Origin: Candidatus Latescibacterota bacterium
GTDB lineage: Bacteria > Latescibacterota > UBA2968 > UBA8231
DNA: 64,000 bases
Direction: 5' to 3'
NCBI GenBank assembly: GCA_965203355.1
Contig: OZ241889.1
Span: 3,168,001-3,232,000, forward strand
Shown: piece by piece, positions 1 through 64,000 of the stretch
How positions within the stretch are numbered: position 1 is the stretch's first letter
Layout of the letters: every line of letters starts with the position of its first letter
The notes under the pieces: model-generated
Told to the model about the DNA's origin: nothing
The model's database searches: none
Seen by the model: the letters and a program-made list of their open reading frames with translations, nothing else
Position numbers and translations under genes: made by a program

Positions 1-1394
1 TACTTTATGACATCACCAGCAGTGTAGATATCTTCAAAGTCTCCATCACCGTTAAAATCAATACGGCCGGGAAAATTATAACTGCTGGCGAAGTGGTTCA
101 CTTGTTCCCTTAAGTCCCCTTTACCCGAGGGCACCACATAGGTATCCAAATAATCGCCATCCCAGGTAAAGTCGATCCCCAAGTCTTTTTCCACCAAGAC
201 GGTCCCCGGCGCGAGGTTGTCGTTTATATCCCCATCGCCGTTGAGATCAAATCCGAACCCTACGTCGTCGTTCCCGCCTCTTCCGCCTCGTTCTTTGATG
301 GTAACGCCGGCGGGTACGATAAATCCATCGCCGTCGAAGGTACCATCCCGGTTAAGGTCTATCCGGACCTGCTTATCCTTATTCATCCGTTTCTTGACCA
401 CCCCCCTCACGGTCTCACTACCGACCCCCAGCTCGATCGTGCCCGCCTTATTATCCGGATCGAGGGTGAACGTCGTCTTCCCAGAAATCTTCCGCTTCGG
501 AACGGTCAGAGTACCCAACCCCCTAAGCGAGTAATCCACATCGCGCGTCAAATCACCGCCAGAAACAACCAATTGGTATTTAAGGTCTGAGCTCGTCAAC
601 GCGCCGCCATCCACCGTCGCCGTCACTTCAATCGAAGTCGCATCCGCCTGCTTGCTGAGCTTGGAAGGCGAAAAAGAGAGATCTATGTCCGTCGGCAAAT
701 GATCGTCGTCAATGATCTCGATAAATGCGTCACATCCAACACTACCTTTAGGTTCATGACAGAGCCGATCATTCTTCTTTAGGTTTACGTTCGATTCTGT
801 ACCTGGAGGGTGACTCAGCCTAAACATGAAAAGAGTATTAGGTAGTTTTTCTTGATCAACTACCGAACTGGGATCCGAGTTAAATGTCTGTGCTCCCCCC
901 CTTGCGTTATAACCCACGACGGCGAATGTATCCTTATCAACCGACACTGTCGCTTTGTCTGGGGCTGGGCCAGTTCCGATATAATCGTTGTCTATCGGGG
1001 TTATGGTTATAGTCCCGGTCGCCTTTTTCTCACCCTTCTTAATCGTCAAAGTGGGTAAGACTGCTGTGAATAACACATTGAGATATTTTCTGGAGAGCGC
1101 ACGCGTAGGGTTAGCTACTCGATCTGTTGCATGGGCACTCGAGTCTGAGAGAACCGCATGAAACTGAACATCTTTATCCGCCGCAGTGCCATCACAGGTT
1201 TCGACTGTAAGCACAACATCTTGCGCCCCACCGTCCTCGCGGATGAACTGCCGGTCCACAGAATACAAGTACTTATAGGTGTTACAGTTCTGAGCCGCAG
1301 CCTCCCCGGCCCAGCCCAACACCAAACTGGCCGCCAGCAAAAAAGGCACAAAAGCCAAGCGCGGCATCGGCACGAACAACTTCGCATGTATCAT
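1..1394 (-). CDS. Large secreted surface protein with Calx-beta/Ig-like repeats (partial, runs off left edge)
   Basis: Not in the ORF track because it has no stop in the window. Manual translation gives GGAGG RBS, ATG at 1394, signal peptide MIHAKLFVPMPRLAFVPFLLAASLVLGWAGEAAAQ, then Calx-beta-like strands (LTIKKGEKKATGTITITPIDND; LTVPKRKISGKTTFTLDP). The frame was open in the stretches I checked. Confidence 0.75.
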   Translation of the reverse strand, partial: MIHAKLFVPMPRLAFVPFLLAASLVLGWAGEAAAQNCNTYKYLYSVDRQFIREDGGAQDVVLTVETCDGTAADKDVQFHAVLSDSSAHATDRVANPTRALSRKYLNVLFTAVLPTLTIKKGEKKATGTITITPIDNDYIGTGPAPDKATVSVDKDTFAVVGYNARGGAQTFNSDPSSVVDQEKLPNTLFMFRLSHPPGTESNVNLKKNDRLCHEPKGSVGCDAFIEIIDDDHLPTDIDLSFSPSKLSKQADATSIEVTATVDGGALTSSDLKYQLVVSGGDLTRDVDYSLRGLGTLTVPKRKISGKTTFTLDPDNKAGTIELGVGSETVRGVVKKRMNKDKQVRIDLNRDGTFDGDGFIVPAGVTIKERGGRGGNDDVGFGFDLNGDGDINDNLAPGTVLVEKDLGIDFTWDGDYLDTYVVPSGKGDLREQVNHFASSYNFPGRIDFNGDGDFEDIYTAGDVIK

Positions 1395-1729
1395 TACTCA
1401 ACCTCCTGAAGGAGAGCATCGCCCAAGGGCGAAAGGGAAAGGGTAGAAGGAAATGGACTTAGCCGTAGAAATAAGCCGTTGTGTTCCTGCGTTTTTGCTA
1501 CCGTTGAGCAAGACGAATCCCGCGCGGCGAGCGCTCGGGCTACGACGTCGCCGGCCGATAACCGCGAGGCTATCGAGGATGGGTTTCGTTTGTGATGTGG
1601 ATGGGTGGTCAGTGGCCAGTGGCCAGTGGTCGGTGGGGCTTACCGACGCGGCCGGGCATAGCAAGGCCTCTTCCCGCTTCCGTAGAGGAAGGGAAGCGAG
1701 GCGAATAGGTTGGCGAGTGAAGCTAGGGC

Positions 1730-1879
1730 TTAATGCCCAAGAAATTCGGGGAGGGGGGGGGGGGGTAAATCATTGTTTTTTAACGATTTATGGCGATTAA
1801 GTCTCGGCGTTATCGCAAGTGTAGAACAAGGCACCGCTCCCGGCGATAGTGTTCTTTGTGCTATTGACGTTGTGCCCAT
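1730..1879 (-). CDS. Putative 49-aa leader ORF containing the poly-C tract
   Basis: MGTTSIAQRTLSPGAVPCSTLAITPRLNRHKSLKNNDLPPPPLPEFLGH*. The AGGA lies only 1 nt before the ATG, so the RBS is weak. Confidence 0.35.
   Translation of the reverse strand: MGTTSIAQRTLSPGAVPCSTLAITPRLNRHKSLKNNDLPPPPLPEFLGH
1753..1765. repeat. G13 homopolymer (C13 on the coding strand), candidate slipped-strand switch
   Basis: Read directly: gggga-ggggggggggggg-taaat. Confidence 0.85.
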
Positions 1880-1963
1880 GTCCTGTTAATCCGATTAAGA
1901 AGGCCGCAAGAGGCGGGGGTCTATACCCCAAACGCGCCGCTGTGCGTTGTGAATTTCATATCT

Positions 1964-1993
1964 AATATACAACATCAGCTAAAAGTTTGTCAA
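1964..1993 (-). promoter_or_regulatory. Sigma70-type promoter for the long leader of the surface-protein gene
   Basis: TTGACA-N18-TATATT on the minus strand. Confidence 0.6.
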
Positions 1994-2110
1994 ATGTAGG
2001 TCGTGGTTTTTGAAACTTAGCTTTACTCCCGTTGGATCGCCCCGGCTCAACCCCAAGCCCGACCTCAACCGTACCGCGACAATTGGAGATTGCAAAATGT
2101 ACCACGACCA

Positions 2111-2142
2111 AAAATAAAGCCCCTGATTGCTCAGGGGCTTTT
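2111..2142 (-). terminator. Intrinsic terminator after tRNA-Val
   Basis: AAAGCCCCTG-agcaat-CAGGGGCTTT followed by ATTTT on the minus strand. Confidence 0.75.
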
Positions 2143-2146
2143 GGCG

Positions 2147-2223
2147 TGGTGGGCGATCCCAGACTCGAACTGGGGACATCCTGCTTGTAAGGCAGGCGCT
2201 CTGACCAACTGAGCTAACCGCCC
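2147..2223 (-). tRNA. tRNA-Val (anticodon TAC)
   Basis: GGGCGGTTAGCTCAGTTGGTCAGAGCG-CCTGC-CTTACAA-GCAGG...GTTCGAGTC...TCGCCCACCA forms a cloverleaf with encoded CCA. Confidence 0.97.
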
Positions 2224-2231
2224 GGCCTTTA

Positions 2232-2260
2232 AGCATAACCATTCCAGCTTTTGGGTGCAA
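2232..2260 (-). promoter_or_regulatory. Promoter of tRNA-Val
   Basis: TTGCAC-N17-TATGCT, ending 8 nt before the tRNA 5' end. Confidence 0.55.
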
Positions 2261-2272
2261 AATGAGCGACGT

Positions 2273-3667
2273 TCATTTCTGCTCATCAGCCGCGACCATT
2301 CGTTCATACTGGGCCATGGCCGCTCCGGCCTCAGCGTCCAACCCTTGTTCCCTATAGACCAAGGCAAGCCCGTAATACGCATCGGCATAGTCTGGGCGAA
2401 TTCGCAGGGCGCGTTGGTAGTACGCCAGGGCCTGATGCGGTTGGCCGTGGCGGAGCTGGGCACTCCCCAAATTGTTGTAGGCCAGCGCGTACGCCGTGTC
2501 AATGCGGACGGCGACCTCGTACATCGCAATGGCTTTGCCAGTATCTCCGAGGCGCAAATACGCATTGCCGAGATTGTTGTAGGCGGGCGCGTAATCCGGC
2601 CGCACGGCGAGACAGCTTCTCAGCGCTCTGATTGCCAAGGCGGGCCTGTTTAGTTTGGCGTATATCCCGGCCAAAGCGTAATGAGCCAGCGCGTTATCCG
2701 GCGCGCGCCGCAGCCGCTCTCTGAGCTGAACCAGATCGTCAGCATGGGGGGCCAACTCTTCAAAGCGGCCCAAGTATTGTTGGGCTTTCCCTTTTTCCCC
2801 CTGCCTGACGTAGAGCGTCCCGAGCTTGAAATAGGGCCGCGCCCGCACCGGATCCAAAGCAATGGCGCGCAGGTAATGCGCCTCGGCGAGCGTCTCGGCG
2901 CGTCGGCGCTCCTCGGCCAACCCCAAGCCTACGTGGGCTTGGGCCGCCTTCGGGTCCAGCGCGAGGGCCGCACCAAAAGCCGCTATGGCTGCATCCACTT
3001 GACCCGCCTTCAGCAGGGCGTGGCCTAGACCTATCTGTGCGCGAGGCCAGTCCGCTCTCAGCGCTATGGCCCGCCTAAACGCCGCAATACCTGCTGGGTA
3101 CTCGCCGAGCCGCTCGGCGTAAACCTGGCCTAGGGCGTAAAATGCCAAACTGTAGCCCGTATCAATACGAGTAGCCTGTTGCAGGGCTGTAATCGCCTCG
3201 TAGTACGCCTTGAGCTTGATGTACGCCAAAGCGAGATTGTAGAACGCTCCAGCATTGTCTGGATCGAGTGTCAGGGCCTGTCGATACCCATCGCGGCTGA
3301 GGGCGTATTCCCCTTGCTCCAGCGACAAACTGGCTAAGTGGCACCAGGCTCCCACGTGCTCGTCGTCCAGCGAGAGGGCGCGGCGGAAGTGGGCTTCAGC
3401 CTGCTCGTACAGCCCCTGTTTGCCGAAGATGTTTCCCAACCCGACCCAAGCGTCCGCCGTCAGCGGATCGATGCTCAAGGCCGTGCGATAGTGATACTCG
3501 GCCCCTTGGTAGTCGCGCGCTTGCAAGAGCAGATCGGCCAGTTGCCCATGGGCTTGGCTATCCTGCGGATGCCGCTCCAGCCACGTTTGATAGTCAGTTT
3601 GGGTCGTGGGGGGACGCTCGCACGCGACCAGCGTGGCCAACACGATCCCCAAGAGAGCACTACCCAT
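2273..3667 (-). CDS. TPR-repeat lipoprotein
   Basis: Lipobox LVAC and about 11-12 TPR motifs (AYNNLG...A...Y..AL..DP). Confidence 0.9.
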   Translation of the reverse strand: MGSALLGIVLATLVACERPPTTQTDYQTWLERHPQDSQAHGQLADLLLQARDYQGAEYHYRTALSIDPLTADAWVGLGNIFGKQGLYEQAEAHFRRALSLDDEHVGAWCHLASLSLEQGEYALSRDGYRQALTLDPDNAGAFYNLALAYIKLKAYYEAITALQQATRIDTGYSLAFYALGQVYAERLGEYPAGIAAFRRAIALRADWPRAQIGLGHALLKAGQVDAAIAAFGAALALDPKAAQAHVGLGLAEERRRAETLAEAHYLRAIALDPVRARPYFKLGTLYVRQGEKGKAQQYLGRFEELAPHADDLVQLRERLRRAPDNALAHYALAGIYAKLNRPALAIRALRSCLAVRPDYAPAYNNLGNAYLRLGDTGKAIAMYEVAVRIDTAYALAYNNLGSAQLRHGQPHQALAYYQRALRIRPDYADAYYGLALVYREQGLDAEAGAAMAQYERMVAADEQK

Positions 3668-3674
3668 CGCTCTA

Positions 3675-6311
3675 TTAGCGCAAGCCGGCGAAGATGGTTA
3701 CAAACGTGAGGAAATTGGTCTCATCGCCTTGTTGCAACGCCCGGCGTTGCCAGCGTACGCCGATCTTGGTAGAAAGTGCGTAGCCTTGATACTCGGAACT
3801 GTTGGTGAATTGAGTGGCCAAGGTCAGGGTCGTGAAATCCTCGACAAAGGTCGGTGGCCGCGGATCGGGCGCTTGCCGTAGATTCCGAAAGACCTCCCAT
3901 TCGATGCCCGACTCCCAGACGAGCTGGCCCGGGATGAGATCACACGTCCCGATTAAGAAAAAAATCTCCGACAGCTCATCGCGCCGCAGCACCAAGGGAT
4001 CCGTCGGGGTTTGGCGGATGTACTGCTGCTTCCACTTGGGCGAAACGGCAATCCCGGCAAACGGCTCGTAGAAGTACTCCGCTCTCAGGATAGCGCCGAG
4101 AAAACTCTCGTTGCGATTTTCCCGCGCCTGATCGCCGCGTTGAAAATAATGGTCCCACTTGACTTTGCCAGACACATTCAGCGGTCGCAGGCGATGCACG
4201 GCGAAGTCGAGGTACGATGTGTTGATCATCGTATGCTGGGCTATCAAGCGGTCCGGCACATCCTGTAACCCCCCGGCCGAAAAGGGAGACTGGACCCACT
4301 GGATCAGCGCATCGGGAATATCGTCGCGGGCGAAGCGCAAAAACTCCATGAAGCGAAACTTAAAGCCGCGCAATGGCAGGTCTTCCTGCCAAGTAAAAAG
4401 CCCATAGCTGGTCTGGTTGCGCCGGGCACTGCCGATCAACCACTCGCGTAGATGCCCGACCACGACCTTAGAACCGGGCTGCATTTCAGCGCCCACGTAG
4501 AGATTGTAGCCCCGGTGGTCGCGTTTGTAGGGATAATCGGGTTCGGTGTCGTTTTCGAGGCGGTCTACGACGGTGTTGTTGTTCATGTCGGTGCCAAAGA
4601 GAAATTCGGGCGGATCGACATTGTAGCGCAGAAAAGGTTCGACGTAATCGGGCTGCAAATTGTCGTTTTGGTTAAAGTCGTTGACCAAATCGTTGTTCTC
4701 GTCGAGGCCGGGAAACACCTCGACATCGGCGGCGCGGGTCGTCTGCTGCCCCGGCACAAAACCGCCCCCGGTAACGCGCCGCCGCCAGTCGGGAAAGCGA
4801 TCTTGGTCGTCGTTGTCCTCGACAAATTCATAGGTAAAATTGAGCTCATCCTCGTAGTCGATAAAACCGCGCTGGTCGGGAATGACCATGGAAGTGCCGT
4901 AGTTCGGATCCATGGAGAAGGCCTCGCCATAGGCAAACCAAGGATAGGCCAAGCGCGAGGCGGTGACGTAAAAAGCCTCGGCGCGATCAGACGCTAGCGC
5001 CTGCCTCTTGACGATATTCTGATTGGGAAACTTGCGGTGGTGGCGGTTGACGTTGAATTCGGAGCGGAGATTGAATCCGGCGAGTTCGGAAACTTCAAAC
5101 GTAAAACCCATGATCTCGTTGGCCGTCGGCAGGCCGTACTGGAAGCGGACGACCTGTTGATTGGAGCCATCGCTGATATTGCCAGGGCTGCGCTTGACCG
5201 GCAAGAAAACCGTCTCGCCGGTGAAGTTAGTCTGCATGTTGGACGTTACCTCTATGCGAAAATCATTGGCCACCACCAGCTCGATATCGATTTTGCGGGC
5301 TTCTTTGAAATCGCCGATCTGATCCTGTACACCCGGGACAAAATCGCGCTCGATGTCGTAACTGAGCGTCAGGACATCGCCGCCGTTGGCTTCGAGCAAG
5401 CCCTGCCGCCGCGTCCCTCCGTCGATCGAAGGTTTTATTTCCGGGTGCTCGACATCGTCGACGAAGATCCGCTCGCGGAACAGCAGCGCACCGCCGGTAT
5501 TGTCGGCGGGCGAGTCGTCGCTGAGACGGACGACGATGCGGCGGACGTTTTCCGCATTCAAGCGCCCGCCCAAGACGCCCTTGAGCGAATTCTCCTCAAA
5601 GCTCAAGCGGCTGTTGCCGTGGTTGGCATTGACATACGTCAATCCCAGCGTGGCAAAATCGCCGACTTGGGCGACGCCGCGCAAGCCGTACAAATTGGTA
5701 AAGACCGTCTCTCTCGCTTCGGAGATTTCGCTGTCGAGACGCTGGACGGCCGGATTGTCAATGCGCGAAGCAATGAAGGTCAAAGCGTATTTATCGGACT
5801 GCATATCCCACTGGATACCGTCGAAGAGCGGCTTCGAAAAAGTCATCGGCGTCAGCGTCGTCCGCAGTTGTTCGCCGACGGTCAGGGCGGTATAAAATTG
5901 CCCTTTGGCAGCCGAGGATATCAGGACGCGGTTAAACCAACTATTGAAGCGGGGGTTTTTGAAAATACTGCTGCCGAAATCGAGCGGGTGTTCCTGACGC
6001 CAGTCGTAGATGCGCCAACCGCGGGTGATGTAGTTGCCGTACAAATCGTAATAGCGATCGCCTTCCAAGAAGAGGTTCACGTAGCGCTGGTAGTTGTCCC
6101 GGGCGTAGTTGGTGTACTCGTAGGTCTTCCAGCCATAGAGATAAAGCAGCGTCTGGGGCACGTACCACTTGCGCAGCACCGGACTCAGCGACTCAAAATC
6201 GACCGGCGTTCCGGTCGCTCGGTACGGATTGAAGAATCCGCTCTGCAAGTCGGCTTTGAGCGCCAAGGGCAAGAGAGCGAGAAAGACCAAAGACCAAATG
6301 ATTTTATTCAT
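3675..6311 (-). CDS. Large secreted or outer-membrane hypothetical protein with acidic Ca-binding-like loops
   Basis: Probable start MNKIIWSLVFLALLPLALKA (signal peptide); DNDDQD, DENND and DMNNN motifs; amphipathic beta-strand-like C-terminal part. Confidence 0.75.
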   Translation of the reverse strand: MNKIIWSLVFLALLPLALKADLQSGFFNPYRATGTPVDFESLSPVLRKWYVPQTLLYLYGWKTYEYTNYARDNYQRYVNLFLEGDRYYDLYGNYITRGWRIYDWRQEHPLDFGSSIFKNPRFNSWFNRVLISSAAKGQFYTALTVGEQLRTTLTPMTFSKPLFDGIQWDMQSDKYALTFIASRIDNPAVQRLDSEISEARETVFTNLYGLRGVAQVGDFATLGLTYVNANHGNSRLSFEENSLKGVLGGRLNAENVRRIVVRLSDDSPADNTGGALLFRERIFVDDVEHPEIKPSIDGGTRRQGLLEANGGDVLTLSYDIERDFVPGVQDQIGDFKEARKIDIELVVANDFRIEVTSNMQTNFTGETVFLPVKRSPGNISDGSNQQVVRFQYGLPTANEIMGFTFEVSELAGFNLRSEFNVNRHHRKFPNQNIVKRQALASDRAEAFYVTASRLAYPWFAYGEAFSMDPNYGTSMVIPDQRGFIDYEDELNFTYEFVEDNDDQDRFPDWRRRVTGGGFVPGQQTTRAADVEVFPGLDENNDLVNDFNQNDNLQPDYVEPFLRYNVDPPEFLFGTDMNNNTVVDRLENDTEPDYPYKRDHRGYNLYVGAEMQPGSKVVVGHLREWLIGSARRNQTSYGLFTWQEDLPLRGFKFRFMEFLRFARDDIPDALIQWVQSPFSAGGLQDVPDRLIAQHTMINTSYLDFAVHRLRPLNVSGKVKWDHYFQRGDQARENRNESFLGAILRAEYFYEPFAGIAVSPKWKQQYIRQTPTDPLVLRRDELSEIFFLIGTCDLIPGQLVWESGIEWEVFRNLRQAPDPRPPTFVEDFTTLTLATQFTNSSEYQGYALSTKIGVRWQRRALQQGDETNFLTFVTIFAGLR

Positions 6312-6363
6312 CGCGCGGATCTCCCGTATTGATAGCCGCTTGGCCCGGCGACGCCCGGCCCGC

Positions 6364-8691
6364 CTAATAGACCACGTGGATGATGCGCTGACGCCGCTCG
6401 GTTGTAGCATCGGTCGCTAGTTTGGCGTCCAGAATGTACATACCGGGCGGCAACAATAGACCGCTCTCATCCAGCCCGTCCCACTCATAGCGCGTCTGCT
6501 CCACCTGTTCGGCGTTAGCGACTAGCGCACCACTCAAGTCGTAGATCGCGACCGTGGGTTGGGCCGTGGTTTTTACCACCAGCAGGCGTAGCTGCAATCT
6601 ATCGTTGATGCCGTCTCCATTGGGCGAGATCGCGGCCGCGGGCATCTCCAGGGCGCGGATGAGGTGCTTTTCCTGGGCGATCTCGGGCACGAACACGGTC
6701 AAAGCACCTAGGGCTTCTGGCTGAATCCCTTGGCGAATGTCGGGCTGCGTCGTAGTGCTGACCCAAGCGTCAAAAGCAGCCGCATCGGTCAGCAGGCGCA
6801 GCGGCAGCTCAACTTCGATGCGGTCCCCGCGGACCGGTTCGGGCAAGTCGATCGCGACCGCATCCCCGCTGGCCTCCACCTGCAAGGGCTCAACGCGGCG
6901 ATCCCCTATCCGCAACAACACCTCGCCTTCAAGGGCACTCGGCAAATCGAACGCGAGGCGGTTAAAACCCCGATCAGCCGGTCTAGCGCGACCGCTGAGG
7001 CGGAAGGTAAAAACCGTCAGCGAATCGAGGGCCGCCTCGCGCGGCGAGATGCTGGCGAAAACCCCGCCGCCGATGAGCGGATCGTCAAAGTCGAGGGCTA
7101 GCTCGCGCAGCGTCGGGGCGACCGCGGGATTTTCGGTCTGTAGGCGCACCTCCATTTGGACGAATCGCCGCGGCGTGGGCGAGCGGAAAACTTCCCCAGA
7201 TTCCTGGTAGGCCGAGCTCCACGCGCTCCAGTCGGCCCCCGCTTTCGGCACTATTACTTCGGGCAACTTCTGGCTAGCCGGCAGTTTGTCCCAACGTCCT
7301 TTGGGAACCTCGCGACCATTTTTGTCGTAATAGAATATCTCCTCGTCGAGCGTATTGCCGGTGCGCGTGCGAATTGCTAGGCGCGTCTCGGCTGTTGTGT
7401 CCGCCTCCCAGCGCAGCCGGCGCAGGCTTTTGGCCCCTTCCAGATCGATAAAATTCGAGGTCATTGCCACCTCGGCTGGATGGCCGGCCCCGTAGAGGAA
7501 AATCTCGAACAAATGGAAAACGGTTTGCCTGTTGAGCGGAGATTCGTGGTGATAGAACAGATAGCGCACCTTGCGCGCGGGAAAGCGGAAATCAAAATTG
7601 CGGTTTCTCGTGCCCGCACTGCTCAGGGTTTCGTTATCGACGAAGCTGAGCAACTGGTAATCGACCGGACTCTGAAGCCGCTCTTCCCCTTGGGTGGGAA
7701 TCGGCGTTCCGTCTGAGGTCAAGAGTTCAAAACTGGACTGATTCCGGTACGAATTCACCCCCAGCGTGGCAAATCCCGGCGGCGGCTCCACCATCGTCAA
7801 TTGATCGATCCAGAAGGTGGCTCCCAGATCCCATTCAAACCAATCGCCTTTAGCGCGCCAGTCGAGGTCGCCCCGCGAAGTCAAGGTCCACCACGTGGCC
7901 GCCGTTCCGTCCATGATGTTGGCGATAGTGCGCGGGTCGCGTCCAGTCCGTATGGCGCCGCCCCGCTCGATAGTCCCCGGGGCCATGTTGTCGCCTATGG
8001 CCTCGACCGCGACCGCAGCCAGTGCCGCATCCAGACTTTTAGCGTGCGCGACGACGCGCACGTACTGGATGGACCGATACGCCAAGGTATCGCTGGTCGC
8101 CAAATACGCGCCGGTGGCGTTGCCCAATTCCGGCGTCGCCAGGTCGTACTCTACCACCGTCTCCCGGCTGGGCTGGGTCGTGCCGCCCACTCGATCGTAG
8201 CGGAAAACGTCCTCGCCGGTGAGAAAAGACGTTCCCTCGGTGACGAAAACGGAAAACTCGCGCAAAGGCCGCGCCCCCTCGGTATCGGGAAAGATCAGTC
8301 GGATCTTTTTAGCTTGGACGAGGCGCCCCAAATCGACTTCGATCCACCAATCGTCGAGTGGGGCCGCTTGGCTGGGTTGCCACCAAGTAGTGGCCGCGCC
8401 ATCGAGAATGTGGGGGGCTTGGTCCAGGTGGGTACCCGCACCGCGAATTCCTCCCTGCACCAATTGCCCCTTGGCATTTGGATGGAAGAATTCGGCCGCG
8501 TTGGCAACGGCATCTATATCGCGGCGAAAACGCCTCAGCCCCACGCTGCCATCGGCCGCCAGCGCTAGCACCCCTTGGGGAAAAGCCCATTGCCGCCACT
8601 GGTCTTGGCTGTTTATAAGCAGCGTTCCAGCCTCTATTTCCCCGCCGGGGAAAAGCACCAACAGCGTCAACCAGTACGTCCGTGGCAACAT
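6364..8691 (-). CDS. Secreted protein with discoidin/F5-8-like domains and C-terminal FlgD-Ig/CHU_C-like domain
   Basis: Signal peptide; DG..T.WW...WIEVDLG jelly-roll motifs; C-terminus SPNGDGIND...IYDLSG...WDGLDE...LPPGMY. Confidence 0.8.
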   Translation of the reverse strand: MLPRTYWLTLLVLFPGGEIEAGTLLINSQDQWRQWAFPQGVLALAADGSVGLRRFRRDIDAVANAAEFFHPNAKGQLVQGGIRGAGTHLDQAPHILDGAATTWWQPSQAAPLDDWWIEVDLGRLVQAKKIRLIFPDTEGARPLREFSVFVTEGTSFLTGEDVFRYDRVGGTTQPSRETVVEYDLATPELGNATGAYLATSDTLAYRSIQYVRVVAHAKSLDAALAAVAVEAIGDNMAPGTIERGGAIRTGRDPRTIANIMDGTAATWWTLTSRGDLDWRAKGDWFEWDLGATFWIDQLTMVEPPPGFATLGVNSYRNQSSFELLTSDGTPIPTQGEERLQSPVDYQLLSFVDNETLSSAGTRNRNFDFRFPARKVRYLFYHHESPLNRQTVFHLFEIFLYGAGHPAEVAMTSNFIDLEGAKSLRRLRWEADTTAETRLAIRTRTGNTLDEEIFYYDKNGREVPKGRWDKLPASQKLPEVIVPKAGADWSAWSSAYQESGEVFRSPTPRRFVQMEVRLQTENPAVAPTLRELALDFDDPLIGGGVFASISPREAALDSLTVFTFRLSGRARPADRGFNRLAFDLPSALEGEVLLRIGDRRVEPLQVEASGDAVAIDLPEPVRGDRIEVELPLRLLTDAAAFDAWVSTTTQPDIRQGIQPEALGALTVFVPEIAQEKHLIRALEMPAAAISPNGDGINDRLQLRLLVVKTTAQPTVAIYDLSGALVANAEQVEQTRYEWDGLDESGLLLPPGMYILDAKLATDATTERRQRIIHVVY

Positions 8692-8706
8692 GCTATCCTC
8701 GAATGC

Positions 8707-10719
8707 TCAATACGCTACCGACACTGCGTGCAATTGCGCTGCTTTTTCCCTATCGGCATCTACCTTTATGTGCAGGAGGTAGATGCCCGGCGGGACCAAC
8801 GCCCCTTGGTCGTCGCGCCCATCCCATTGCTCGGTGTAAAAACCCTTGTTGAACTTCCCGCGCACCAAGGCCCTGACCCGCTGGCCTGTAAGGGTATAGA
8901 CTCCGATCTCAGTGGCGGTATCTTCCACGCCCAGCAGCGTAAACGCCATGTTGAGCTCGTCGTTGATGCGGTCGCCGTTGGGCGTCAAAAACCGCGAATC
9001 CAACGCAATCGCGGAAAGCACTTCTAGGGCGGTCCCGGTGGCAAAGACGCGGATGTCGTCGCTCTGAAGTGCTGCACTCGCGTCGCCCGGATCAATCGAC
9101 TGGGGCAAGTTTTCTCCCGTCAATTCCAACACCTCGCCGAGAAAGTAGGTAGTAAAATCCAACAAGGCCGTGCGAAAGGTCAGCCGCAGATGTTCCTCGC
9201 CATCAGCGCGCACGACCTTATGCGCGGGAAAATACACGGCTAAAACCCCGGCGGCGAAGCGGACGCTGTCCGGGATTACTTCCGCGCGCGGCTGGCCAAT
9301 CTCCAGCTTGACGAATTCGGCTTTAGCTCCAGTATTGAGTTTGATCGCATCAAAACCGAGCTGACCGTCGGTGCCAAAACTAGCCAAGACATCGTAGACA
9401 AATGTCGTTTCTTGGCCGGCCGGCACTTCGGGCACCCGGCCTCCGCCCCCAGCCAACCCCACCTCGCCAACGAGGGATTCCACGAGGAGCGGCGAGTATT
9501 CAATCGCCACGGATTTCACCCGACCGAAAGTGTGGAAATCCTCAGCCGCCATGTTAAACTGAAGCTGCATGTAACGCCGTGCATCCGGCGAACGGAGCAA
9601 CTGGCCGGAAAGATCGTAGGGCGTCGACCAAGAACTCCAGTTTTGCTCGTCGAGCTTGATCGACGATTTGTCGCCGGGGCGATCGCCCTCGACAAAGGGC
9701 GATTGCTCCAGGGCCTTGTTGTAAATCGCTTCCGCTACTTGCCGTTCCGCCCCCATGTCGCTGATGATGTAGTACGCCTTGGGGGTATCGTCCTTGCCGG
9801 TGCGCGTTTCCAACACCAAGCTAACAGGCGCGTCTGGAGCCGGCAGGGGCTCTGGTGCGCCCGGGGTTTTGCGAAACTTTTCAAACTGCCAAAAAATGCG
9901 CCCAAAATTCACCGGTGTTCCCAAGTCGATAACCGCTGTGCGATAACTGGTCTCTGGCGCAAATCCCTCGCCGTACACTTCAATCTCGCTCAGCATGTAC
10001 ACCTGTGCGATCAGATTGAAGGCGATGCGCAAAAAACGCAGCGTCTGCGTGGGAAAGCGGACATCTATAACGCGGTCGGAGTTGACAAAGGTGCGCGATA
10101 GTACCTGCGCTAGGGTGTGCGGCCGGTCTTCTTCGCTGAGCAGGAGAAAATCCACCGGGTCTCTGGCACCCGACATTTCATACGCCCGGGGGAAGCGCTG
10201 CTTTCTCAAGCCTCCGCCTTCGTCCAGTCCGGTCGCCGGCGGATAGAATACCACGCGGTTTATGGGAATGGGAAACGCAAAGTCAAACGTATATATATCT
10301 TCCCGGCGACCCCCACCCACTACAGACCAGCGCAGCTTGGTCACCGTAGCGAGATCCCCGTCGATGACCTGAAAAGGGGCCGTGTGGTAGAGCGGCAGAA
10401 TACTGGTCCAGAAACGAGGCGTTACCCCCAGTTCAAAATCGTCCCTTTTGGGTTGCTTGCCTAGCTGCCAAGTGCTACCCAGAATCGTGGTATATTCGCC
10501 GCTTTCCGTGCGGGGACCGGCGATGATATTCTGCTGCGGCAAGAGCTCAAGGGGCTGTAGGCCCTCATCGACGGAGACCATCTCCAAGCCGACGACTCGC
10601 TCACCCAGTTCGTCCCATGGGACCCCGCCCGGTCCGAGGACCAAGGTGTGGACCTCGGCCCGCAGCGGCTCGATACCGCCCAACAACACCGCCGCAACGG
10701 CAATGAAAGTACTTTTCAT
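8707..10719 (-). CDS. Secreted protein with FlgD-Ig/CHU_C-like C-terminal domain (paralog)
   Basis: Signal peptide; TPNGDRIND...YTLTGQRVR...WDGRD...VPPGIY...VSVAY. Confidence 0.8.
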   Translation of the reverse strand: MKSTFIAVAAVLLGGIEPLRAEVHTLVLGPGGVPWDELGERVVGLEMVSVDEGLQPLELLPQQNIIAGPRTESGEYTTILGSTWQLGKQPKRDDFELGVTPRFWTSILPLYHTAPFQVIDGDLATVTKLRWSVVGGGRREDIYTFDFAFPIPINRVVFYPPATGLDEGGGLRKQRFPRAYEMSGARDPVDFLLLSEEDRPHTLAQVLSRTFVNSDRVIDVRFPTQTLRFLRIAFNLIAQVYMLSEIEVYGEGFAPETSYRTAVIDLGTPVNFGRIFWQFEKFRKTPGAPEPLPAPDAPVSLVLETRTGKDDTPKAYYIISDMGAERQVAEAIYNKALEQSPFVEGDRPGDKSSIKLDEQNWSSWSTPYDLSGQLLRSPDARRYMQLQFNMAAEDFHTFGRVKSVAIEYSPLLVESLVGEVGLAGGGGRVPEVPAGQETTFVYDVLASFGTDGQLGFDAIKLNTGAKAEFVKLEIGQPRAEVIPDSVRFAAGVLAVYFPAHKVVRADGEEHLRLTFRTALLDFTTYFLGEVLELTGENLPQSIDPGDASAALQSDDIRVFATGTALEVLSAIALDSRFLTPNGDRINDELNMAFTLLGVEDTATEIGVYTLTGQRVRALVRGKFNKGFYTEQWDGRDDQGALVPPGIYLLHIKVDADREKAAQLHAVSVAY

Positions 10720-10909
10720 TCGTCCAAACCTTTGGGCGCGGTGAATCCGCGAGTGCGTAGCTTATGTTGAGATGTAGGCGACAGAATATACGGCAGCACA
10801 ACGGTGCTATAAACCCTCGCGCTCAAGGGAAATCACTTGTCGCGGTTCATGTTCTGCCCTAGAATAAATTTTTATGCTAATGGCTGCCCCAGACTAGCGA
10901 TAACACACC

Positions 10910-12466
10910 ATGCCTAACGCCACCCACGCCCTGCTGCTTCCCAACCAAGTTGACGAGACCCTCGCCACGCACTTTGCCGAACTCGGCGTTGGCACAATCG
11001 CCGCCTACAAGCTCTGGTGTCATCGGCACGGCCGGAGCACGGCGTTGGACAAAACGCCGCAAGAGCGGGCCGAGGAGCGGGCGCTTTTCGCCGCGTTGCA
11101 GCCCTCAGTAGATCCAGCCGCGAGCAAGGAACACGACCCGCGCCGCGCCGCGCTGATTGGCCGGCTATTCAACGGCGAGCTAGCAGGCGAAAAGCTCAAC
11201 GACCTACTCTCGCGGCTCCGCGTTGAACGCAACGCGCTGGCCAGCGACCCAGCCGCCCAAAAGGCCCTAGGGCAACTCGTGCTGCACGTTGAAAAATACG
11301 GCCACTTGCTGCGGCCCATGCCCGTGCTCAAACGCCTCGGGGCCAACCGCGCCAACACCTATATCGCCGCCTTGGGGCAACTAGCGCGGCATCACCGCGA
11401 CTGGTTGCGGCCCGTGGCGGCGTGGCGGCCCGACACGGCGAAAGAGCGGCCGCAGTTCCAGTCGCTAGCGCGGCACCTGCTCGCCCGCTACGAGGTTCCC
11501 GCCCCCATGGACACCGCTTGGCTCCAAGGGCATACCGAGGAAGCCCATCAGCATCAGGAGTGGTTCAAGCACGTAGCCGGGGGGCAAAACCTGCGCACCG
11601 CCGGGGTGCCGATGCAGGTCACCAAACGCATGGCGCATATCTTCATGCAGATAAAGCATCCGCATCATACGCTGCTTCAGGCGCTGCGCATGGCCCAAGT
11701 GGAGGCCCTCGGCGGCGACACCCATGCCGCTTGGTACGCAGCGGCCACGCCGCTGGGCGACTCGTTGGAAAACGAGGACTTCTGGATCTCGGTCGTCCAC
11801 TTCTACGTCAACAACCACCCCATGCTACACCGCAGCTATTTCCTGCCGGTCTACGACTACATCCGCCATCAGAAGTACCTGCCCCAGCAGATCACCCAGC
11901 CCGACGGCACCCAAATCGCCGGGCCACCGCCGCAGCCCAACTTCTGCATGAAGGGTCGCAGTGCGGCCAAGCTGCTCAACCAAGTTGATGAATGGCACGA
12001 GACGTTGTCGGGCGCCGAAGACGTGCCGCTCAAGACGTGGGCGGCCACGGGTTTGGCTGGTTTCCATCTCGAAGAATACGACGCGCAGCTTAGGTGTAAC
12101 CTCGTCTGGACCATCTACGAACTCTGCACCTCACAACAGCTCCAAGCCGAAGGCCGCATCATGGGCCACTGCGTCTTTTCTTACACCCAGCGCTGCCTTG
12201 CTGGCGACATCTCGATCTGGTCGCTGCGGGCGCTCAACGCCGACGCCGAAGAGGCCCTCGAAAAGCGCGTCCTCACCATCGCCGTTGACAACCGCCAGCG
12301 GGCCGTCACCCAAGCCCGAGGCAAGTTCAACATGGCGCTCAATCAGCGGGAGCGGCTCGAAAAGAGACGCCTAGCGGGGTCCACATACGTGCATTTGTTG
12401 CGCGAGTCAGCGCGAATTTTGCGCTCGTGGAGCGATAGAGCGGGGTTAATCAATAAAAGCACGTAG
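10910..12466 (+). CDS. PcfJ-like domain protein
   Basis: C-terminal ELCT..L.AEG..MGHCV.SY...C..G..SIWSLR...LTI.V...V.QARGK.N pattern typical of PcfJ. Confidence 0.75.
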   Translation: MPNATHALLLPNQVDETLATHFAELGVGTIAAYKLWCHRHGRSTALDKTPQERAEERALFAALQPSVDPAASKEHDPRRAALIGRLFNGELAGEKLNDLLSRLRVERNALASDPAAQKALGQLVLHVEKYGHLLRPMPVLKRLGANRANTYIAALGQLARHHRDWLRPVAAWRPDTAKERPQFQSLARHLLARYEVPAPMDTAWLQGHTEEAHQHQEWFKHVAGGQNLRTAGVPMQVTKRMAHIFMQIKHPHHTLLQALRMAQVEALGGDTHAAWYAAATPLGDSLENEDFWISVVHFYVNNHPMLHRSYFLPVYDYIRHQKYLPQQITQPDGTQIAGPPPQPNFCMKGRSAAKLLNQVDEWHETLSGAEDVPLKTWAATGLAGFHLEEYDAQLRCNLVWTIYELCTSQQLQAEGRIMGHCVFSYTQRCLAGDISIWSLRALNADAEEALEKRVLTIAVDNRQRAVTQARGKFNMALNQRERLEKRRLAGSTYVHLLRESARILRSWSDRAGLINKST

Positions 12467-12472
12467 CTACAT

Positions 12473-12862
12473 TTACAATTTGAAGAGAAGCGTACCCATC
12501 ATCGACAGCCAAGTAGTAATAACCAAGCCGATAACCAAGTTAAATTTGCCGTTGAACTCGCGGCGTAGTTCGCGTATTTCGACCTCAATCTTGCCTTCCA
12601 TTTTGCCATCGAGCGCGTCAATCTTGCCCGCAAATTCGCGAGCGAGCGCGTCGAACTTGTCTTCCATTTTGCTATCGAGCGCGTCGAGCTGGCCCGCAAA
12701 TTCGCGAGCGAGCGCGTCAATCTCGCCGGCGACTTTGCTATCGAGCGCGTCGATCTTGGCATTGTTTTCGCGCACATCCATCTCGATCAGACTCAGGCGA
12801 TGGTCGATCTGCTGCAAAACATCGCGGGTGGTGAACTCGGGCGAGGATTGTGGGGTAGACAT
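12473..12862 (-). CDS. Coiled-coil protein with 11-aa repeats and C-terminal TM anchor (DUF1640/CCDC90-like)
   Basis: IDALDSKVAGE/IDALAREFAGQ/LDALDSKMEDK/FDALAREFAGK/IDALDGKMEGK, then hydrophobic LVIGLVITTWLSMMGTLLF. Confidence 0.75.
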   Translation of the reverse strand: MSTPQSSPEFTTRDVLQQIDHRLSLIEMDVRENNAKIDALDSKVAGEIDALAREFAGQLDALDSKMEDKFDALAREFAGKIDALDGKMEGKIEVEIRELRREFNGKFNLVIGLVITTWLSMMGTLLFKL

Positions 12863-13066
12863 GGTGGGATCCTTTCGCATTGGGTTAAAGATAATCGGCT
12901 ACCTAGCGTATGCAAAATGCAGGCCAAGCCGTTTTAAGCTGAATAATGGTGCTTTGTCGGCGATACGGTGTAGCATGATCGAAACAGACCTGTTGCGATT
13001 CTGCCACGGTCAGGGGGGCGACCTTTTCTATTCGCAGCGATCCGATGTGAGCCATTTGACTGAAGG

Positions 13067-14971
13067 TTAATAGGCCACACCGAGCGTCCTAACCAACACC
13101 TCTTCCCCGGATTCGGTCTCAGCCGCAATACGCGCGATGTAAGCCCCTGGCGACACCAACTCACCGGTCGCATCGCGGCCATCCCAAGTGTGCTCGTAGG
13201 CTCCGGCCGACAAGGCGTCGAAAAATAGCTGGCGCACCCGGCGTCCAGCCAAATCGTATATGCCGAGCGAACAATCCACTTCTCGCACTAGGCGTAGTAC
13301 TTGGAACGCAATGCGACTCTCTTCGTTGACGCCATCTCCATTGGGCGTACACACCGCCGGTACAATCTGCATCGCCGATAAAATCCCCCCTCCGGCGGCG
13401 TTAGAGAAAAAGACCCGATTGGTGTTGGTGCCCACACTCGGACTAGCATCGCCGGCCGCGACCGGCTGGGGCAAACGGCCCCCAGAGTCAATTAGGTGGC
13501 TCACCAAATCAGTGGCATAGACCAGAATAGCCGTGCGAAAGGTAACGCGCAGCGGCTGATTGTTGCTCGGCGTGACCCGGTTCGATGGAAAGTACAGCCT
13601 CAGCCCCTGTGCATCCGCGGACACGCTGTCGGGCGTCACTTCGACGAGCGGCGTGCCCCGCTCGAACTTGAGCAACGTCGGTTCGGTCGGGGTCGCAATG
13701 TGCAAACCATCGAACCCAACCTGCGCGTCGCTGCCAAACTCCGCCCGGATGTCGTAGGTAAAAAGGGTATCGCGACCGGCTGGCACTGCGACGATACCGC
13801 TTGGGGGAAATGGGTCTGCGACAACAGCTATCTCGCCGACGGCGCGGTCCGCGAGCGGCAGCGAATAGCTGATAGCCAGGCTCTCTATCTGAACGAGGTC
13901 GGTAGAAGTGCCGCGAAAAAAGAGCTGGAAATCAAAATACTTCCTTGGGCCGGGCAGTTCGAGGGGATAGATAAAAGTCCCGGTCGAATCAATGCGGATC
14001 GGATTCTTCCAAGTCCAGTTTTCGGCATCGTCGAGGATGGAACCGCGAAAATCTTCCGCCAGCTTGGCATAGGCGTCGGCCGTTGTGGGCTGTTCTGAGC
14101 CGGTTTCGCGATCGACGATTGCAAAATGGACCAAAGGGGTCTCGTCAGCGCCGTTGCGCAAGGTCAGGTCCACAAACGCGGCCGCCGCCGGGGTCGGCAA
14201 TAGCACACCGTCCGGCTGTCGGCGCAACTTGGTGGCTTTGATCGAGAGCGTACCGAGCAGTGCGGCCGTGGGCAGTTCAATGAGCTTGGAATGGTACGTG
14301 CCCACGGGCACGAACCCGGCACCAAAGGCTTGGATTTCCGCTATTTCAAACGGATTGGGCGACAGGACGCGCAGCCGGATAAAGCGAATTAGCTGCACTG
14401 GAAAGTCGATTATCGTCCTCGGCTCGGGCTGCAAGTCAACGCGCTTTAAGACTTGATAGCGCGGCTCTCCTTGCTGGGTATAGTCGCGCCCATCGCTTAC
14501 GGAAAGTTCAAAAGCCCTGGGGAAGGCGTCGGGAAAGGAGGGGCGCGGGAAGTAGATCAGGCGATTGACCGGAAAGGAAACCCCCAAGTCTAAAAAAAAG
14601 ATGCGTCCAGTCTGATCGGTCCCCAGCCCTTTGAAGCGGTCGCCGGAGGAAGTCTGCTCATCGCCATCGACCAAGGCAGCGGCCGAGCCTTCGATCGCGG
14701 CATTGTCCCAGATGTGGGCGCGGCCTTCGGCGACAAAGTCCAACGTGGGTGCGTCGCTCCAATCGAGCGAGCCGAGGATGTTGTCGGTTGCGACCAAGCC
14801 GATGGGATGGATCAGAGCCGGATCTTGCAAATCTACTCCTCCGACCACCGCGGCCTGGGAACCCCAAGCAAGCCCGTCCTCCCCAACCCTATAGCTTTCG
14901 ACCTGTGCTGCAAGCGGCACGCTCAGCCAACAGACCCCCCACAAAGTGAGCCCGCTCGCCAGCCGTCTCAT
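13067..14971 (-). CDS. Secreted protein with FlgD-Ig/CHU_C-like C-terminal domain (third paralog)
   Basis: Start overlaps the upstream stop (ATGA); TPNGDGVNE...IYDLAGRRVR...WDGRD...VSPGAY...LGVAY. Confidence 0.8.
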   Translation of the reverse strand: MRRLASGLTLWGVCWLSVPLAAQVESYRVGEDGLAWGSQAAVVGGVDLQDPALIHPIGLVATDNILGSLDWSDAPTLDFVAEGRAHIWDNAAIEGSAAALVDGDEQTSSGDRFKGLGTDQTGRIFFLDLGVSFPVNRLIYFPRPSFPDAFPRAFELSVSDGRDYTQQGEPRYQVLKRVDLQPEPRTIIDFPVQLIRFIRLRVLSPNPFEIAEIQAFGAGFVPVGTYHSKLIELPTAALLGTLSIKATKLRRQPDGVLLPTPAAAAFVDLTLRNGADETPLVHFAIVDRETGSEQPTTADAYAKLAEDFRGSILDDAENWTWKNPIRIDSTGTFIYPLELPGPRKYFDFQLFFRGTSTDLVQIESLAISYSLPLADRAVGEIAVVADPFPPSGIVAVPAGRDTLFTYDIRAEFGSDAQVGFDGLHIATPTEPTLLKFERGTPLVEVTPDSVSADAQGLRLYFPSNRVTPSNNQPLRVTFRTAILVYATDLVSHLIDSGGRLPQPVAAGDASPSVGTNTNRVFFSNAAGGGILSAMQIVPAVCTPNGDGVNEESRIAFQVLRLVREVDCSLGIYDLAGRRVRQLFFDALSAGAYEHTWDGRDATGELVSPGAYIARIAAETESGEEVLVRTLGVAY

Positions 14972-15681
14972 TCCGGCACCCACTGATACCCCCTGAAAAC
15001 CTCGCGCTGGAAGCGATACGCCAGTGCTATGGTCTCGATGGGTTGCTGCCTGAAGTCGAAGCGAATCGCCACGTCGCTGAGGTGAACGGTGAACGCATTG
15101 ATATCGTGAGGTAAGGCGGGAAACACCACATACCCCTCGACTTCTTGGCCGCTGAAAACGGCTTCGTCTGGATACATCGTGCGGGTCAGAATCTCCCGGC
15201 GCTCTTGGAAGACGCTGTAGGCATTACCCGCATATCCGGGGATCATAGAAGCATAGAATTCGAGAATATCCCTTCTGTTGAGCGGATCGTACTCGCGGCC
15301 AGCCTGTTGGGAGACGAGCGTTATGCGAGCGGGGTCCAGATGCACCTTGGGATATTCGTAGTTTTTCACCTGAACCGAAAAGACGGTGTACTTGGGTGGC
15401 GTGTAGGTATCGCCCAGCGGCTTCCAGTTGCCAAAGGTATATGGATTCTTGGAGTTGGCACCCGCCATTGAGTAGTCGGCGAATTGACGGTTCAGCTCTT
15501 CGTCCGTCATGGGACGCAGGGAAATTTCGAGGCGGTTAAAAACGGCCACAATGGTCCCGTCGTCCTCAACCGAAGCATAGGCTTCTTGGCTTTTTTCGGG
15601 TGCGGGTTGGATCGGCCCGGGGAAATAGCGACCACAACCGACCAGCACCAGCAGCACCAAGCCCCCCAAGTATGGACTCAT
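14968..15681 (-). CDS. Hypothetical lipoprotein
   Basis: GGGGAG RBS; MSPYLGGLVLLVLVGC lipobox. Confidence 0.75.
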   Translation of the reverse strand: MSPYLGGLVLLVLVGCGRYFPGPIQPAPEKSQEAYASVEDDGTIVAVFNRLEISLRPMTDEELNRQFADYSMAGANSKNPYTFGNWKPLGDTYTPPKYTVFSVQVKNYEYPKVHLDPARITLVSQQAGREYDPLNRRDILEFYASMIPGYAGNAYSVFQERREILTRTMYPDEAVFSGQEVEGYVVFPALPHDINAFTVHLSDVAIRFDFRQQPIETIALAYRFQREVFRGYQWVPE

Positions 15682-15777
15682 GGCAAAGCACTCCCCAACA
15701 TCCGACAAAACGCGCAAGCGGGGGAGTAGAGATAGGCCCATCTCCCCTCCCCCGCTGTGCAATAAAGTGGAGAAATT

Positions 15778-16686
15778 TTACTCGTCGAAAGTCGCCTTAA
15801 TTTTTCCCCAAGTGCTGCCTTCGACCGCCGTGCCAACATCGCTGCCCCGGGTGTACTCACCTACGGTCAATAGGGTAAAGTCAGAAGCGAAATCCTGGTC
15901 TCGATGCGCTCCGTTGACGTCCCCGGTGACCAACTGGTGCGTCCGGGCGGCCCCTTCGGCCGGAGTCGTATCGGCTTCGTTGAGCTGATAGGTGAGACCA
16001 ATGGTCATTCCCGGCTGCAAGACCACGCGCTCTGTAGAGGCCTCGTCGTTTTCTAGGTTGACCCACAGCGGCATGGCGAACTCATAGCCGAGGGTGACAT
16101 TGGTCGATCCATGCGTAGCACCAGGCGGGCTGAGGCCGACGTCGCTCTCAATGTAGGCCGTGGCCCACTGCTTGGCCGGATCGGCGTCTTTGCGCAACCA
16201 AGTCGTGCCGTTGCCGTAGGGCGTCGAATACCCACCGGGCACCTGCACGTGCATGGTCCACTGCTGCGCGTTCACTTGATTCGGATCGCGGTACGGACCC
16301 CCGCTGTGGTCGCCATCGGTAATGATTTCGAGATCGTCCTCATACCATCCATTTTCCGGATCCGTTTCGGCCGCGTGCAGCGAATCGTCCGTCACTCGCA
16401 CAAAGCCATAGATGCGGTTGTCCGGGGCCTGCGTCCAAGCGGTCCTGATGGAAACATCGATATCGCTCTTGTCTGGAATCACCTGCTGTACGACCTCGCC
16501 CATTTCGTCGGGCGTGACGATGAAATTGGGATCGTACCACGCCCAATCTCCGTCCTCACCATCGGCGACGTACGTCACATCCGTCGGCCATTCCAAAGCG
16601 AAATACCCAAAACCATTGGCGTTGCTGTGCGCCAAGCACGCGCTCGCAGCCAATAGCAAAACGCCAAAAACAGCAAAAATTCTCAT
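15778..16686 (-). CDS. Secreted DOMON/CBM9-like protein with C-terminal TWGKIK motif
   Basis: GGAGG RBS; signal peptide; DG.D.DW, Y..V.V.DD, D.LEI..DGDHSGG and YEFAMP motifs; ends TAVEGSTWGKIKATFDE. Confidence 0.75.
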   Translation of the reverse strand: MRIFAVFGVLLLAASACLAHSNANGFGYFALEWPTDVTYVADGEDGDWAWYDPNFIVTPDEMGEVVQQVIPDKSDIDVSIRTAWTQAPDNRIYGFVRVTDDSLHAAETDPENGWYEDDLEIITDGDHSGGPYRDPNQVNAQQWTMHVQVPGGYSTPYGNGTTWLRKDADPAKQWATAYIESDVGLSPPGATHGSTNVTLGYEFAMPLWVNLENDEASTERVVLQPGMTIGLTYQLNEADTTPAEGAARTHQLVTGDVNGAHRDQDFASDFTLLTVGEYTRGSDVGTAVEGSTWGKIKATFDE

Positions 16687-16865
16687 GGTGATCCTCCTTT
16701 TAGAGAGTAGGTTGGCTGTTTTATCCGTCCGATACGCTCTTTCTACCAAGCTAAAACCTCCTTTTTGACGAGTTATAACCTGCGCCCTTTTGCCCGTTCA
16801 AGGTATTTAATAGCATAGTGAATGAGCACAGTGAATGTCAACTTTACGACGATTGGTACAACACC

Positions 16866-18599
16866 ATGCTTAACTACGTGCTGAGCGGCTTGCTCGCCTG
16901 CGGCCTACTCTCTGCCTGCGGTGGCGATGGCAACGACAAAGCGGCCGTCCCCCGCAACCGCTCGCTCATAATGAACTGCACACCGCCTAACACCTGCGCC
17001 GGCCAGATCCAAGACTACGATTCCTTCAACCCATTTCTCCCCGGCAGCATCTCCAGCACCGGCCACAACTTCCTCTACGAACCCCTCTACTTCTACAACC
17101 CCTATGGCAAAGACCCAAACCTCATACCCTGGATCGCAACCAGCCACGAGTACAACGACGACTTCACTGAAGTAACTATCCACCTCAGAGAAGGAGTAAA
17201 ATGGAGCGACGGCACTCCTTGGACCGCGGCCGATCTGGTATTCACAATCGACATGCTCAAAAAGAACGCCCCGGTCCTCAACGCCTCGGTGGATATGGAG
17301 CTATGGGTCGCCGAGGCCCGCGTCGTGGACGACTTGCAGGCGAAAATCGCGCTAAAATCGCCCAATCCGCGCTTCGTATTCGAGTATTTGACCAACCACT
17401 TCGGCAACGGCATCCCCATTGTCCCTAAGCATATCTGGGCGGGGCAAGACGCCAAAACCTTTGCCAACTTAGATCGCCAACGCGGCTGGCCCGTAGTCAG
17501 CGGCCCCTACCGGCTCGTCCTTTCCGAGCCTCAGCAACGGATCTGGGATCTGCGGCCCGACTGGTGGGCGGCTGAGACGGGTTTTCGCCGACTCCCCCGC
17601 GTACAACGCCTGATCTACCTGCCCTACATGGACGAAGACAAAAGGGTGCAATTACTGATCAGCAACCAAATGGACACCTGTCTGGACCTGCGCCCGTCCA
17701 ATATCAAGACCATTCTCGACCAAAATCCCGCTGTATCTACGTGGACTGGCCGCCACCCCCCCTACGGCTACCTCGATTGGTGGCCCATCGCCTTGGGCTT
17801 TAACAATCTCGAAGCTCCTTTTGCCGATGCGGAAATCCGCTGGGCCATCAACTACGCCATTGACCGGCAGCAACTCGTCGCAGTCGGGTGGCAGGGCGCG
17901 GGGACCTATTCGCTGCTGCCCTTCCCAGATTTCCCGGCCCTGCGCCGTTTCACCGGCCCGATCGCGGATCTGCTCGCTCGCTATCCGGTCGGCACGTACG
18001 ACCCGGCCAAGACTGCGGAGATCATGCAACGCCGAGGCTGGTCCCGCGAAAAAGGCATCTGGACCAAGGAAGGCGAGCCGTTCAAAATTACCATTGATCT
18101 GCATCCGAATCTCCACGACATCGCCCCCGTGCTGGTCGAACAGCTACGCCGCGCTGGCTTTGATGCCGGCTTCAGAATGACTTCCGATTATTATACGCGC
18201 ATGACCGTGGGCGACGCCCGGGCCTTCCTGATCGGCAATGCGGGCAGCGTACGCGACCCGTATTTCACCCTCAGACTCTATCACAGCCGCTACGTGCAAC
18301 CGACCGGCACCGCCGCTATCTACTTCTGGCGCTGGCAAAACGCCCACTTCGATCAGTTCCTCGATCGCATGGCTGGCACGGCCCCGGACGATCCGCAACT
18401 GCTCGAACACTTTCGGCAAGCCATGGAAATCTGGCTGCGCGAACTGCCCTCCATTCCACTGCTCCAGTGGTACCACAGAATCCCCCACAACGAAACCTAC
18501 TGGCAGAACTGGCCGACCGCTGAGACGCCCTATATCAACAGTGCCTACTGGGCGCGCACTTGGCTACTGGTTCTCCTCGAACTCGAACCGGTGCAATAA
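16866..18599 (+). CDS. ABC transporter substrate-binding lipoprotein, family 5 (OppA/DppA-like)
   Basis: Lipobox LSAC; LREGVKWSDGTPWTAADLVFT signature. No permease genes adjacent. Confidence 0.9.
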   Translation: MLNYVLSGLLACGLLSACGGDGNDKAAVPRNRSLIMNCTPPNTCAGQIQDYDSFNPFLPGSISSTGHNFLYEPLYFYNPYGKDPNLIPWIATSHEYNDDFTEVTIHLREGVKWSDGTPWTAADLVFTIDMLKKNAPVLNASVDMELWVAEARVVDDLQAKIALKSPNPRFVFEYLTNHFGNGIPIVPKHIWAGQDAKTFANLDRQRGWPVVSGPYRLVLSEPQQRIWDLRPDWWAAETGFRRLPRVQRLIYLPYMDEDKRVQLLISNQMDTCLDLRPSNIKTILDQNPAVSTWTGRHPPYGYLDWWPIALGFNNLEAPFADAEIRWAINYAIDRQQLVAVGWQGAGTYSLLPFPDFPALRRFTGPIADLLARYPVGTYDPAKTAEIMQRRGWSREKGIWTKEGEPFKITIDLHPNLHDIAPVLVEQLRRAGFDAGFRMTSDYYTRMTVGDARAFLIGNAGSVRDPYFTLRLYHSRYVQPTGTAAIYFWRWQNAHFDQFLDRMAGTAPDDPQLLEHFRQAMEIWLRELPSIPLLQWYHRIPHNETYWQNWPTAETPYINSAYWARTWLLVLLELEPVQ

Positions 18600-18651
18600 A
18601 TTGCAAACCTCGCCCGGCACCCGCACCCTCCTAAACTGTGGAGAAGTTATA

Positions 18652-20331
18652 GTGCTAATCACCGTCCTTTTGCTCCTCTTGGGATGCGCGGAAAACCATT
18701 CTGTCGCAGCGCGGATCGCCGATCGCACCGTCTCGCTCGAGCAGGTGGAGCGGGTCTGGGACAAGCTGCCGCCGGAGCAAAAACAATCAAAGCAAGCGGT
18801 CCTAGAAACGCTTATCAACCGCGAATTGCTGTTCGTAGAAGCCAAGCATAGGAACCTAGATGAAAGCGCGCAGGTCATAGCCAACTTAGAGCGCGTCCGC
18901 CAACAACGAGCCGTAGAACGCCTCATTGAAAGGGAGGTCAAAAGCCATATAGCGATCTCGGACGAAGAAATCAGGACCTATTACGCAAACAGCGATCTGC
19001 GCACCAAGCGCGAGGTGCGCGGGCGGCATATCATGGTAAAAACAGCGGCCGAAGCGCAAACGCTCTACCAAGCACTCCGAGACGGCGAAAACTTCGCCGA
19101 ACTGGCCCGTCGTTTCTCCCTCGACCAACAGACCGCTGATAAAGGAGGCGACCTAGGCTATTGGGACGAGTCTTTGATGGTCGGCCCCGTCAGCAAGGTG
19201 CTCTTCTCCCTGCCGCTCGGCGAGCTATCTGAGCCTTTCCAAGGCCGCGAGGGCTACTTCCACATCGTGCGCGTGGAAGACGAGCGCCCGCTGCCCTATG
19301 CGTCCTTAAAAAAGAGGATCAAAGATCGGCTCTACGCCGATCGCCTGGCCGGGCGCACGGCGGCGTTGCGCGCGAACCTCAGAAAACAGTTCAATTTGCG
19401 GCTAGTTGAAGCAACCTCGTTGCAACTGGTCAAGCTGGGCAAAACCGCCTCGCACGGCATACCTGAGTTCGACCGGGACGCACCATTGGCAAGGCCGCTA
19501 CTGCGCTACCAAGGAGGCCAGGTTTCACTCGAGCAGTACCGACAATGGCTTGTAGCGACTTCACCACAACGGCGTCCCGTAACCGTTGACACAGCGAGCA
19601 TCGCTCGGTACGCCAGCCGCACGGCCGTAGATTCCGTCCTGTTGCCGCTAGCCGCTCAACAGGCCGGGCTAGCCGACGACGACGAGATGCAGCGCTATCT
19701 GGAAAAGCACCGAATGGTGCTAATGATCGAAGAATTGCGCCGCCTAGCAGCAGAAGCACCCATTGTCAACGAAACGGCTATGCGGGCCTATTACGAGGAG
19801 CATCTATCTTGGTTTACCGAGCCCGATCTGCTCATCTACGAGGCCATCTTGCTCCACCGCGAAGCAGATGCACTCGACGTGGCCGAAAAAGTGCGCCAAG
19901 GAGCCGACATGTGGACTTTGGCCCAAGGTTATCCGCGCTTTCACGACGCTTGGTTCCACTACAACATTTACCACATCCACCGCGAGCAAGACGAGCAACA
20001 CGCCCACACCCCGCACACCATGTCGGCCGTGTTGGCAGCCGTCCGCAAAACGCCGGTGGGACAAGTCGGCGGGCCTTTCTTGGTGCATTTCCAGCCGCGC
20101 GAAAAAATCTGGCCGGGATACATCGCGTTTCGCACGCTGGAGCAACGCCCGGCCCGATTGCTGCCTTTTGCCCATCCCGCGGTTCAGCAAACCTTAAAAA
20201 AGATGGTGCGATCGGCCCATGGTCAGCGCATTGAGGAACGCTTTGAAGCTTTTCTGGCCCAACTGCGAAAAACGTACGCCGATCAAATTGAAATATACCC
20301 CGAGCGTCTCGCAGCCAAACCAGCCTTATAA
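18652..20331 (+). CDS. PpiC/parvulin-type peptidyl-prolyl isomerase lipoprotein (PrsA/SurA-like)
   Basis: GGAG then GTG start, LLLLLGC lipobox; HIMV...F.ELAR.FSLD......GGDLG; a second degenerate rotamase domain. Confidence 0.85.
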   Translation: MLITVLLLLLGCAENHSVAARIADRTVSLEQVERVWDKLPPEQKQSKQAVLETLINRELLFVEAKHRNLDESAQVIANLERVRQQRAVERLIEREVKSHIAISDEEIRTYYANSDLRTKREVRGRHIMVKTAAEAQTLYQALRDGENFAELARRFSLDQQTADKGGDLGYWDESLMVGPVSKVLFSLPLGELSEPFQGREGYFHIVRVEDERPLPYASLKKRIKDRLYADRLAGRTAALRANLRKQFNLRLVEATSLQLVKLGKTASHGIPEFDRDAPLARPLLRYQGGQVSLEQYRQWLVATSPQRRPVTVDTASIARYASRTAVDSVLLPLAAQQAGLADDDEMQRYLEKHRMVLMIEELRRLAAEAPIVNETAMRAYYEEHLSWFTEPDLLIYEAILLHREADALDVAEKVRQGADMWTLAQGYPRFHDAWFHYNIYHIHREQDEQHAHTPHTMSAVLAAVRKTPVGQVGGPFLVHFQPREKIWPGYIAFRTLEQRPARLLPFAHPAVQQTLKKMVRSAHGQRIEERFEAFLAQLRKTYADQIEIYPERLAAKPAL

Positions 20332-20382
20332 AACTCCATTGACGCGATATATCGCGCCTACCAATCAACAGGAAAACACGCT

Positions 20383-21726
20383 ATGGCTCTGACCCCGTGG
20401 ATACGCATCGGCCAGCCCTTAGAGGCGGTCATGTCCGACTACGAACGCATTTTCGCCGCCTGGGACCAAGGCGGCATCCGCGGCCTTGTCTTTGGCCGCC
20501 TGCTGTTTGCCGACGCGCAAGGCCAGAGTACCATCCCCGCATTCAAGGGCAATCCCGCTCCCTACCAAAAGCGCGGCCTCAAAGCCCAACGGCGCGACGT
20601 GCCCCTGCAACCCGACAAGGAAAAGCGCCTACACGACATGCTGGCCAGCGCCAAAAGGCGCGGTTGGACCGTGATGATATTCTCTCCGGCCTCTGGCACC
20701 ATGGCCGCCGAGGGCTTGCCGCTGGCAGAAGACCCCTACGGCACCCAGCTACACGCCGCGTCTTGGGAGGACGTCTTTGCCGCGTTCCCAGAAGCCGACG
20801 GCGGCATTGTCGATGGCTGGACCGAGTCGCCCTACGAGCTCGCGTATCACCACGGCAACGCGGTTTTCCACCCGCTCAACGACGGCCAGCGCCGAGCAGC
20901 AACGGCTAGGGGTTACGACGCTGAGCGTTTGGATCGGGGCCGCCAGCATATGCACCAGCGCTTCCAGCGCTTCACCCCTGCCGAAGTGGACTACTATGGC
21001 GACTACGGCGTACTATCGGAGATGAACCTCTTCGACATCAACGAAGACGCGCTCTACTGGCTGCGCTGGCGACGCGAAGACGGCATTCGCCAAGGCCGAG
21101 CCTTTCGCCAAGCCATCGACGAATTGCCGCGCCAACTGCTCTTGGGCAACGGCCCGCGCTCGGCCGCGTTTTCCGGCATGACCGCGCTCGACTTCCACGC
21201 TTGGGGACAAATCGTGGATTTGCTGCTGGTCAAGCATTATTTCTGGCATCGCGGCTTTGACGGGCTGTACGGCACGGTCGCCCGCTGGGTGCAACAGATT
21301 CAGCAGTGGAATCCGGTGTTGAGCGAGGCCCAGTGCTGGACGGTCCTGCGCGCCTGGCTCGGCATCCGCCTGCCCGAGGTGGCGTGTCTAGCCGACATGG
21401 AATTGGGATTTCCGGCGGCGTTTTTCGACGAAGTGGTGCAAGAAGAGACGCGCCGCGCCATCGCCGCGGTCGGCGACCCGCAAAAGATCCTGCCTTGGGT
21501 CGATACCGGGCGCATGCCTCACGGCGGCGACCCCATGACTTCCGGCGATCTCTACCGCATCCTCCAAGCCTCGGAAGCGGCCGGACTCCAGCGCTTCCTC
21601 TTCCACAATCACGCCCATCTGACCGCGGCCGAATGGGCGGTCATCTCGCGGCTGTGCGGCACGGCGTGGGACGAAGATCCCGACGGCTACTGGCCGCCGG
21701 CCACGCCCAAACCTTCGACGTTTTAA
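20383..21726 (+). CDS. Hypothetical cytoplasmic protein (possible TIM-barrel)
   Basis: 447-aa ORF with host-like codon usage and an RBS; no family confidently recognised. Confidence 0.75.
   Translation: MALTPWIRIGQPLEAVMSDYERIFAAWDQGGIRGLVFGRLLFADAQGQSTIPAFKGNPAPYQKRGLKAQRRDVPLQPDKEKRLHDMLASAKRRGWTVMIFSPASGTMAAEGLPLAEDPYGTQLHAASWEDVFAAFPEADGGIVDGWTESPYELAYHHGNAVFHPLNDGQRRAATARGYDAERLDRGRQHMHQRFQRFTPAEVDYYGDYGVLSEMNLFDINEDALYWLRWRREDGIRQGRAFRQAIDELPRQLLLGNGPRSAAFSGMTALDFHAWGQIVDLLLVKHYFWHRGFDGLYGTVARWVQQIQQWNPVLSEAQCWTVLRAWLGIRLPEVACLADMELGFPAAFFDEVVQEETRRAIAAVGDPQKILPWVDTGRMPHGGDPMTSGDLYRILQASEAAGLQRFLFHNHAHLTAAEWAVISRLCGTAWDEDPDGYWPPATPKPSTF
21598..21726 (+). repeat. Direct repeat copy 1 (3' 129 bp of gene 20383-21726)
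   Basis: Ungapped match to 23923-24051, 110/129 identical by manual count. Confidence 0.9.
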
Positions 21727-21964
21727 AGCTCCTTCAAGACCTCCTGCGAGCGCACCTCATTGGCCACTAGTGAATGTCCATCCCATGAGGGCCATCGCCG
21801 CCCGGACGAGTCGGACTCGATCCGTCGCTAGCTAGTCGGGAATAGGTTGACAGATTATCTAACAGTGCCTTATTAGACGTATATCGCTAAGGAACTCCAA
21901 AGAGGCGGGATGTGGTATTGTAGAGCTCGTCTTAATGGGCAAGCACTGAGGCCAAGGTAACGGA

Positions 21965-22639
21965 ATGAAAGCGTCATTTGCTGGGATGGAAGTCGGATAT
22001 CGGGCCGACTTCGCCGTCCCGTTGTTCGATGTGATACCCCAAGCACCAGAACTTCAAGCACGCATTTATACAGGCGTACGGGGTCTCTATCCCTACGCAT
22101 TAAACATAGACGATATACATGTTGTGACAAGTGGAATGCAATCGGACACCGGGCTACAGATCAAGATGTTTGGTGGTAAAGCATCGATCAATCTGACACC
22201 GGTGCGGTTGGCCATAGACTTTTCCAACTTGAACGCGAACGATGTCGAGATTTGCAAGAAATGTATCGACCTGATCACTGTGGCTCTGAACGAGACATGC
22301 GCTGCTGTGGACGTTGTCGATGAGACGATCAGCATCTTTCTCAAATTGAGTGGAGAAGGCGATGCCGCCGGACACCTTGGAAGAATTTCCGCCGCGAATG
22401 TCCGCGTAGATCCGTTTCAGTTTGGAGCAACAGAGGAGCACCCTGTCGTCACCATCGCTCTCGGCAATCCGACAGATGGCTGGAGATCGTCGACCGAAAT
22501 CTCTGCTGACCAAGATGAATTTACGATATCCTGCCAAAGCCATTATGGTAGTAGCCAAAAATCGGTCAGTGATCGCATTGATGCACAATATCGCCTGATA
22601 GGTGGTATCCTGTCGCGGATTCAGGTGGAACTAACATGA
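21965..22639 (+). CDS. Hypothetical protein, first gene of the RES module
   Basis: 224 aa, lower GC than flanking genes, stop overlaps the next start (ATGA). Confidence 0.7.
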   Translation: MKASFAGMEVGYRADFAVPLFDVIPQAPELQARIYTGVRGLYPYALNIDDIHVVTSGMQSDTGLQIKMFGGKASINLTPVRLAIDFSNLNANDVEICKKCIDLITVALNETCAAVDVVDETISIFLKLSGEGDAAGHLGRISAANVRVDPFQFGATEEHPVVTIALGNPTDGWRSSTEISADQDEFTISCQSHYGSSQKSVSDRIDAQYRLIGGILSRIQVELT

Positions 22640-23259
22640 CGACTGCAACAGAAGTGTTGGGACCGGCTCTTGGAGAAGGTCTTTTGATGCCGAAGTCCAG
22701 CTACGACAGGCCATCCGAAGTCGGTTTCGACAATTCTCAAGACTTACATGAAATCTATCTTTATCAGATGAAGCCGAGACCTGTCCTTTCTCCATTCGCC
22801 GGCGGTCCGTCTACGTATGAGTTGCATTTAGGGCTTACCGCAGGTCACTCTTCAGATGTCGCTCCTGATATTGCGAGTTGGAAATCGATTATCTATGCGC
22901 CGAATCGGATCAGCGGACCGATTCAGTTTGTCTTGAAATTACTTGATAGTTGGCGCTTGAACAGAGACGATGCGGTCTTCCTATTGGGATTCGATCAGGA
23001 GAACAACGGTTTTGTGCAAGCTGTTTTGACAGGAGCCGCCGACCTGCACGGCCGAGACGCTCGCGATCGGATTGCCCATCTTTTCCACATTAGGCAGACG
23101 CTGTCATCACTCTTTCGCGATCTGGATGTCGAAAACGACTGGCTGCGCGAACCGCACACCTTGCTGGATGACCAAGAGCCGTTGAAGCTGCTATTGGGCG
23201 GCTCCATGGAAGACCTTCTTTTGGTGAAAGAGTACGTGGATGCTGCTGCAGGACGATGA
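22636..23259 (+). CDS. Xre/MbcA/ParS-type antitoxin with N-terminal extension
   Basis: C-terminal RIAHLF.I...L..LF......WLREP...LD..EPL.LL..GS.EDLL.V..Y toxin-binding domain. Confidence 0.85.
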   Translation: MTTATEVLGPALGEGLLMPKSSYDRPSEVGFDNSQDLHEIYLYQMKPRPVLSPFAGGPSTYELHLGLTAGHSSDVAPDIASWKSIIYAPNRISGPIQFVLKLLDSWRLNRDDAVFLLGFDQENNGFVQAVLTGAADLHGRDARDRIAHLFHIRQTLSSLFRDLDVENDWLREPHTLLDDQEPLKLLLGGSMEDLLLVKEYVDAAAGR

Positions 23260-23947
23260 CGTGCAGAAATCCCAACAATCGGTTGACAACCTGCTTGACG
23301 AGATTCCTACTGTACGCAGCCATTGGCGAATATATCGCTTGGCCACCTTGCCTCGGAATGACCAATTCCTTGCAGAGTTGAAACTAGACTCATCTAGCGA
23401 ACAGGAATTGAGAGCACTACTCGTAGCTGCTGGCTACGAAACTTCTCCCGAAGAACTTTGTGATGCCCCATTTCGCCCGAAACGCCGTCTGAAAAGGAAG
23501 ACGAGGTATTCGGATGGCTCCTATCCTGTCTTTTACAGTTCCCTTGATCCCAAAACAGCCGAGGCGGAAGTCGCGCATTGGTTCAGAAAGGGTTTTGGAG
23601 GTAGTCCCCAAGGTCAACGCAGTGCCTACTATCAGCGTTTTACCTGTTTGTTTCAAGGCGGAGAAAAGGACCTCCGAGGCAAGCAGAGCGAGTGGCCGGA
23701 CCTAGTGCATGATAGTGATTACACGTTCTGTAATCGGATTGGCACGGAAGCAGTCCGGTTGGAATTGGACGGTTTAGTCGTTCCTTCTGCACGCCAGGAG
23801 AATGGTTCCAACCTACCAGTTTTCAAGCGGCCTGCAATCCGTGCCCCGGAGTCTCAGGACGTGGTAAAGATTACGCTCGATCCTCGGACTGGTGAGATAG
23901 ATATAGCAAGTGTATCGGCAAACTCTTCCACAACCACATCCACCTGA
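23240..23947 (+). CDS. RES-domain toxin (NAD+-consuming MbcT/ParT family); start may be GTG 23261
   Basis: TRYSDGSYPVFYSS...AEAE...DY..C..IG......DGLVVPSAR...SNL carries the R-E-S motifs. Confidence 0.88.
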   Translation: MLLQDDDVQKSQQSVDNLLDEIPTVRSHWRIYRLATLPRNDQFLAELKLDSSSEQELRALLVAAGYETSPEELCDAPFRPKRRLKRKTRYSDGSYPVFYSSLDPKTAEAEVAHWFRKGFGGSPQGQRSAYYQRFTCLFQGGEKDLRGKQSEWPDLVHDSDYTFCNRIGTEAVRLELDGLVVPSARQENGSNLPVFKRPAIRAPESQDVVKITLDPRTGEIDIASVSANSSTTTST

Positions 23948-24051
23948 CCTCGGACGAATGGGCGGTCATCTCGCGGATGTGTGGCACGGCGTGGGACTAA
24001 GCTTCCGACGGCTACTGGCCCCCGGCAACGCCTAAATCCGGGACGTTCTAA
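23923..24051 (+). repeat. Direct repeat copy 2 (diverged 3' end of gene 20383-21726, with a nonsense change)
   Basis: Translates LFHNHIHLTSDEWAVISRMCGTAWD*ASDGYWPPATPKSGTF*, versus LFHNHAHLTAAEWAVISRLCGTAWDEDPDGYWPPATPKPSTF* in copy 1. Confidence 0.9.
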
Positions 24052-24095
24052 GTGCCCCTATAGATCGATCAAACTGCCTTCACTTGAGGTTAATA

Positions 24096-24805
24096 ATGAG
24101 CAGAACAGCCTTTACCGAATACAAAGACGCTCGTATTCAGCAAACAACTCAGAATGACGCACGCCGTATCCGAACTAGGGTACAGGCCGCTCAGAACTCG
24201 GCTCGCGCTGGCGTCCAGTGGCGATGGCCCTTTGAGCTTATACAGAACGCTCATGACGCTGGACCACGTAACGGCAACGACCAATTCAGGGTAAAGTTCG
24301 TCTTGCAGGACAAAAGGCTAAAAGTATCGCACACGGGAAAGTCCTTCACTGCTCAGGAATTGGCTGCGCTACTATTTGGAGGTTCCAGTAAGGAATTTGA
24401 CAGCGAAGAAACTACAGGACGTTTCGGTACTGGGTTCCTAGTGACTCATGCGCTATCGACACGCGTGGACGTCGCCGGTGTACTAACAACGCAAGAAGGT
24501 TGTGAATCTTTTCACATCGAACTCACTCGGGATGGTGACGAGGATTCGATTAAGGACAACATCGATCTGGCCAACAAAGCACTAGGGGAAGGTGGGAGCC
24601 GTCAGAAATCGCACCGTTCGCTAAAATTGTCACTGACATGGGTACAGATGTAATTGACGTTTTTACCGAAGTAGAAGGGTTATCGTCACCCGATAAATCA
24701 GTACGTTTGCGTAATGAACAAATGCTTCGTTACGGAGTGTCCCTAGATCTATGGCAAAATGGGATTTCAATTGACGAGTGGGTACAGACCTTGAAGGCTG
24801 ATTAG
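24096..24805 (+). pseudogene. Sacsin-like/GHKL ATPase gene remnant with probable large internal deletion
   Basis: GHKL motifs FELIQNAHDA, SHTGKSFT and TGRFGTGFL; protein-like sequence ends near 24590. A different frame then reads WEPSEIAPFAKIVTDMG...GISIDEWVQTLKAD* (stop at 24805). Confidence 0.65.
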
Positions 24806-24920
24806 TATCTCGTAGTCGCACAGAAGACACCGCCGTATCGGGGACATCGGGGACACCAAGGCTCGTATTATAAGAGAATTTTGAAAAGGCATCCTATATA
24901 TCAATACGCAGGATCGAACC

Positions 24921-26177
24921 ATGGCCAAAAAACGCGGTAAACAACGTCCCATCCGCGTCGGCGTAGTCGGCGTTGGGCGCGGCCGCTCCTTTATGCAGGC
25001 GGCGGCGACCGGCATGGAACTGGTCGCCATTTGCGACATTTGGGAAGAGCGCCTCAGGGCCGAAGGCAAGGCACTCAACGTCCCGACATTCGTCGATTAC
25101 GACGAATTCCTCGGTTGCAACATGGATGCGGTCGTGCTGGCCAACTACTTCCACCAGCACGCGCCCTTTGCCATCAAAGCACTCAAAGCCGACAAACACG
25201 TAATGAGCGAAACCGCGGCCTGTCACACCTTAGGCGAAGGCGTGGCATTGGCGCGAGCAGTCGAAAAAAGCGGCAAAACCTACCTGTTCGCCGAGAACTA
25301 CCCCTACATGGTCTTCAACCAAGAAATGAAGCGGCTCTACCAACAGGGCCGCGTCGGCGAGTTCAAATACGGCGAGGGCGAGTACGTCCATCCCGACCCA
25401 CCCCAAGTGAAACTGGCGCGTAGTTGCGGGGGCGACCACTGGCGCAACTGGATCCCGGCCACGTACTACTGCACCCACTCCATCGCCCCGGTCGTGTACA
25501 TCACCGACACTCGGCCCACCAAAGTAAACGGCTTTGTCATCTCCTTTGACTTCGCTGACCCCACCCAAACGCGGCACATGAACCGCAGCGACACCGCCGC
25601 CGTGATCATCTGCCGGATGGATAACGACGCGGTGATGAAGTCGCTGCACGGCGCCCTGCGCGGCCACGGCAACTACGTCCGCATCCACGGCAATAAAGGG
25701 GTGATGGAAAACTGCCGCCACGGCGACAAACAGCGGCTGCGCGTGTGGTACGAGCCGTGGGAAAAGCGCAAGAGCGATCCGGTCGAAACGGTGTACAAGC
25801 CCGACTTCCCCGTACACCATGCCCAAGCCACGCGCACCGGCCACGGCGGCGGCGACTTTTTTACCAGCTATCACTTTGCCGCAGCTATCCGCACCGGCGA
25901 GCCACCCTATCTCGACGTGTATCGCGGCATCGACATGAGCATCGCCGGGATCCAAGCCTGGCGTTCGGCACTGAACGACTCAGCACCGATGGACGTGCCC
26001 GACTTCCGCCGCGAATCAGTGCGTAAAAAATACGCCAGCGACGACTGGTCGCCCGACCCCGAGCGCAAAAAAAAGGGACAGCCGCCAAGCAGTGTTTTGG
26101 GTGCTATCGAACCGGACGCCGAGGCGAAAAAGCTGGCGCGAACAGTCTGGACAGCACAAGGTTATCTCGGCGATTGA
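24921..26177 (+). CDS. Gfo/Idh/MocA family oxidoreductase
   Basis: RVGVVGVGRG Rossmann fold; H......ALKA.KHV.SE; GHGGGD. Confidence 0.9.
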   Translation: MAKKRGKQRPIRVGVVGVGRGRSFMQAAATGMELVAICDIWEERLRAEGKALNVPTFVDYDEFLGCNMDAVVLANYFHQHAPFAIKALKADKHVMSETAACHTLGEGVALARAVEKSGKTYLFAENYPYMVFNQEMKRLYQQGRVGEFKYGEGEYVHPDPPQVKLARSCGGDHWRNWIPATYYCTHSIAPVVYITDTRPTKVNGFVISFDFADPTQTRHMNRSDTAAVIICRMDNDAVMKSLHGALRGHGNYVRIHGNKGVMENCRHGDKQRLRVWYEPWEKRKSDPVETVYKPDFPVHHAQATRTGHGGGDFFTSYHFAAAIRTGEPPYLDVYRGIDMSIAGIQAWRSALNDSAPMDVPDFRRESVRKKYASDDWSPDPERKKKGQPPSSVLGAIEPDAEAKKLARTVWTAQGYLGD

Positions 26178-26200
26178 TTCCCGACAACGCACGCTTGGAA

Positions 26201-26229
26201 TTGACGGCAAGATAGGGCGCCGTTATATT
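26201..26229 (+). promoter_or_regulatory. Sigma70 promoter of the tyrS leader
   Basis: TTGACG-N17-TATATT. Confidence 0.8.
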
Positions 26230-26245
26230 GTTGCACGGAGAATAA

Positions 26246-26308
26246 ATGATGCAGGCTCTACGCACGGATCGCCACTATTACCATACCCCGATTCATAGGC
26301 AGGGGTAG
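26246..26308 (+). CDS. Putative tyrS attenuator leader peptide (20 aa)
   Basis: GGAG RBS; MMQALRTDRHYYHTPIHRQG*, with tandem Tyr codons TAT-TAC at 26276-26281. Confidence 0.75.
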   Translation: MMQALRTDRHYYHTPIHRQG

Positions 26309-26339
26309 TGCGTTCGCTTTATCGTCTCAACCGATTTAC

Positions 26340-26367
26340 AAGCCCCTGATTAACAGGGGCTTTTTTT
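26340..26367 (+). terminator. Attenuator terminator upstream of tyrS
   Basis: AAGCCCCTG-attaa-CAGGGGC-TTTTTTT, located between the promoter and the tyrS ATG. Confidence 0.85.
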
Positions 26368-26386
26368 ATGCCCACAAGGAAATGCG

Positions 26387-27634
26387 ATGAACATCATACC
26401 CGATCTGCAATTTCGCGGCTTGATCTACCAAATAACCGACCTCGACCGCCTCGCCGAGCGGCTCGCAGCCGGTCCGATCGCGCTCTACAATGGCTTCGAC
26501 CCGACCGCCGACAGCCTGACGGTGGGCAACCTCGTGCCAATCCTGCTCCTGCGTCGCTTCCAGCGCGCCGGCCACCAGGTCATCGCCTTGGCTGGCGGCG
26601 GCACCGGCCTGATCGGCGATCCCGGCGGCAAGGCCGAGGAGCGCGCGCTCAACGCCACCGATGTCGTGGCCGAGTGGACGCAGAAGGTCAAAGCCCAGTT
26701 AGAGCGCTTCCTCGAGTTCGACGGGCCCAACCCGGCGATCATGGTCGATAACCACGACTGGCTTGGCCAACTCGCGGCCATCGACTTTATGCGCGACGTC
26801 GGCAAGCACTTTCCCGTCCCCTACATGCTGGCCAAGGACTCGGTTGCCTCGCGCCTCGAAACGGGCATTTCCTACACTGAGTTCAGCTACATGGCACTAC
26901 AGGCGTATGACTTCTTAGTCCTCAATAGAGAATACAGCTGCGAGTTGCAGACCGGCGGCTCTGACCAGTGGGGCAATATCACCGCTGGCACCGACCTGAT
27001 CCGCCGCTCCACCGGCAAGCGAGCCTTTGGCCTGACCTGTCCGCTAGTGACCAAAGCAGACGGCACCAAGTTCGGCAAAACCGAGGCGGGCACGGTCTGG
27101 CTCGACGCGGCGAAGACCTCGGCGTACCAATTTTACCAGTTCTGGATCAATGCCGAGGACCAGAAAGTCGTCGATCACCTGAAAACGTACACCTTCCTGG
27201 AACAGGATGCGATCCGCCAACTCGCCGAAACCGTCCGCGACCAACCCGCACGGCGCGAGGCCCAGCGCACTCTCGCGGCCGAGGCAACGACCCTCGTGCA
27301 CGGAAAAGACGCGGCGCGCCGAGCCGAACGCATCTCACACGCGCTTTTTTACGGAAAGTTTCAAGAGCTATCCGAGGACGAAATCCTCGAAGGCTTTGAC
27401 GACGTGCCAACGCACGCGATGGGTCAGGCGGAATTGGGACTGGTCGATCTGCTCGTCGCGGCCGGCGTATCGTCCTCTAAACGCCAAGCCCGCCAAGATG
27501 TACAAAACGGCTCAATCTACATCAACGGCGCGCGCTGCACGGACATGGCGCGGCGCATGCGGTGCCGCGAGGGCCTACACGGCAAATACCTAATCGTGCG
27601 CCGCGGCAAGAAGCAGTACACCCTCGTCTGCTGA
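26387..27634 (+). CDS. tyrS: Tyrosine--tRNA ligase
   Basis: GFDPTADSL, GGGTGLIGDP, EFSY..LQAYDF, QTGGSDQWGNI, KFGKT and a C-terminal S4 domain ending RRGKK. Confidence 0.97.
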   Translation: MNIIPDLQFRGLIYQITDLDRLAERLAAGPIALYNGFDPTADSLTVGNLVPILLLRRFQRAGHQVIALAGGGTGLIGDPGGKAEERALNATDVVAEWTQKVKAQLERFLEFDGPNPAIMVDNHDWLGQLAAIDFMRDVGKHFPVPYMLAKDSVASRLETGISYTEFSYMALQAYDFLVLNREYSCELQTGGSDQWGNITAGTDLIRRSTGKRAFGLTCPLVTKADGTKFGKTEAGTVWLDAAKTSAYQFYQFWINAEDQKVVDHLKTYTFLEQDAIRQLAETVRDQPARREAQRTLAAEATTLVHGKDAARRAERISHALFYGKFQELSEDEILEGFDDVPTHAMGQAELGLVDLLVAAGVSSSKRQARQDVQNGSIYINGARCTDMARRMRCREGLHGKYLIVRRGKKQYTLVC

Positions 27635-27794
27635 GCTACTCAGGTCGCAAAAGCGCTAGAAACCGCTCAAAGTCCTGCGCGAAAGCGCGCTGGATGTGCG
27701 CTGCTTTGGCCGCCAAATCGGCCACTTTGTCGGGAATCAATTCCGCGGTGTATGCGTGGCGAAAAAAATGGCGGAAGCGCCGCAATTCATCTAA

Positions 27795-28722
27795 GAAGCG
27801 TTTTTAAAATTCATTTTTTTTAGCGATTCGCTTGAGTATCAAATGGATCATCGCGATTTGGATAAAGGCTTCACTATTGCAAGTTAGGTGCTCGTAGTCT
27901 TTGGCATGGACTCGATAGTTGAGTAGCCAAGCAAACGTTCGTTCGACGACCCAACGACGAGGGAGCACCTCAAAGCCGGAGCCTTGTCTGGATACGACTT
28001 CAAGGTCTATTTTGTGCGTTTTTTTTTTGAGCCACCCATTGCCTAAGCGGCGCGCCTTTATAGGCTCCATCCACCCACAGCTTGCGTAACCTTTGTACCG
28101 TGGGTGAAAAGTAGGTTTTCAACAAGGTCTTCAAGCCGTCGGCATCCGAGGTCGAAGCAGCGGTCACCACACACTCAATCAGACGACCCTCGGTGTCGAC
28201 CAACAGATGGCGTTTGCGTCCTTTAACCTTCTTGCCGGCATCGTATCCAACACTTTTACCTTGGGTGGCCGTGGTAACGCTCTGCGCGTCCACGATCCCC
28301 GCCGACGGGGTCGGTGCCCGGCCGTGCTGGATGCGATCCTGCCTGGTTAGGGCGTCGAGTATCTGTGGCCAAACCCCTTGTTGACGCCAGCGATTGAAGT
28401 AGCCATACACCGTTTGCCAAGGCCCAAAACACCGCGGCAGCATCGGCCAAGGACACCCGGTTTTAGCCCGATACAGTAGACCATTCATCACCAAACGCAC
28501 CGCCCGAGGTGGCCGACCCGGACCCCCTTGACGCCAACGGCCCCGAGGCAGCAGACGAGCAAGTAACAGCCATTGTGCATCGGTCAAATCCGTCGCATAT
28601 TCTACACCGGGCGTACCCATATATAACCCCCCTTTCAGGCTTTGTGATGAAACCTAAAGGTCGGTTCATGGGTACGTCCTTTCAAGGGAAAATCAACTAA
28701 AAGTGAATTTTAAAAAGGCTTC
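27795..28722 (-). mobile_element. IS5-family insertion sequence, 928 bp
   Basis: 19-bp terminal inverted repeats GAAGC(G/C)TTTTTAAAATTCA (18/19 match); TAA target duplication at 27792-27794 and 28723-28725. Confidence 0.93.
27804..28620 (-). CDS. IS5 transposase, split into two frames at an A10 run
   Basis: [10 protein letters not shown]...TGCPW..LP...DAQS...[12 protein letters not shown]...DGAY in ORF 28000-28620; [10 protein letters not shown] in ORF 27804-28070. Confidence 0.88.
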
Positions 28723-29023
28723 TAAGGCAGAAGCGGTCTCTGTGGACAGGAGTGCCGGGCGGATGCCTTGGATTGCGAGCTGCATTCGCCTAATCATATC
28801 TGCGTGATACCTTGCGTCGTCGATTTGATTCTCAAAAAATCGCGCTACTTCCTCAAACAACGGCTCAAACGCGCCATAGAGATTGTGGAGTTGGTACCCC
28901 ATGCTGTCCACCCCTTCGGCACTATGGGCAAACGCGTCTAGGCGTTCCTCGATGCGGCCGCCGATAAGCCTGATGTCCCAAGCACGCGCTCGCAACTCGG
29001 CTTCGAGAACGGCAAAAGCCTCC

Positions 29024-29362
29024 TTATCCATACACCTTGACTCCAGATCGGGCAAAGGATTGAGACGAAGGATGGCGGTCGAGATCAATTACGTCCACCA
29101 CCTTGCCGGTAGCGTCCTCCAATGCTTTCATCAGCTCAAGCACAATAGGCGAGCAACCTGCCACGGCCACGTCAATGTCGGACGACTCCCGCCAAGAATC
29201 AGGCGACCGCAGCGATCCCACAATGTACGCGGCCTCAATACCGAGCGATTCCCGCAGCGCCCACAGGGTGTGCCGAACTCGGGCGAGCAACTCGGCCTGC
29301 TCGGCCGCCAGCCGCTGGCGTCGAGTTCTCATGGCTTCGTCGAGGATACTGGTGTCAAACAT
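29024..29362 (-). CDS. Minimal nucleotidyltransferase (MNT) antitoxin
   Basis: YIVGS.......SDIDVAV...VDVIDL; overlaps the HEPN start. Confidence 0.88.
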   Translation of the reverse strand: MFDTSILDEAMRTRRQRLAAEQAELLARVRHTLWALRESLGIEAAYIVGSLRSPDSWRESSDIDVAVAGCSPIVLELMKALEDATGKVVDVIDLDRHPSSQSFARSGVKVYG

Positions 29363-29379
29363 ACTTTCGCCGCCTGCTC

Positions 29380-31185
29380 TCACTCCCACTCCACCGTGCC
29401 CGGCGGCTTGTGGGTAATATCGTAGAAAACCGCTTCAATGCCCGCTAGTGCCAGCAGCCGATCGCACACGTCGTCCAAAAACGCCGGCGGCAATGGGCAA
29501 AAGCGCGCGGTCATAAAGTCGGAAGTCGCAATCGGCCGCAGCACCACGCTTTCTTGCACCCCATCCGACGATAGCGGCAGCAGTACGGTCGGCATCTGGG
29601 TTACTTCCTGCATTAGCCCGTGGCGCTCCAACGCCTCCATGCTGATGGCATCGGCCCGACGCAGGCAATCGAGCCGATCGCGGGTCAGGTAGCCCGCTTT
29701 GATGCTTTGCTGCGGCCGCGGCGTTGGGCCCAGCAGGTAGATCACTCGATTGATCGCCGGAAAGTGATTGGTCAACTCGGTGGACAGTGCCTCTAGCGCC
29801 TTCCAATCGCTCGGGCCGGTAACTACCGCTGGATGCGCGTAGGTCCGCGAATCGCCCTGTACGCCAACGCTGCGCAACGGCAACACATCGAGCGCCAGAC
29901 CGAATGTCGCCGCCACCTTCTGCGCTTCGGCAACCGTCTCAAGCGACAAACCAGCGTCAGCGTTGTCTGCGTCCGGCCCCTCATTACACAACACCCTCAC
30001 CGCCAGCCCCGGCCCTGGGAATGGATGCCGCCAGACCAAGTGGTGCGGCAAGCCGAGCATCTCGCCCAAGGTGCGCACCTCGTCCTTGTAGAGCTGGTCC
30101 AGCGGCTCGACGACCTTGCCCTCGGCCAACAGCTGATCGAGGACCCCGACGCGATTGTGGTGGGTCTTGATGAGCGCGGCGTTTTCTGTGCCGCCGGACT
30201 CGATGGTATCCGTGTAGAGCGTCCCTTGGCCCAACAGCCATTCGTCCGGGTCCAGCGCCAGCGCCGCCAACGCTCGGTCGCGGACGCGGAGGAACTCCTC
30301 GCCAATCCGCCGCCGCTTTTCCTCCGGGTCGGCAATGCCGGCCGTAGCGGCGAGGAATGCTGCGCTGGCATCCACTACCTCCAGATTGTGCAGGCCCGCC
30401 CCCTTCATCAACCGCTCGACCAGCGCGGTCTCGCCCTCGCGCATAAAGCCGTTGTCAATGTGCAAGCCCAGCACTCGCTCGGCACCCAAGGCGCGGTTGA
30501 GCAGGAGAAATGCCACGGACGAATCAACCCCACCGCTGACGAACAAAAAGACGTTGCGCCCCTGCGCCTGCTGTTGGATCCGCTCGATGGTCTCCTCGGT
30601 GTAGTGCTCCATCGTCCAAGTCCGCTCGGCACCACACAGCGCGACGAAGTTATCTAGGATGTCCATGCCGCGGACGGTGTGCGTCACTTCTGGATGGAAC
30701 TGCAAGCCGTATATCTTGCGCTCGGCGTCGCCCATGGCCGCCACCGGGCAGGCCTCGGTCGCGCCCAAGACGACAAACCGGGGCGGCAGAGACGCGACGT
30801 GGTCCCGATGGCTCATCCACACCCGCTCGCACGCGCCCAGCCCGGCCAGCACCCCTTCTGCCTTGTGGACGTGCAAATCGGCCGCGCCAAACTCGTGCGT
30901 CGTTCCCCTATCGACTTGGCCGCCCAAGCGGTGGCAGAGCAGTTGGTGGCCATAGCACAAGCCCAGCATCGGCTTGCCCATCGCCAAAATTTCGGGATTG
31001 TACGCTGGCGCTTGCGGGTCATAGACGCTGGCCGGTCCGCCCGACAGAATCAGCCCGTCGGCGTCTTGCAGCTCGGCAATCGCCGTCTCGGGCGAGCGGA
31101 TCTCAGCGTGGACGCGGAGGTGGCGAATGCGGTTGGCGATCAAGTGGGCGTACTGCCCGCCGAAGTCGAGAACGACGATGCTCAA
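29380..31185 (-). CDS. guaA: GMP synthase (glutamine-hydrolysing)
   Basis: VLDFGGQY, LGLCYGHQ, QFHPEV, SGGVDS, IKTHHN, RHPFPGPGL and KPPGTVEWE. Confidence 0.96.
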   Translation of the reverse strand: MSIVVLDFGGQYAHLIANRIRHLRVHAEIRSPETAIAELQDADGLILSGGPASVYDPQAPAYNPEILAMGKPMLGLCYGHQLLCHRLGGQVDRGTTHEFGAADLHVHKAEGVLAGLGACERVWMSHRDHVASLPPRFVVLGATEACPVAAMGDAERKIYGLQFHPEVTHTVRGMDILDNFVALCGAERTWTMEHYTEETIERIQQQAQGRNVFLFVSGGVDSSVAFLLLNRALGAERVLGLHIDNGFMREGETALVERLMKGAGLHNLEVVDASAAFLAATAGIADPEEKRRRIGEEFLRVRDRALAALALDPDEWLLGQGTLYTDTIESGGTENAALIKTHHNRVGVLDQLLAEGKVVEPLDQLYKDEVRTLGEMLGLPHHLVWRHPFPGPGLAVRVLCNEGPDADNADAGLSLETVAEAQKVAATFGLALDVLPLRSVGVQGDSRTYAHPAVVTGPSDWKALEALSTELTNHFPAINRVIYLLGPTPRPQQSIKAGYLTRDRLDCLRRADAISMEALERHGLMQEVTQMPTVLLPLSSDGVQESVVLRPIATSDFMTARFCPLPPAFLDDVCDRLLALAGIEAVFYDITHKPPGTVEWE

Positions 31186-31333
31186 GGTTTATACCGGCCC
31201 TTTTAAGCTGCTCCACAAATGATAAGTACTATTAAAGAGGCTTTAAGCGTATCGTCAAGGCGCGTCCGCTCTCGCGCTTCCGGCACAACAGCCAAACAGG
31301 ACGCGCACACGCCGCTAGACTATATTTGCTCGC

Positions 31334-32623
31334 ATGACTTCCACACCCAACCCATCCGCACGCCTGCGTCCCGAGTTGGAGCTGGTCGGCACCATCGCCC
31401 TCGGCTTGGGTTCGATCGTCGGCACGGGTGTCTTTGTCAGCCTTGGTATTGGCGCGGGTATCGCTGGCCCGGCCGTGCTCGTCGCCATAGCCATCGGGGC
31501 GTTGGTCGCGCTCTGCAACGGCTTGTCCAGCGCCCAGCTAGCGGCCAGTCATCCGCTCAGCGGCGGCACGTACCAATACGGCTATGAGTACGCTTCACCC
31601 GCCCTCGGCTTTACCGCCGGGTGGATGTTTCTATGCGCCAAGAGCGCGACCGCAGCCACCGCGGCGATGGGGCTAGCCGGTTACCTGCTCAATGCACTGG
31701 ATCAGACCGCATCTATCACCCCCGTCGCCTTGGCGGCCGTGCTCGTGCTCACCCTCATTGCCCTCCTAGGCATCAACCGCACCAACAAGATCAACATCGC
31801 CATCGTCGCCGCGACGCTTTGCTCGCTGATCGCCTTCATCGTCGCGGGGGTGCCCGCCGCCCGGCACAACCTGCATCTAACCCCTTTCTTAGGCGACTCA
31901 GACTGGTCGGCCCTGTTGCAAGCCAGCGCTTTGATGTTCGTCGCCTATACGGGCTACGGTCGGATCGCCACACTCGGCGAAGAAGTGCGTCAACCCCGCA
32001 AAACCATCCCCCGCGCCATCGTCGCTTCCCTAGCCATCGCCATGATGTTCTACATCGGCGTCGCGGCCGTCGCCCTAGCCGCCGTAGGGTCGGAGGCGTT
32101 CTACGCGGCCACCATGGACAAAGCCGCTCCCCTAAAGGTCATCGCCCAGCACTTTGACGCGCCCGGCGTCTCTTGGATGCTGGCCCTAGGCGCAATCACC
32201 GCTATGGCCGGGGTGCTGCTCAACCTGATCCTGGGTCTGTCGCGGGTCCTGCTAGCTATGGGCCGCCGAGGGGATATGCCCCACGCCCTCGCCCGTCTCA
32301 ACCGAGATCAGAACACACCCGCTATGGCCGTGGTGGTGATCGGGCTGGCCATTGCCGGGCTGGCCCTCGCAGGCAACATCAAGACCACTTGGTCCTTTAG
32401 CGCCTTCACTATTCTGGTCTACTACGCCATCACCAACTTCTGCGCTCTGCGCTTGCCAGCCGACCAGCGGCTCTACCCTCGGTGGATAGCCACAGTAGGC
32501 TTAGGCGCCTGTCTGGGGCTGGCGTTTTTTGTCGAGCGCACGATCTGGCTCAGCGGCTTGGGATTGCTCTTATTCGGCTGGTGTTGGCACCGCGTGGCGC
32601 AGTACTACAGGGGGAGGGCCTAG
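31334..32623 (+). CDS. APC-family amino acid permease
   Basis: GSIVGTGVF; GGTYQY; FVAYTGY...LGEEV..P.KTIPRA; about 12 hydrophobic segments. Confidence 0.9.
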   Translation: MTSTPNPSARLRPELELVGTIALGLGSIVGTGVFVSLGIGAGIAGPAVLVAIAIGALVALCNGLSSAQLAASHPLSGGTYQYGYEYASPALGFTAGWMFLCAKSATAATAAMGLAGYLLNALDQTASITPVALAAVLVLTLIALLGINRTNKINIAIVAATLCSLIAFIVAGVPAARHNLHLTPFLGDSDWSALLQASALMFVAYTGYGRIATLGEEVRQPRKTIPRAIVASLAIAMMFYIGVAAVALAAVGSEAFYAATMDKAAPLKVIAQHFDAPGVSWMLALGAITAMAGVLLNLILGLSRVLLAMGRRGDMPHALARLNRDQNTPAMAVVVIGLAIAGLALAGNIKTTWSFSAFTILVYYAITNFCALRLPADQRLYPRWIATVGLGACLGLAFFVERTIWLSGLGLLLFGWCWHRVAQYYRGRA

Positions 32624-32629
32624 GGTCGC

Positions 32630-34189
32630 TCAGTGTATTTTTGCCGGCGCGGCTCTATCCTTCACCAGCAGCGTCGGCCGCTGCCAGCGGGCATCGTCGC
32701 GCTCGGGATGATCGCAGTTGTAGTGAACGCCGCGGCTTTCCAAGCGCTGCTGGGCCGAGCGGGCAATGAGCGTGGCTACGGTCGCCAAGTTGCTTAGCTG
32801 TACAAGCTCGGCATCGAGCCGCTGCCCGCGGTACAATGCTTCGATTTCTCGCGCCAGCCGCTCGGTCTCCGCACAAGCCCGCAGCAAGCCGCAATCGCTG
32901 CGTACGATGCCCACCTCGTCCCACATCAAACGCCGCAGTAGCTCCCGCCGCTCCTCCAGCGCAGCAGGCGCAACAACAGCGCCCTTGTGCTCCACTGCAA
33001 ACCGCCCCACAGCCACGGGCGCGACCGTGCTGGCGTGCGCGACCGCGCGCCGCGCAAAAACCAAACCTTCCAACAGCGAATTACTCGCCAGCCGATTGGC
33101 CCCCTGAAATCCGCTCATCGCCACCTCGCCAGCCGCGTATAAACCCGCGATATCCGTCTGGCCATGCGCGTCCGTCCACACCCCGCCGCCGCTATAATGG
33201 GCGGCGGGCACTACCGGAATTGGCGTCTCGGTCATATCCACACCCATCCCCAGACAATGCTGATAGATGTTGGGAAAGCGGCCGCGGGTCAGGTCGGCAT
33301 CTTGGCCCGTAACATCCAAATAGACACACTCAGCACCGCTTTGCTGCATCTGCGCGACAATCGCCCGCGACACCACATCGCGCGTCTGCAACGGGTCCGT
33401 GAACGCCGCGCCGCGCTCGTCAATAAGCACAGCACCAAAGCCGCGCAAAGCCTCGGTAATCAGGAACGAGGGCCGCCCCGGATCGTAGAGCATGGTCGGG
33501 TGGAACTGCATAAACTCCATGTTGCCCACCCTCGCGCCCGCCCGCCACGCCATGGCAACCCCATCGCCAGAGGCCACGCGCGGGTTGGTGGTGTGCAAAA
33601 AAACCTGCCCGCAGCCGCCCGTGGCCAGCAGCGTAACCGGCGCCAAGGCGGCGACAGGATCGGCTTGCTGCGAGTCCAACACCCAAGCCCCGTGGCAACG
33701 CCGTTGCTCATCTACGATTAAATCTATAGCCAAATGGTGATCGTACCAGGTCACTTGCGGCAGGGCTTGCACAGCCGCGACCAAGGCGCGCGTCACCTCG
33801 CGGCCAGTCGTATCGTCCGCATGTACCACCCGCGCATGGGTGTGCCCGCCCTCGCGCCCCAACGCCAACACCCCGGGCCGCGCTTCATTGAACTGGGCAC
33901 CAATCGCCAGCAGCTCGGCCACCACTTCCGGCCCTTCGGCCACCACCCCTTCGACGACCGCACGGTCGCACAGGCCAGCACCTGCCGCAAGCGTATCCTG
34001 CACATGACTCGCTACTGAATCAGCCGCATCCACGACCGCGGCAATACCGCCTTGTGCGTATTGCGTGTTGGACTCGCGCCGCTCGCGTTTGGTCACGACG
34101 GCTACAGACCCGTGCTGAGCCGCCTTGAGGGCAAAGAACAAACCGGCAATACCGCTGCCGAGCACTAGATAATCCGCCTCGATTTTCAT
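32630..34189 (-). CDS. nadB: L-aspartate oxidase
   Basis: GSGIAG, YAQGGIA, REGGH, QFHPT, PAAHY, GANRLASNSL and ESRG.HY. Confidence 0.93.
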   Translation of the reverse strand: MKIEADYLVLGSGIAGLFFALKAAQHGSVAVVTKRERRESNTQYAQGGIAAVVDAADSVASHVQDTLAAGAGLCDRAVVEGVVAEGPEVVAELLAIGAQFNEARPGVLALGREGGHTHARVVHADDTTGREVTRALVAAVQALPQVTWYDHHLAIDLIVDEQRRCHGAWVLDSQQADPVAALAPVTLLATGGCGQVFLHTTNPRVASGDGVAMAWRAGARVGNMEFMQFHPTMLYDPGRPSFLITEALRGFGAVLIDERGAAFTDPLQTRDVVSRAIVAQMQQSGAECVYLDVTGQDADLTRGRFPNIYQHCLGMGVDMTETPIPVVPAAHYSGGGVWTDAHGQTDIAGLYAAGEVAMSGFQGANRLASNSLLEGLVFARRAVAHASTVAPVAVGRFAVEHKGAVVAPAALEERRELLRRLMWDEVGIVRSDCGLLRACAETERLAREIEALYRGQRLDAELVQLSNLATVATLIARSAQQRLESRGVHYNCDHPERDDARWQRPTLLVKDRAAPAKIH

Positions 34190-36852
34190 TTGATAAAAAT
34201 CATCTTATTAGCGCGGGCGATCGGCCCGATGCGCAATACACAATAATACATGCCGCTGGCCACGCGCTCGCCCCGCTCGTCGCGGCCATCCCAAAAAGTG
34301 CTGTACAACCCCGGGGCCGCCAGTTCCTTCACCAAATGCCGCACCAAACCGCCGGTCAAGGTGCAGACTTTCAACTCGACCAAGGTCTGGCCAGAGACGA
34401 TGGGGTCGTTGATCCCGATCTGATAGTCAATCTGCGTCCCCTCGTTGAACGGGTTGGGGTAATTCTGCCCCAAGGCAAAATCCAAGGGCGTGCGAGGATC
34501 GAAGTTGAGGAAGGGCTGCCAGTTGACATCGCCGTTGATCCGGGCCGCGATCCAACGCTCGTCCTCGTTCCCCCACCAATTGTTAATCGCCTGCAAGGGT
34601 TGATCCGTTTGATTATCGAGCAGTTGCTCACCTTCTTGGACGCCATTCAAGACCAGCCGCGTCGGCACCACGCTCCCCTCCACCCGCATGGCCAACGCAT
34701 TGCGGAAGAATTGATTGCGCACAATGCGCGGGCGCGCACTGCGCGTCCAAAGGCCCACTTCGTGATTGTACAGCTCGTTGTCCTCGATCTCGACTTCTCT
34801 CGTCTCCACGCAGTAAATCCCAATCCCGCCGGTAAACGAATTGCCCGTTATCTTGCCGCTGGTCCCCCGCCCCAAGACCAAGTTGGCCTCTTCGGGCACC
34901 CCCGAGCCGTTGGCGTTGAAACGAGTATTGAGCAACGACAAAAACCCACCCTCGCGCCAAATGCCAGCGCGGCCATTGCCGTGCAGCTCGGCGCGGTTTA
35001 TCCGCGTCAAGCCAGGGCCAGCGATCCAAATGCCCACGCCACCTGCTTCCTCGACGCGCACGCCGTCTAAGCGAATCTCCTCTTCGACCTTTGCTAAGCG
35101 AATGCCGTCCGCCCGGACGCGGCGGATGGTCACATCTTCCAAGGTAATGGCGTGGTCCATTTTCTCGGACAACAGGCCATAGTCGGCATGGTCGATGCGG
35201 ACGCGGCGCAAATAGGCCGTGGCCGTTTGGTGCAGCACGATGCCGCGCCAATCGCCGGGCTGCGGGTCGGCCGCGGCCGAGTGGAAGGCGGTTTGCCCCT
35301 GCCCGGAAACGCCGATGGCGAGATCGCCGTACACTATCAGTTCCACGCGCGTCGTATCCGCGCCCGTAGCCAGCGCGTCCGGCCCCACCTGCACCTGCGC
35401 ACCAGCGCGGATATCGAGGTGCCCTCCGGGCAGAACGGTCACGTCGCCGACCATCTCAATGCGGTCGCGCCAGATTTCCACGTCGCCAATCGGACCGGCA
35501 CGCCGGTGGTCTTGCAGCTTGAGATCGGCCACCATCTGATCCCCGGATCGGCGGATATTCGTCACGCTAATCCCGGTTGTAGAAGCCGGGTTGGACGCGG
35601 CCCAGAAGTCGGTAAATTGCTCGCCGTCAAACACGTCCGTGGCGTCTCCGAGGTTGCCGCCAAAATCCGTGCGATAGCGCTCATCATGCGCCCAAAAGTC
35701 GAGATTGTCGCGACCGCTAAACCGGGCTATCTGGCGGCCCAAGGGGAAACCTGCATCGCCAAAAAGCCCATCAGCGCATACTAAATCCACCTGTTTGATG
35801 GCTTCCATATTATTGCCGCTGCGCGTGGGATCTACGCGCCAGATCAACAAGCCCTCGCCGGGCAAATTGCGCTCGTAATAGCTGTGCTGGCGGCTGCGGA
35901 ACTCCACGAGAAAAAGGTGCTCAGCGGGCGCCGCCGCGGGCAGCAAATACACCGCGCCACCCGCGTTGACATCGGCAAAAACCACGTCGTCTTGGTCCGC
36001 GCGCAGCACGTTGAGCTGTTGGTTGTTCACCCCCAGCCAACCAAGCTGCCCCAAGCTCCACGCGCAAAAGGGATTGGGTCCATCTACCTCGCCCCAGCCG
36101 CGATTGCCGTGCCCCATCAAGCCCCAATAGCCAATGCCCCCCGAGTCGTCGTCCGGCTCGGCTCCAGGATCGCGGTCGTACAGGTCGGGCAGGCCCAGAA
36201 AGTGTCCAAACTCGTGGGCCATGCTGCCCACGGCCTCGGCAGAAGACCGCCCGCGCTGCACGGCCCCACTTTTCGAGCGCACCCGAATGAAACCGCCGCG
36301 CCGGGCGCGGTCTTCGCTCACAAAATCGCTACCCAATCCGAGCCGAGCAACGCCCGTGGCCTCTTCGACGATAAAGCCCTTGGGGGCCGAGGCCGAGATG
36401 ATAAAAATAAAATCCACGTAGCCATCGTCGTCGCCAGAGTTGGGCACCCCGTCCGGGCCGTCGTTGTCGTAGCGGCTAAAGTCCACATCGGCATCAACGG
36501 CTTGGATGATCTCGCGCGCAAAGCGACCATACCCGCCCTCCGCGCCTGCGTACGCGGCCGCCTGGCTGCGGGACGCGTACCAACGGGGCAGCACCTCGCC
36601 GGTAAGTTCGAACTGCCCGCGCGACATCTCGCTATAGAAGTGAGTTAGGCTGCCCGGCTGCTCGGAGAAAATCTCCGCCGCAAAAGACGGGACCGCGCCG
36701 CCCAAGCCGCCCTCATCGGCAAAGTGCGCGAAGATGGTCAGCGCGTGGATGTGGCCGGTTCGGGGGGCGACGTCTTGCAGGGGAGCCGCGCCGGCTCCTG
36801 CGGACGCAAACCAAGCGGCGACGAGCGCGTTTTTGGCAGCAAGTTTAAGCAT
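34186..36852 (-). CDS. M6 (immune inhibitor A-like) metalloprotease with beta-helix and FlgD-Ig/T9SS-like C-terminal domain
   Basis: AHEFGHFLGLPDLYD; DNDGPDGVPNSGDDDGYVD; QNYPNPFN...WDGRDE.G.RVASGMY. Confidence 0.88.
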   Translation of the reverse strand: MLKLAAKNALVAAWFASAGAGAAPLQDVAPRTGHIHALTIFAHFADEGGLGGAVPSFAAEIFSEQPGSLTHFYSEMSRGQFELTGEVLPRWYASRSQAAAYAGAEGGYGRFAREIIQAVDADVDFSRYDNDGPDGVPNSGDDDGYVDFIFIISASAPKGFIVEEATGVARLGLGSDFVSEDRARRGGFIRVRSKSGAVQRGRSSAEAVGSMAHEFGHFLGLPDLYDRDPGAEPDDDSGGIGYWGLMGHGNRGWGEVDGPNPFCAWSLGQLGWLGVNNQQLNVLRADQDDVVFADVNAGGAVYLLPAAAPAEHLFLVEFRSRQHSYYERNLPGEGLLIWRVDPTRSGNNMEAIKQVDLVCADGLFGDAGFPLGRQIARFSGRDNLDFWAHDERYRTDFGGNLGDATDVFDGEQFTDFWAASNPASTTGISVTNIRRSGDQMVADLKLQDHRRAGPIGDVEIWRDRIEMVGDVTVLPGGHLDIRAGAQVQVGPDALATGADTTRVELIVYGDLAIGVSGQGQTAFHSAAADPQPGDWRGIVLHQTATAYLRRVRIDHADYGLLSEKMDHAITLEDVTIRRVRADGIRLAKVEEEIRLDGVRVEEAGGVGIWIAGPGLTRINRAELHGNGRAGIWREGGFLSLLNTRFNANGSGVPEEANLVLGRGTSGKITGNSFTGGIGIYCVETREVEIEDNELYNHEVGLWTRSARPRIVRNQFFRNALAMRVEGSVVPTRLVLNGVQEGEQLLDNQTDQPLQAINNWWGNEDERWIAARINGDVNWQPFLNFDPRTPLDFALGQNYPNPFNEGTQIDYQIGINDPIVSGQTLVELKVCTLTGGLVRHLVKELAAPGLYSTFWDGRDERGERVASGMYYCVLRIGPIARANKMIFIK

Positions 36853-37994
36853 CAAGAAGCGGCGCGCTTTTCGAGCAAAAACAAGAATTCGCGATTGGCT
36901 TCACCCGCATCGCGCGTCCATTTATGCGTCCACTTCATACCGGCCATGACGTTCTTTTTGTATTCGATCTCGACCACCTCTAACAGCCGGCCGTGCCTGC
37001 TCAGGACATCGTCCAATGCTCGGGCTGTTGCCCGACCGCCTGAGCTATAGGACAAGATCGTCCAGCGGGCGGGCGTGGCCGCGATGAGTTGCTCAATGGC
37101 CTCGACGGCTTTGAAGCGGCCTCGATCACTCCGGCGAAACTCCTCAAAGGCCGATGCAGCGATGGAGTCGGCGGTGTCGCAGCGTCGATTGGCCTTACCG
37201 AAAAGGCTGGGGTTGTCAAAGAGCACAACGCTCGTCCACACGTGGTAATAAGCGGCATAACGCACGCGCGATGGCGGCATTTTCTCGTTGTTCGACCCAT
37301 ACGGCGGATCAAAATACGCCAGATCAACCGCGACCTGGGGCACTAAGTCCAAGATGTCGCGTTGGCATACTTGGTGCGGCAAGGACGATGGAACGATGCC
37401 GGGGATGTCGAGTACGAGGTCTCCATAGGAGCGAGGCGACCAGTCTTTGAGATACGAGACAAAGTGCCCTAGGCTGCTATCGACGCGATCGAGGGCTAGC
37501 ATCAGACTCGTCAGCGCCACGGACTTAGAGACCGGATCGAGCGCCAGATCTTCGATCTCCTGCCGGATGGCATCGAGCTTGCGGGTATTGTGTATTTGCC
37601 AAGGCTTCTTGCGGCCATCGCGCTGGATGGAACAGCCGCCGTTGGGCTGTCCTCCGTAGTGCTCGGTGAACCACCCATCCACTGGCGGCACGGCATTGAG
37701 GTGATCGATAAGCGATTGGTAGTACTCGCGTTTCTTCTTGTTGAGCAGATAGCACGTACCAAACACCTTGGACCACGCGGCAATGTCGTTGCAGACAACC
37801 GTATAACCACGACGGGCGAGGGCCTGCGATACGCGCGTTGTGCCGGCGAACCCGTCCAAAACGGTCTTGGGGCCCACTTTTTCGACTAGCTGCAAGATGT
37901 GCGGGAGCAGCTTCAACTTGGATCCGGCGTATTTGATACCCTCGGTGCGAGGAACATCTACGATGCTATCGCCGAAAAGCGGCAGTTCCGTCAC
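36852..37994 (-). CDS. DNA adenine methyltransferase (D12/Dam-like class)
   Basis: KYAGSKLKL, LDGFAGT (motif I) and YFDPPY (motif IV). Confidence 0.9.
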   Translation of the reverse strand: MTELPLFGDSIVDVPRTEGIKYAGSKLKLLPHILQLVEKVGPKTVLDGFAGTTRVSQALARRGYTVVCNDIAAWSKVFGTCYLLNKKKREYYQSLIDHLNAVPPVDGWFTEHYGGQPNGGCSIQRDGRKKPWQIHNTRKLDAIRQEIEDLALDPVSKSVALTSLMLALDRVDSSLGHFVSYLKDWSPRSYGDLVLDIPGIVPSSLPHQVCQRDILDLVPQVAVDLAYFDPPYGSNNEKMPPSRVRYAAYYHVWTSVVLFDNPSLFGKANRRCDTADSIAASAFEEFRRSDRGRFKAVEAIEQLIAATPARWTILSYSSGGRATARALDDVLSRHGRLLEVVEIEYKKNVMAGMKWTHKWTRDAGEANREFLFLLEKRAAS

Positions 37995-38848
37995 GTTGCC
38001 ATCCCCGATCCGCGCTGCAATCGCGCAATGTCTTCTTTAATCTCTGCCAAAGCCGCTCTGTGTCCGGTTGACGATGATACTAGCGCATGAGAAAACAACT
38101 TGACGAGTAACGGGTTGTGTGAATAGTCAATCCACCCTCCAGTGATGCTCTCAAAATAGCTCAGTCCATTCTTGGTGTGAGTCCACAGGCCGCGTTGCAG
38201 GGCGTTTGCCGTGGCATCGCCATAGCGCACCTCGCAAATATAGTCCCCAGCTATATTGTAAAAGCGATATACAGGATGCTTTCTGCCTTTTCCTCCTACT
38301 TCTTTCGCGATATGAGCGGCTTCACGCATTGCCCGGTTGTAGTCGAACACGAGTATGTTACACCGTTGGTGCTCTTCGTCGTAGATAAGCGGCAAAACGT
38401 TGATATTGCCAAACTCAACAAATGCAGGGTCTTGCAAAACCTTTTGCACCGCCATTCGTCCCCTTATTTCGGACCGCTCTTTTTCCAATCGTGGAAACAT
38501 GCGAAAGTTCTTGTCGGTGGAAAGCTGAAGCGGACCATCCCCATACGCTTTAAGGCTGACCGGAAACTCAGCTTTGGTGATTTCATTGATAATTTTGATA
38601 TCTTCCTCTTTTGACTTTGCTCGATAAAGATCTTTGCCGACGTGAACGGAGCGAAAGTCGTACATGTATTGATAGATGAATTCGGAGATCGCTATCTCCG
38701 CCAAGTCGCCGTGTGTCTTGTTTCCAATAAGACGCATGGTAAAGACGTTGCTGAGCGTGATCGCGATCAGATCTGGGTGTTTGCTGATTGACAGCTTCAG
38801 GCGATCCGTGAAGTCTTTGTAGGGATTGGGACCGTTCATCCAGCTCAT
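37991..38848 (-). CDS. Putative type II restriction endonuclease
   Basis: Lower GC, coupled to the MTase gene; HGDLAE...EEDI...SLK resembles a PD-(D/E)xK core. Confidence 0.6.
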   Translation of the reverse strand: MSWMNGPNPYKDFTDRLKLSISKHPDLIAITLSNVFTMRLIGNKTHGDLAEIAISEFIYQYMYDFRSVHVGKDLYRAKSKEEDIKIINEITKAEFPVSLKAYGDGPLQLSTDKNFRMFPRLEKERSEIRGRMAVQKVLQDPAFVEFGNINVLPLIYDEEHQRCNILVFDYNRAMREAAHIAKEVGGKGRKHPVYRFYNIAGDYICEVRYGDATANALQRGLWTHTKNGLSYFESITGGWIDYSHNPLLVKLFSHALVSSSTGHRAALAEIKEDIARLQRGSGMAT

Positions 38849-38914
38849 TTAACTGCTGAAAATTAAGGATATAAGACTTCTATCAAGGAAGCATGGTTCA
38901 AGTTATCTGCGCCC

Positions 38915-40468
38915 CTATCGCTTGTCAATATGACCTCGGGTCCAGTCGATCTGGACGCCGCTGTAATGCCTCAACCGCTGGTCGCGCTGGATGCGGTAGC
39001 GGCTGCTCAGCCGCCAGTCGCCATAGGCAATCCCCAGCAGCGCGTACCCGCGCCAGCCCGTACCGTGGAGCGAGCGAATGCTCACGGCCCCGGGCAGATC
39101 CGCCTCGTATTCGTAAATCCGCGTCCAATACGAGTCCGTGCGGAAGCGGCTCACGTGCAAGGTCAGCCAGCGCGTCTTAAACCGCACACTGCCCAACAGA
39201 CCCCACTCGGCGCGGCGCGCGCGGTGCCAGCGCACCCATTCGCCGCGCCAGCGCCAAGCCCCCCGCTCCAAGTCCAAGCGCCATTTGTGGCTGCGCTCTT
39301 GGGCCAACCGCTCGTCCGCCCAGTGCGGCCGCAGGCGTCTCTGCCACTGCCCGCGCATAGCCCAGTGGCGACCCAACGGCCGCCGCAACTCGCCTCCCCA
39401 AGTAGCATACGTAGCGGGCACGGGTATGAAGTAGGAGCGTGCGGGCCGCTGGTACACGTCCACGTAGCCGCGCCAGCCACGCCCGCGGACCTCGGCGACG
39501 ACGCCCTGCTCGTTCTGCATGGCCGAAGTCCCGGGCGCCGCGCCAAAAAAGCTGTGGAATCCCGGCGCGTAGTAGCGGCCCAGCGTCCGCATTCGCAGCC
39601 CTCCATACCGCCCTCGCAATCCCCCGACCACCCCCCAGTGCCCCATCCCATCGCCAGCCACCTCCAATGCCGCTCGGCCCCGATCCCATTCCACGCGCAG
39701 GTCCACAGCCCCTATGCGCTGCCGGTCGCCAACAAAGCCCCAAGGCGTCCGCCCATCCCGCCGCAAGTCAATCGGGTGAGAAAAATCCAAGGCCAGCAGG
39801 GTCGTGCCCCACTGCCAATGCTCGCCGCGCCAGTGTAGCCGCCCGCCGCCCGCGCGGATGCCCAGCAGGTCGCGGCCAGCCACCTCGGTCGCCGTCACGT
39901 GATAGCCGCTTTCGGGCAGGGACCGCACCTGCCCCTGTTCGTCCAAGCGTCCATCCCGACGCGTCCAACCCCCGAACACCATCCCACTCCACGCCCGGCC
40001 ATCGCCACGCCACGCCGCACCGCGCAGGGCCTGATTCTCCCCGCTAGAGCGATACCCCAAGCGCTGACTGTCGCCCGCCGGCATCCTCGGCGCAACACTC
40101 CCGCGCCGACTGCGCCCAAACACCAAGCCCGCTCCCGTGCCAGGCCGCAGGTCGCCGACGACCCATTCGGACCGCCGCCGCTGCACTGCGTAATAAAACG
40201 TCCTAAAATCGCTCCACCCGGCCTCGCCTGGATCGCGCTCGGCCAAGCCAAAAAACGCTTGTCCGCGAACCGGCGCGACCTCCACCCGCTGATACAACTG
40301 CCATCGCGCCCGAGCCAATTCAGCCCCGCGCACCCGCCACCGCATGGCCGCCGCGTCTAGCCTGCCCAAGTCGTCCAACCGCTGCTCCAAATAACCCGCG
40401 TCCTCTTCGCCCAAATCCTCTTGCGCCCACGCCGGGCCTACTAAAACCAACACCCATAGTCGCCACAT
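38915..40468 (-). CDS. Outer-membrane beta-barrel of the ComEA/HhH-associated family, no HhH motif seen
   Basis: E(K/R)DPGE, VGD...G.GL and F.TD.Y..RIY.YE.D....S.....G.G.R.Y motifs, recalled from Bacteroidota HhH-barrel proteins. Confidence 0.55.
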   Translation of the reverse strand: MWRLWVLVLVGPAWAQEDLGEEDAGYLEQRLDDLGRLDAAAMRWRVRGAELARARWQLYQRVEVAPVRGQAFFGLAERDPGEAGWSDFRTFYYAVQRRRSEWVVGDLRPGTGAGLVFGRSRRGSVAPRMPAGDSQRLGYRSSGENQALRGAAWRGDGRAWSGMVFGGWTRRDGRLDEQGQVRSLPESGYHVTATEVAGRDLLGIRAGGGRLHWRGEHWQWGTTLLALDFSHPIDLRRDGRTPWGFVGDRQRIGAVDLRVEWDRGRAALEVAGDGMGHWGVVGGLRGRYGGLRMRTLGRYYAPGFHSFFGAAPGTSAMQNEQGVVAEVRGRGWRGYVDVYQRPARSYFIPVPATYATWGGELRRPLGRHWAMRGQWQRRLRPHWADERLAQERSHKWRLDLERGAWRWRGEWVRWHRARRAEWGLLGSVRFKTRWLTLHVSRFRTDSYWTRIYEYEADLPGAVSIRSLHGTGWRGYALLGIAYGDWRLSSRYRIQRDQRLRHYSGVQIDWTRGHIDKR

Positions 40469-40610
40469 AATCTTTCCTCCTTTATCTGGACTCTTGCAAA
40501 GATTGTGCCATGCGGCGCAGGCAGTGGCTAGTATATCTTTTATTCCTTATCCTGTTTCGCTTAGGTTACAGTCCTATGCGGATAGTTTCCATCTCCCAAC
40601 GAGATCATAC

Positions 40611-41399
40611 ATGAGAATCTTCAAATACACTGTTTTGCTCGCCAGTTCCCTGCTCATCGCCTACGGCGACGACCATCCCGTCGAAAGACAGCCCGCCGCG
40701 CAAGAATACAACAGCGGGAATGCAGAAAGCCATTGGCGGGGAATCGAGATTCGTCCCGAAAGCAGATGTTCCCCTTACGATCGCAGCGACTATCGCTACC
40801 CGCAGTCCCTCGAGCTTGTCATTATCAAAGAGCTCGGCCGCATCTACAGCCCGTACACTGGGCGTTGTTTTTCTGGCCGGGGGGAGACGGACATTGAGCA
40901 CATCGTCGCGCTTTCCGAGGCGCACGACAGTGGGCTATGCGCGCCGGTCCCCAATGTCGCCAAGCTACGTCGAGCCTTTGCGGCCGATCCGCTCAATCTG
41001 ACGCTTGCCAGCCCTGAATTAAACCGCGGCCGCAAGCGGCACTACGACGCTGCCGAATGGCTGCCACCGTACAACCAATGCTGGTTTGCCGCCCGCATCG
41101 TCGAGGTGCGCCGCAAGTACGGCCTCACCATTGACCGCCGCGAGGCCGCCGCCTTAGACCGCGTGTTGGCGACTTGCTCTTCCACAGCGATGATCGGGCC
41201 GGCCGACGATTGCACCGGCGGGACCCTGCCCGCCCAAGCGCCGCCAGCAGGCACCCCGCTTAGCCTCTGGGACGACAACGGCAACGGGCGCATCACTTGC
41301 GAAGAGGCCCGTCGCCACGGCATCGCGCCCGTGTCGCGCAGCCATCCGGCGTATCCATTTATGCGCGACGGCGATGGCGACGGCGTGGTCTGCGAATAA
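40611..41399 (+). CDS. Secreted HNH nuclease (DUF1524-like) with C-terminal Excalibur Ca-binding domain
   Basis: DIEHIVALSEAHDSG...FA.DP.NL.L.....N..K...DAAEWLP; ends RDGDGDGVVCE. Confidence 0.85.
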   Translation: MRIFKYTVLLASSLLIAYGDDHPVERQPAAQEYNSGNAESHWRGIEIRPESRCSPYDRSDYRYPQSLELVIIKELGRIYSPYTGRCFSGRGETDIEHIVALSEAHDSGLCAPVPNVAKLRRAFAADPLNLTLASPELNRGRKRHYDAAEWLPPYNQCWFAARIVEVRRKYGLTIDRREAAALDRVLATCSSTAMIGPADDCTGGTLPAQAPPAGTPLSLWDDNGNGRITCEEARRHGIAPVSRSHPAYPFMRDGDGDGVVCE

Positions 41400-41427
41400 C
41401 GGCTAGTGCCGCTCAAAGGAGCCAAAC

Positions 41428-42255
41428 ATGAAACTCACCACCTGTAACGAATATTTCACCGACTGGCCCATCGAAGCGGTCTTCAACTACGCCGCCGACC
41501 TCGGATACGCCGCCGTCGAAATCGCCCCCTTCACCCTCGCCAACAGCGTCGAAGACGTTTCCGCGTCGCGCCGCACCCAAATCCGCGCCGCCGCCGCCCG
41601 CGCTGGCGTGGAAATCGCTGGCCTACACTGGCTCTTGGCCAGCCCCGACGGCTTGCACATCACCCATCCCGACCCAGCCATCTACCAGCGCACCTGCGCG
41701 TACTTCAGGGAGCTAGTCCGGTTCTGCGGCGACCTCGGCGGCCAAGTGATGATCATCGGCTCGCCCATGCAGCGCAACGTGCAAGCGGGATGGGATCACC
41801 AAGAATGCTGGAACCGCATGCGTGCGGCGTTTGAAGGCAGCTTGGAATTAGCCCAACAGCACGGCGTCTATCTCTGCATCGAGTCCCTGAGTAAAGACCA
41901 GACGAACATCATCTCCACCTGCGCCCAAGCGCGCAAAATGGTCGCCGAGATCGACCACCCGCACTTCCAGACCATGGTCGATGTGTGCTCCGGCTCCACC
42001 GAAGAAATTCCCGTTGCCCAGCTTTTGCGCGACGCCGGCCAGCACCTCTACCACGTCCACGTCAACGACGCCAACAAACGCGGCCCGGGCTTTGGCAACA
42101 CCGATTTCGCCAGCGTCATGCAGACGCTCAAGGACCTCGATTATCAGCGTTACGTCTCGGTAGAAGTGTTCGATTTTAATCCGGATCCGCGCACCATTGC
42201 CGCTGGCAGCCTGCACTACCTCAAGGGCCTTGCCGCCGCCTTGGACCTCTCTTGA
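41428..42255 (+). CDS. Sugar phosphate isomerase/epimerase (AP-endonuclease-2 TIM barrel, ketose 3-epimerase-like)
   Basis: C.E.L, D, HVHVND.N...PG.G..DF and VSVEVF metal-ligand pattern. Confidence 0.85.
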   Translation: MKLTTCNEYFTDWPIEAVFNYAADLGYAAVEIAPFTLANSVEDVSASRRTQIRAAAARAGVEIAGLHWLLASPDGLHITHPDPAIYQRTCAYFRELVRFCGDLGGQVMIIGSPMQRNVQAGWDHQECWNRMRAAFEGSLELAQQHGVYLCIESLSKDQTNIISTCAQARKMVAEIDHPHFQTMVDVCSGSTEEIPVAQLLRDAGQHLYHVHVNDANKRGPGFGNTDFASVMQTLKDLDYQRYVSVEVFDFNPDPRTIAAGSLHYLKGLAAALDLS

Positions 42256-42307
42256 CAGTAGCACCCTTTTTGCGAACCTTCGGGCTTCCACCAAGAAAGG
42301 ATTTCCC

Positions 42308-42682
42308 ATGCCCAACTACACTTTCAACCACGTCCATCACGAAGCCGTTGACGTCCACGCCGCGGTTGACTGGTACAAAAAGCTCTTCGGTGCCACCAGC
42401 GACCCGCCCTTTGAGCGCGGCGGCGCGACTTGGGTGCCAGTCCACATCGGGGCCGTGCAAATCACCGTCACCGATCGCGAGTTTGCCCCCATGGAATTGG
42501 GGCGCTACCAAGGCTACGACCACATCGCCCTCGTCTCCGATGACTTCGATCAAACCCTCGCCGACATCGCCGCGCACCGCGTCGAAATCTGGCTGGGGCC
42601 GGTCGCACTCGACGACGGCAACCGCATCGTCTTCATCAACGGCCCAGACCACGTCAAAATCGAACTGATGGAGCAGCGCTGA
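42308..42682 (+). CDS. VOC/glyoxalase family protein
   Basis: FNHVHH...WY..LFG; DHIAL...D; F..GPD.VKIELME. Confidence 0.88.
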   Translation: MPNYTFNHVHHEAVDVHAAVDWYKKLFGATSDPPFERGGATWVPVHIGAVQITVTDREFAPMELGRYQGYDHIALVSDDFDQTLADIAAHRVEIWLGPVALDDGNRIVFINGPDHVKIELMEQR

Positions 42683-44563
42683 GTGGAAGTCCGTCCCTTT
42701 GGCTTGTGGCCGAGCGCACTCTCGCCCGACGACCTCGCCGCCGCCATCCGGTTGTCTGACCTCGCTTGGGATGCCGACGGCCGCACCCTCGTCTGGCTCG
42801 AAGGGCGGGGGCCGCAAGGCGTCTTAGTCTGCCAAGCACCTAATGCGGCACCGCGCGACCTCAACGCCGCACTTTCAGTGCGGGCCCGCGTCGGCTACGG
42901 GGGCGGCGATTTCGCCGTCCATCGCGGCCAGGCGTATTTTGCCGAGCAGTCCTCCGGCCGCCTCTATCGGCAGGCACTCTCCAGCGGGCCGGCTCAGCCC
43001 ATTACCCCGGACTTTGGCTATGCCGCGGCTCCCACGCCTTCTCCTTCGGGCCGCCATCTGGTCTATGTCCATCACTACGAGGGCCGCGACTGCCTCGCCT
43101 TAGTGGATGCGGCGGGAAGTTGTTGGCCGCAACGCCTCGTCGAGGGAGCCGATTTTTACATGCAGCCAACTTGGCATCCCAGCGGCGACCGCCTCGCCTG
43201 GATCGAATGGGACCATCCGCAAATGCCCTGGGACGGGACGCGCCTAATGCTGGGTCAAGTAACGCGCAGCCGCCGCGGCCTGCCCCAGTTGCGCACCTCC
43301 GAGCTAATTGCCGGCGACTTCGACACGGCCGTGGCCCAGCCCAGCTTTTCGCCCGATGGCCGCGCCCTCCTGTACACGTCTGACCAACGCGGGTACTCTC
43401 AGCTTTGGTGCCTCGATTTGGCGAGCCGGGCGACGCGCTGCCTCAGCGAGGACGCGTACGACGTAGCTGGCCCGGCTTGGGTCCAAGGCCGACGGGCGTT
43501 TTCGCTGGCGGCCGATAGCCGCACCCTGTATTTCGTCCGCAGCGAAAACGGCCAGCGCACCGCGTACCGCCTCGACCTCCACAGCGGTGCGCTGGCCAAG
43601 GTCCCGGCCTTGGCAAGCTATACCCACGTCGAACAAATCATCGCCGCGCCGCGCGGCCAGGGCCTCGCTTGTATGGCCTCGGCGAGCGCGGTCCCAGCCC
43701 GCATTGTCGCTGGCACCGCCGAGCAAATGCAGGTAAAGGCGCGCACGGCCACCGAGTTGCTAACCGCGGACGACCTCTCCGCACCGCAGCCGGTTTCCTG
43801 GCAAGCCGAAGACGCCACCCGCATCTTCGGCCTCTATTACCCCCCGGCCAGCCGCCGCTTTTGCGGGCGGGGTCGGCCCCCGCTGATCGCGACCATCCAC
43901 GGCGGCCCCACCGGCCAAGTCGAGACCAGCTTTGAGGGCCGCCACCAATACTTTGCCACGCGCGGCTGGGCTGTCCTCGACGTGGATTACCGCGGCAGCA
44001 CGGGCCACGGGCGCACCTACATGACCGCTCTGCGTACCCAGTGGGGCCTCCTCGACGTGGCAGACGCCATCGGCGGTGCCCAACACCTCGTTGACAACGG
44101 GCTAGCCGACCCAGAACGCCTCGTCATCATGGGCGGCAGCGCCGGTGGCTACACCGTCTTGCGGGCACTCACCACGCGGCCCGGCTTTTTCCGCGCCGGC
44201 ATTTGCCTCTACGGCGTGGCCAACCTCTTCACGCTCGCCGCGGACACCCACAAGTTTGAGTCCTGCTACCTCGACTCCATGATCGGCCCCCTGCCCGAAG
44301 CGGCTGCGGCCTATCGCGATCGCTCGCCGGTTTATGCTGCCGACCAACTCCGCGACCCGCTCGCCCTCTTTCAGGGGACCGACGATCAAGTCGTGCCCCC
44401 GGACCAAGCCGAGGCCATTGCGGCCTCGCTGAGCCGCCGCAACGTACCACACGTCTATCACCGGTACGAAGGCGAAGGCCACGGCTGGCGCAAACCCGAG
44501 ACCGTGCGGGCCTTCTACCAAGCCTGTGAAGCCTTCCTCCGCCAGCACGTTCTCTTTGCCTGA
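42683..44563 (+). CDS. S9 family peptidase (acylaminoacyl/prolyl oligopeptidase)
   Basis: Beta-propeller followed by HGGPT, GGSAGG, QG.DD.VV and GEGHG (catalytic triad). Confidence 0.92.
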   Translation: MEVRPFGLWPSALSPDDLAAAIRLSDLAWDADGRTLVWLEGRGPQGVLVCQAPNAAPRDLNAALSVRARVGYGGGDFAVHRGQAYFAEQSSGRLYRQALSSGPAQPITPDFGYAAAPTPSPSGRHLVYVHHYEGRDCLALVDAAGSCWPQRLVEGADFYMQPTWHPSGDRLAWIEWDHPQMPWDGTRLMLGQVTRSRRGLPQLRTSELIAGDFDTAVAQPSFSPDGRALLYTSDQRGYSQLWCLDLASRATRCLSEDAYDVAGPAWVQGRRAFSLAADSRTLYFVRSENGQRTAYRLDLHSGALAKVPALASYTHVEQIIAAPRGQGLACMASASAVPARIVAGTAEQMQVKARTATELLTADDLSAPQPVSWQAEDATRIFGLYYPPASRRFCGRGRPPLIATIHGGPTGQVETSFEGRHQYFATRGWAVLDVDYRGSTGHGRTYMTALRTQWGLLDVADAIGGAQHLVDNGLADPERLVIMGGSAGGYTVLRALTTRPGFFRAGICLYGVANLFTLAADTHKFESCYLDSMIGPLPEAAAAYRDRSPVYAADQLRDPLALFQGTDDQVVPPDQAEAIAASLSRRNVPHVYHRYEGEGHGWRKPETVRAFYQACEAFLRQHVLFA

Positions 44564-44601
44564 TGAGGAATAGTCCTTTGTCTTAAAGCTGCGTACTAAT
44601 T

Positions 44602-47121
44602 ATGCCCCAGCGAGTAAGCGAAATACAGGATACTTCCCTGCTTTTGTTTGGCGATCTCAAAAAACATGCAGCAGGGCTTGTTGTGCAATGTCGAGAACGA
44701 GACACTGCTGCAGTCGATCTCGTATCCCGCCTGATATTCGTACAGTTTTTGCAAGAAAATGGACACTTCGGAACAAAAAGGATAAACTACCTGCAAAATG
44801 CTGCACGAATAACGATAGCAAAGGGACAGGATCTATATGAAGACTTCGTCAAGATATTGTTTGATCAAATTCTCTCCGTTCCGCAAAAGAAAAGAATGCC
44901 TTCGCTTGACGAGCATCCACTTTTCCATGGGCTTCCCTATCTAGATAAAGCAGTCTTTACGTTACCCTTTGACGTAGCGACAACCGTTAATAACGAGCCG
45001 TTATATCGGCTCATCTGTAGCGTTTTTCCCAAGTACAATTGGAGTCTTGCCACAAAGGATAAAACACCTGCTGCAAACCACTTACCCAATATCGAACCAT
45101 GGATATTGGGTTATCTATACGAACGCGGGATCAACCGCAAGGAGACAGGAACGTATTTCACGCCTGATGATCTTTGTTATAATATCGCCCGCCATGCCAT
45201 TGAGAACTGGTTGTTGAACAAATATACGAGAGAATTTAAGACTGCCGACGTGCTCTTGCGGGCTTTCTCATGCACCGATAGAACATCTCGCCGGAATTAT
45301 GCGAATCGCCATCCCGATGTTCTCGTCTGGATCGAGCACTCGCTGAAAACAGTACGTATAATCGATCTAGCGGTAGGAGCTGGGGCCTTTCTGGTGGCAG
45401 CCGCGAACGTTCTCATGGACTTTTTTCAGTTTACCTCCCTATTGCAGACAAATAGTAGTTCCAAGATACCTACCATAAGAAGTATATTCGAGCAAAACAT
45501 CTATGGGATAGATATTGCTCCTCAAGCCCTCGACCTAGCCAAATTGCGACTATGGCTACTGGATCGAGCACTGTTATCTCCATCGCCGTCTAAGCACTTC
45601 TTAACCCCTATGAACAACCTAACAGCAGGCAATGCCCTTGTCCCTCTTTCGCTCTACAGTCCTAGCTATCAACTCTCCATATTTGACGACGCATCTACTA
45701 CTTTGCAGCGATCAGACGTGCGATCTTTTTTGAATCAAGGATTTGATATTTCTCTGGGAAATCCGCCTTTTGTCCCGCTAAGCCAGCAAAATAGCATTCG
45801 CGGCAAACGCGAATTCATCGAGTATTGGAATACCGCGCATCCTACCTACCCGCTTAAACCCACGTCGGATCTGAGCATGTTCTTTATTTTACGCGGTATT
45901 GAAATTCTCAACCGAGAGGGGATCCTATCCTATATCACTTCTCGCAACTTCTTCGATACCCAGTACGGAAAATCCATACGGCAGCACTTGACCAATGAAA
46001 TCAGTTTGCTCCACGTATTCACACTGCATACCCACCCCTTTACCCAATCGGGTATGAAGGCAAAAGCAAATACTGTCATCTTGACTTTGAGCCGCAGCAA
46101 ACCCGCTAGTGACAGTCTTCTATTTAGTCATCTTTCCGATTGGCAGAAACCTCTGCTCATAACTGAAGGCCGTCCCATAAAACGGCGCGATCTCGCTTTT
46201 TCTGATAACTGGACCGAGACGCTTTTTTTTCAAACGCAGATTCGCCAAGAGCTGATTTCCCTTTGTCCTACTACACTATCTCGATATACTCGATCTAAAA
46301 TGGGAGTAAAAACAGGTTGGAATGCTTTCTTTCTTTTGAGAGAAGATCGCGAGCCATTTCTGAACTTTTTCGCAAATGTTTCCGCTAATCACTTAGTACC
46401 CGCAGTAAAAAATTCGCGGAGCCTGCGTGGCTTTGTTATCCCTCAGCGAACTCCTTTTAGATTGCTGAACTTATATAGGCGAGTGAGCGAAAGTGAACCC
46501 GTTTTCAAGTACATTCAAGAATGCGGCACTAGCACCGAAAATTTAGCCAAGCGAATGTCCATCAAAGGCCATTATCCAGAGTGGTACACCCTCTCTCTAT
46601 CCAATCCTCCAGCTATTGCTATTCAATGTATCGTCGATACTACCATTGGCGTCTTCTGGAACAAGTTTAGAATTTATGCAACAGATCAATTTCAAGTTAT
46701 CGAACCCTCTGGAGATCGCGAGCTTGACATACTCCTCTTTCTGTTTCTCTCTAGTAGAATTTCCCATATATTGCTAGAAGGCCGCGGACTTCACCGGGCG
46801 CGGTTTGATGGTAGTTTTATGCTAAAAATTCAAGTTGGTCACCTCAACAATTTGCCGTGTCCGGATTTTGCTTCATTTCCCTCAAATATAAGAGAAGGAT
46901 TATTGAAGACCATGGACCCTATTTTGGACATTCAAGACCGCAAAGACGAGAAAGCCCATCTCCTCATCGATCAACTCGATGAGCTATTTTTAAGAGGACT
47001 TGGGTACAGAGGTGCTAACATGTATAGTCTCCAAAAAGAGCTCAAGAGTGCCCTCAATGAGGCGATAAAGTTTCGGTGGACTAAAGCCCGTTCGGAGTTG
47101 TCTCGAAATGGTCCACGGTAA
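44602..47121 (+). CDS. N6-adenine DNA methyltransferase (gamma class, Eco57I/TaqI-like)
   Basis: TGTYFTP, IIDLAVGAGAFL, YGIDI and GNPPF; clearly AT-richer than the flanks. Confidence 0.9.
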   Translation: MPQRVSEIQDTSLLLFGDLKKHAAGLVVQCRERDTAAVDLVSRLIFVQFLQENGHFGTKRINYLQNAARITIAKGQDLYEDFVKILFDQILSVPQKKRMPSLDEHPLFHGLPYLDKAVFTLPFDVATTVNNEPLYRLICSVFPKYNWSLATKDKTPAANHLPNIEPWILGYLYERGINRKETGTYFTPDDLCYNIARHAIENWLLNKYTREFKTADVLLRAFSCTDRTSRRNYANRHPDVLVWIEHSLKTVRIIDLAVGAGAFLVAAANVLMDFFQFTSLLQTNSSSKIPTIRSIFEQNIYGIDIAPQALDLAKLRLWLLDRALLSPSPSKHFLTPMNNLTAGNALVPLSLYSPSYQLSIFDDASTTLQRSDVRSFLNQGFDISLGNPPFVPLSQQNSIRGKREFIEYWNTAHPTYPLKPTSDLSMFFILRGIEILNREGILSYITSRNFFDTQYGKSIRQHLTNEISLLHVFTLHTHPFTQSGMKAKANTVILTLSRSKPASDSLLFSHLSDWQKPLLITEGRPIKRRDLAFSDNWTETLFFQTQIRQELISLCPTTLSRYTRSKMGVKTGWNAFFLLREDREPFLNFFANVSANHLVPAVKNSRSLRGFVIPQRTPFRLLNLYRRVSESEPVFKYIQECGTSTENLAKRMSIKGHYPEWYTLSLSNPPAIAIQCIVDTTIGVFWNKFRIYATDQFQVIEPSGDRELDILLFLFLSSRISHILLEGRGLHRARFDGSFMLKIQVGHLNNLPCPDFASFPSNIREGLLKTMDPILDIQDRKDEKAHLLIDQLDELFLRGLGYRGANMYSLQKELKSALNEAIKFRWTKARSELSRNGPR

Positions 47122-47136
47122 TTGGTGGGAGCGATC

Positions 47137-47677
47137 ATGGTGATTTCATGCAAAAAAACTGGGCAAAACAATTCTCAAATACTTGCGTCCCAAGCTTACG
47201 GAAAGCCCATTGGAAGAATTAGAAAACCTAATTCTCGAATACTTACTTGCAAAGCGCTCTATCCAGATAGAGGATCCCCAAGAGCGACAGGGAAATAGTA
47301 AGCTCTGGGAAAAAGACTTGGCAGAATTCTTCATCGAACGGGACCTTGAGTTCACTCGCAACGATTCCCAAAGCCCCGACTTTGAACGTCCCTTGAACTT
47401 TGATCTAAAGACGGTGCGCAGCGACCGCTCGACTCTGACCTTTACGGTTGCTCCATTGACTGAAAGACAAGCAAAGACGGGGAAATTGCCCTATCGGATA
47501 GTTGTCTTGATTTGGGAGTATAACTCCACTGATCGCTACGGAAAAGCGGTGAATGCTGTTGTAATTCCCAAAAAGGCACGTACGGTTCTAACTAATTGGA
47601 GTTACAAAGGCATTCAAGTAAAGTCGGGAGTTTCCAACGAACTGATTCAAGAAAAAGGCTTGTTATCACGGTCGTAA
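47137..47677 (+). pseudogene. Putative restriction endonuclease, possibly frameshifted at A7 (or an intact gene with TTG start at 47183)
   Basis: SPDF...FDLKT fits PD-(D/E)xK. The GGGAG plus ATG at 47137 joins the main frame only if one A of 47152-47158 is removed. Confidence 0.5.
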
Positions 47678-47737
47678 CAATTGACAATACAGCTCTATCG
47701 ACGCGCACCAACCTACTAAAGCCCAAAGGAGTATCCC

Positions 47738-49168
47738 TTGCGCTACGAAACCGTCATCGGCATGGAAGTCCACGTCGAGTTGCAAACCGCCTCCAAGATG
47801 TTTTGCGCCTGCGCGGCCGATCACTTTCAGGTGGCGGCCAACGCCCACATCTGTCCGGTGTGTACCGGCCAGCCCGGCGCCCTACCCGCAATCAACGGGC
47901 GCGCTGTCGAGCTGACGGTTATGACCGGCATGGCCCTCCATTGCCAAATCAAGCCTAGCAGCGTTTTTGCGCGCAAAAACTACGTCTATCCCGACCTGCC
48001 CAAAGGCTACCAGATCTCGCAATACGAGCAGCCCCTGTGCGAGAGCGGCTGGATCGAGATCGACGGCGAGAGCGGGCCCAAGCAAGTCGGCGTCGTCCGC
48101 GTCCACCTCGAAGAAGACACCGGCAAACTCCAGCACACCGGCCACGCCAGCCTGATAGACTACAACCGCGCCGGCGTACCGCTGATGGAAATCGTCACCG
48201 ATTCCTCGCTCCGCTCAGCCGACGAGAGCCATGCGTATTTGACCCAAATCCGCCAAATCGTCCGCTACCTTGGCGCGTCCTCCGGCGACATGGAAAAAGG
48301 GGCCATGCGCTGCGAGGCCAACATTTCGATTCGGCCCGCGGGTCGCCGCGCATTGGGCACCAAGGTCGAGGTCAAAAACCTCAACTCCTTCCGCGCTGTG
48401 CGCAGCGCCATCGCCTACGAAGCCGAGCGCCAGCAGCGCATCGTCGAAGCCGGCGGCCACGTCCAACAAGAGACCATGGGCTGGGACGAACGCGCCCACG
48501 TCACCCGTCCGCAGCGCAGCAAAGAGACCTCGGACGACTACCGCTACTTCCCGGAGCCCGACCTGCTCGTCGCCGAGTTAGACCCCGAGTGGATCGCCCG
48601 AGTCCGCGCCCGCTTGCCCGAGTTGCCGGCGGCCAAAGCCACGCGCTTCGCCGATTCGTACGGACTCAACCCCCCAGCGATCGCCGCCTTGGTCGAAGAC
48701 CATGCCGTGGCCGAGTACTTTGAGCAAGCCGCCCAGCTACCAGGCGCCGATCCCAAGCAAGTGAGCAACTGGATCACCGGGGAAGTCTTTCGCCGCCTCA
48801 ACGCCGAGGGCCGGTCCATTGAGGACGTCAAGGTCCAGCCAGCCGCGCTCGTCGAGCTGCTCTCCTTAGTCGACAAGGGCACGATCAACCAAAACGCGGC
48901 CCGCAAAATCTTTAGCCAACTGTGGGAACAGGGCGGCTCGCCCACCGCAATCGTCGCCGCACGCGGTCTCGGGCAAATCTCCGACAGCGGCGCACTAGAC
49001 CAAGCGGTGGCCGACGTGATTGCGGCGCATCCCGCCGCGGTCGAAAAAATCAAGGGCGGCAACCACAACACCGTGCAATTTCTGATGGGGCAAGTAATGC
49101 GGGCGACGCGGGGAAAAGCCAATCCGCAACTCGTGCGAGAATTGTTGCACAAGCAGTTGGAAATATAA
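47738..49168 (+). CDS. gatB: Asp/Glu-tRNA amidotransferase subunit B
   Basis: [45 protein letters not shown] and [10 protein letters not shown]. Confidence 0.97.
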
Positions 49169-49190
49169 AGCCGTCTCCACCTCGCGGGGA

Positions 49191-50348
49191 CTACAACGCG
49201 AGATCGCCAATTTTCTTCAACGGCAGCGCCGTTATATCCTCGGCGAGCGGATACGCCAAATCGCCGGGATAGACCACCCAAAGATGCTCAAGCCCTAAAT
49301 CCGCGAGGACGACGCGCATGGATTTTGTCGTGCGCGGGGCATCGGTGCATTGGAACTCGAAACCGTAGCGTTTGCTCCGTCGCAGCAACAGCAGATCCAG
49401 CTCGGCACCGCGTTGCGTGGCGTAGAAATAGGCTTGGTCCTGACCGTGCGCAAGCAGCGTCTGTTCGAGCGCGAACCCCTCCCAGCTAGCGCCGTAGCGT
49501 GGGTGCATGGCCAGTTCCGCCATGTCTTCAACCCCCAGCAGGAAGTGCAAAATACCGCTGTCGCGCAGGTACACCTTGGGGGATTTCACCATCCGCTTGC
49601 CCAAGTTCTCAAACCACGGCGGCAGCACCCGAATCACAAAGGTACCAGCGAGTAGATCGCGGTAGTGGTTCACCGCCGTGGCACTCACATCCATGGAACG
49701 GCCCAGTTCCGCCGCGTTCCAAGTTTGTCCGTGGTAATGCGCCAACATGCGCCAGAAGCGGCCCAATGCTTCCGGCGACACTTTGGAGCCCAACCCGCGG
49801 ATGTCCCGCTCGAGAAACGTGCGCGAGAACGACTGCATCCACCGCTTCCATGCCGCTGTTGATCGCGCCAGCCAAGCACGCGGAAAGCCGCCGCATATCC
49901 AAAGCCTATCCTGGTGCTCCGGCCCCACCTCCGCCAACGAGAAGCCACCCACATCCACAAACAGAATCCGCCCGGCCAGCGTCTCTGAGATGCCTTGAAT
50001 CAGGTCCCAAGAGGCACTGCCAAGCAGCAGAAAGACGGCCTTCCGGTTCGGGTCGTCGCACACCGGGCGCAGCACTTGGAACAGGGCCGGTAGGCGTTGC
50101 ACCTCGTCGATGACGATCAAGCCCTCGCTGTTGCGCAACAAAGTTTCCGGGGTTTGCGACAAGGCTTCGCGGACCGCCGGGACTTCTAAGTCGAATGCCG
50201 TCAATTGCCCCGGCCACGCCGCTGCAACCTGTCGCGCCAACGTCGTCTTGCCGACCTGTCGGGCACCGAGCAAGGCCACGGTCGGCACTTCTTCGAGGCC
50301 GCTAACGACCTCGGAAAGCAGGGCCGAGCGCGGTATAAATTGTTGCAT
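49191..50348 (-). CDS. AAA+ ATPase with DUF4143 domain
   Basis: GARQVGKT, IIDEVQ, GGFP, KSPKVYLRDSG and GAELDLLL. Confidence 0.9.
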   Translation of the reverse strand: MQQFIPRSALLSEVVSGLEEVPTVALLGARQVGKTTLARQVAAAWPGQLTAFDLEVPAVREALSQTPETLLRNSEGLIVIDEVQRLPALFQVLRPVCDDPNRKAVFLLLGSASWDLIQGISETLAGRILFVDVGGFSLAEVGPEHQDRLWICGGFPRAWLARSTAAWKRWMQSFSRTFLERDIRGLGSKVSPEALGRFWRMLAHYHGQTWNAAELGRSMDVSATAVNHYRDLLAGTFVIRVLPPWFENLGKRMVKSPKVYLRDSGILHFLLGVEDMAELAMHPRYGASWEGFALEQTLLAHGQDQAYFYATQRGAELDLLLLRRSKRYGFEFQCTDAPRTTKSMRVVLADLGLEHLWVVYPGDLAYPLAEDITALPLKKIGDLAL

Positions 50349-50679
50349 ATCGTTTATCTACCATTGGATTTTCAACAAAAATCCCCGGCCCTCGCCCGAT
50401 CACCAGAGCCGGGGAACGCCGTAGCCATCAAAAAGCGGTTCAATGGAAACGAGCACCAAATGGTCGGACCTGTCAACGGGATCGCGGTGCGGCCCCGGCA
50501 AGAACCCAGCACACACGGCGTACTCTACGGCGACCGACAGTTCCCTGAAATTCTGACCCGCTATCGAGAGCCAGTGCGGCGGCCGGGAATTGCCAACTCC
50601 GCGAGAATAAAATTAGCTGAGGATGTCGCTAACCGGAAAACCCAGCAAGCACTGGAAAGCCTTGCCAACTCGGCCCCGC

Positions 50680-53600
50680 TCAGCGCACCAACGCCAAACG
50701 CCCCACCGCAACGAATGAATCCGCTGTCAAGCGATAGAAGTAAACCCCCGAAGCCACCGCCCTCCCCTCTTGGTCGCGCCCATCCCAGACGAATCTATAG
50801 CGGCCAGCCGCTAACGGCCCCTCCACGAGGTGGCGGGCAGGCCGCCCCAGCCCATCGTAGAGCACCAGTGCAACCACCGCCGCCTTCGGCAAATCAAACG
50901 ACAGCGCGACCGCGGCGTTGAAGGGGTTGGGATAGGCCGGGTGCAGCGCAAAGTCAGCGGGCAGCACCACCGCCTTGGAGGCATCTTTCTCCGTCCACGC
51001 CACCGCCCCTTCGATCTGCGCGGCAATGGCTGCGCTGTCAGCCCCGCTCCAGTCATTGTCTTGGGCGTTCAACTCCTCGGCAGCCAAATTCTCAATGGCC
51101 ACAGTATTGTTGGCAAAGGTGTTGCCGCCAATCGCCTTCGGCACCCGGGGGCCTTCGACCCGAATAGCCACCGTATTATCCGCAAAGCGATTGCCGAAAA
51201 TGTGCGGCGCAGAATTCGCGGATTGAATGGCTGGGGTCCCGCGGACAAACTCGCTGGCGCGAATCTCCAACGACTCCACGCCCGTCAACGCCAAACTCCG
51301 CCCCCCGACAAACGAGCCCCGCTCAATCGCCCCTCGCGTCCCCGGCCCTAAGCGCAGGCCGGCCGCAACATGCGCCCTAAACGTCGAGTTCCATATCTCG
51401 ACCAGCGACCCAGCGATTTCGGCACCGGCGCGCAAGTTGCGCTCCACCAGCACCTGCGCCAAGGCCAAGCGCGTTGCCCCTCCAGCGCGCAAGCCATCAC
51501 CTTGGTTGGCGACGAAGCGGCTGTTGTGCAATTCCACCGCGCCCTGCCACGCTGTCAAATCCATGCCGTGCCCGGTGTTTTGCTCAATCTGCGACTCCCA
51601 CATCTCAATGCGCTGGCCGCGCCCCCCAATGGCTCGCACCCCAACCCGTGGGTCGTCCGGGTCGAGGCGACCATTGTCAATCACAGCGACGCGGATGGCT
51701 TCCAAGGATGCGTTGTTGAGCAGGATCCCCTCCTGGCCGTTGCCTTCAATCGCGACGTTGCGCAACGCGAGTTGCCCGCTACCGGCCATGAGCAAGGCCG
51801 GGCCAGCAATGGTGGTAAATTCGCTCCGATCTACCTGGGCTCGGCCATTGAGCATCAGCCGCAGGCCGTTGCCGCCGCTTTCGCGCACGGCCGAGTCGGC
51901 AATGCGCAGGCTCGTCGCCTCGTCAATCTCGCCGCTAAAGGCAAAACCCGTGCGCGAAAGCTCGGCGTGCCGCACCTCGACTTGCGCCCCCGGCCGCACG
52001 CGAATGCCATACCACAGGCCGTCGTTCTCTGGGCCGGGATCGGTGGTTAGCTGCGCCCGCTGGCCGGCCATTCCCTCAATCGTCAAGGCACCTTCCACGA
52101 TCAACTCGGCAAAGGCCGGGGACGCGCCGCGGCGGCTCAGATCAGAGCGGCCAAAAGACACGCGGCTCGGGCCGATGTGCAGTTCGGACCCGACCGGCAC
52201 CACCAAATCCGCGTACACAGCCTGCTCGTCCAGCCACTGCGTCCGCCCCGGCGGCAAGCGGAAGCCAACGACCCCGCGCTGGGCGTGTTCAATGGCGATG
52301 GCCGCTGGATCAACCGCTTGACCGTCAAGCAGGTAAATGCCCGACCAATCCAAGGGGCCGGGGCGCACCGCACTCGACGCAAACGATGCACCCTCGCCGA
52401 TTTTGAGCGCACCATAGACAATCAACTCGCTGCGATCTGGATCAAATCCCGTGCCCAGTGCGTCGCCGCGGGCAAAGCGCACCTCTGTACCAGCGTCAAT
52501 GGTCAGCGTGGCGCCCGGCAGCACGATCACGTCCCGGTCCAAATCCACCGGACCCGTCCACATCGCATCGCCGACAATGTGGCCCGGGCGTTGTTGCCGC
52601 ACCACATCGACGACCATCGCGGCACCTTGTGGGCGGATGTTGTCTATGGCCATGCTCAGCGGCACGTTCCGCGCAAAGCCCGCGTGGCCACTGAAGGCCG
52701 GATTCGTGTCCCAAGCGAAGCGACGGAATCGCACGCCGTCAAAAGGATCGGTCGCATCGCCTTTGTTGCCATTGTGGGCCGAAGCATACGCTGCGTCCCG
52801 CGCCCAAAAGTCGAGATTGTCCCGTCCTGCCACCGCATCGGGATTGCCATTGGGAAAGCCCCGGTCGGCAAAAAGCCCATCCGCGCAGACTAAATCGACC
52901 TGTTTGTGCCGCTCTTCGTCGTTGTCGGCTTGCTCGTCTATGTGCCAGATGAGCAAGCCATCTTGCGGGATATTGCGGTTGTAGTATGAGCCATCGGCGC
53001 GCCGGTATTCCAGCAGGAAGTACTCGTCTTGGGTCAGGGGGATTTTGTACGCTTGGCGATCGCGGAAGATCTCCCCGATCGCCAGTCCGGCCACGCTCCC
53101 TTCCACTTCCACCACCTCGATCCAACCGAGCGTGGCTAGCGACCACGCCGAAAAGGCATTGGGGCCATCTTCGACGCCCCAACCGAGCGTCCCCCAGCCC
53201 ATGATCCCCCAATTGCCAATGCCCGCAGAATCCTCCTCCGGGGCCAACTCGGCCCCGGTCAATGCCGTCTGATCGAAGAGATCGGGCAATCCCAACACGT
53301 GCGCGAACTCGTGGCACATCGTCGAGGCCGTAATGCTGAAGGTGTGCCCGCGCTGTGTGGTGCCGCCGAAACCCGTGAAGCGGCTCCGCACCCGCACAAA
53401 GCCACCGCCGACGGCCGGATCGCCGCTAATGTAATCGGCGTCCAGCCCCAGACTGGCGATGCCAGTGGCCGCGCCGATGAAGAAATCGCGGGGAGCCGTA
53501 TGCAAGTTGATAAAGACGATATCGACATACCCGTCGTCGTCTCCTGAGTTGGGCACTCCGTCGGGGCCGTCGTTGTCAAAGAGCCCAAAATCGGCGTCCG

Positions 53601-53985
53601 CGTCGGCGGCAGTGAGTATCTCCAAGTTGAAGCGCCCGAATTGACCGCGGCTTCCCGGGACCTCGGCTAGATAGGTCTGGACGCTGTCACGCGAGCGATA
53701 GCGCCGCGGCAGAACCTCGCCATTGACGTGCATCCGCCCCCCGGACATCGCGCGGTAGAAGTGGGCAAAACTGCCGGGCAACGCCGCGTCGAAAAGGTCA
53801 TAGGCCCACGAGGGCGCAGTGGCCGAGGCTTTCTCATCTGCAAACTGCGCGAAGATGACTAATGCACTCAGATGCTCTGGCGTCGGCACAACCGGCTGCA
53901 CCGACGACTTCAACGCCGCGCAGGCCAACTGGGCCGCTAGGGTTTGGGATGGGAGGAGGAGAAGGAGGAATAATCGCCGCAGCAT
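50680..53985 (-). CDS. Second M6 metalloprotease with beta-helix and FlgD-Ig/T9SS-like C-terminal domain
   Basis: CHEFAHVLGLPDLFD; same DNDGPDGVPNSGDDDGYVD; AYPNPFN...WDGRDQ.GR.VASGVY. Confidence 0.88.
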   Translation of the reverse strand: MLRRLFLLLLLPSQTLAAQLACAALKSSVQPVVPTPEHLSALVIFAQFADEKASATAPSWAYDLFDAALPGSFAHFYRAMSGGRMHVNGEVLPRRYRSRDSVQTYLAEVPGSRGQFGRFNLEILTAADADADFGLFDNDGPDGVPNSGDDDGYVDIVFINLHTAPRDFFIGAATGIASLGLDADYISGDPAVGGGFVRVRSRFTGFGGTTQRGHTFSITASTMCHEFAHVLGLPDLFDQTALTGAELAPEEDSAGIGNWGIMGWGTLGWGVEDGPNAFSAWSLATLGWIEVVEVEGSVAGLAIGEIFRDRQAYKIPLTQDEYFLLEYRRADGSYYNRNIPQDGLLIWHIDEQADNDEERHKQVDLVCADGLFADRGFPNGNPDAVAGRDNLDFWARDAAYASAHNGNKGDATDPFDGVRFRRFAWDTNPAFSGHAGFARNVPLSMAIDNIRPQGAAMVVDVVRQQRPGHIVGDAMWTGPVDLDRDVIVLPGATLTIDAGTEVRFARGDALGTGFDPDRSELIVYGALKIGEGASFASSAVRPGPLDWSGIYLLDGQAVDPAAIAIEHAQRGVVGFRLPPGRTQWLDEQAVYADLVVPVGSELHIGPSRVSFGRSDLSRRGASPAFAELIVEGALTIEGMAGQRAQLTTDPGPENDGLWYGIRVRPGAQVEVRHAELSRTGFAFSGEIDEATSLRIADSAVRESGGNGLRLMLNGRAQVDRSEFTTIAGPALLMAGSGQLALRNVAIEGNGQEGILLNNASLEAIRVAVIDNGRLDPDDPRVGVRAIGGRGQRIEMWESQIEQNTGHGMDLTAWQGAVELHNSRFVANQGDGLRAGGATRLALAQVLVERNLRAGAEIAGSLVEIWNSTFRAHVAAGLRLGPGTRGAIERGSFVGGRSLALTGVESLEIRASEFVRGTPAIQSANSAPHIFGNRFADNTVAIRVEGPRVPKAIGGNTFANNTVAIENLAAEELNAQDNDWSGADSAAIAAQIEGAVAWTEKDASKAVVLPADFALHPAYPNPFNAAVALSFDLPKAAVVALVLYDGLGRPARHLVEGPLAAGRYRFVWDGRDQEGRAVASGVYFYRLTADSFVAVGRLALVR

Positions 53986-54163
53986 GAAGTGTTCACATCA
54001 TCAGATCAAACTGTGTGTTGCGTAGTTGATCTGTCGAGCTTTACTGGAATCAAAGATTTTCAAACGCCTAATTTTGTTCAACTTCCCTATTAGTGCCCGC
54101 CAGCTAATTGGATTGCCAGACCAATGAGCTGTTTTAGCTGTTCTCTACTACTGCGTCGAGAAG

Positions 54164-54229
54164 CTACAAACTCTCCCAAACGGATCGACTGGCCTCGGCC
54201 TGCTGTAAAATCTTGTTCAAAACGCCTCT
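54164..54229 (-). pseudogene. C-terminal remnant of a HicA toxin
   Basis: RGVLNKILQQAEASRSVWESL* resembles the HicA C-terminal helices; no start codon or catalytic GxH segment. Confidence 0.55.
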
Positions 54230-54426
54230 GGCAGTGGGTGATCCATTCTCAACCCAAGGATGATCCAGCCTTCAAGCACAGATTGCAATTCTTCACGGCA
54301 CTGTTCTAAGGTATCCGCATTTGCATACACCCCTTGAAAGCCAGCGATTTCCCCATAAAACGTTTGATCGTCGAGAGTCTCGTATGTAGCGTACTTCATC
54401 GCCGATTGAATATAGGCCGTTAGCAT
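54217..54426 (-). CDS. hicB: HicB-family antitoxin
   Basis: MLTAYIQSAM..A.YE.L.D..FYGEI..F.GVYA...TLE.C.EEL..VLEGWI. Confidence 0.85.
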   Translation of the reverse strand: MLTAYIQSAMKYATYETLDDQTFYGEIAGFQGVYANADTLEQCREELQSVLEGWIILGLRMDHPLPEAF

Positions 54427-54508
54427 AGAATGCTCACTTTCAAGGTTCATTCCATAGGGACATGATGTTCTATGGAAAAACGCGCTAGTGTCGCCCCAAC
54501 GCTATCCA

Positions 54509-55936
54509 TCAAAACGTATCGAACGGCGTCTGTCGGCATTCGCGGATGAATTCGGTGGCTTCGCGGTCATAGGTGAGGAAGGGGTCGTCGAGGTTGAGAA
54601 ACTTATCGTCGCCCACGCAAATGGAATCCCAATCAATTTGATAGCGCGTCTTCTGGTCGGTCAGCGCCCTCATCACGCGCGAGCGCACACTGGCGCGAGT
54701 ATCAACCGGGGGGTGCGTGATGGCTTGATTGATCTGCTCGTCGCTGACAACTCGCTTGACCATCCCGCGCTCGTACAGGTCGAAGTAGAGGCTCCGCGCC
54801 GTGTTGAGATTGTGGTATTCCAAATCCAAACTTTGGATCCAAGTATCCTGCCAGTCCAGCCCCTCTTCCCGCATGAAGTACTCCAAGAGCCATTTCTTGG
54901 CCACCCAATCGACGCGATCGACCAAGCACTGCGGATCGTGCTCTAAGGCGTCGATGACAAAGCGCCACTCGTCCAACACCCAGTCGCCCTCTTCGTCCCG
55001 GCCGCGCAAATGGCGGTCGGCCAGGTCGAGATACGCGCGCTGGATCTCGGTCGCCGTAGTGTAGCGACCATCCTCTAGCTGCACTTCCCAGCGATAGGTC
55101 ATGTCGCGCGAAATCTCGCGGATGGCTTGCACCGGGTCGAGGAGCTTGATGTCGTCGCAGACCCCGCGCTCTTGCTCTTCCAAAAGCTGCAACAACAAGG
55201 CCGTGGTCCCCACCTTTAGCGCCGTGGCGTACTCCATCATATTCGAGTCGCCCACCAGCAGGTGCAAGCGGCGGTACAACCCCCAATCGGCCAGTGGCTC
55301 GTCGCGCGTGTTGATAATTGCGCGGCTAAACTGAATCCACTGGTAGATCTCCGTGACGATATGGTCGGCCCGTTGTGATAGCTGGAATCCAACGCTTTCG
55401 TCTTCGGCATTGCCGTACTCGAAAATATCCGTGTGGCAACCCACGCGGCCAGCACCGGCGAATATCTGGCGGGTGACAAAAAAAGGCAGCATGGTCGGCA
55501 GCAGCACTTGCGAAAACGGCACCTCTCGCCGCACGAGATAGTTTTCGTGGCAGCCAAACGTAGCCCCGGTGTAGTGGTCGATATTGTTCTTGAAAAAGGC
55601 CGCGCTATCAGCCAAGCCAAGCTGATCTAGCGCGCGCTGCACCAACCGATCACCGGCCCGATCCGTAGCCACCAAATCAAAAAGCCCGGTGCATTCTGGA
55701 GTGGCGTATTCGAGATGGCCCATGTCGATGTACATGCGCCCGCCATTAAAAAGAAAGCCGCCGTTGCCGGGCGGCTCATCTCGGCCTCGATAGTGCATAT
55801 CAATAAGGCCCAAGTCCTCGCGGTAGAACACCCAGTCCTTGACCTTTATCGACACAAAATCGGGACTCAAAAAGGGATCTGAAGCCGGCGGCAGACAACC
55901 GTACTCGGTTTCCAGCCCGTAGATGCGCCCTTCCAT
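54509..55936 (-). CDS. pafA: Pup/UBact--protein ligase
   Basis: GLETEYG, NGGR.Y.D.GH.EYATPEC, FKNN.D...TFGCHENY, R.IINTRDEP and RRLH...GDSNM. Confidence 0.88.
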   Translation of the reverse strand: MEGRIYGLETEYGCLPPASDPFLSPDFVSIKVKDWVFYREDLGLIDMHYRGRDEPPGNGGFLFNGGRMYIDMGHLEYATPECTGLFDLVATDRAGDRLVQRALDQLGLADSAAFFKNNIDHYTGATFGCHENYLVRREVPFSQVLLPTMLPFFVTRQIFAGAGRVGCHTDIFEYGNAEDESVGFQLSQRADHIVTEIYQWIQFSRAIINTRDEPLADWGLYRRLHLLVGDSNMMEYATALKVGTTALLLQLLEEQERGVCDDIKLLDPVQAIREISRDMTYRWEVQLEDGRYTTATEIQRAYLDLADRHLRGRDEEGDWVLDEWRFVIDALEHDPQCLVDRVDWVAKKWLLEYFMREEGLDWQDTWIQSLDLEYHNLNTARSLYFDLYERGMVKRVVSDEQINQAITHPPVDTRASVRSRVMRALTDQKTRYQIDWDSICVGDDKFLNLDDPFLTYDREATEFIRECRQTPFDTF

Positions 55937-55937
55937 A

Positions 55938-56699
55938 CTAGACCTCGAAGTAGGAAGCGAGTGACGGGGCTAGTTGTTCCGCGGTGAGCAGGCCGAACTT
56001 CGACTTGGCGGCGCGGTCGCGGTCGAGCACGGCGGCCTCGACTGTCAGCCCTCGCAAACCGCCTTTTAGAAAATCGCGCACAGCCTCTACGCTGGGCACC
56101 TCTCCATCGCGGGCGTCGAGCGTCAACCGACCCAATCCCCACACCTCCAACGCCGCGCTCAAGGCTTGGTCGAGGGGCAGATCTGGGCTGATCTCTTGCA
56201 GTTGTGCCGTCATCGCCTGGGCACTCGCAGCGTTGCCGCTGATGGCCGCCGTGCGACCGCTCTGGGCAAAGGACCCATCGGCGTCAATGGTAAAAAAGGC
56301 GTCGCCGCGGCCGTCCGGGTCGAGCTCGGCCATCAGCACGCGGGCGACAAACGGCGAGCGAAACAACTCGTCGAAAGACGCCTTCATCAGCGGGCCAATG
56401 CCAAAGCTGACCAATCGCTGCAAGGTCACGTCGTTGGCCGACAAGTTGAATCCATCGAGATGGGCGATGTCGATAACGGCTTTGCGCAGCTTTTCGATGT
56501 CGGCCGGGTGCCCCACGGCCGCAAAGGCAATCTCGTCGTACACCTCAAAGAGCTTGCGCGGGCCCGGGGTAGCCGTCAGCAGCAACACCCCGTCGGCATA
56601 CGTCGTGCCCACCACCGGACTGCCGCCCGCAAGCTGATCTTCCACGTACTCGCGGCGGTTGTTGATGGCTTCAACCCAGCGATAAGGTTCTTCTAACAT
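55938..56699 (-). CDS. prcA: 20S proteasome alpha subunit
   Basis: GSPVV...Y.DGVLL...KLFEVYD.IAF...G; LTVEAAVLDR; position between prcB and pafA. Confidence 0.88.
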   Translation of the reverse strand: MLEEPYRWVEAINNRREYVEDQLAGGSPVVGTTYADGVLLLTATPGPRKLFEVYDEIAFAAVGHPADIEKLRKAVIDIAHLDGFNLSANDVTLQRLVSFGIGPLMKASFDELFRSPFVARVLMAELDPDGRGDAFFTIDADGSFAQSGRTAAISGNAASAQAMTAQLQEISPDLPLDQALSAALEVWGLGRLTLDARDGEVPSVEAVRDFLKGGLRGLTVEAAVLDRDRAAKSKFGLLTAEQLAPSLASYFEV

Positions 56700-56703
56700 G
56701 CCT

Positions 56704-57462
56704 TCAAGCCCTTTGGTAGAGCGCGGCCAAATCCGCCTCGGGTACCGTGTGCAAGCCCGCGGCCGTCACCTGCACGACCTGGGGGAAAACGTGCGCAGCC
56801 TCGCGGAAGCCGCCCGTAGCCGTGTCGTATTCAGCGGCGGTCTCCAGCATCTTGAGCACCAGCTCGACCGCCTGTTCTCCAGCCATTTCTCGCAGCGGCT
56901 GCGGCCCCCAGCGGTTTTGGTAGTACAGCGCGCCGCGCACGATGTGGGCACCCGACCCAGTGGCGCAGAAATCCACGCACTCGAATTCGGCCCCCAAAAG
57001 GTCGTAAAAGAAAATTTTGCCCTCGGCGGCTGCGGGGTCAAAGGCCGCAAAAATCGGCACCACAGCGCCAATCCCCTGCATGGCCAGCGGCAAGTTCTGG
57101 CGCAATAGCCGCGACAACGTCCGCACCTTGCCGTCCAAGCTCAGCCCTTGGAGCTGGCTACGGCGGTAGTACTGCACCGACATTTCCAGCATCCGCGCAA
57201 TGTCCCACGCCACGGCCGGCGAGCCGGCAATGGCCATGACGGCTTCGTCGTCGATGATCAACACTTTGTCGGCGCGGTCGTACACCACCGAGTTGCCCAT
57301 GGTGGCGCGGCGATCGCCAGCCACCACCACCCCGTCGGCGCAGCGCACCGCTACAATCGTGGTGCCCTCGACCAGCGGCAAGGACGCTTCTGGAGTGGCA
57401 ACGGGGGCGACGGGCAAAGCCCCACGCTCCTTGAGCAAGTTGAGGAAGTCGCAGCTTTCCAT
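56704..57462 (-). CDS. prcB: 20S proteasome beta subunit
   Basis: Propeptide followed by G|TTIVAV...GVVVAGDRRAT.G; ATGSG; D.ATGG. Confidence 0.93.
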   Translation of the reverse strand: MESCDFLNLLKERGALPVAPVATPEASLPLVEGTTIVAVRCADGVVVAGDRRATMGNSVVYDRADKVLIIDDEAVMAIAGSPAVAWDIARMLEMSVQYYRRSQLQGLSLDGKVRTLSRLLRQNLPLAMQGIGAVVPIFAAFDPAAAEGKIFFYDLLGAEFECVDFCATGSGAHIVRGALYYQNRWGPQPLREMAGEQAVELVLKMLETAAEYDTATGGFREAAHVFPQVVQVTAAGLHTVPEADLAALYQRA

Positions 57463-57468
57463 CGGCCG

Positions 57469-57660
57469 CTATTGGCCGGTGCGCTGGCGGTAGCGACGCG
57501 CCTGATTGGGATCTACGCGGCGCATCCGCTTGAGGATGTCGTCCGTGCTGGGGCGCTCGACCCGCGGCCGGCGCGGGCCGGTATCCGGGCCGTCGTCGTT
57601 GCCGTCGAGCGGCTTGGTCGGCCGGGGCGCACGCTCCCGGTAGTACATAAAATCGCTCAT
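57469..57660 (-). CDS. ubact: Ubiquitin-like protein UBact
   Basis: 63-aa disordered protein ending LKRMRRVDPNQARRYRQRTGQ (UBact R[TS]G[EQ] terminus), located between dop and prcB. Confidence 0.93.
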   Translation of the reverse strand: MSDFMYYRERAPRPTKPLDGNDDGPDTGPRRPRVERPSTDDILKRMRRVDPNQARRYRQRTGQ

Positions 57661-59201
57661 GGTGACACCTCCGGTTTTGGTTTTTTACCTAGTCTGGCGA
57701 GCAAATCCTCGACGCTCGCCGCCTCGTCTAAAGCCTCGTTATAATAAGTCGCGGTCTCTCGACTGACACAAGCCTTGAGGTCGATGACCTCGGTGCGGCC
57801 GTCGAGTTCCAGCTCAATGCTGTCCCAGTTGAGCGAGCGCACCGCAGCGGCAAATTTCTGCAACATCTTGCCGCGAAAGTAAGCGCGCGTGTCTTTAGGC
57901 GGATTGACCAACGCCCAGCCCACCTCCGCTTCAGAGACGACGCGCTCCACTTGGCCGGCGGCTTCAAGCACCGGGTACAGCCCTTCAGCCGGATCGATGT
58001 TGTGGTATTCGAGGTCTTGGCTTTGCAGCCACGCGAGGTCGGCCGGCCGTTCCCAATCGAGGCGCTCGGACTCGGCAAATGCATCTAACAGCCACTTTTT
58101 GGTCACCCAATCGACGCGGCCAATCAACGCTTGCGGATCGCGCGCGAGGGCATCCAACACGTCGCGCCAAGCCGCAAGAACCCAATCGGTCTCCTCGTCG
58201 CGGCCCTGAAAAACACCCGTCGCCGCAGCCATAATGGCCGTCTGTATCTCCAGCGCCGAACTCATCCTACCCTCGGCCAAAGCCACCGGCCACTGCCGGG
58301 ACTCGTCGCGGGAAATGGCCTTGAGCGCCCCAATGGGATCGGCCAAAGTACATGCGGGCAATGCACCAGCCTCTAGCAGATCCAGCACCAAGGAAGCCGT
58401 GCCAACTTTGAGCGCCGTAGCGTATTCGCACATGTTGGCGTCGCCGATGATCAGATGCAGGCGGCGGTGTTGCGCCGGATTGGCGTGCGGCTCATCGCGC
58501 GTGTTGACCAGCGGACGGCGGTGCATGGTATCAACGCTGGCGATGACCTCGAAAAAGTCCGCACGCTGGGTTAGCTGATACGTGGCGGCGCGCGCCCGGG
58601 CGTCCTGTTCGACGCCGACTTTGCCGGCCCCAGCAAAAATTTGCCGCGTCACCACAAAGGGCAGCAGCCCGTTGATCACCTGCTGGAAGGGCATATCGCG
58701 GCTGAGCAGGAAGTTCTCGTGGCAACCGTAGCTATGCCCCTCAAAGTCCGTGTTGTTTTTGTACAGACGCACCACGCCGCGACCGCGATCTTCGGTGCGT
58801 TGACGCGCACATTGGCGGAGAATCCGCTCCCCAGCGCGATCAACGGCGACCAAGTCGCGGAGGCTATAGCATTCTGGGGTGGAAAATTCTGGGTGGGTGT
58901 GATCGTTGTACAGGCGGGCCCCGTTGTGGACGATCAAGTCGCTTTTGAGGTCCGCTAGCTCAATCGGGCGCTGGCGATCCTGCTGCAAGTGGACGGTCTC
59001 GTCCTTGTCGTTGAGGAGTTCGGCGACCTCAAAGCCGCGCATGTCGAGCCGCGGGTTTTCGAGCGCGTAATTCCAGCGGGCAACAAAATCTTGGCGCACA
59101 TAGCAGCGAATCAACTCCATGGACTCTACCACCACGTCCATGGACTCGTCTTCGTCAACTTGGATGCCGTACTCGGTTTCTAAGCCGCAGAGCCGCTGCA
59201 T
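57657..59201 (-). CDS. dop: Depupylase/deamidase Dop
   Basis: GLETEYG, NGARLYNDHTHPE.STPE, YKNNTD..G.SYGCHEN, QRADFF and VDT...RP.VNTRDEPH. Confidence 0.88.
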   Translation of the reverse strand: MQRLCGLETEYGIQVDEDESMDVVVESMELIRCYVRQDFVARWNYALENPRLDMRGFEVAELLNDKDETVHLQQDRQRPIELADLKSDLIVHNGARLYNDHTHPEFSTPECYSLRDLVAVDRAGERILRQCARQRTEDRGRGVVRLYKNNTDFEGHSYGCHENFLLSRDMPFQQVINGLLPFVVTRQIFAGAGKVGVEQDARARAATYQLTQRADFFEVIASVDTMHRRPLVNTRDEPHANPAQHRRLHLIIGDANMCEYATALKVGTASLVLDLLEAGALPACTLADPIGALKAISRDESRQWPVALAEGRMSSALEIQTAIMAAATGVFQGRDEETDWVLAAWRDVLDALARDPQALIGRVDWVTKKWLLDAFAESERLDWERPADLAWLQSQDLEYHNIDPAEGLYPVLEAAGQVERVVSEAEVGWALVNPPKDTRAYFRGKMLQKFAAAVRSLNWDSIELELDGRTEVIDLKACVSRETATYYNEALDEAASVEDLLARLGKKPKPEVSP

Positions 59202-59209
59202 GAGCTAAG

Positions 59210-60904
59210 TCAGATCACCTGACCAACGCGCTTTTCCGGTGACTTTTCCGGCTGGGGCCTAACCGGGGTCACCCGCACGACGTTTTCCGGCTCGTAGTCG
59301 AGTAGTTTGAGCCAGTCCTCGACGCTATCCGAAGGGGGGAACACCTCGTTTTCGCGGTATTCAGCCCGCGTCGCCTGCCGCAAGTCCTCGGCGCAGATTC
59401 CGCCTGCGGGATTTTCTTCGGCAATGGCGCGCTTGATCGCCATTTCCTTGGCCCGCGATACGACCGAGGCGATGATGGCCCCGGAAATCAAATCGCCGCG
59501 ATAGAGCACTTCTTGGCGACCGCTGCGCAGCGACACCTCCAAGAAGCGCGCTTCTTCGCCTTTGGCGAACAACTCGTTCAAGCCCGCCTGTATCAGGGCC
59601 TCACGCGCAGCCGCCTCGCCCCCGTGTTGCTCCACCTCGGCGCGATCAATCGGCAACTCGGGCTTGAGGTAAATGCCCAAAATGTCGGCGGCCGCCTCGT
59701 AGTTGGGGCGCGCGACCTTGATCTTGCGGTCGATGCGGCCGGGCCGGAGCACCGCTGGATCGATCAAATCGTGGCGGTTGGAAGCCAAAATCAGCACCAC
59801 ATCGTGCAGCGACTCAATGCCATCCATCTCAGTGCAAAACATCGGCACGACCGTATTGGAGATGTTGTGGCTGCGCATCGAGCGCCGCGTGCCCAAGATC
59901 GACTCGGCTTCGTCGATAAAGACAAAAGGCAAATAACCTTCCTTGCGCTTTTGGCGCGCCTGAGCAAAGACTTCGCGCACCATGCGTTCGGTCTCGCCGA
60001 GCCACATGTTGAGAATCTCCGGCCCCTTGATGTGCATGAAATACTCTTCCAGTTCCAGTCCTTCGACCTCGCGCATGTGCTGCACCAAGTTGTACGCGGT
60101 GGCTTTGCCGATGAGGGTCTTGCCACAGCCCGGCGGGCCGTAGAGTAGAAAGCCTTTGGGCGTCGAATACTCGAAGCGCTCAAAGAGCTGGGGGTGCAAC
60201 GTGGGTAGTTCAATGGTGTCGCGGATGGCCTCAATCGCCTCTTGCTGACCGCCGATGCTCTCCCAAGGAGTGGGCGGCACGTCCTCGATGAAGTACTCCT
60301 TGCTCTCGGCGGACTGCAAAACTTCCAACGCAACCTTGTAGGCCGGGTCCATCCGCACCTCGTCGCCGATTTGCAAATTCGCGTCAGCCAATTCCGCGGC
60401 GCGTTCCACGACCACCTCTTGGGCGCCGTGCGCTTGGGCGATGCGCAAGCGGCCCTCGGGCAGCAGGTCGCCGATCTTGGCCACCGGCCCCGAGGGGCTG
60501 TGCCCCAAGTTGCCGACGACCGCATACGCTTCGTTCACCAGCACTCGGCAGCCAACCTGGAGCTGCGCCCCATCGACGCGCGGGTCAATGTTGGCATAGT
60601 ACTCGGCGCTGCCGACAAATACCGTGGCAACCCCCTCGCTCGGCATCCCGAGGAAAATGCCGACGCGGTTGGCTGGGGCCGTTACTTTTTCTAGCGCGGC
60701 TTCCATCTCCACGAGGGCACGCCGCGCCTCCTGAAAGGAAATCTCTCGCTCCATAAGCTGGCGCCGGAGGCGGTACAGCAGCGGGCGAGCCGGGTCGCGG
60801 TCTGGGGCGAGCGCAAGGAGCTTATCGACCAAGCGCAACGGCTCGGCTACCCGCTCCTCTGGCTCTTGGACCTTGTCGTATTCGTGCGATTCCCTGCGGT
60901 TCAT
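59210..60904 (-). CDS. arc: Proteasome-associated AAA ATPase (ARC/Mpa)
   Basis: N-terminal coiled coil and OB domains; GPPGCGKT, IKGPE.LN...GETER, FIDEAES and DPAVLRPGRID. Confidence 0.92.
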   Translation of the reverse strand: MNRRESHEYDKVQEPEERVAEPLRLVDKLLALAPDRDPARPLLYRLRRQLMEREISFQEARRALVEMEAALEKVTAPANRVGIFLGMPSEGVATVFVGSAEYYANIDPRVDGAQLQVGCRVLVNEAYAVVGNLGHSPSGPVAKIGDLLPEGRLRIAQAHGAQEVVVERAAELADANLQIGDEVRMDPAYKVALEVLQSAESKEYFIEDVPPTPWESIGGQQEAIEAIRDTIELPTLHPQLFERFEYSTPKGFLLYGPPGCGKTLIGKATAYNLVQHMREVEGLELEEYFMHIKGPEILNMWLGETERMVREVFAQARQKRKEGYLPFVFIDEAESILGTRRSMRSHNISNTVVPMFCTEMDGIESLHDVVLILASNRHDLIDPAVLRPGRIDRKIKVARPNYEAAADILGIYLKPELPIDRAEVEQHGGEAAAREALIQAGLNELFAKGEEARFLEVSLRSGRQEVLYRGDLISGAIIASVVSRAKEMAIKRAIAEENPAGGICAEDLRQATRAEYRENEVFPPSDSVEDWLKLLDYEPENVVRVTPVRPQPEKSPEKRVGQVI

Positions 60905-60916
60905 GGCATCCTCCCA

Positions 60917-61621
60917 CTAGTGGATCACGTCGCCGAGACGCCCGTAGCGCACTCGGCTGGGCAGGCGCCAGACAAAGCTGGCGACCACGGCCGGCAGCGA
61001 CGTCAAGCCCTGGTAGTAAGGCCCGCGCGTGTCGGGCTTCCACGACCAATAGATACTCATGGCCTTGCCCTTGATCAACCGCTTGGGCACCGCACGAAAG
61101 TAGCGGCTGTCCGAGCTATTGTCGCGGTTGTCGCCCATCATAAAGAAATGGCCCTCGGGCACAATGTACGGACCAAAATTGTCGCGTGGATTGCGCTCCG
61201 CTGGATAGTACCGGCGGTCGGCGTACTTGGCCAACGGCGGGTCTTGCACCGGCTCGCCATTGACGTGGAGCACTTTGTCGATGATGTGGACTTCCTGCCC
61301 TCCGACGGCGACACAGCGCTTAATCAAGTCGCGCTTCTCGTCCTGCGGAGAACGGAAAATCACGATGTCGCCCGGCTGTGGTTCCTTGAGCGCGGGCAGA
61401 CGGAAGAGGGAAATGCTCGTCAGGGGTACATCTACTGGAACGCCGTAGACAAACTTGTTGGCCAGCAGATAATCGCCCACCAAGAGCGTGTCTTCCATCG
61501 AGCTAGAAGGGATGTAAAAGGCCTGCACCACCCCGGTGCGAATGACCAAAAACAAACCCACGACAGTCAGTATTGAATACAGGTATTGGCCAAATTCGGA
61601 CTTTTGCTTGGCCTGCTTCAT
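60917..61621 (-). CDS. lepB: Signal peptidase I
   Basis: IPSSSMEDTL.VGD, IKRCVA..G and MMGDNRDNSSDSR. Confidence 0.95.
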   Translation of the reverse strand: MKQAKQKSEFGQYLYSILTVVGLFLVIRTGVVQAFYIPSSSMEDTLLVGDYLLANKFVYGVPVDVPLTSISLFRLPALKEPQPGDIVIFRSPQDEKRDLIKRCVAVGGQEVHIIDKVLHVNGEPVQDPPLAKYADRRYYPAERNPRDNFGPYIVPEGHFFMMGDNRDNSSDSRYFRAVPKRLIKGKAMSIYWSWKPDTRGPYYQGLTSLPAVVASFVWRLPSRVRYGRLGDVIH

Positions 61622-61634
61622 GTGCGGAATCTCC

Positions 61635-61717
61635 TCAGACCTGAATAATAAACGAAACGGCTTTGCCAGCCGCCATCTTCAGACCTGAGTATAATAAACG
61701 GCTTTCCTAACCGCCAT
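61635..61717. repeat. Imperfect tandem direct repeat of about 40 bp upstream of lepB
   Basis: tcagacctgaataataaacgaaacggctttgccagccgccat and tcagacctgagtataataaacggctttcctaaccgccat. Confidence 0.75.
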
Positions 61718-61776
61718 TTGCACTTAGCTTGGGCTACCTGCTTTCCCAATTTAGGAATAGGGCTATAAGCACCGTA

Positions 61777-64000
61777 TTAGCGCAACAATCGGGCCATCTT
61801 TTGCCTCTTGTGCTTCTCGGCATAGTCTAACGGCGTCCGACCTTTATCGTCCTTGGAATTGGGATTGGTCCCCTTGTCTAACAGCACTTTAGCGGTCTCG
61901 AGAGCGTTGTGTTGGGCAGCGTAGTGCAGCGGCGTCCGACCCTTCTCATCCTTGCTATTAAGATAGCCCTGGCCTCCCATGTCTATCAGCACTTTAGCGG
62001 TCTCGAGAGCGTTGTGTTGGGCCGCATAGTGCAGCGGCGTCATACCCTTCGCGTCCCTCGGACTGAGAGCGGCGCCCTTGCCTCTAAGCACTTTAGCGGT
62101 CTCTGAAGCGTTGTGTTGGGCCGCATAGTGTAGCGGCGTCCGCCCCTTCGCGTCCCTGGGATTGCTGCCTATCAGCACTTTGGCGATCTCGAAAGCGTTG
62201 TGTTCCGCCGCATAGTGCAGCAAGCCTTTGCCGTCTTCGTCGCTGGAAAGAGCCGACAAAGTCTCGAAAGCCTTGGCTATCGCAGGTTGTTCTTCATACA
62301 GCCGGCCGCGATCTTTGGCATCCTTGGCATGGTCCGGGTCCTCTTGTTTCAACACATGCTCTAAGGTGCTAAGTAACGAACCGCTCTGTGAAAGCTTCCC
62401 CCGCAGATCCTTGTGCGACTTGGCGATGTCTAACGGCGCCCTACCATTCTTGTCCGCGATGCCGATATAGCCCCCCTTGTCTATCAGCATTTTAGCGACC
62501 CTGAAAGCGCTGCACCATATCGCATAGTGTAGCGGCGTCTGACCGTCATTGTCCTTGACGTTGACAAAGGCCTCCCTGCCGATCAGCACGTTAGCGGTCT
62601 CACAAGCGTTGTGTTGGGCCGCATAGTGTAGCGGCGTCCGCCCCTCCGCGTCCCTGGGATTGCTGCCGCTCAGCACTTTAGCGATCTTGAAAGCGTTGTG
62701 TTCCGCCGCATAGTGCAGCAAACCTTTGCCGTCTTGGTCGTTGGAAAGAGCCGACAAAGTCTCGAAAGCATTGGCTACCGCCGCATTGCCCTCGTCTGTG
62801 GTATTGGGTTCCTCATACGGCCGATCGCTATCTTTGGCATCCTTTAGACCATTTAGTAAATCGGTAATACGTTTGAAGAAGTCCGTGTCCCCTTGCGACC
62901 CTGCCGCCGGCTTCTCGACCGGCTGACGATCCTGACTCGGGGGTTGGATATGCACGATCTGTCCTGCTGACGCCGGCTTCTCGACCGGCTGCCGCCACAT
63001 TTTTTGCAATTCCTCGACACTCTTCTGATCCGGTACCAACGACTCAAGAACCTGAGCAAGCGCGTTGAGCATCTTCTCTTTCACTCGAGCTAGCTCCTCC
63101 TTGATAGGAGCAAAATCTCGATTTTGGGCTTTCATGATCTCGGCGATCTTTTCTCCAAGCACATCCTGCACTTTCTCATCAACAACCCACTTATTCAAGT
63201 CAAGATCGAGCTTGTTCAGTTCCCTCATCAGCACCTGGGCACTCTGCTCGTCTTGGCCTATGGCTTCTTCATACATCGAAAAAATCGCTTCCATCTCCGA
63301 TTTCATCTTAGCCCCCAACGCAGCCGGCTTGAATGCTTGGTTCTGGTCGCGCAAAAATTCCTTTAGAGGCTGCCCTTCACACAGATACTCTTCGCGGTGA
63401 TTGGCACTATACGCGCAGATGCCCACCGGCTCCAGTTCGTCGTCCGCGAGAATATCCTTAACATCCGTCAGGATGGCTTGCCGATCACTAGGGGACTTCG
63501 TGTCCGCCTTGTTCAATACCACATACAACGGCAACCCGTTCAACTCCAAGTTTTGTAAAAAGTCCAAATCGTCACTCGGCATCGTACCCGTCGCGTCTAA
63601 GCCGATCATCCAAATCAAAGCATCCCGATCCTTGAGAGCGACCACCGCTGTATTCCGATCCTCAGTGGTGTCACCTCCAGCCGGATTATAGCCCGGCGTG
63701 TCGATCAGGTAGATGTGCTCAAACAAGCCCTCTTGCAAAGGTATTTCAACGGTGATAAAGGGTAGAATAGCTCGGAGATCAAGGTCGTCTTTAGCATCGT
63801 GATCGTGCGAAAATTCCTTGTAGAGAGTCGGCGCAATATCTGCGGTGGCTCCTGAGCGGGAAAAGCCCTTTATCGAGATCGACCGGCTAGACAGCACATA
63901 CGACGGGATCTTCGTGGTCGGTGTAAGGCCAACAGATAGCTGAAGATCCGACGACCGAACAAAGCTATTGACAAACGACGACTTACCGCTGCTAAAGCCG
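61777..64000 (-). CDS. Dynamin-like GTPase fused to ankyrin repeats (5' partial)
   Basis: Frame is open to the right edge: GFSSGKSSFVN (G1), PTT (G2), LIDTPG (G3), LNKAD (G4), a helical stalk, then about 8 G.TPLHYAA-type ankyrin repeats. Confidence 0.88.
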   Translation of the reverse strand, partial: GFSSGKSSFVNSFVRSSDLQLSVGLTPTTKIPSYVLSSRSISIKGFSRSGATADIAPTLYKEFSHDHDAKDDLDLRAILPFITVEIPLQEGLFEHIYLIDTPGYNPAGGDTTEDRNTAVVALKDRDALIWMIGLDATGTMPSDDLDFLQNLELNGLPLYVVLNKADTKSPSDRQAILTDVKDILADDELEPVGICAYSANHREEYLCEGQPLKEFLRDQNQAFKPAALGAKMKSEMEAIFSMYEEAIGQDEQSAQVLMRELNKLDLDLNKWVVDEKVQDVLGEKIAEIMKAQNRDFAPIKEELARVKEKMLNALAQVLESLVPDQKSVEELQKMWRQPVEKPASAGQIVHIQPPSQDRQPVEKPAAGSQGDTDFFKRITDLLNGLKDAKDSDRPYEEPNTTDEGNAAVANAFETLSALSNDQDGKGLLHYAAEHNAFKIAKVLSGSNPRDAEGRTPLHYAAQHNACETANVLIGREAFVNVKDNDGQTPLHYAIWCSAFRVAKMLIDKGGYIGIADKNGRAPLDIAKSHKDLRGKLSQSGSLLSTLEHVLKQEDPDHAKDAKDRGRLYEEQPAIAKAFETLSALSSDEDGKGLLHYAAEHNAFEIAKVLIGSNPRDAKGRTPLHYAAQHNASETAKVLRGKGAALSPRDAKGMTPLHYAAQHNALETAKVLIDMGGQGYLNSKDEKGRTPLHYAAQHNALETAKVLLDKGTNPNSKDDKGRTPLDYAEKHKRQKMARLLR

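Follow-up and report, generated by a model that had tools for sequence, protein, structure and literature searches.

Repeat-driven phase variation is, to our knowledge, known almost only from cultured pathogens, where the repeat lies in a promoter or in the regulated gene itself. Homopolymer switches of the coding-region kind include the tracts of poly-G or poly-C found in surface genes of Neisseria, Campylobacter and Helicobacter. In Neisseria, hpuAB and siaD show polarity from an upstream frameshift, with Rho-dependent intracistronic termination in the case of siaD. Leaders can also be controlled through short upstream open reading frames (uORFs), as in mgtL/mgtP of Salmonella, where proline-codon uORFs govern attenuation. 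The wider class of uORF-controlled attenuation, Rho-dependent or intrinsic (tnaC and others), in which leader translation decides exposure to termination, is treated in passages of a review (PMC12360218), as is the action of Rho on the invertible leaders of E. coli fim and C. difficile flgB. A leader homopolymer can also be read as RNA: in Helicobacter pylori the small RNA RepG targets a G-repeat, itself variable, that lies within the leader of tlpB (PMC8295292, in part).

The locus described here lies in a 64,000-nt stretch of DNA from a Candidatus Latescibacterota bacterium, which we call the window. A run of thirteen C residues (C13) is found there within a uORF, in the leader of a gene with a signal peptide (the main gene). 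Going by the sequence and its relatives, we lean towards reading this run as the variable element of a modular slipped-strand phase-variation cassette, whose state would be relayed through the uORF to the main gene. The broader claim for this clade of Latescibacterota is evenly balanced, namely that a portable cassette may stand ahead of dozens of unrelated surface or secreted genes, with translation of a functionless ORF setting ON or OFF. Literature searches brought up no published case in which a dedicated uORF holds a repeat tract and relays its frame to a downstream gene. They likewise found none of phase variation in Latescibacterota, including in passages of PMC12360218, PMC3711429 and PMC12721329. 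A term search of a 2025 review (PMC11868660) met with none of the expressions translational coupling, upstream ORF, UTR, untranslated, polar effect and Rho.

Each of the known systems shares some features with the proposed cassette. With the coding-region switches of Neisseria, Campylobacter and Helicobacter it has in common a long G/C homopolymer, lengths that vary between copies, three-frame logic, and targets that are surface or secreted proteins and glycosyltransferases. Some of the related loci are exactly of that kind. In this direct form (13 loci, e.g. L021 and L043), a conserved core motif and the tract closely precede a signal peptide or lipobox and are in frame with it, which is a classical coding-region switch. 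In the window and 46 other loci, by contrast, the tract lies in a separate uORF 200-400 nt upstream of the regulated gene (the relay form). As in hpuAB and siaD, a premature stop past a homopolymer shift would lower expression downstream on the same transcript, but there the ORF with the tract is a functional gene, whereas the cassette uORF is apparently a dedicated functionless relay with a two-stop module and a stop/start junction. A C-rich leader, and rho in relatives, recall uORF attenuation; known uORF attenuators, however, sense a metabolite or stress via stalling, whereas the input of the cassette would be a heritable, stochastic change of DNA length. The invertible fim and flgB leaders likewise place a stochastic DNA switch in a transcribed leader, acting post-initiation, but by site-specific inversion with neither homopolymer nor reading frame, both of which the cassette has. 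RepG and tlpB offer a variable homopolymer in a long 5′ leader; there the pairing of the small RNA is graded with length, without the uORF, frame logic and stop/start junction of the cassette.

Layout of the window locus

All features of the locus are on the minus strand, and are given below in the direction of transcription.

3667-2273, minus strand: TPR-repeat gene, from the window sequence
2223-2147, minus strand: tRNA-Val(tac), downstream of the TPR-repeat gene
2141-2116, minus strand: strong terminator after tRNA-Val
1994..2098, minus strand: upstream block, starting just past the tRNA-Val terminator and common to the leader copies of genome G001 (alignment of the window and 13 G001 copies)
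1964..1993, minus strand: promoter-like site, TTGACA (1993-1988), 18-nt spacer and TATATT (1969-1964), 11/12 matches
1730..1879, minus strand: uORF in the C13 state, ATG 1879, 38 codons, tract read as Pro4, then LPEFLGH and TAA (1732-1730)
1766..1792, minus strand: core motif CATAAATCGTTAAAAAACAATGATTTA, immediately 5′ of the tract (consensus over 73 loci)
1753..1765, minus strand: poly-C tract C13, followed by T and CCCC, with homologous tracts in relatives
1723..1747, minus strand: two-stop module GAATTTCTTGGGCATTAAGCCCTAG, in which TAA (1732-1730) and TAG (1725-1723) shut two of the three frames
1398..1769, minus strand: relay frame, closed by TGA (1400-1398) after 117 open codons beyond the tract; only C11, C14, C17 etc. 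lead into it
1509..1531, minus strand: weak terminator-like hairpin CTCGCCGCGCGGG + ATTCGTCTTG within the relay frame, in a block conserved with G001
1402..1414, minus strand: CTCC (1414-1411), loop TTCA and Shine-Dalgarno GGAGG (1406-1402), predicted to fold as a small hairpin over the ribosome-binding site (RBS)
3..1394, minus strand: main gene behind GGAGG, ATG 1394, signal peptide MIHAKLFVPMPRLAFVPFLLAASLVLGWAGEAAAQN, leaving the window after 464 aa

The initial annotation had claimed a promoter about 570 nt upstream of an adhesin-like gene, and the promoter-like TTGACA-18-TATATT site does precede the main ATG by a leader of about 570 nt; no second promoter-like site was found on the minus strand between 1993-1964 and the main ATG. 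From this site, transcription would be predicted to start near 1957. As the promoter-like site lies upstream of the uORF, the tract falls outside the promoter spacer. C13 at 1765-1753 is the only run of G or C of at least 8 in the 64 kb window, and thus reaches the length at which homopolymers become prone to slippage (about 8 nt or more). The uORF from ATG 1879 is present as that annotation described it, passing through C13 to end at TAA 1732-1730 after 49 aa. Past the tract, two frames stop after 6 and 9 codons and the third is open for 117; over the window leader, the three frames hold 6, 0 and 2 stop triplets. The open stretch runs from 1769 to 1401 and ends with TGA 1400-1398 inside GGA GGT TGA GTA ATG, the single open frame and terminal sequence having both been read correctly before, so that the relay-frame stop lies 3 nt from the main ATG. 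A fusion of uORF and relay frame into a leader of about 160 aa with C14 or C11 was also borne out, since C14, C11 or C17 would each give a 160-aa ORF. At C13, the window copy is in the short, unfused state. The Shine-Dalgarno-like sequence of the uORF is weak or poorly spaced, in line with the reservation recorded at the time about leader RBS spacing.

In dinucleotide-preserving shuffles of the window leader, some frame was open to the RBS in 14.3% of cases (p = 0.14), and a frame ended at most 25 nt from the start in 10.5%. The tract itself is far from chance, and the open frame at this single locus is not significant. Because such a frame is also common in shuffles, its significance comes only through the relatives. 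The earlier proposal that a switch acts through the uORF is supported in part, in that the layout recurs elsewhere and the tract lies outside the promoter spacer; its assignment of OFF to C13 and ON to C14, with Rho or RBS occlusion as effector, is a candidate reading.

Searches for known families gave little over this region. Rfam over positions 1-4000 found only the tRNA, plus two matches below gathering score on or beside the tRNA, and none on the leader. Pfam had nothing above cut-offs for the uORF, the relay product, an antisense ORF at 1453-1800 or the first 464 aa of the main gene. A protein search with the relay-frame product found no relatives among predicted proteins of 67-216 aa.

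Separately, in sequencing run X1, 190 Logan contigs (about 80-180 nt each over the leader) match a 1 kb stretch at 90-100% likeness. Added together, their depth comes to about 8-40 times as much over the leader as over the unique flank, which suggests many leader copies in the source community and does not inform on tract length; among the X1 contigs listed, none spans 1753-1765.

Recurrence and conservation of the leader

Querying with the main protein turned up three paralogues of 42-44% identity in a single complete Latescibacterota genome (G001), and two of the three have a window-like leader ahead of them, with C15 and C16. The window leader, used as query, matched G001 at 17 places; nucleotide identity was about 70-76%, apart from one short piece with 93%, and so well above that of the proteins. 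Removing duplicates left 13 near-full leader copies and one divergent copy. The 14 tracts are C12, 13, 13, 14, 14, 14, 15, 15, 16, 16, 16, 18, 19 and 21, with almost invariant flanks in the alignment, and they account for every C or G run of at least 12 in the 4.5 Mb genome.

A scan for the core motif followed by eight C found 78 matches in 17 of the 167 genomes of the phylum of G001; the reversed pattern, run as a control over the same 167 genomes, found 3. By the core-motif scan, G145 carries 28 copies, G001 14, G140 11, G141 5, G138 4 and G144 3, though G138 has 10 long C runs, of which the motif scan missed 7, tracts with variant flanks. Scanning metagenome contigs with the core pattern gave 2 loci, of which L021 is related and L022, a chance match within an unrelated gene, was dropped. 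Eleven related genomes and a single metagenome contig supplied, along with the window, the 73 distinct loci analysed. Dropped before counting were partial copies without a tract (L003, L017, L020), duplicates (L011, L016, L019, L031, L042, L048) and two loci where the motif pattern found no match (L037, L081), while L023 and L041 were retained among the 73 despite their atypical look.

These loci share one order of parts: promoter-like site, ATG-started uORF, core motif, poly-C, and two-frame stop module, after which a third frame continues up to the main start. In 12 loci, drawn from different families, a perfect TTGACA with TAnnnT is found 192-228 nt upstream of the tract. An ATG-started ORF enters the tract in 69 of the 73 loci, and directly before the tract stands the core, with consensus C[ag]TAAGTCgTTaAAAAACAA..A.TTA over the 73 loci. 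Tract length ranges from 7 to 24, with 14 the most frequent; these lengths are taken from assemblies, in which homopolymer errors are possible. L026 (C12) and L028 (C14), from different genomes, are 98.4% identical over the downstream 190 nt, this and the other length differences being comparisons across genomes and paralogues and not among cells of one population. The stop module, which is small and conserved, reads ..AAATTCT.. and then TAAGCNCTAR, with stops in two frames, and both other frames are shut within 12 codons in 37/73 loci. The third frame stays open for 60-130 codons, over a leader of 200-400 nt.

This arrangement bears on whether the tract could act as a spacer between an activator site or -35 and the -10 of a second promoter, in the manner of Bordetella fim or Neisseria porA/opc, which we consider very improbable here. 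An A-rich segment does precede the tract, with TTGAAA in some genomes. In the window, however, no promoter-like site occurs around or past the tract, and of 63 leaders just 5 have a weak site between tract and start, which in four cases is the same site of G001. The 7-24 nt range is also too wide for a spacer, and the 27 nt from tract to ATG in L021 contain no -10-like hexamer. We rejected the promoter-spacer model, as the sole promoter-like site (a prediction) stands about 200 nt upstream of the tract, and similarly so in 12 loci.

The peptides encoded by the uORF and the relay frame were compared within the G001 and G145 families. Variable columns at the three codon positions number 13/21/14 and 19/14/13, respectively, in the first part of the uORF and 29/37/32 and 17/28/20 in the relay frame, and synonymous to non-synonymous changes stand near 1:3 in these families, as expected without constraint. 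Judged from these alignments, the uORF and relay peptides show no protein-like constraint, and what is conserved is the open frame and the nucleotide motif. Homologous leader bases are read in different frames by the window and G001, and the relay amino acid sequence is not conserved with G001 while the open frame is. Small indels put L008 and L012 (G001) and L061 and L070 (G145) into another frame, through which they arrive at the same terminal stop. The core motif too falls into a different frame in L040 and the G141 loci, so that its conservation is one of nucleotides. The proposed switch does not account for this core conservation, which may mark a further factor, for example a binding site or a slippage enhancer. 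Ribosomal -1 frameshifting at A_AAA_AAC in the core was considered and rejected, since the first base is A, G or C across genomes.

It is possible to ask whether the leader is simply a repeated family whose tract is mutable but which has no regulatory role, its open frame the relic of an older N-terminal coding extension of the direct form and the junction a by-product. To this we give little credence. The weak per-locus statistics speak for it, as do the relatedness of copies within a genome, which are hence not independent, the existence of the direct form, and a long-frame product that lacks relatives among the predicted proteins of 67-216 aa. Yet the leader is about 72% identical at the nucleotide level between the window and G001, against 42-44% for the downstream proteins, and all long C runs of G001 sit in cassettes. 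The survival of the open path through frame-changing indels, and an excess at the level of families (P = 9e-9, below), also speak against it.

The downstream genes of the cassette are typical phase-variation targets. In the full-length member of the window's protein family (L002, 1425 aa), He_PIG and FlgD_ig score over their cut-offs and a C-terminal sorting-domain match stays below its own. Most of the products with Pfam matches are secreted, surface or surface-modifying proteins. The matched products include LRR lipoproteins, a WD40 propeller, PEGA, fn3, cadherin-like and Ig-like proteins, LDL-receptor class B repeats with dockerin, an M23 peptidase, HlyD, a dynamin-like GTPase, a PQQ dehydrogenase, a family-2 glycosyltransferase (GT2) and an arylsulfotransferase.

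The third frame and the main start

Whether other poly-C leaders have a frame ending at the RBS had been named at the outset as a check, and across the 73 loci the arrangement does recur. The loci were grouped into 16 families by downstream protein, with one representative each. In 12 of these the third-frame stop falls at most 25 nt from the main start, where dinucleotide shuffles predict 2.4 (Poisson-binomial P = 9e-9); the families and some start codons were chosen by hand, a choice that favours the coupling count. Excluding two families without a Shine-Dalgarno at the start, the count is 10/16 (P = 4e-6). The junction is absent in 4 of the 16 families. Where present, it takes several forms: ATGA or GTGA overlaps (the G001 copies, L032, L034/L052, L036/L045 and L040), TGA followed by 3 nt and ATG (the window and L026-L028), a stop 13-22 nt inside the main ORF (lipoprotein genes of G138, G145 and G140), or a stop 13-22 nt ahead of the start (L051 and L029). 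Stop/start overlap of the ATGA type is a standard layout of positive coupling and re-initiation.

By hand count, 7 of the 13 direct-type loci are in frame. Among the 46 relay-type loci, the fused state is seen in 8 in the assemblies, below one third (binomial P = 0.013), and by genome in 2 of 11 in G001 and 2 of 15 in G145. In large variable surface-protein families, few copies ON is the usual pattern. The shortage of fused copies fits few copies being ON, and equally the fused state being disfavoured.

The Shine-Dalgarno sequences that belong to the main genes themselves are strong and well spaced (AGGAG or GGAGG). In predicted ensembles the Shine-Dalgarno is mostly paired (probability unpaired 0.00-0.56), though not above what shuffled upstream sequence gives (Fisher p = 0.39). 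Since this masking is non-specific and the genes have strong Shine-Dalgarnos of their own, the same switch could work with the opposite sign, with ribosomes of the fused state passing over the RBS and start and blocking initiation (OFF), and the short state ON. This is unlikely in our judgement. The strength of the Shine-Dalgarnos may make coupling unneeded, and the scarcity of the fused state in assemblies (8/46) agrees with it, as does the unspecific occlusion. Against it, the ATGA-like overlaps are of the layout established for positive coupling, early stops with a C-rich untranslated leader better suit a short state that is terminated, and a small ON fraction is what variable surface families generally show. 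We therefore favour the direction of the initial annotation, short as OFF and fused as ON, with the opposite sign the less likely.

Structure in the leader RNA was sought in several ways. A consensus fold of the window and 9 G001 leaders gave a covariation term of +2.57, with changes on both sides in only 5 of 132 pairs. No consensus pairs were obtained over 20 diverse uORF regions, and folds of the 5′ end are no more stable than those of shuffles. Covarying leader stems seen by eye were set aside, as neither covariation nor consensus folds supported them.

These results bear on a reading in which the tract works at the RNA level without translation, the leader poly-C being bound by a G-rich small RNA or a protein and tuned by its length, in the manner of RepG and tlpB. 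We regard it as improbable. Nucleotides around the tract are indeed conserved despite the differing frame, the uORF has a poor Shine-Dalgarno, and a length-dependent leader homopolymer targeted by a small RNA has been published (in parts of PMC8295292 and PMC12721329). Such binding would nevertheless leave unexplained the two-stop module, the ATG-started ORFs of 69/73 loci, the start junctions of 12/16 families and the direct in-frame form, and neither an Rfam family nor covariation supports a structure in the leader.

Poly-C encodes proline in every frame, here four to eight prolines, and stalling at the tract is thus an unavoidable side feature that may contribute. That the uORF is primarily a polyproline-stalling regulatory peptide, responding to EF-P or proline supply, with length differences incidental, is a distinctly remote prospect. 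Besides proline in all frames, it can draw on the proline-codon uORFs that control Rho-dependent or intrinsic attenuation (mgtL/mgtP in Salmonella) and on uORF-dependent control of Rho, reviewed in passages of PMC12360218. Stalling, however, needs three to five prolines and no frame logic; it predicts neither the three-frame design nor the C7-C24 spread among near-identical copies. Polyproline stalling is compatible with the frame-relay cassette.

The composition of the leader is relevant to termination. In the window, C makes up 36% and G 23% of the 358 nt past the tract; the leader C/G ratio exceeds 1.2 in 11 of 15 representatives, being about 0.93-1.04 in the other 4. Rho (TIGR00767) was found over cut-off in G001, G145 and G140, the three relatives examined. 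Across 18 representative leaders, 9 terminator-like hairpins with U-rich tails lie inside the relay frame, compared with 2.8 in shuffles, one of them being the conserved block at 1531-1509 of the window. Termination within an untranslated leader is plausible.

Proposed switch and its meaning

In the mechanism that we propose for the relay form, slipped-strand mispairing would alter the tract by one or more bases per event. In two of the three length classes, ribosomes would exit the uORF about 20-30 nt past the tract, and this early exit would leave a long C-rich leader untranslated and open to termination by Rho or at hairpin-plus-U sites. In the remaining class, ribosomes would cross the entire leader, sustain transcription, end at the main start and re-initiate, turning the gene ON. 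The relay may thus act by coupling, by prevention of premature termination, or by both. For the window, C13 would be short and probably OFF, and C14, C11 or C17 fused. The uORF products themselves would be functionless, with the act of translation alone mattering. RNA polymerase slippage on long C runs could blur the DNA state.

If the proposal is true, repeat switches would have a third site of action, beside promoters and the coding region of the regulated gene, and the loci collected here would be the first phase-variable gene set described in uncultured Latescibacterota. If confirmed, it would represent a new way to connect a stochastic DNA switch with gene expression, in which the frame of a uORF decides both the cover of the leader by ribosomes and the coupling of the main gene, and would provide a sequence signature for finding phase-variable genes in metagenome-assembled genomes. 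For these bacteria, confirmation would mean variable surface repertoires built from LRR, WD40, fn3, cadherin-like and Ig-like proteins.

Core motif preceding the tract

The 27 nt that precede the poly-C tract in the window form a core motif that is also found in the homologous leader loci L001-L084.

1766-1792 (-), core motif, 27 nt preceding the tract, with the same core in L001-L084

Across families, the core (CATAAGTCGTTAAAAAACAA....TTA) is conserved at the nucleotide level in the window and L001-L084, with TTA, a rare triplet, adjoining the tract in every case. In the loci of one relative (G141) and in L040, the core nucleotides are kept despite being read in a different frame. The motif could be a binding site or a slippage-related element. 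Separately, a stem was noted by eye in the 5′ parts of the uORFs of L026, L029, L038 and the copies in G001, a Latescibacterota genome with 14 homologous leaders (GCCAUCGC ... GCGAUGGC, with variants including GCUGGCGCC ... GGCGCCAGC). By this visual assessment, pairing seems to be kept through changes on both sides; the stem was not recovered by RNAalifold on MAFFT alignments.

Leader segments and upstream neighbourhood

Alignment of the window with the G001 copies revealed differing segments in the relay frame, the open frame that follows the tract.

1603-1628 (-), tandem repeat CCACTGG CCACTGG CCACTGA in the leader
~100 nt before the main ATG in L004, L005, L008 and L013, weak promoter-like site TTGAGA-17-AAAAAT

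The tandem repeat is inserted in the window relative to the G001 copies, and the relay frame stays open through it. The promoter-like site falls within the relay frame in these four of the G001 copies, and the segment bearing it is absent from the window. On the upstream side, the block shared with G001 begins immediately past the tRNA-Val terminator.

2116-2223 (-), tRNA-Val(tac) and strong terminator, directly upstream of the cassette
3675-6410 (-), 911-aa ORF carrying a hydrophobic segment at its N-terminus, adjoining a TPR gene

A Pfam search with the 911-aa ORF gave zero matches.

Variant cassettes and copy number

In L035, the core occurs a second time, in decayed form (TGTAAGTCTTTAAAAAACAGTAAGTTA), directly 3′ of the C21 tract, with TCCCATC in place of the C run, an arrangement that suggests tandem duplication and tract decay. 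The genome of another relative, G138, contains ten C or G runs of at least 12 nt, some reaching 26 nt, and our core-motif pattern (the core plus eight C) recovered just three of them. The seven missed runs indicate that cassettes with variant flanks exist and escape the pattern, and the cassette census is therefore an undercount.

Contigs of sequencing runs X1-X4 were compared with window positions 1300-2300. In X1, 190 contigs with 90-100% likeness map onto this 1 kb. Summed depth over the leader is ~8-40x the depth over the unique flank (2252-2300). The source community thus appears to contain multiple copies of the leader.
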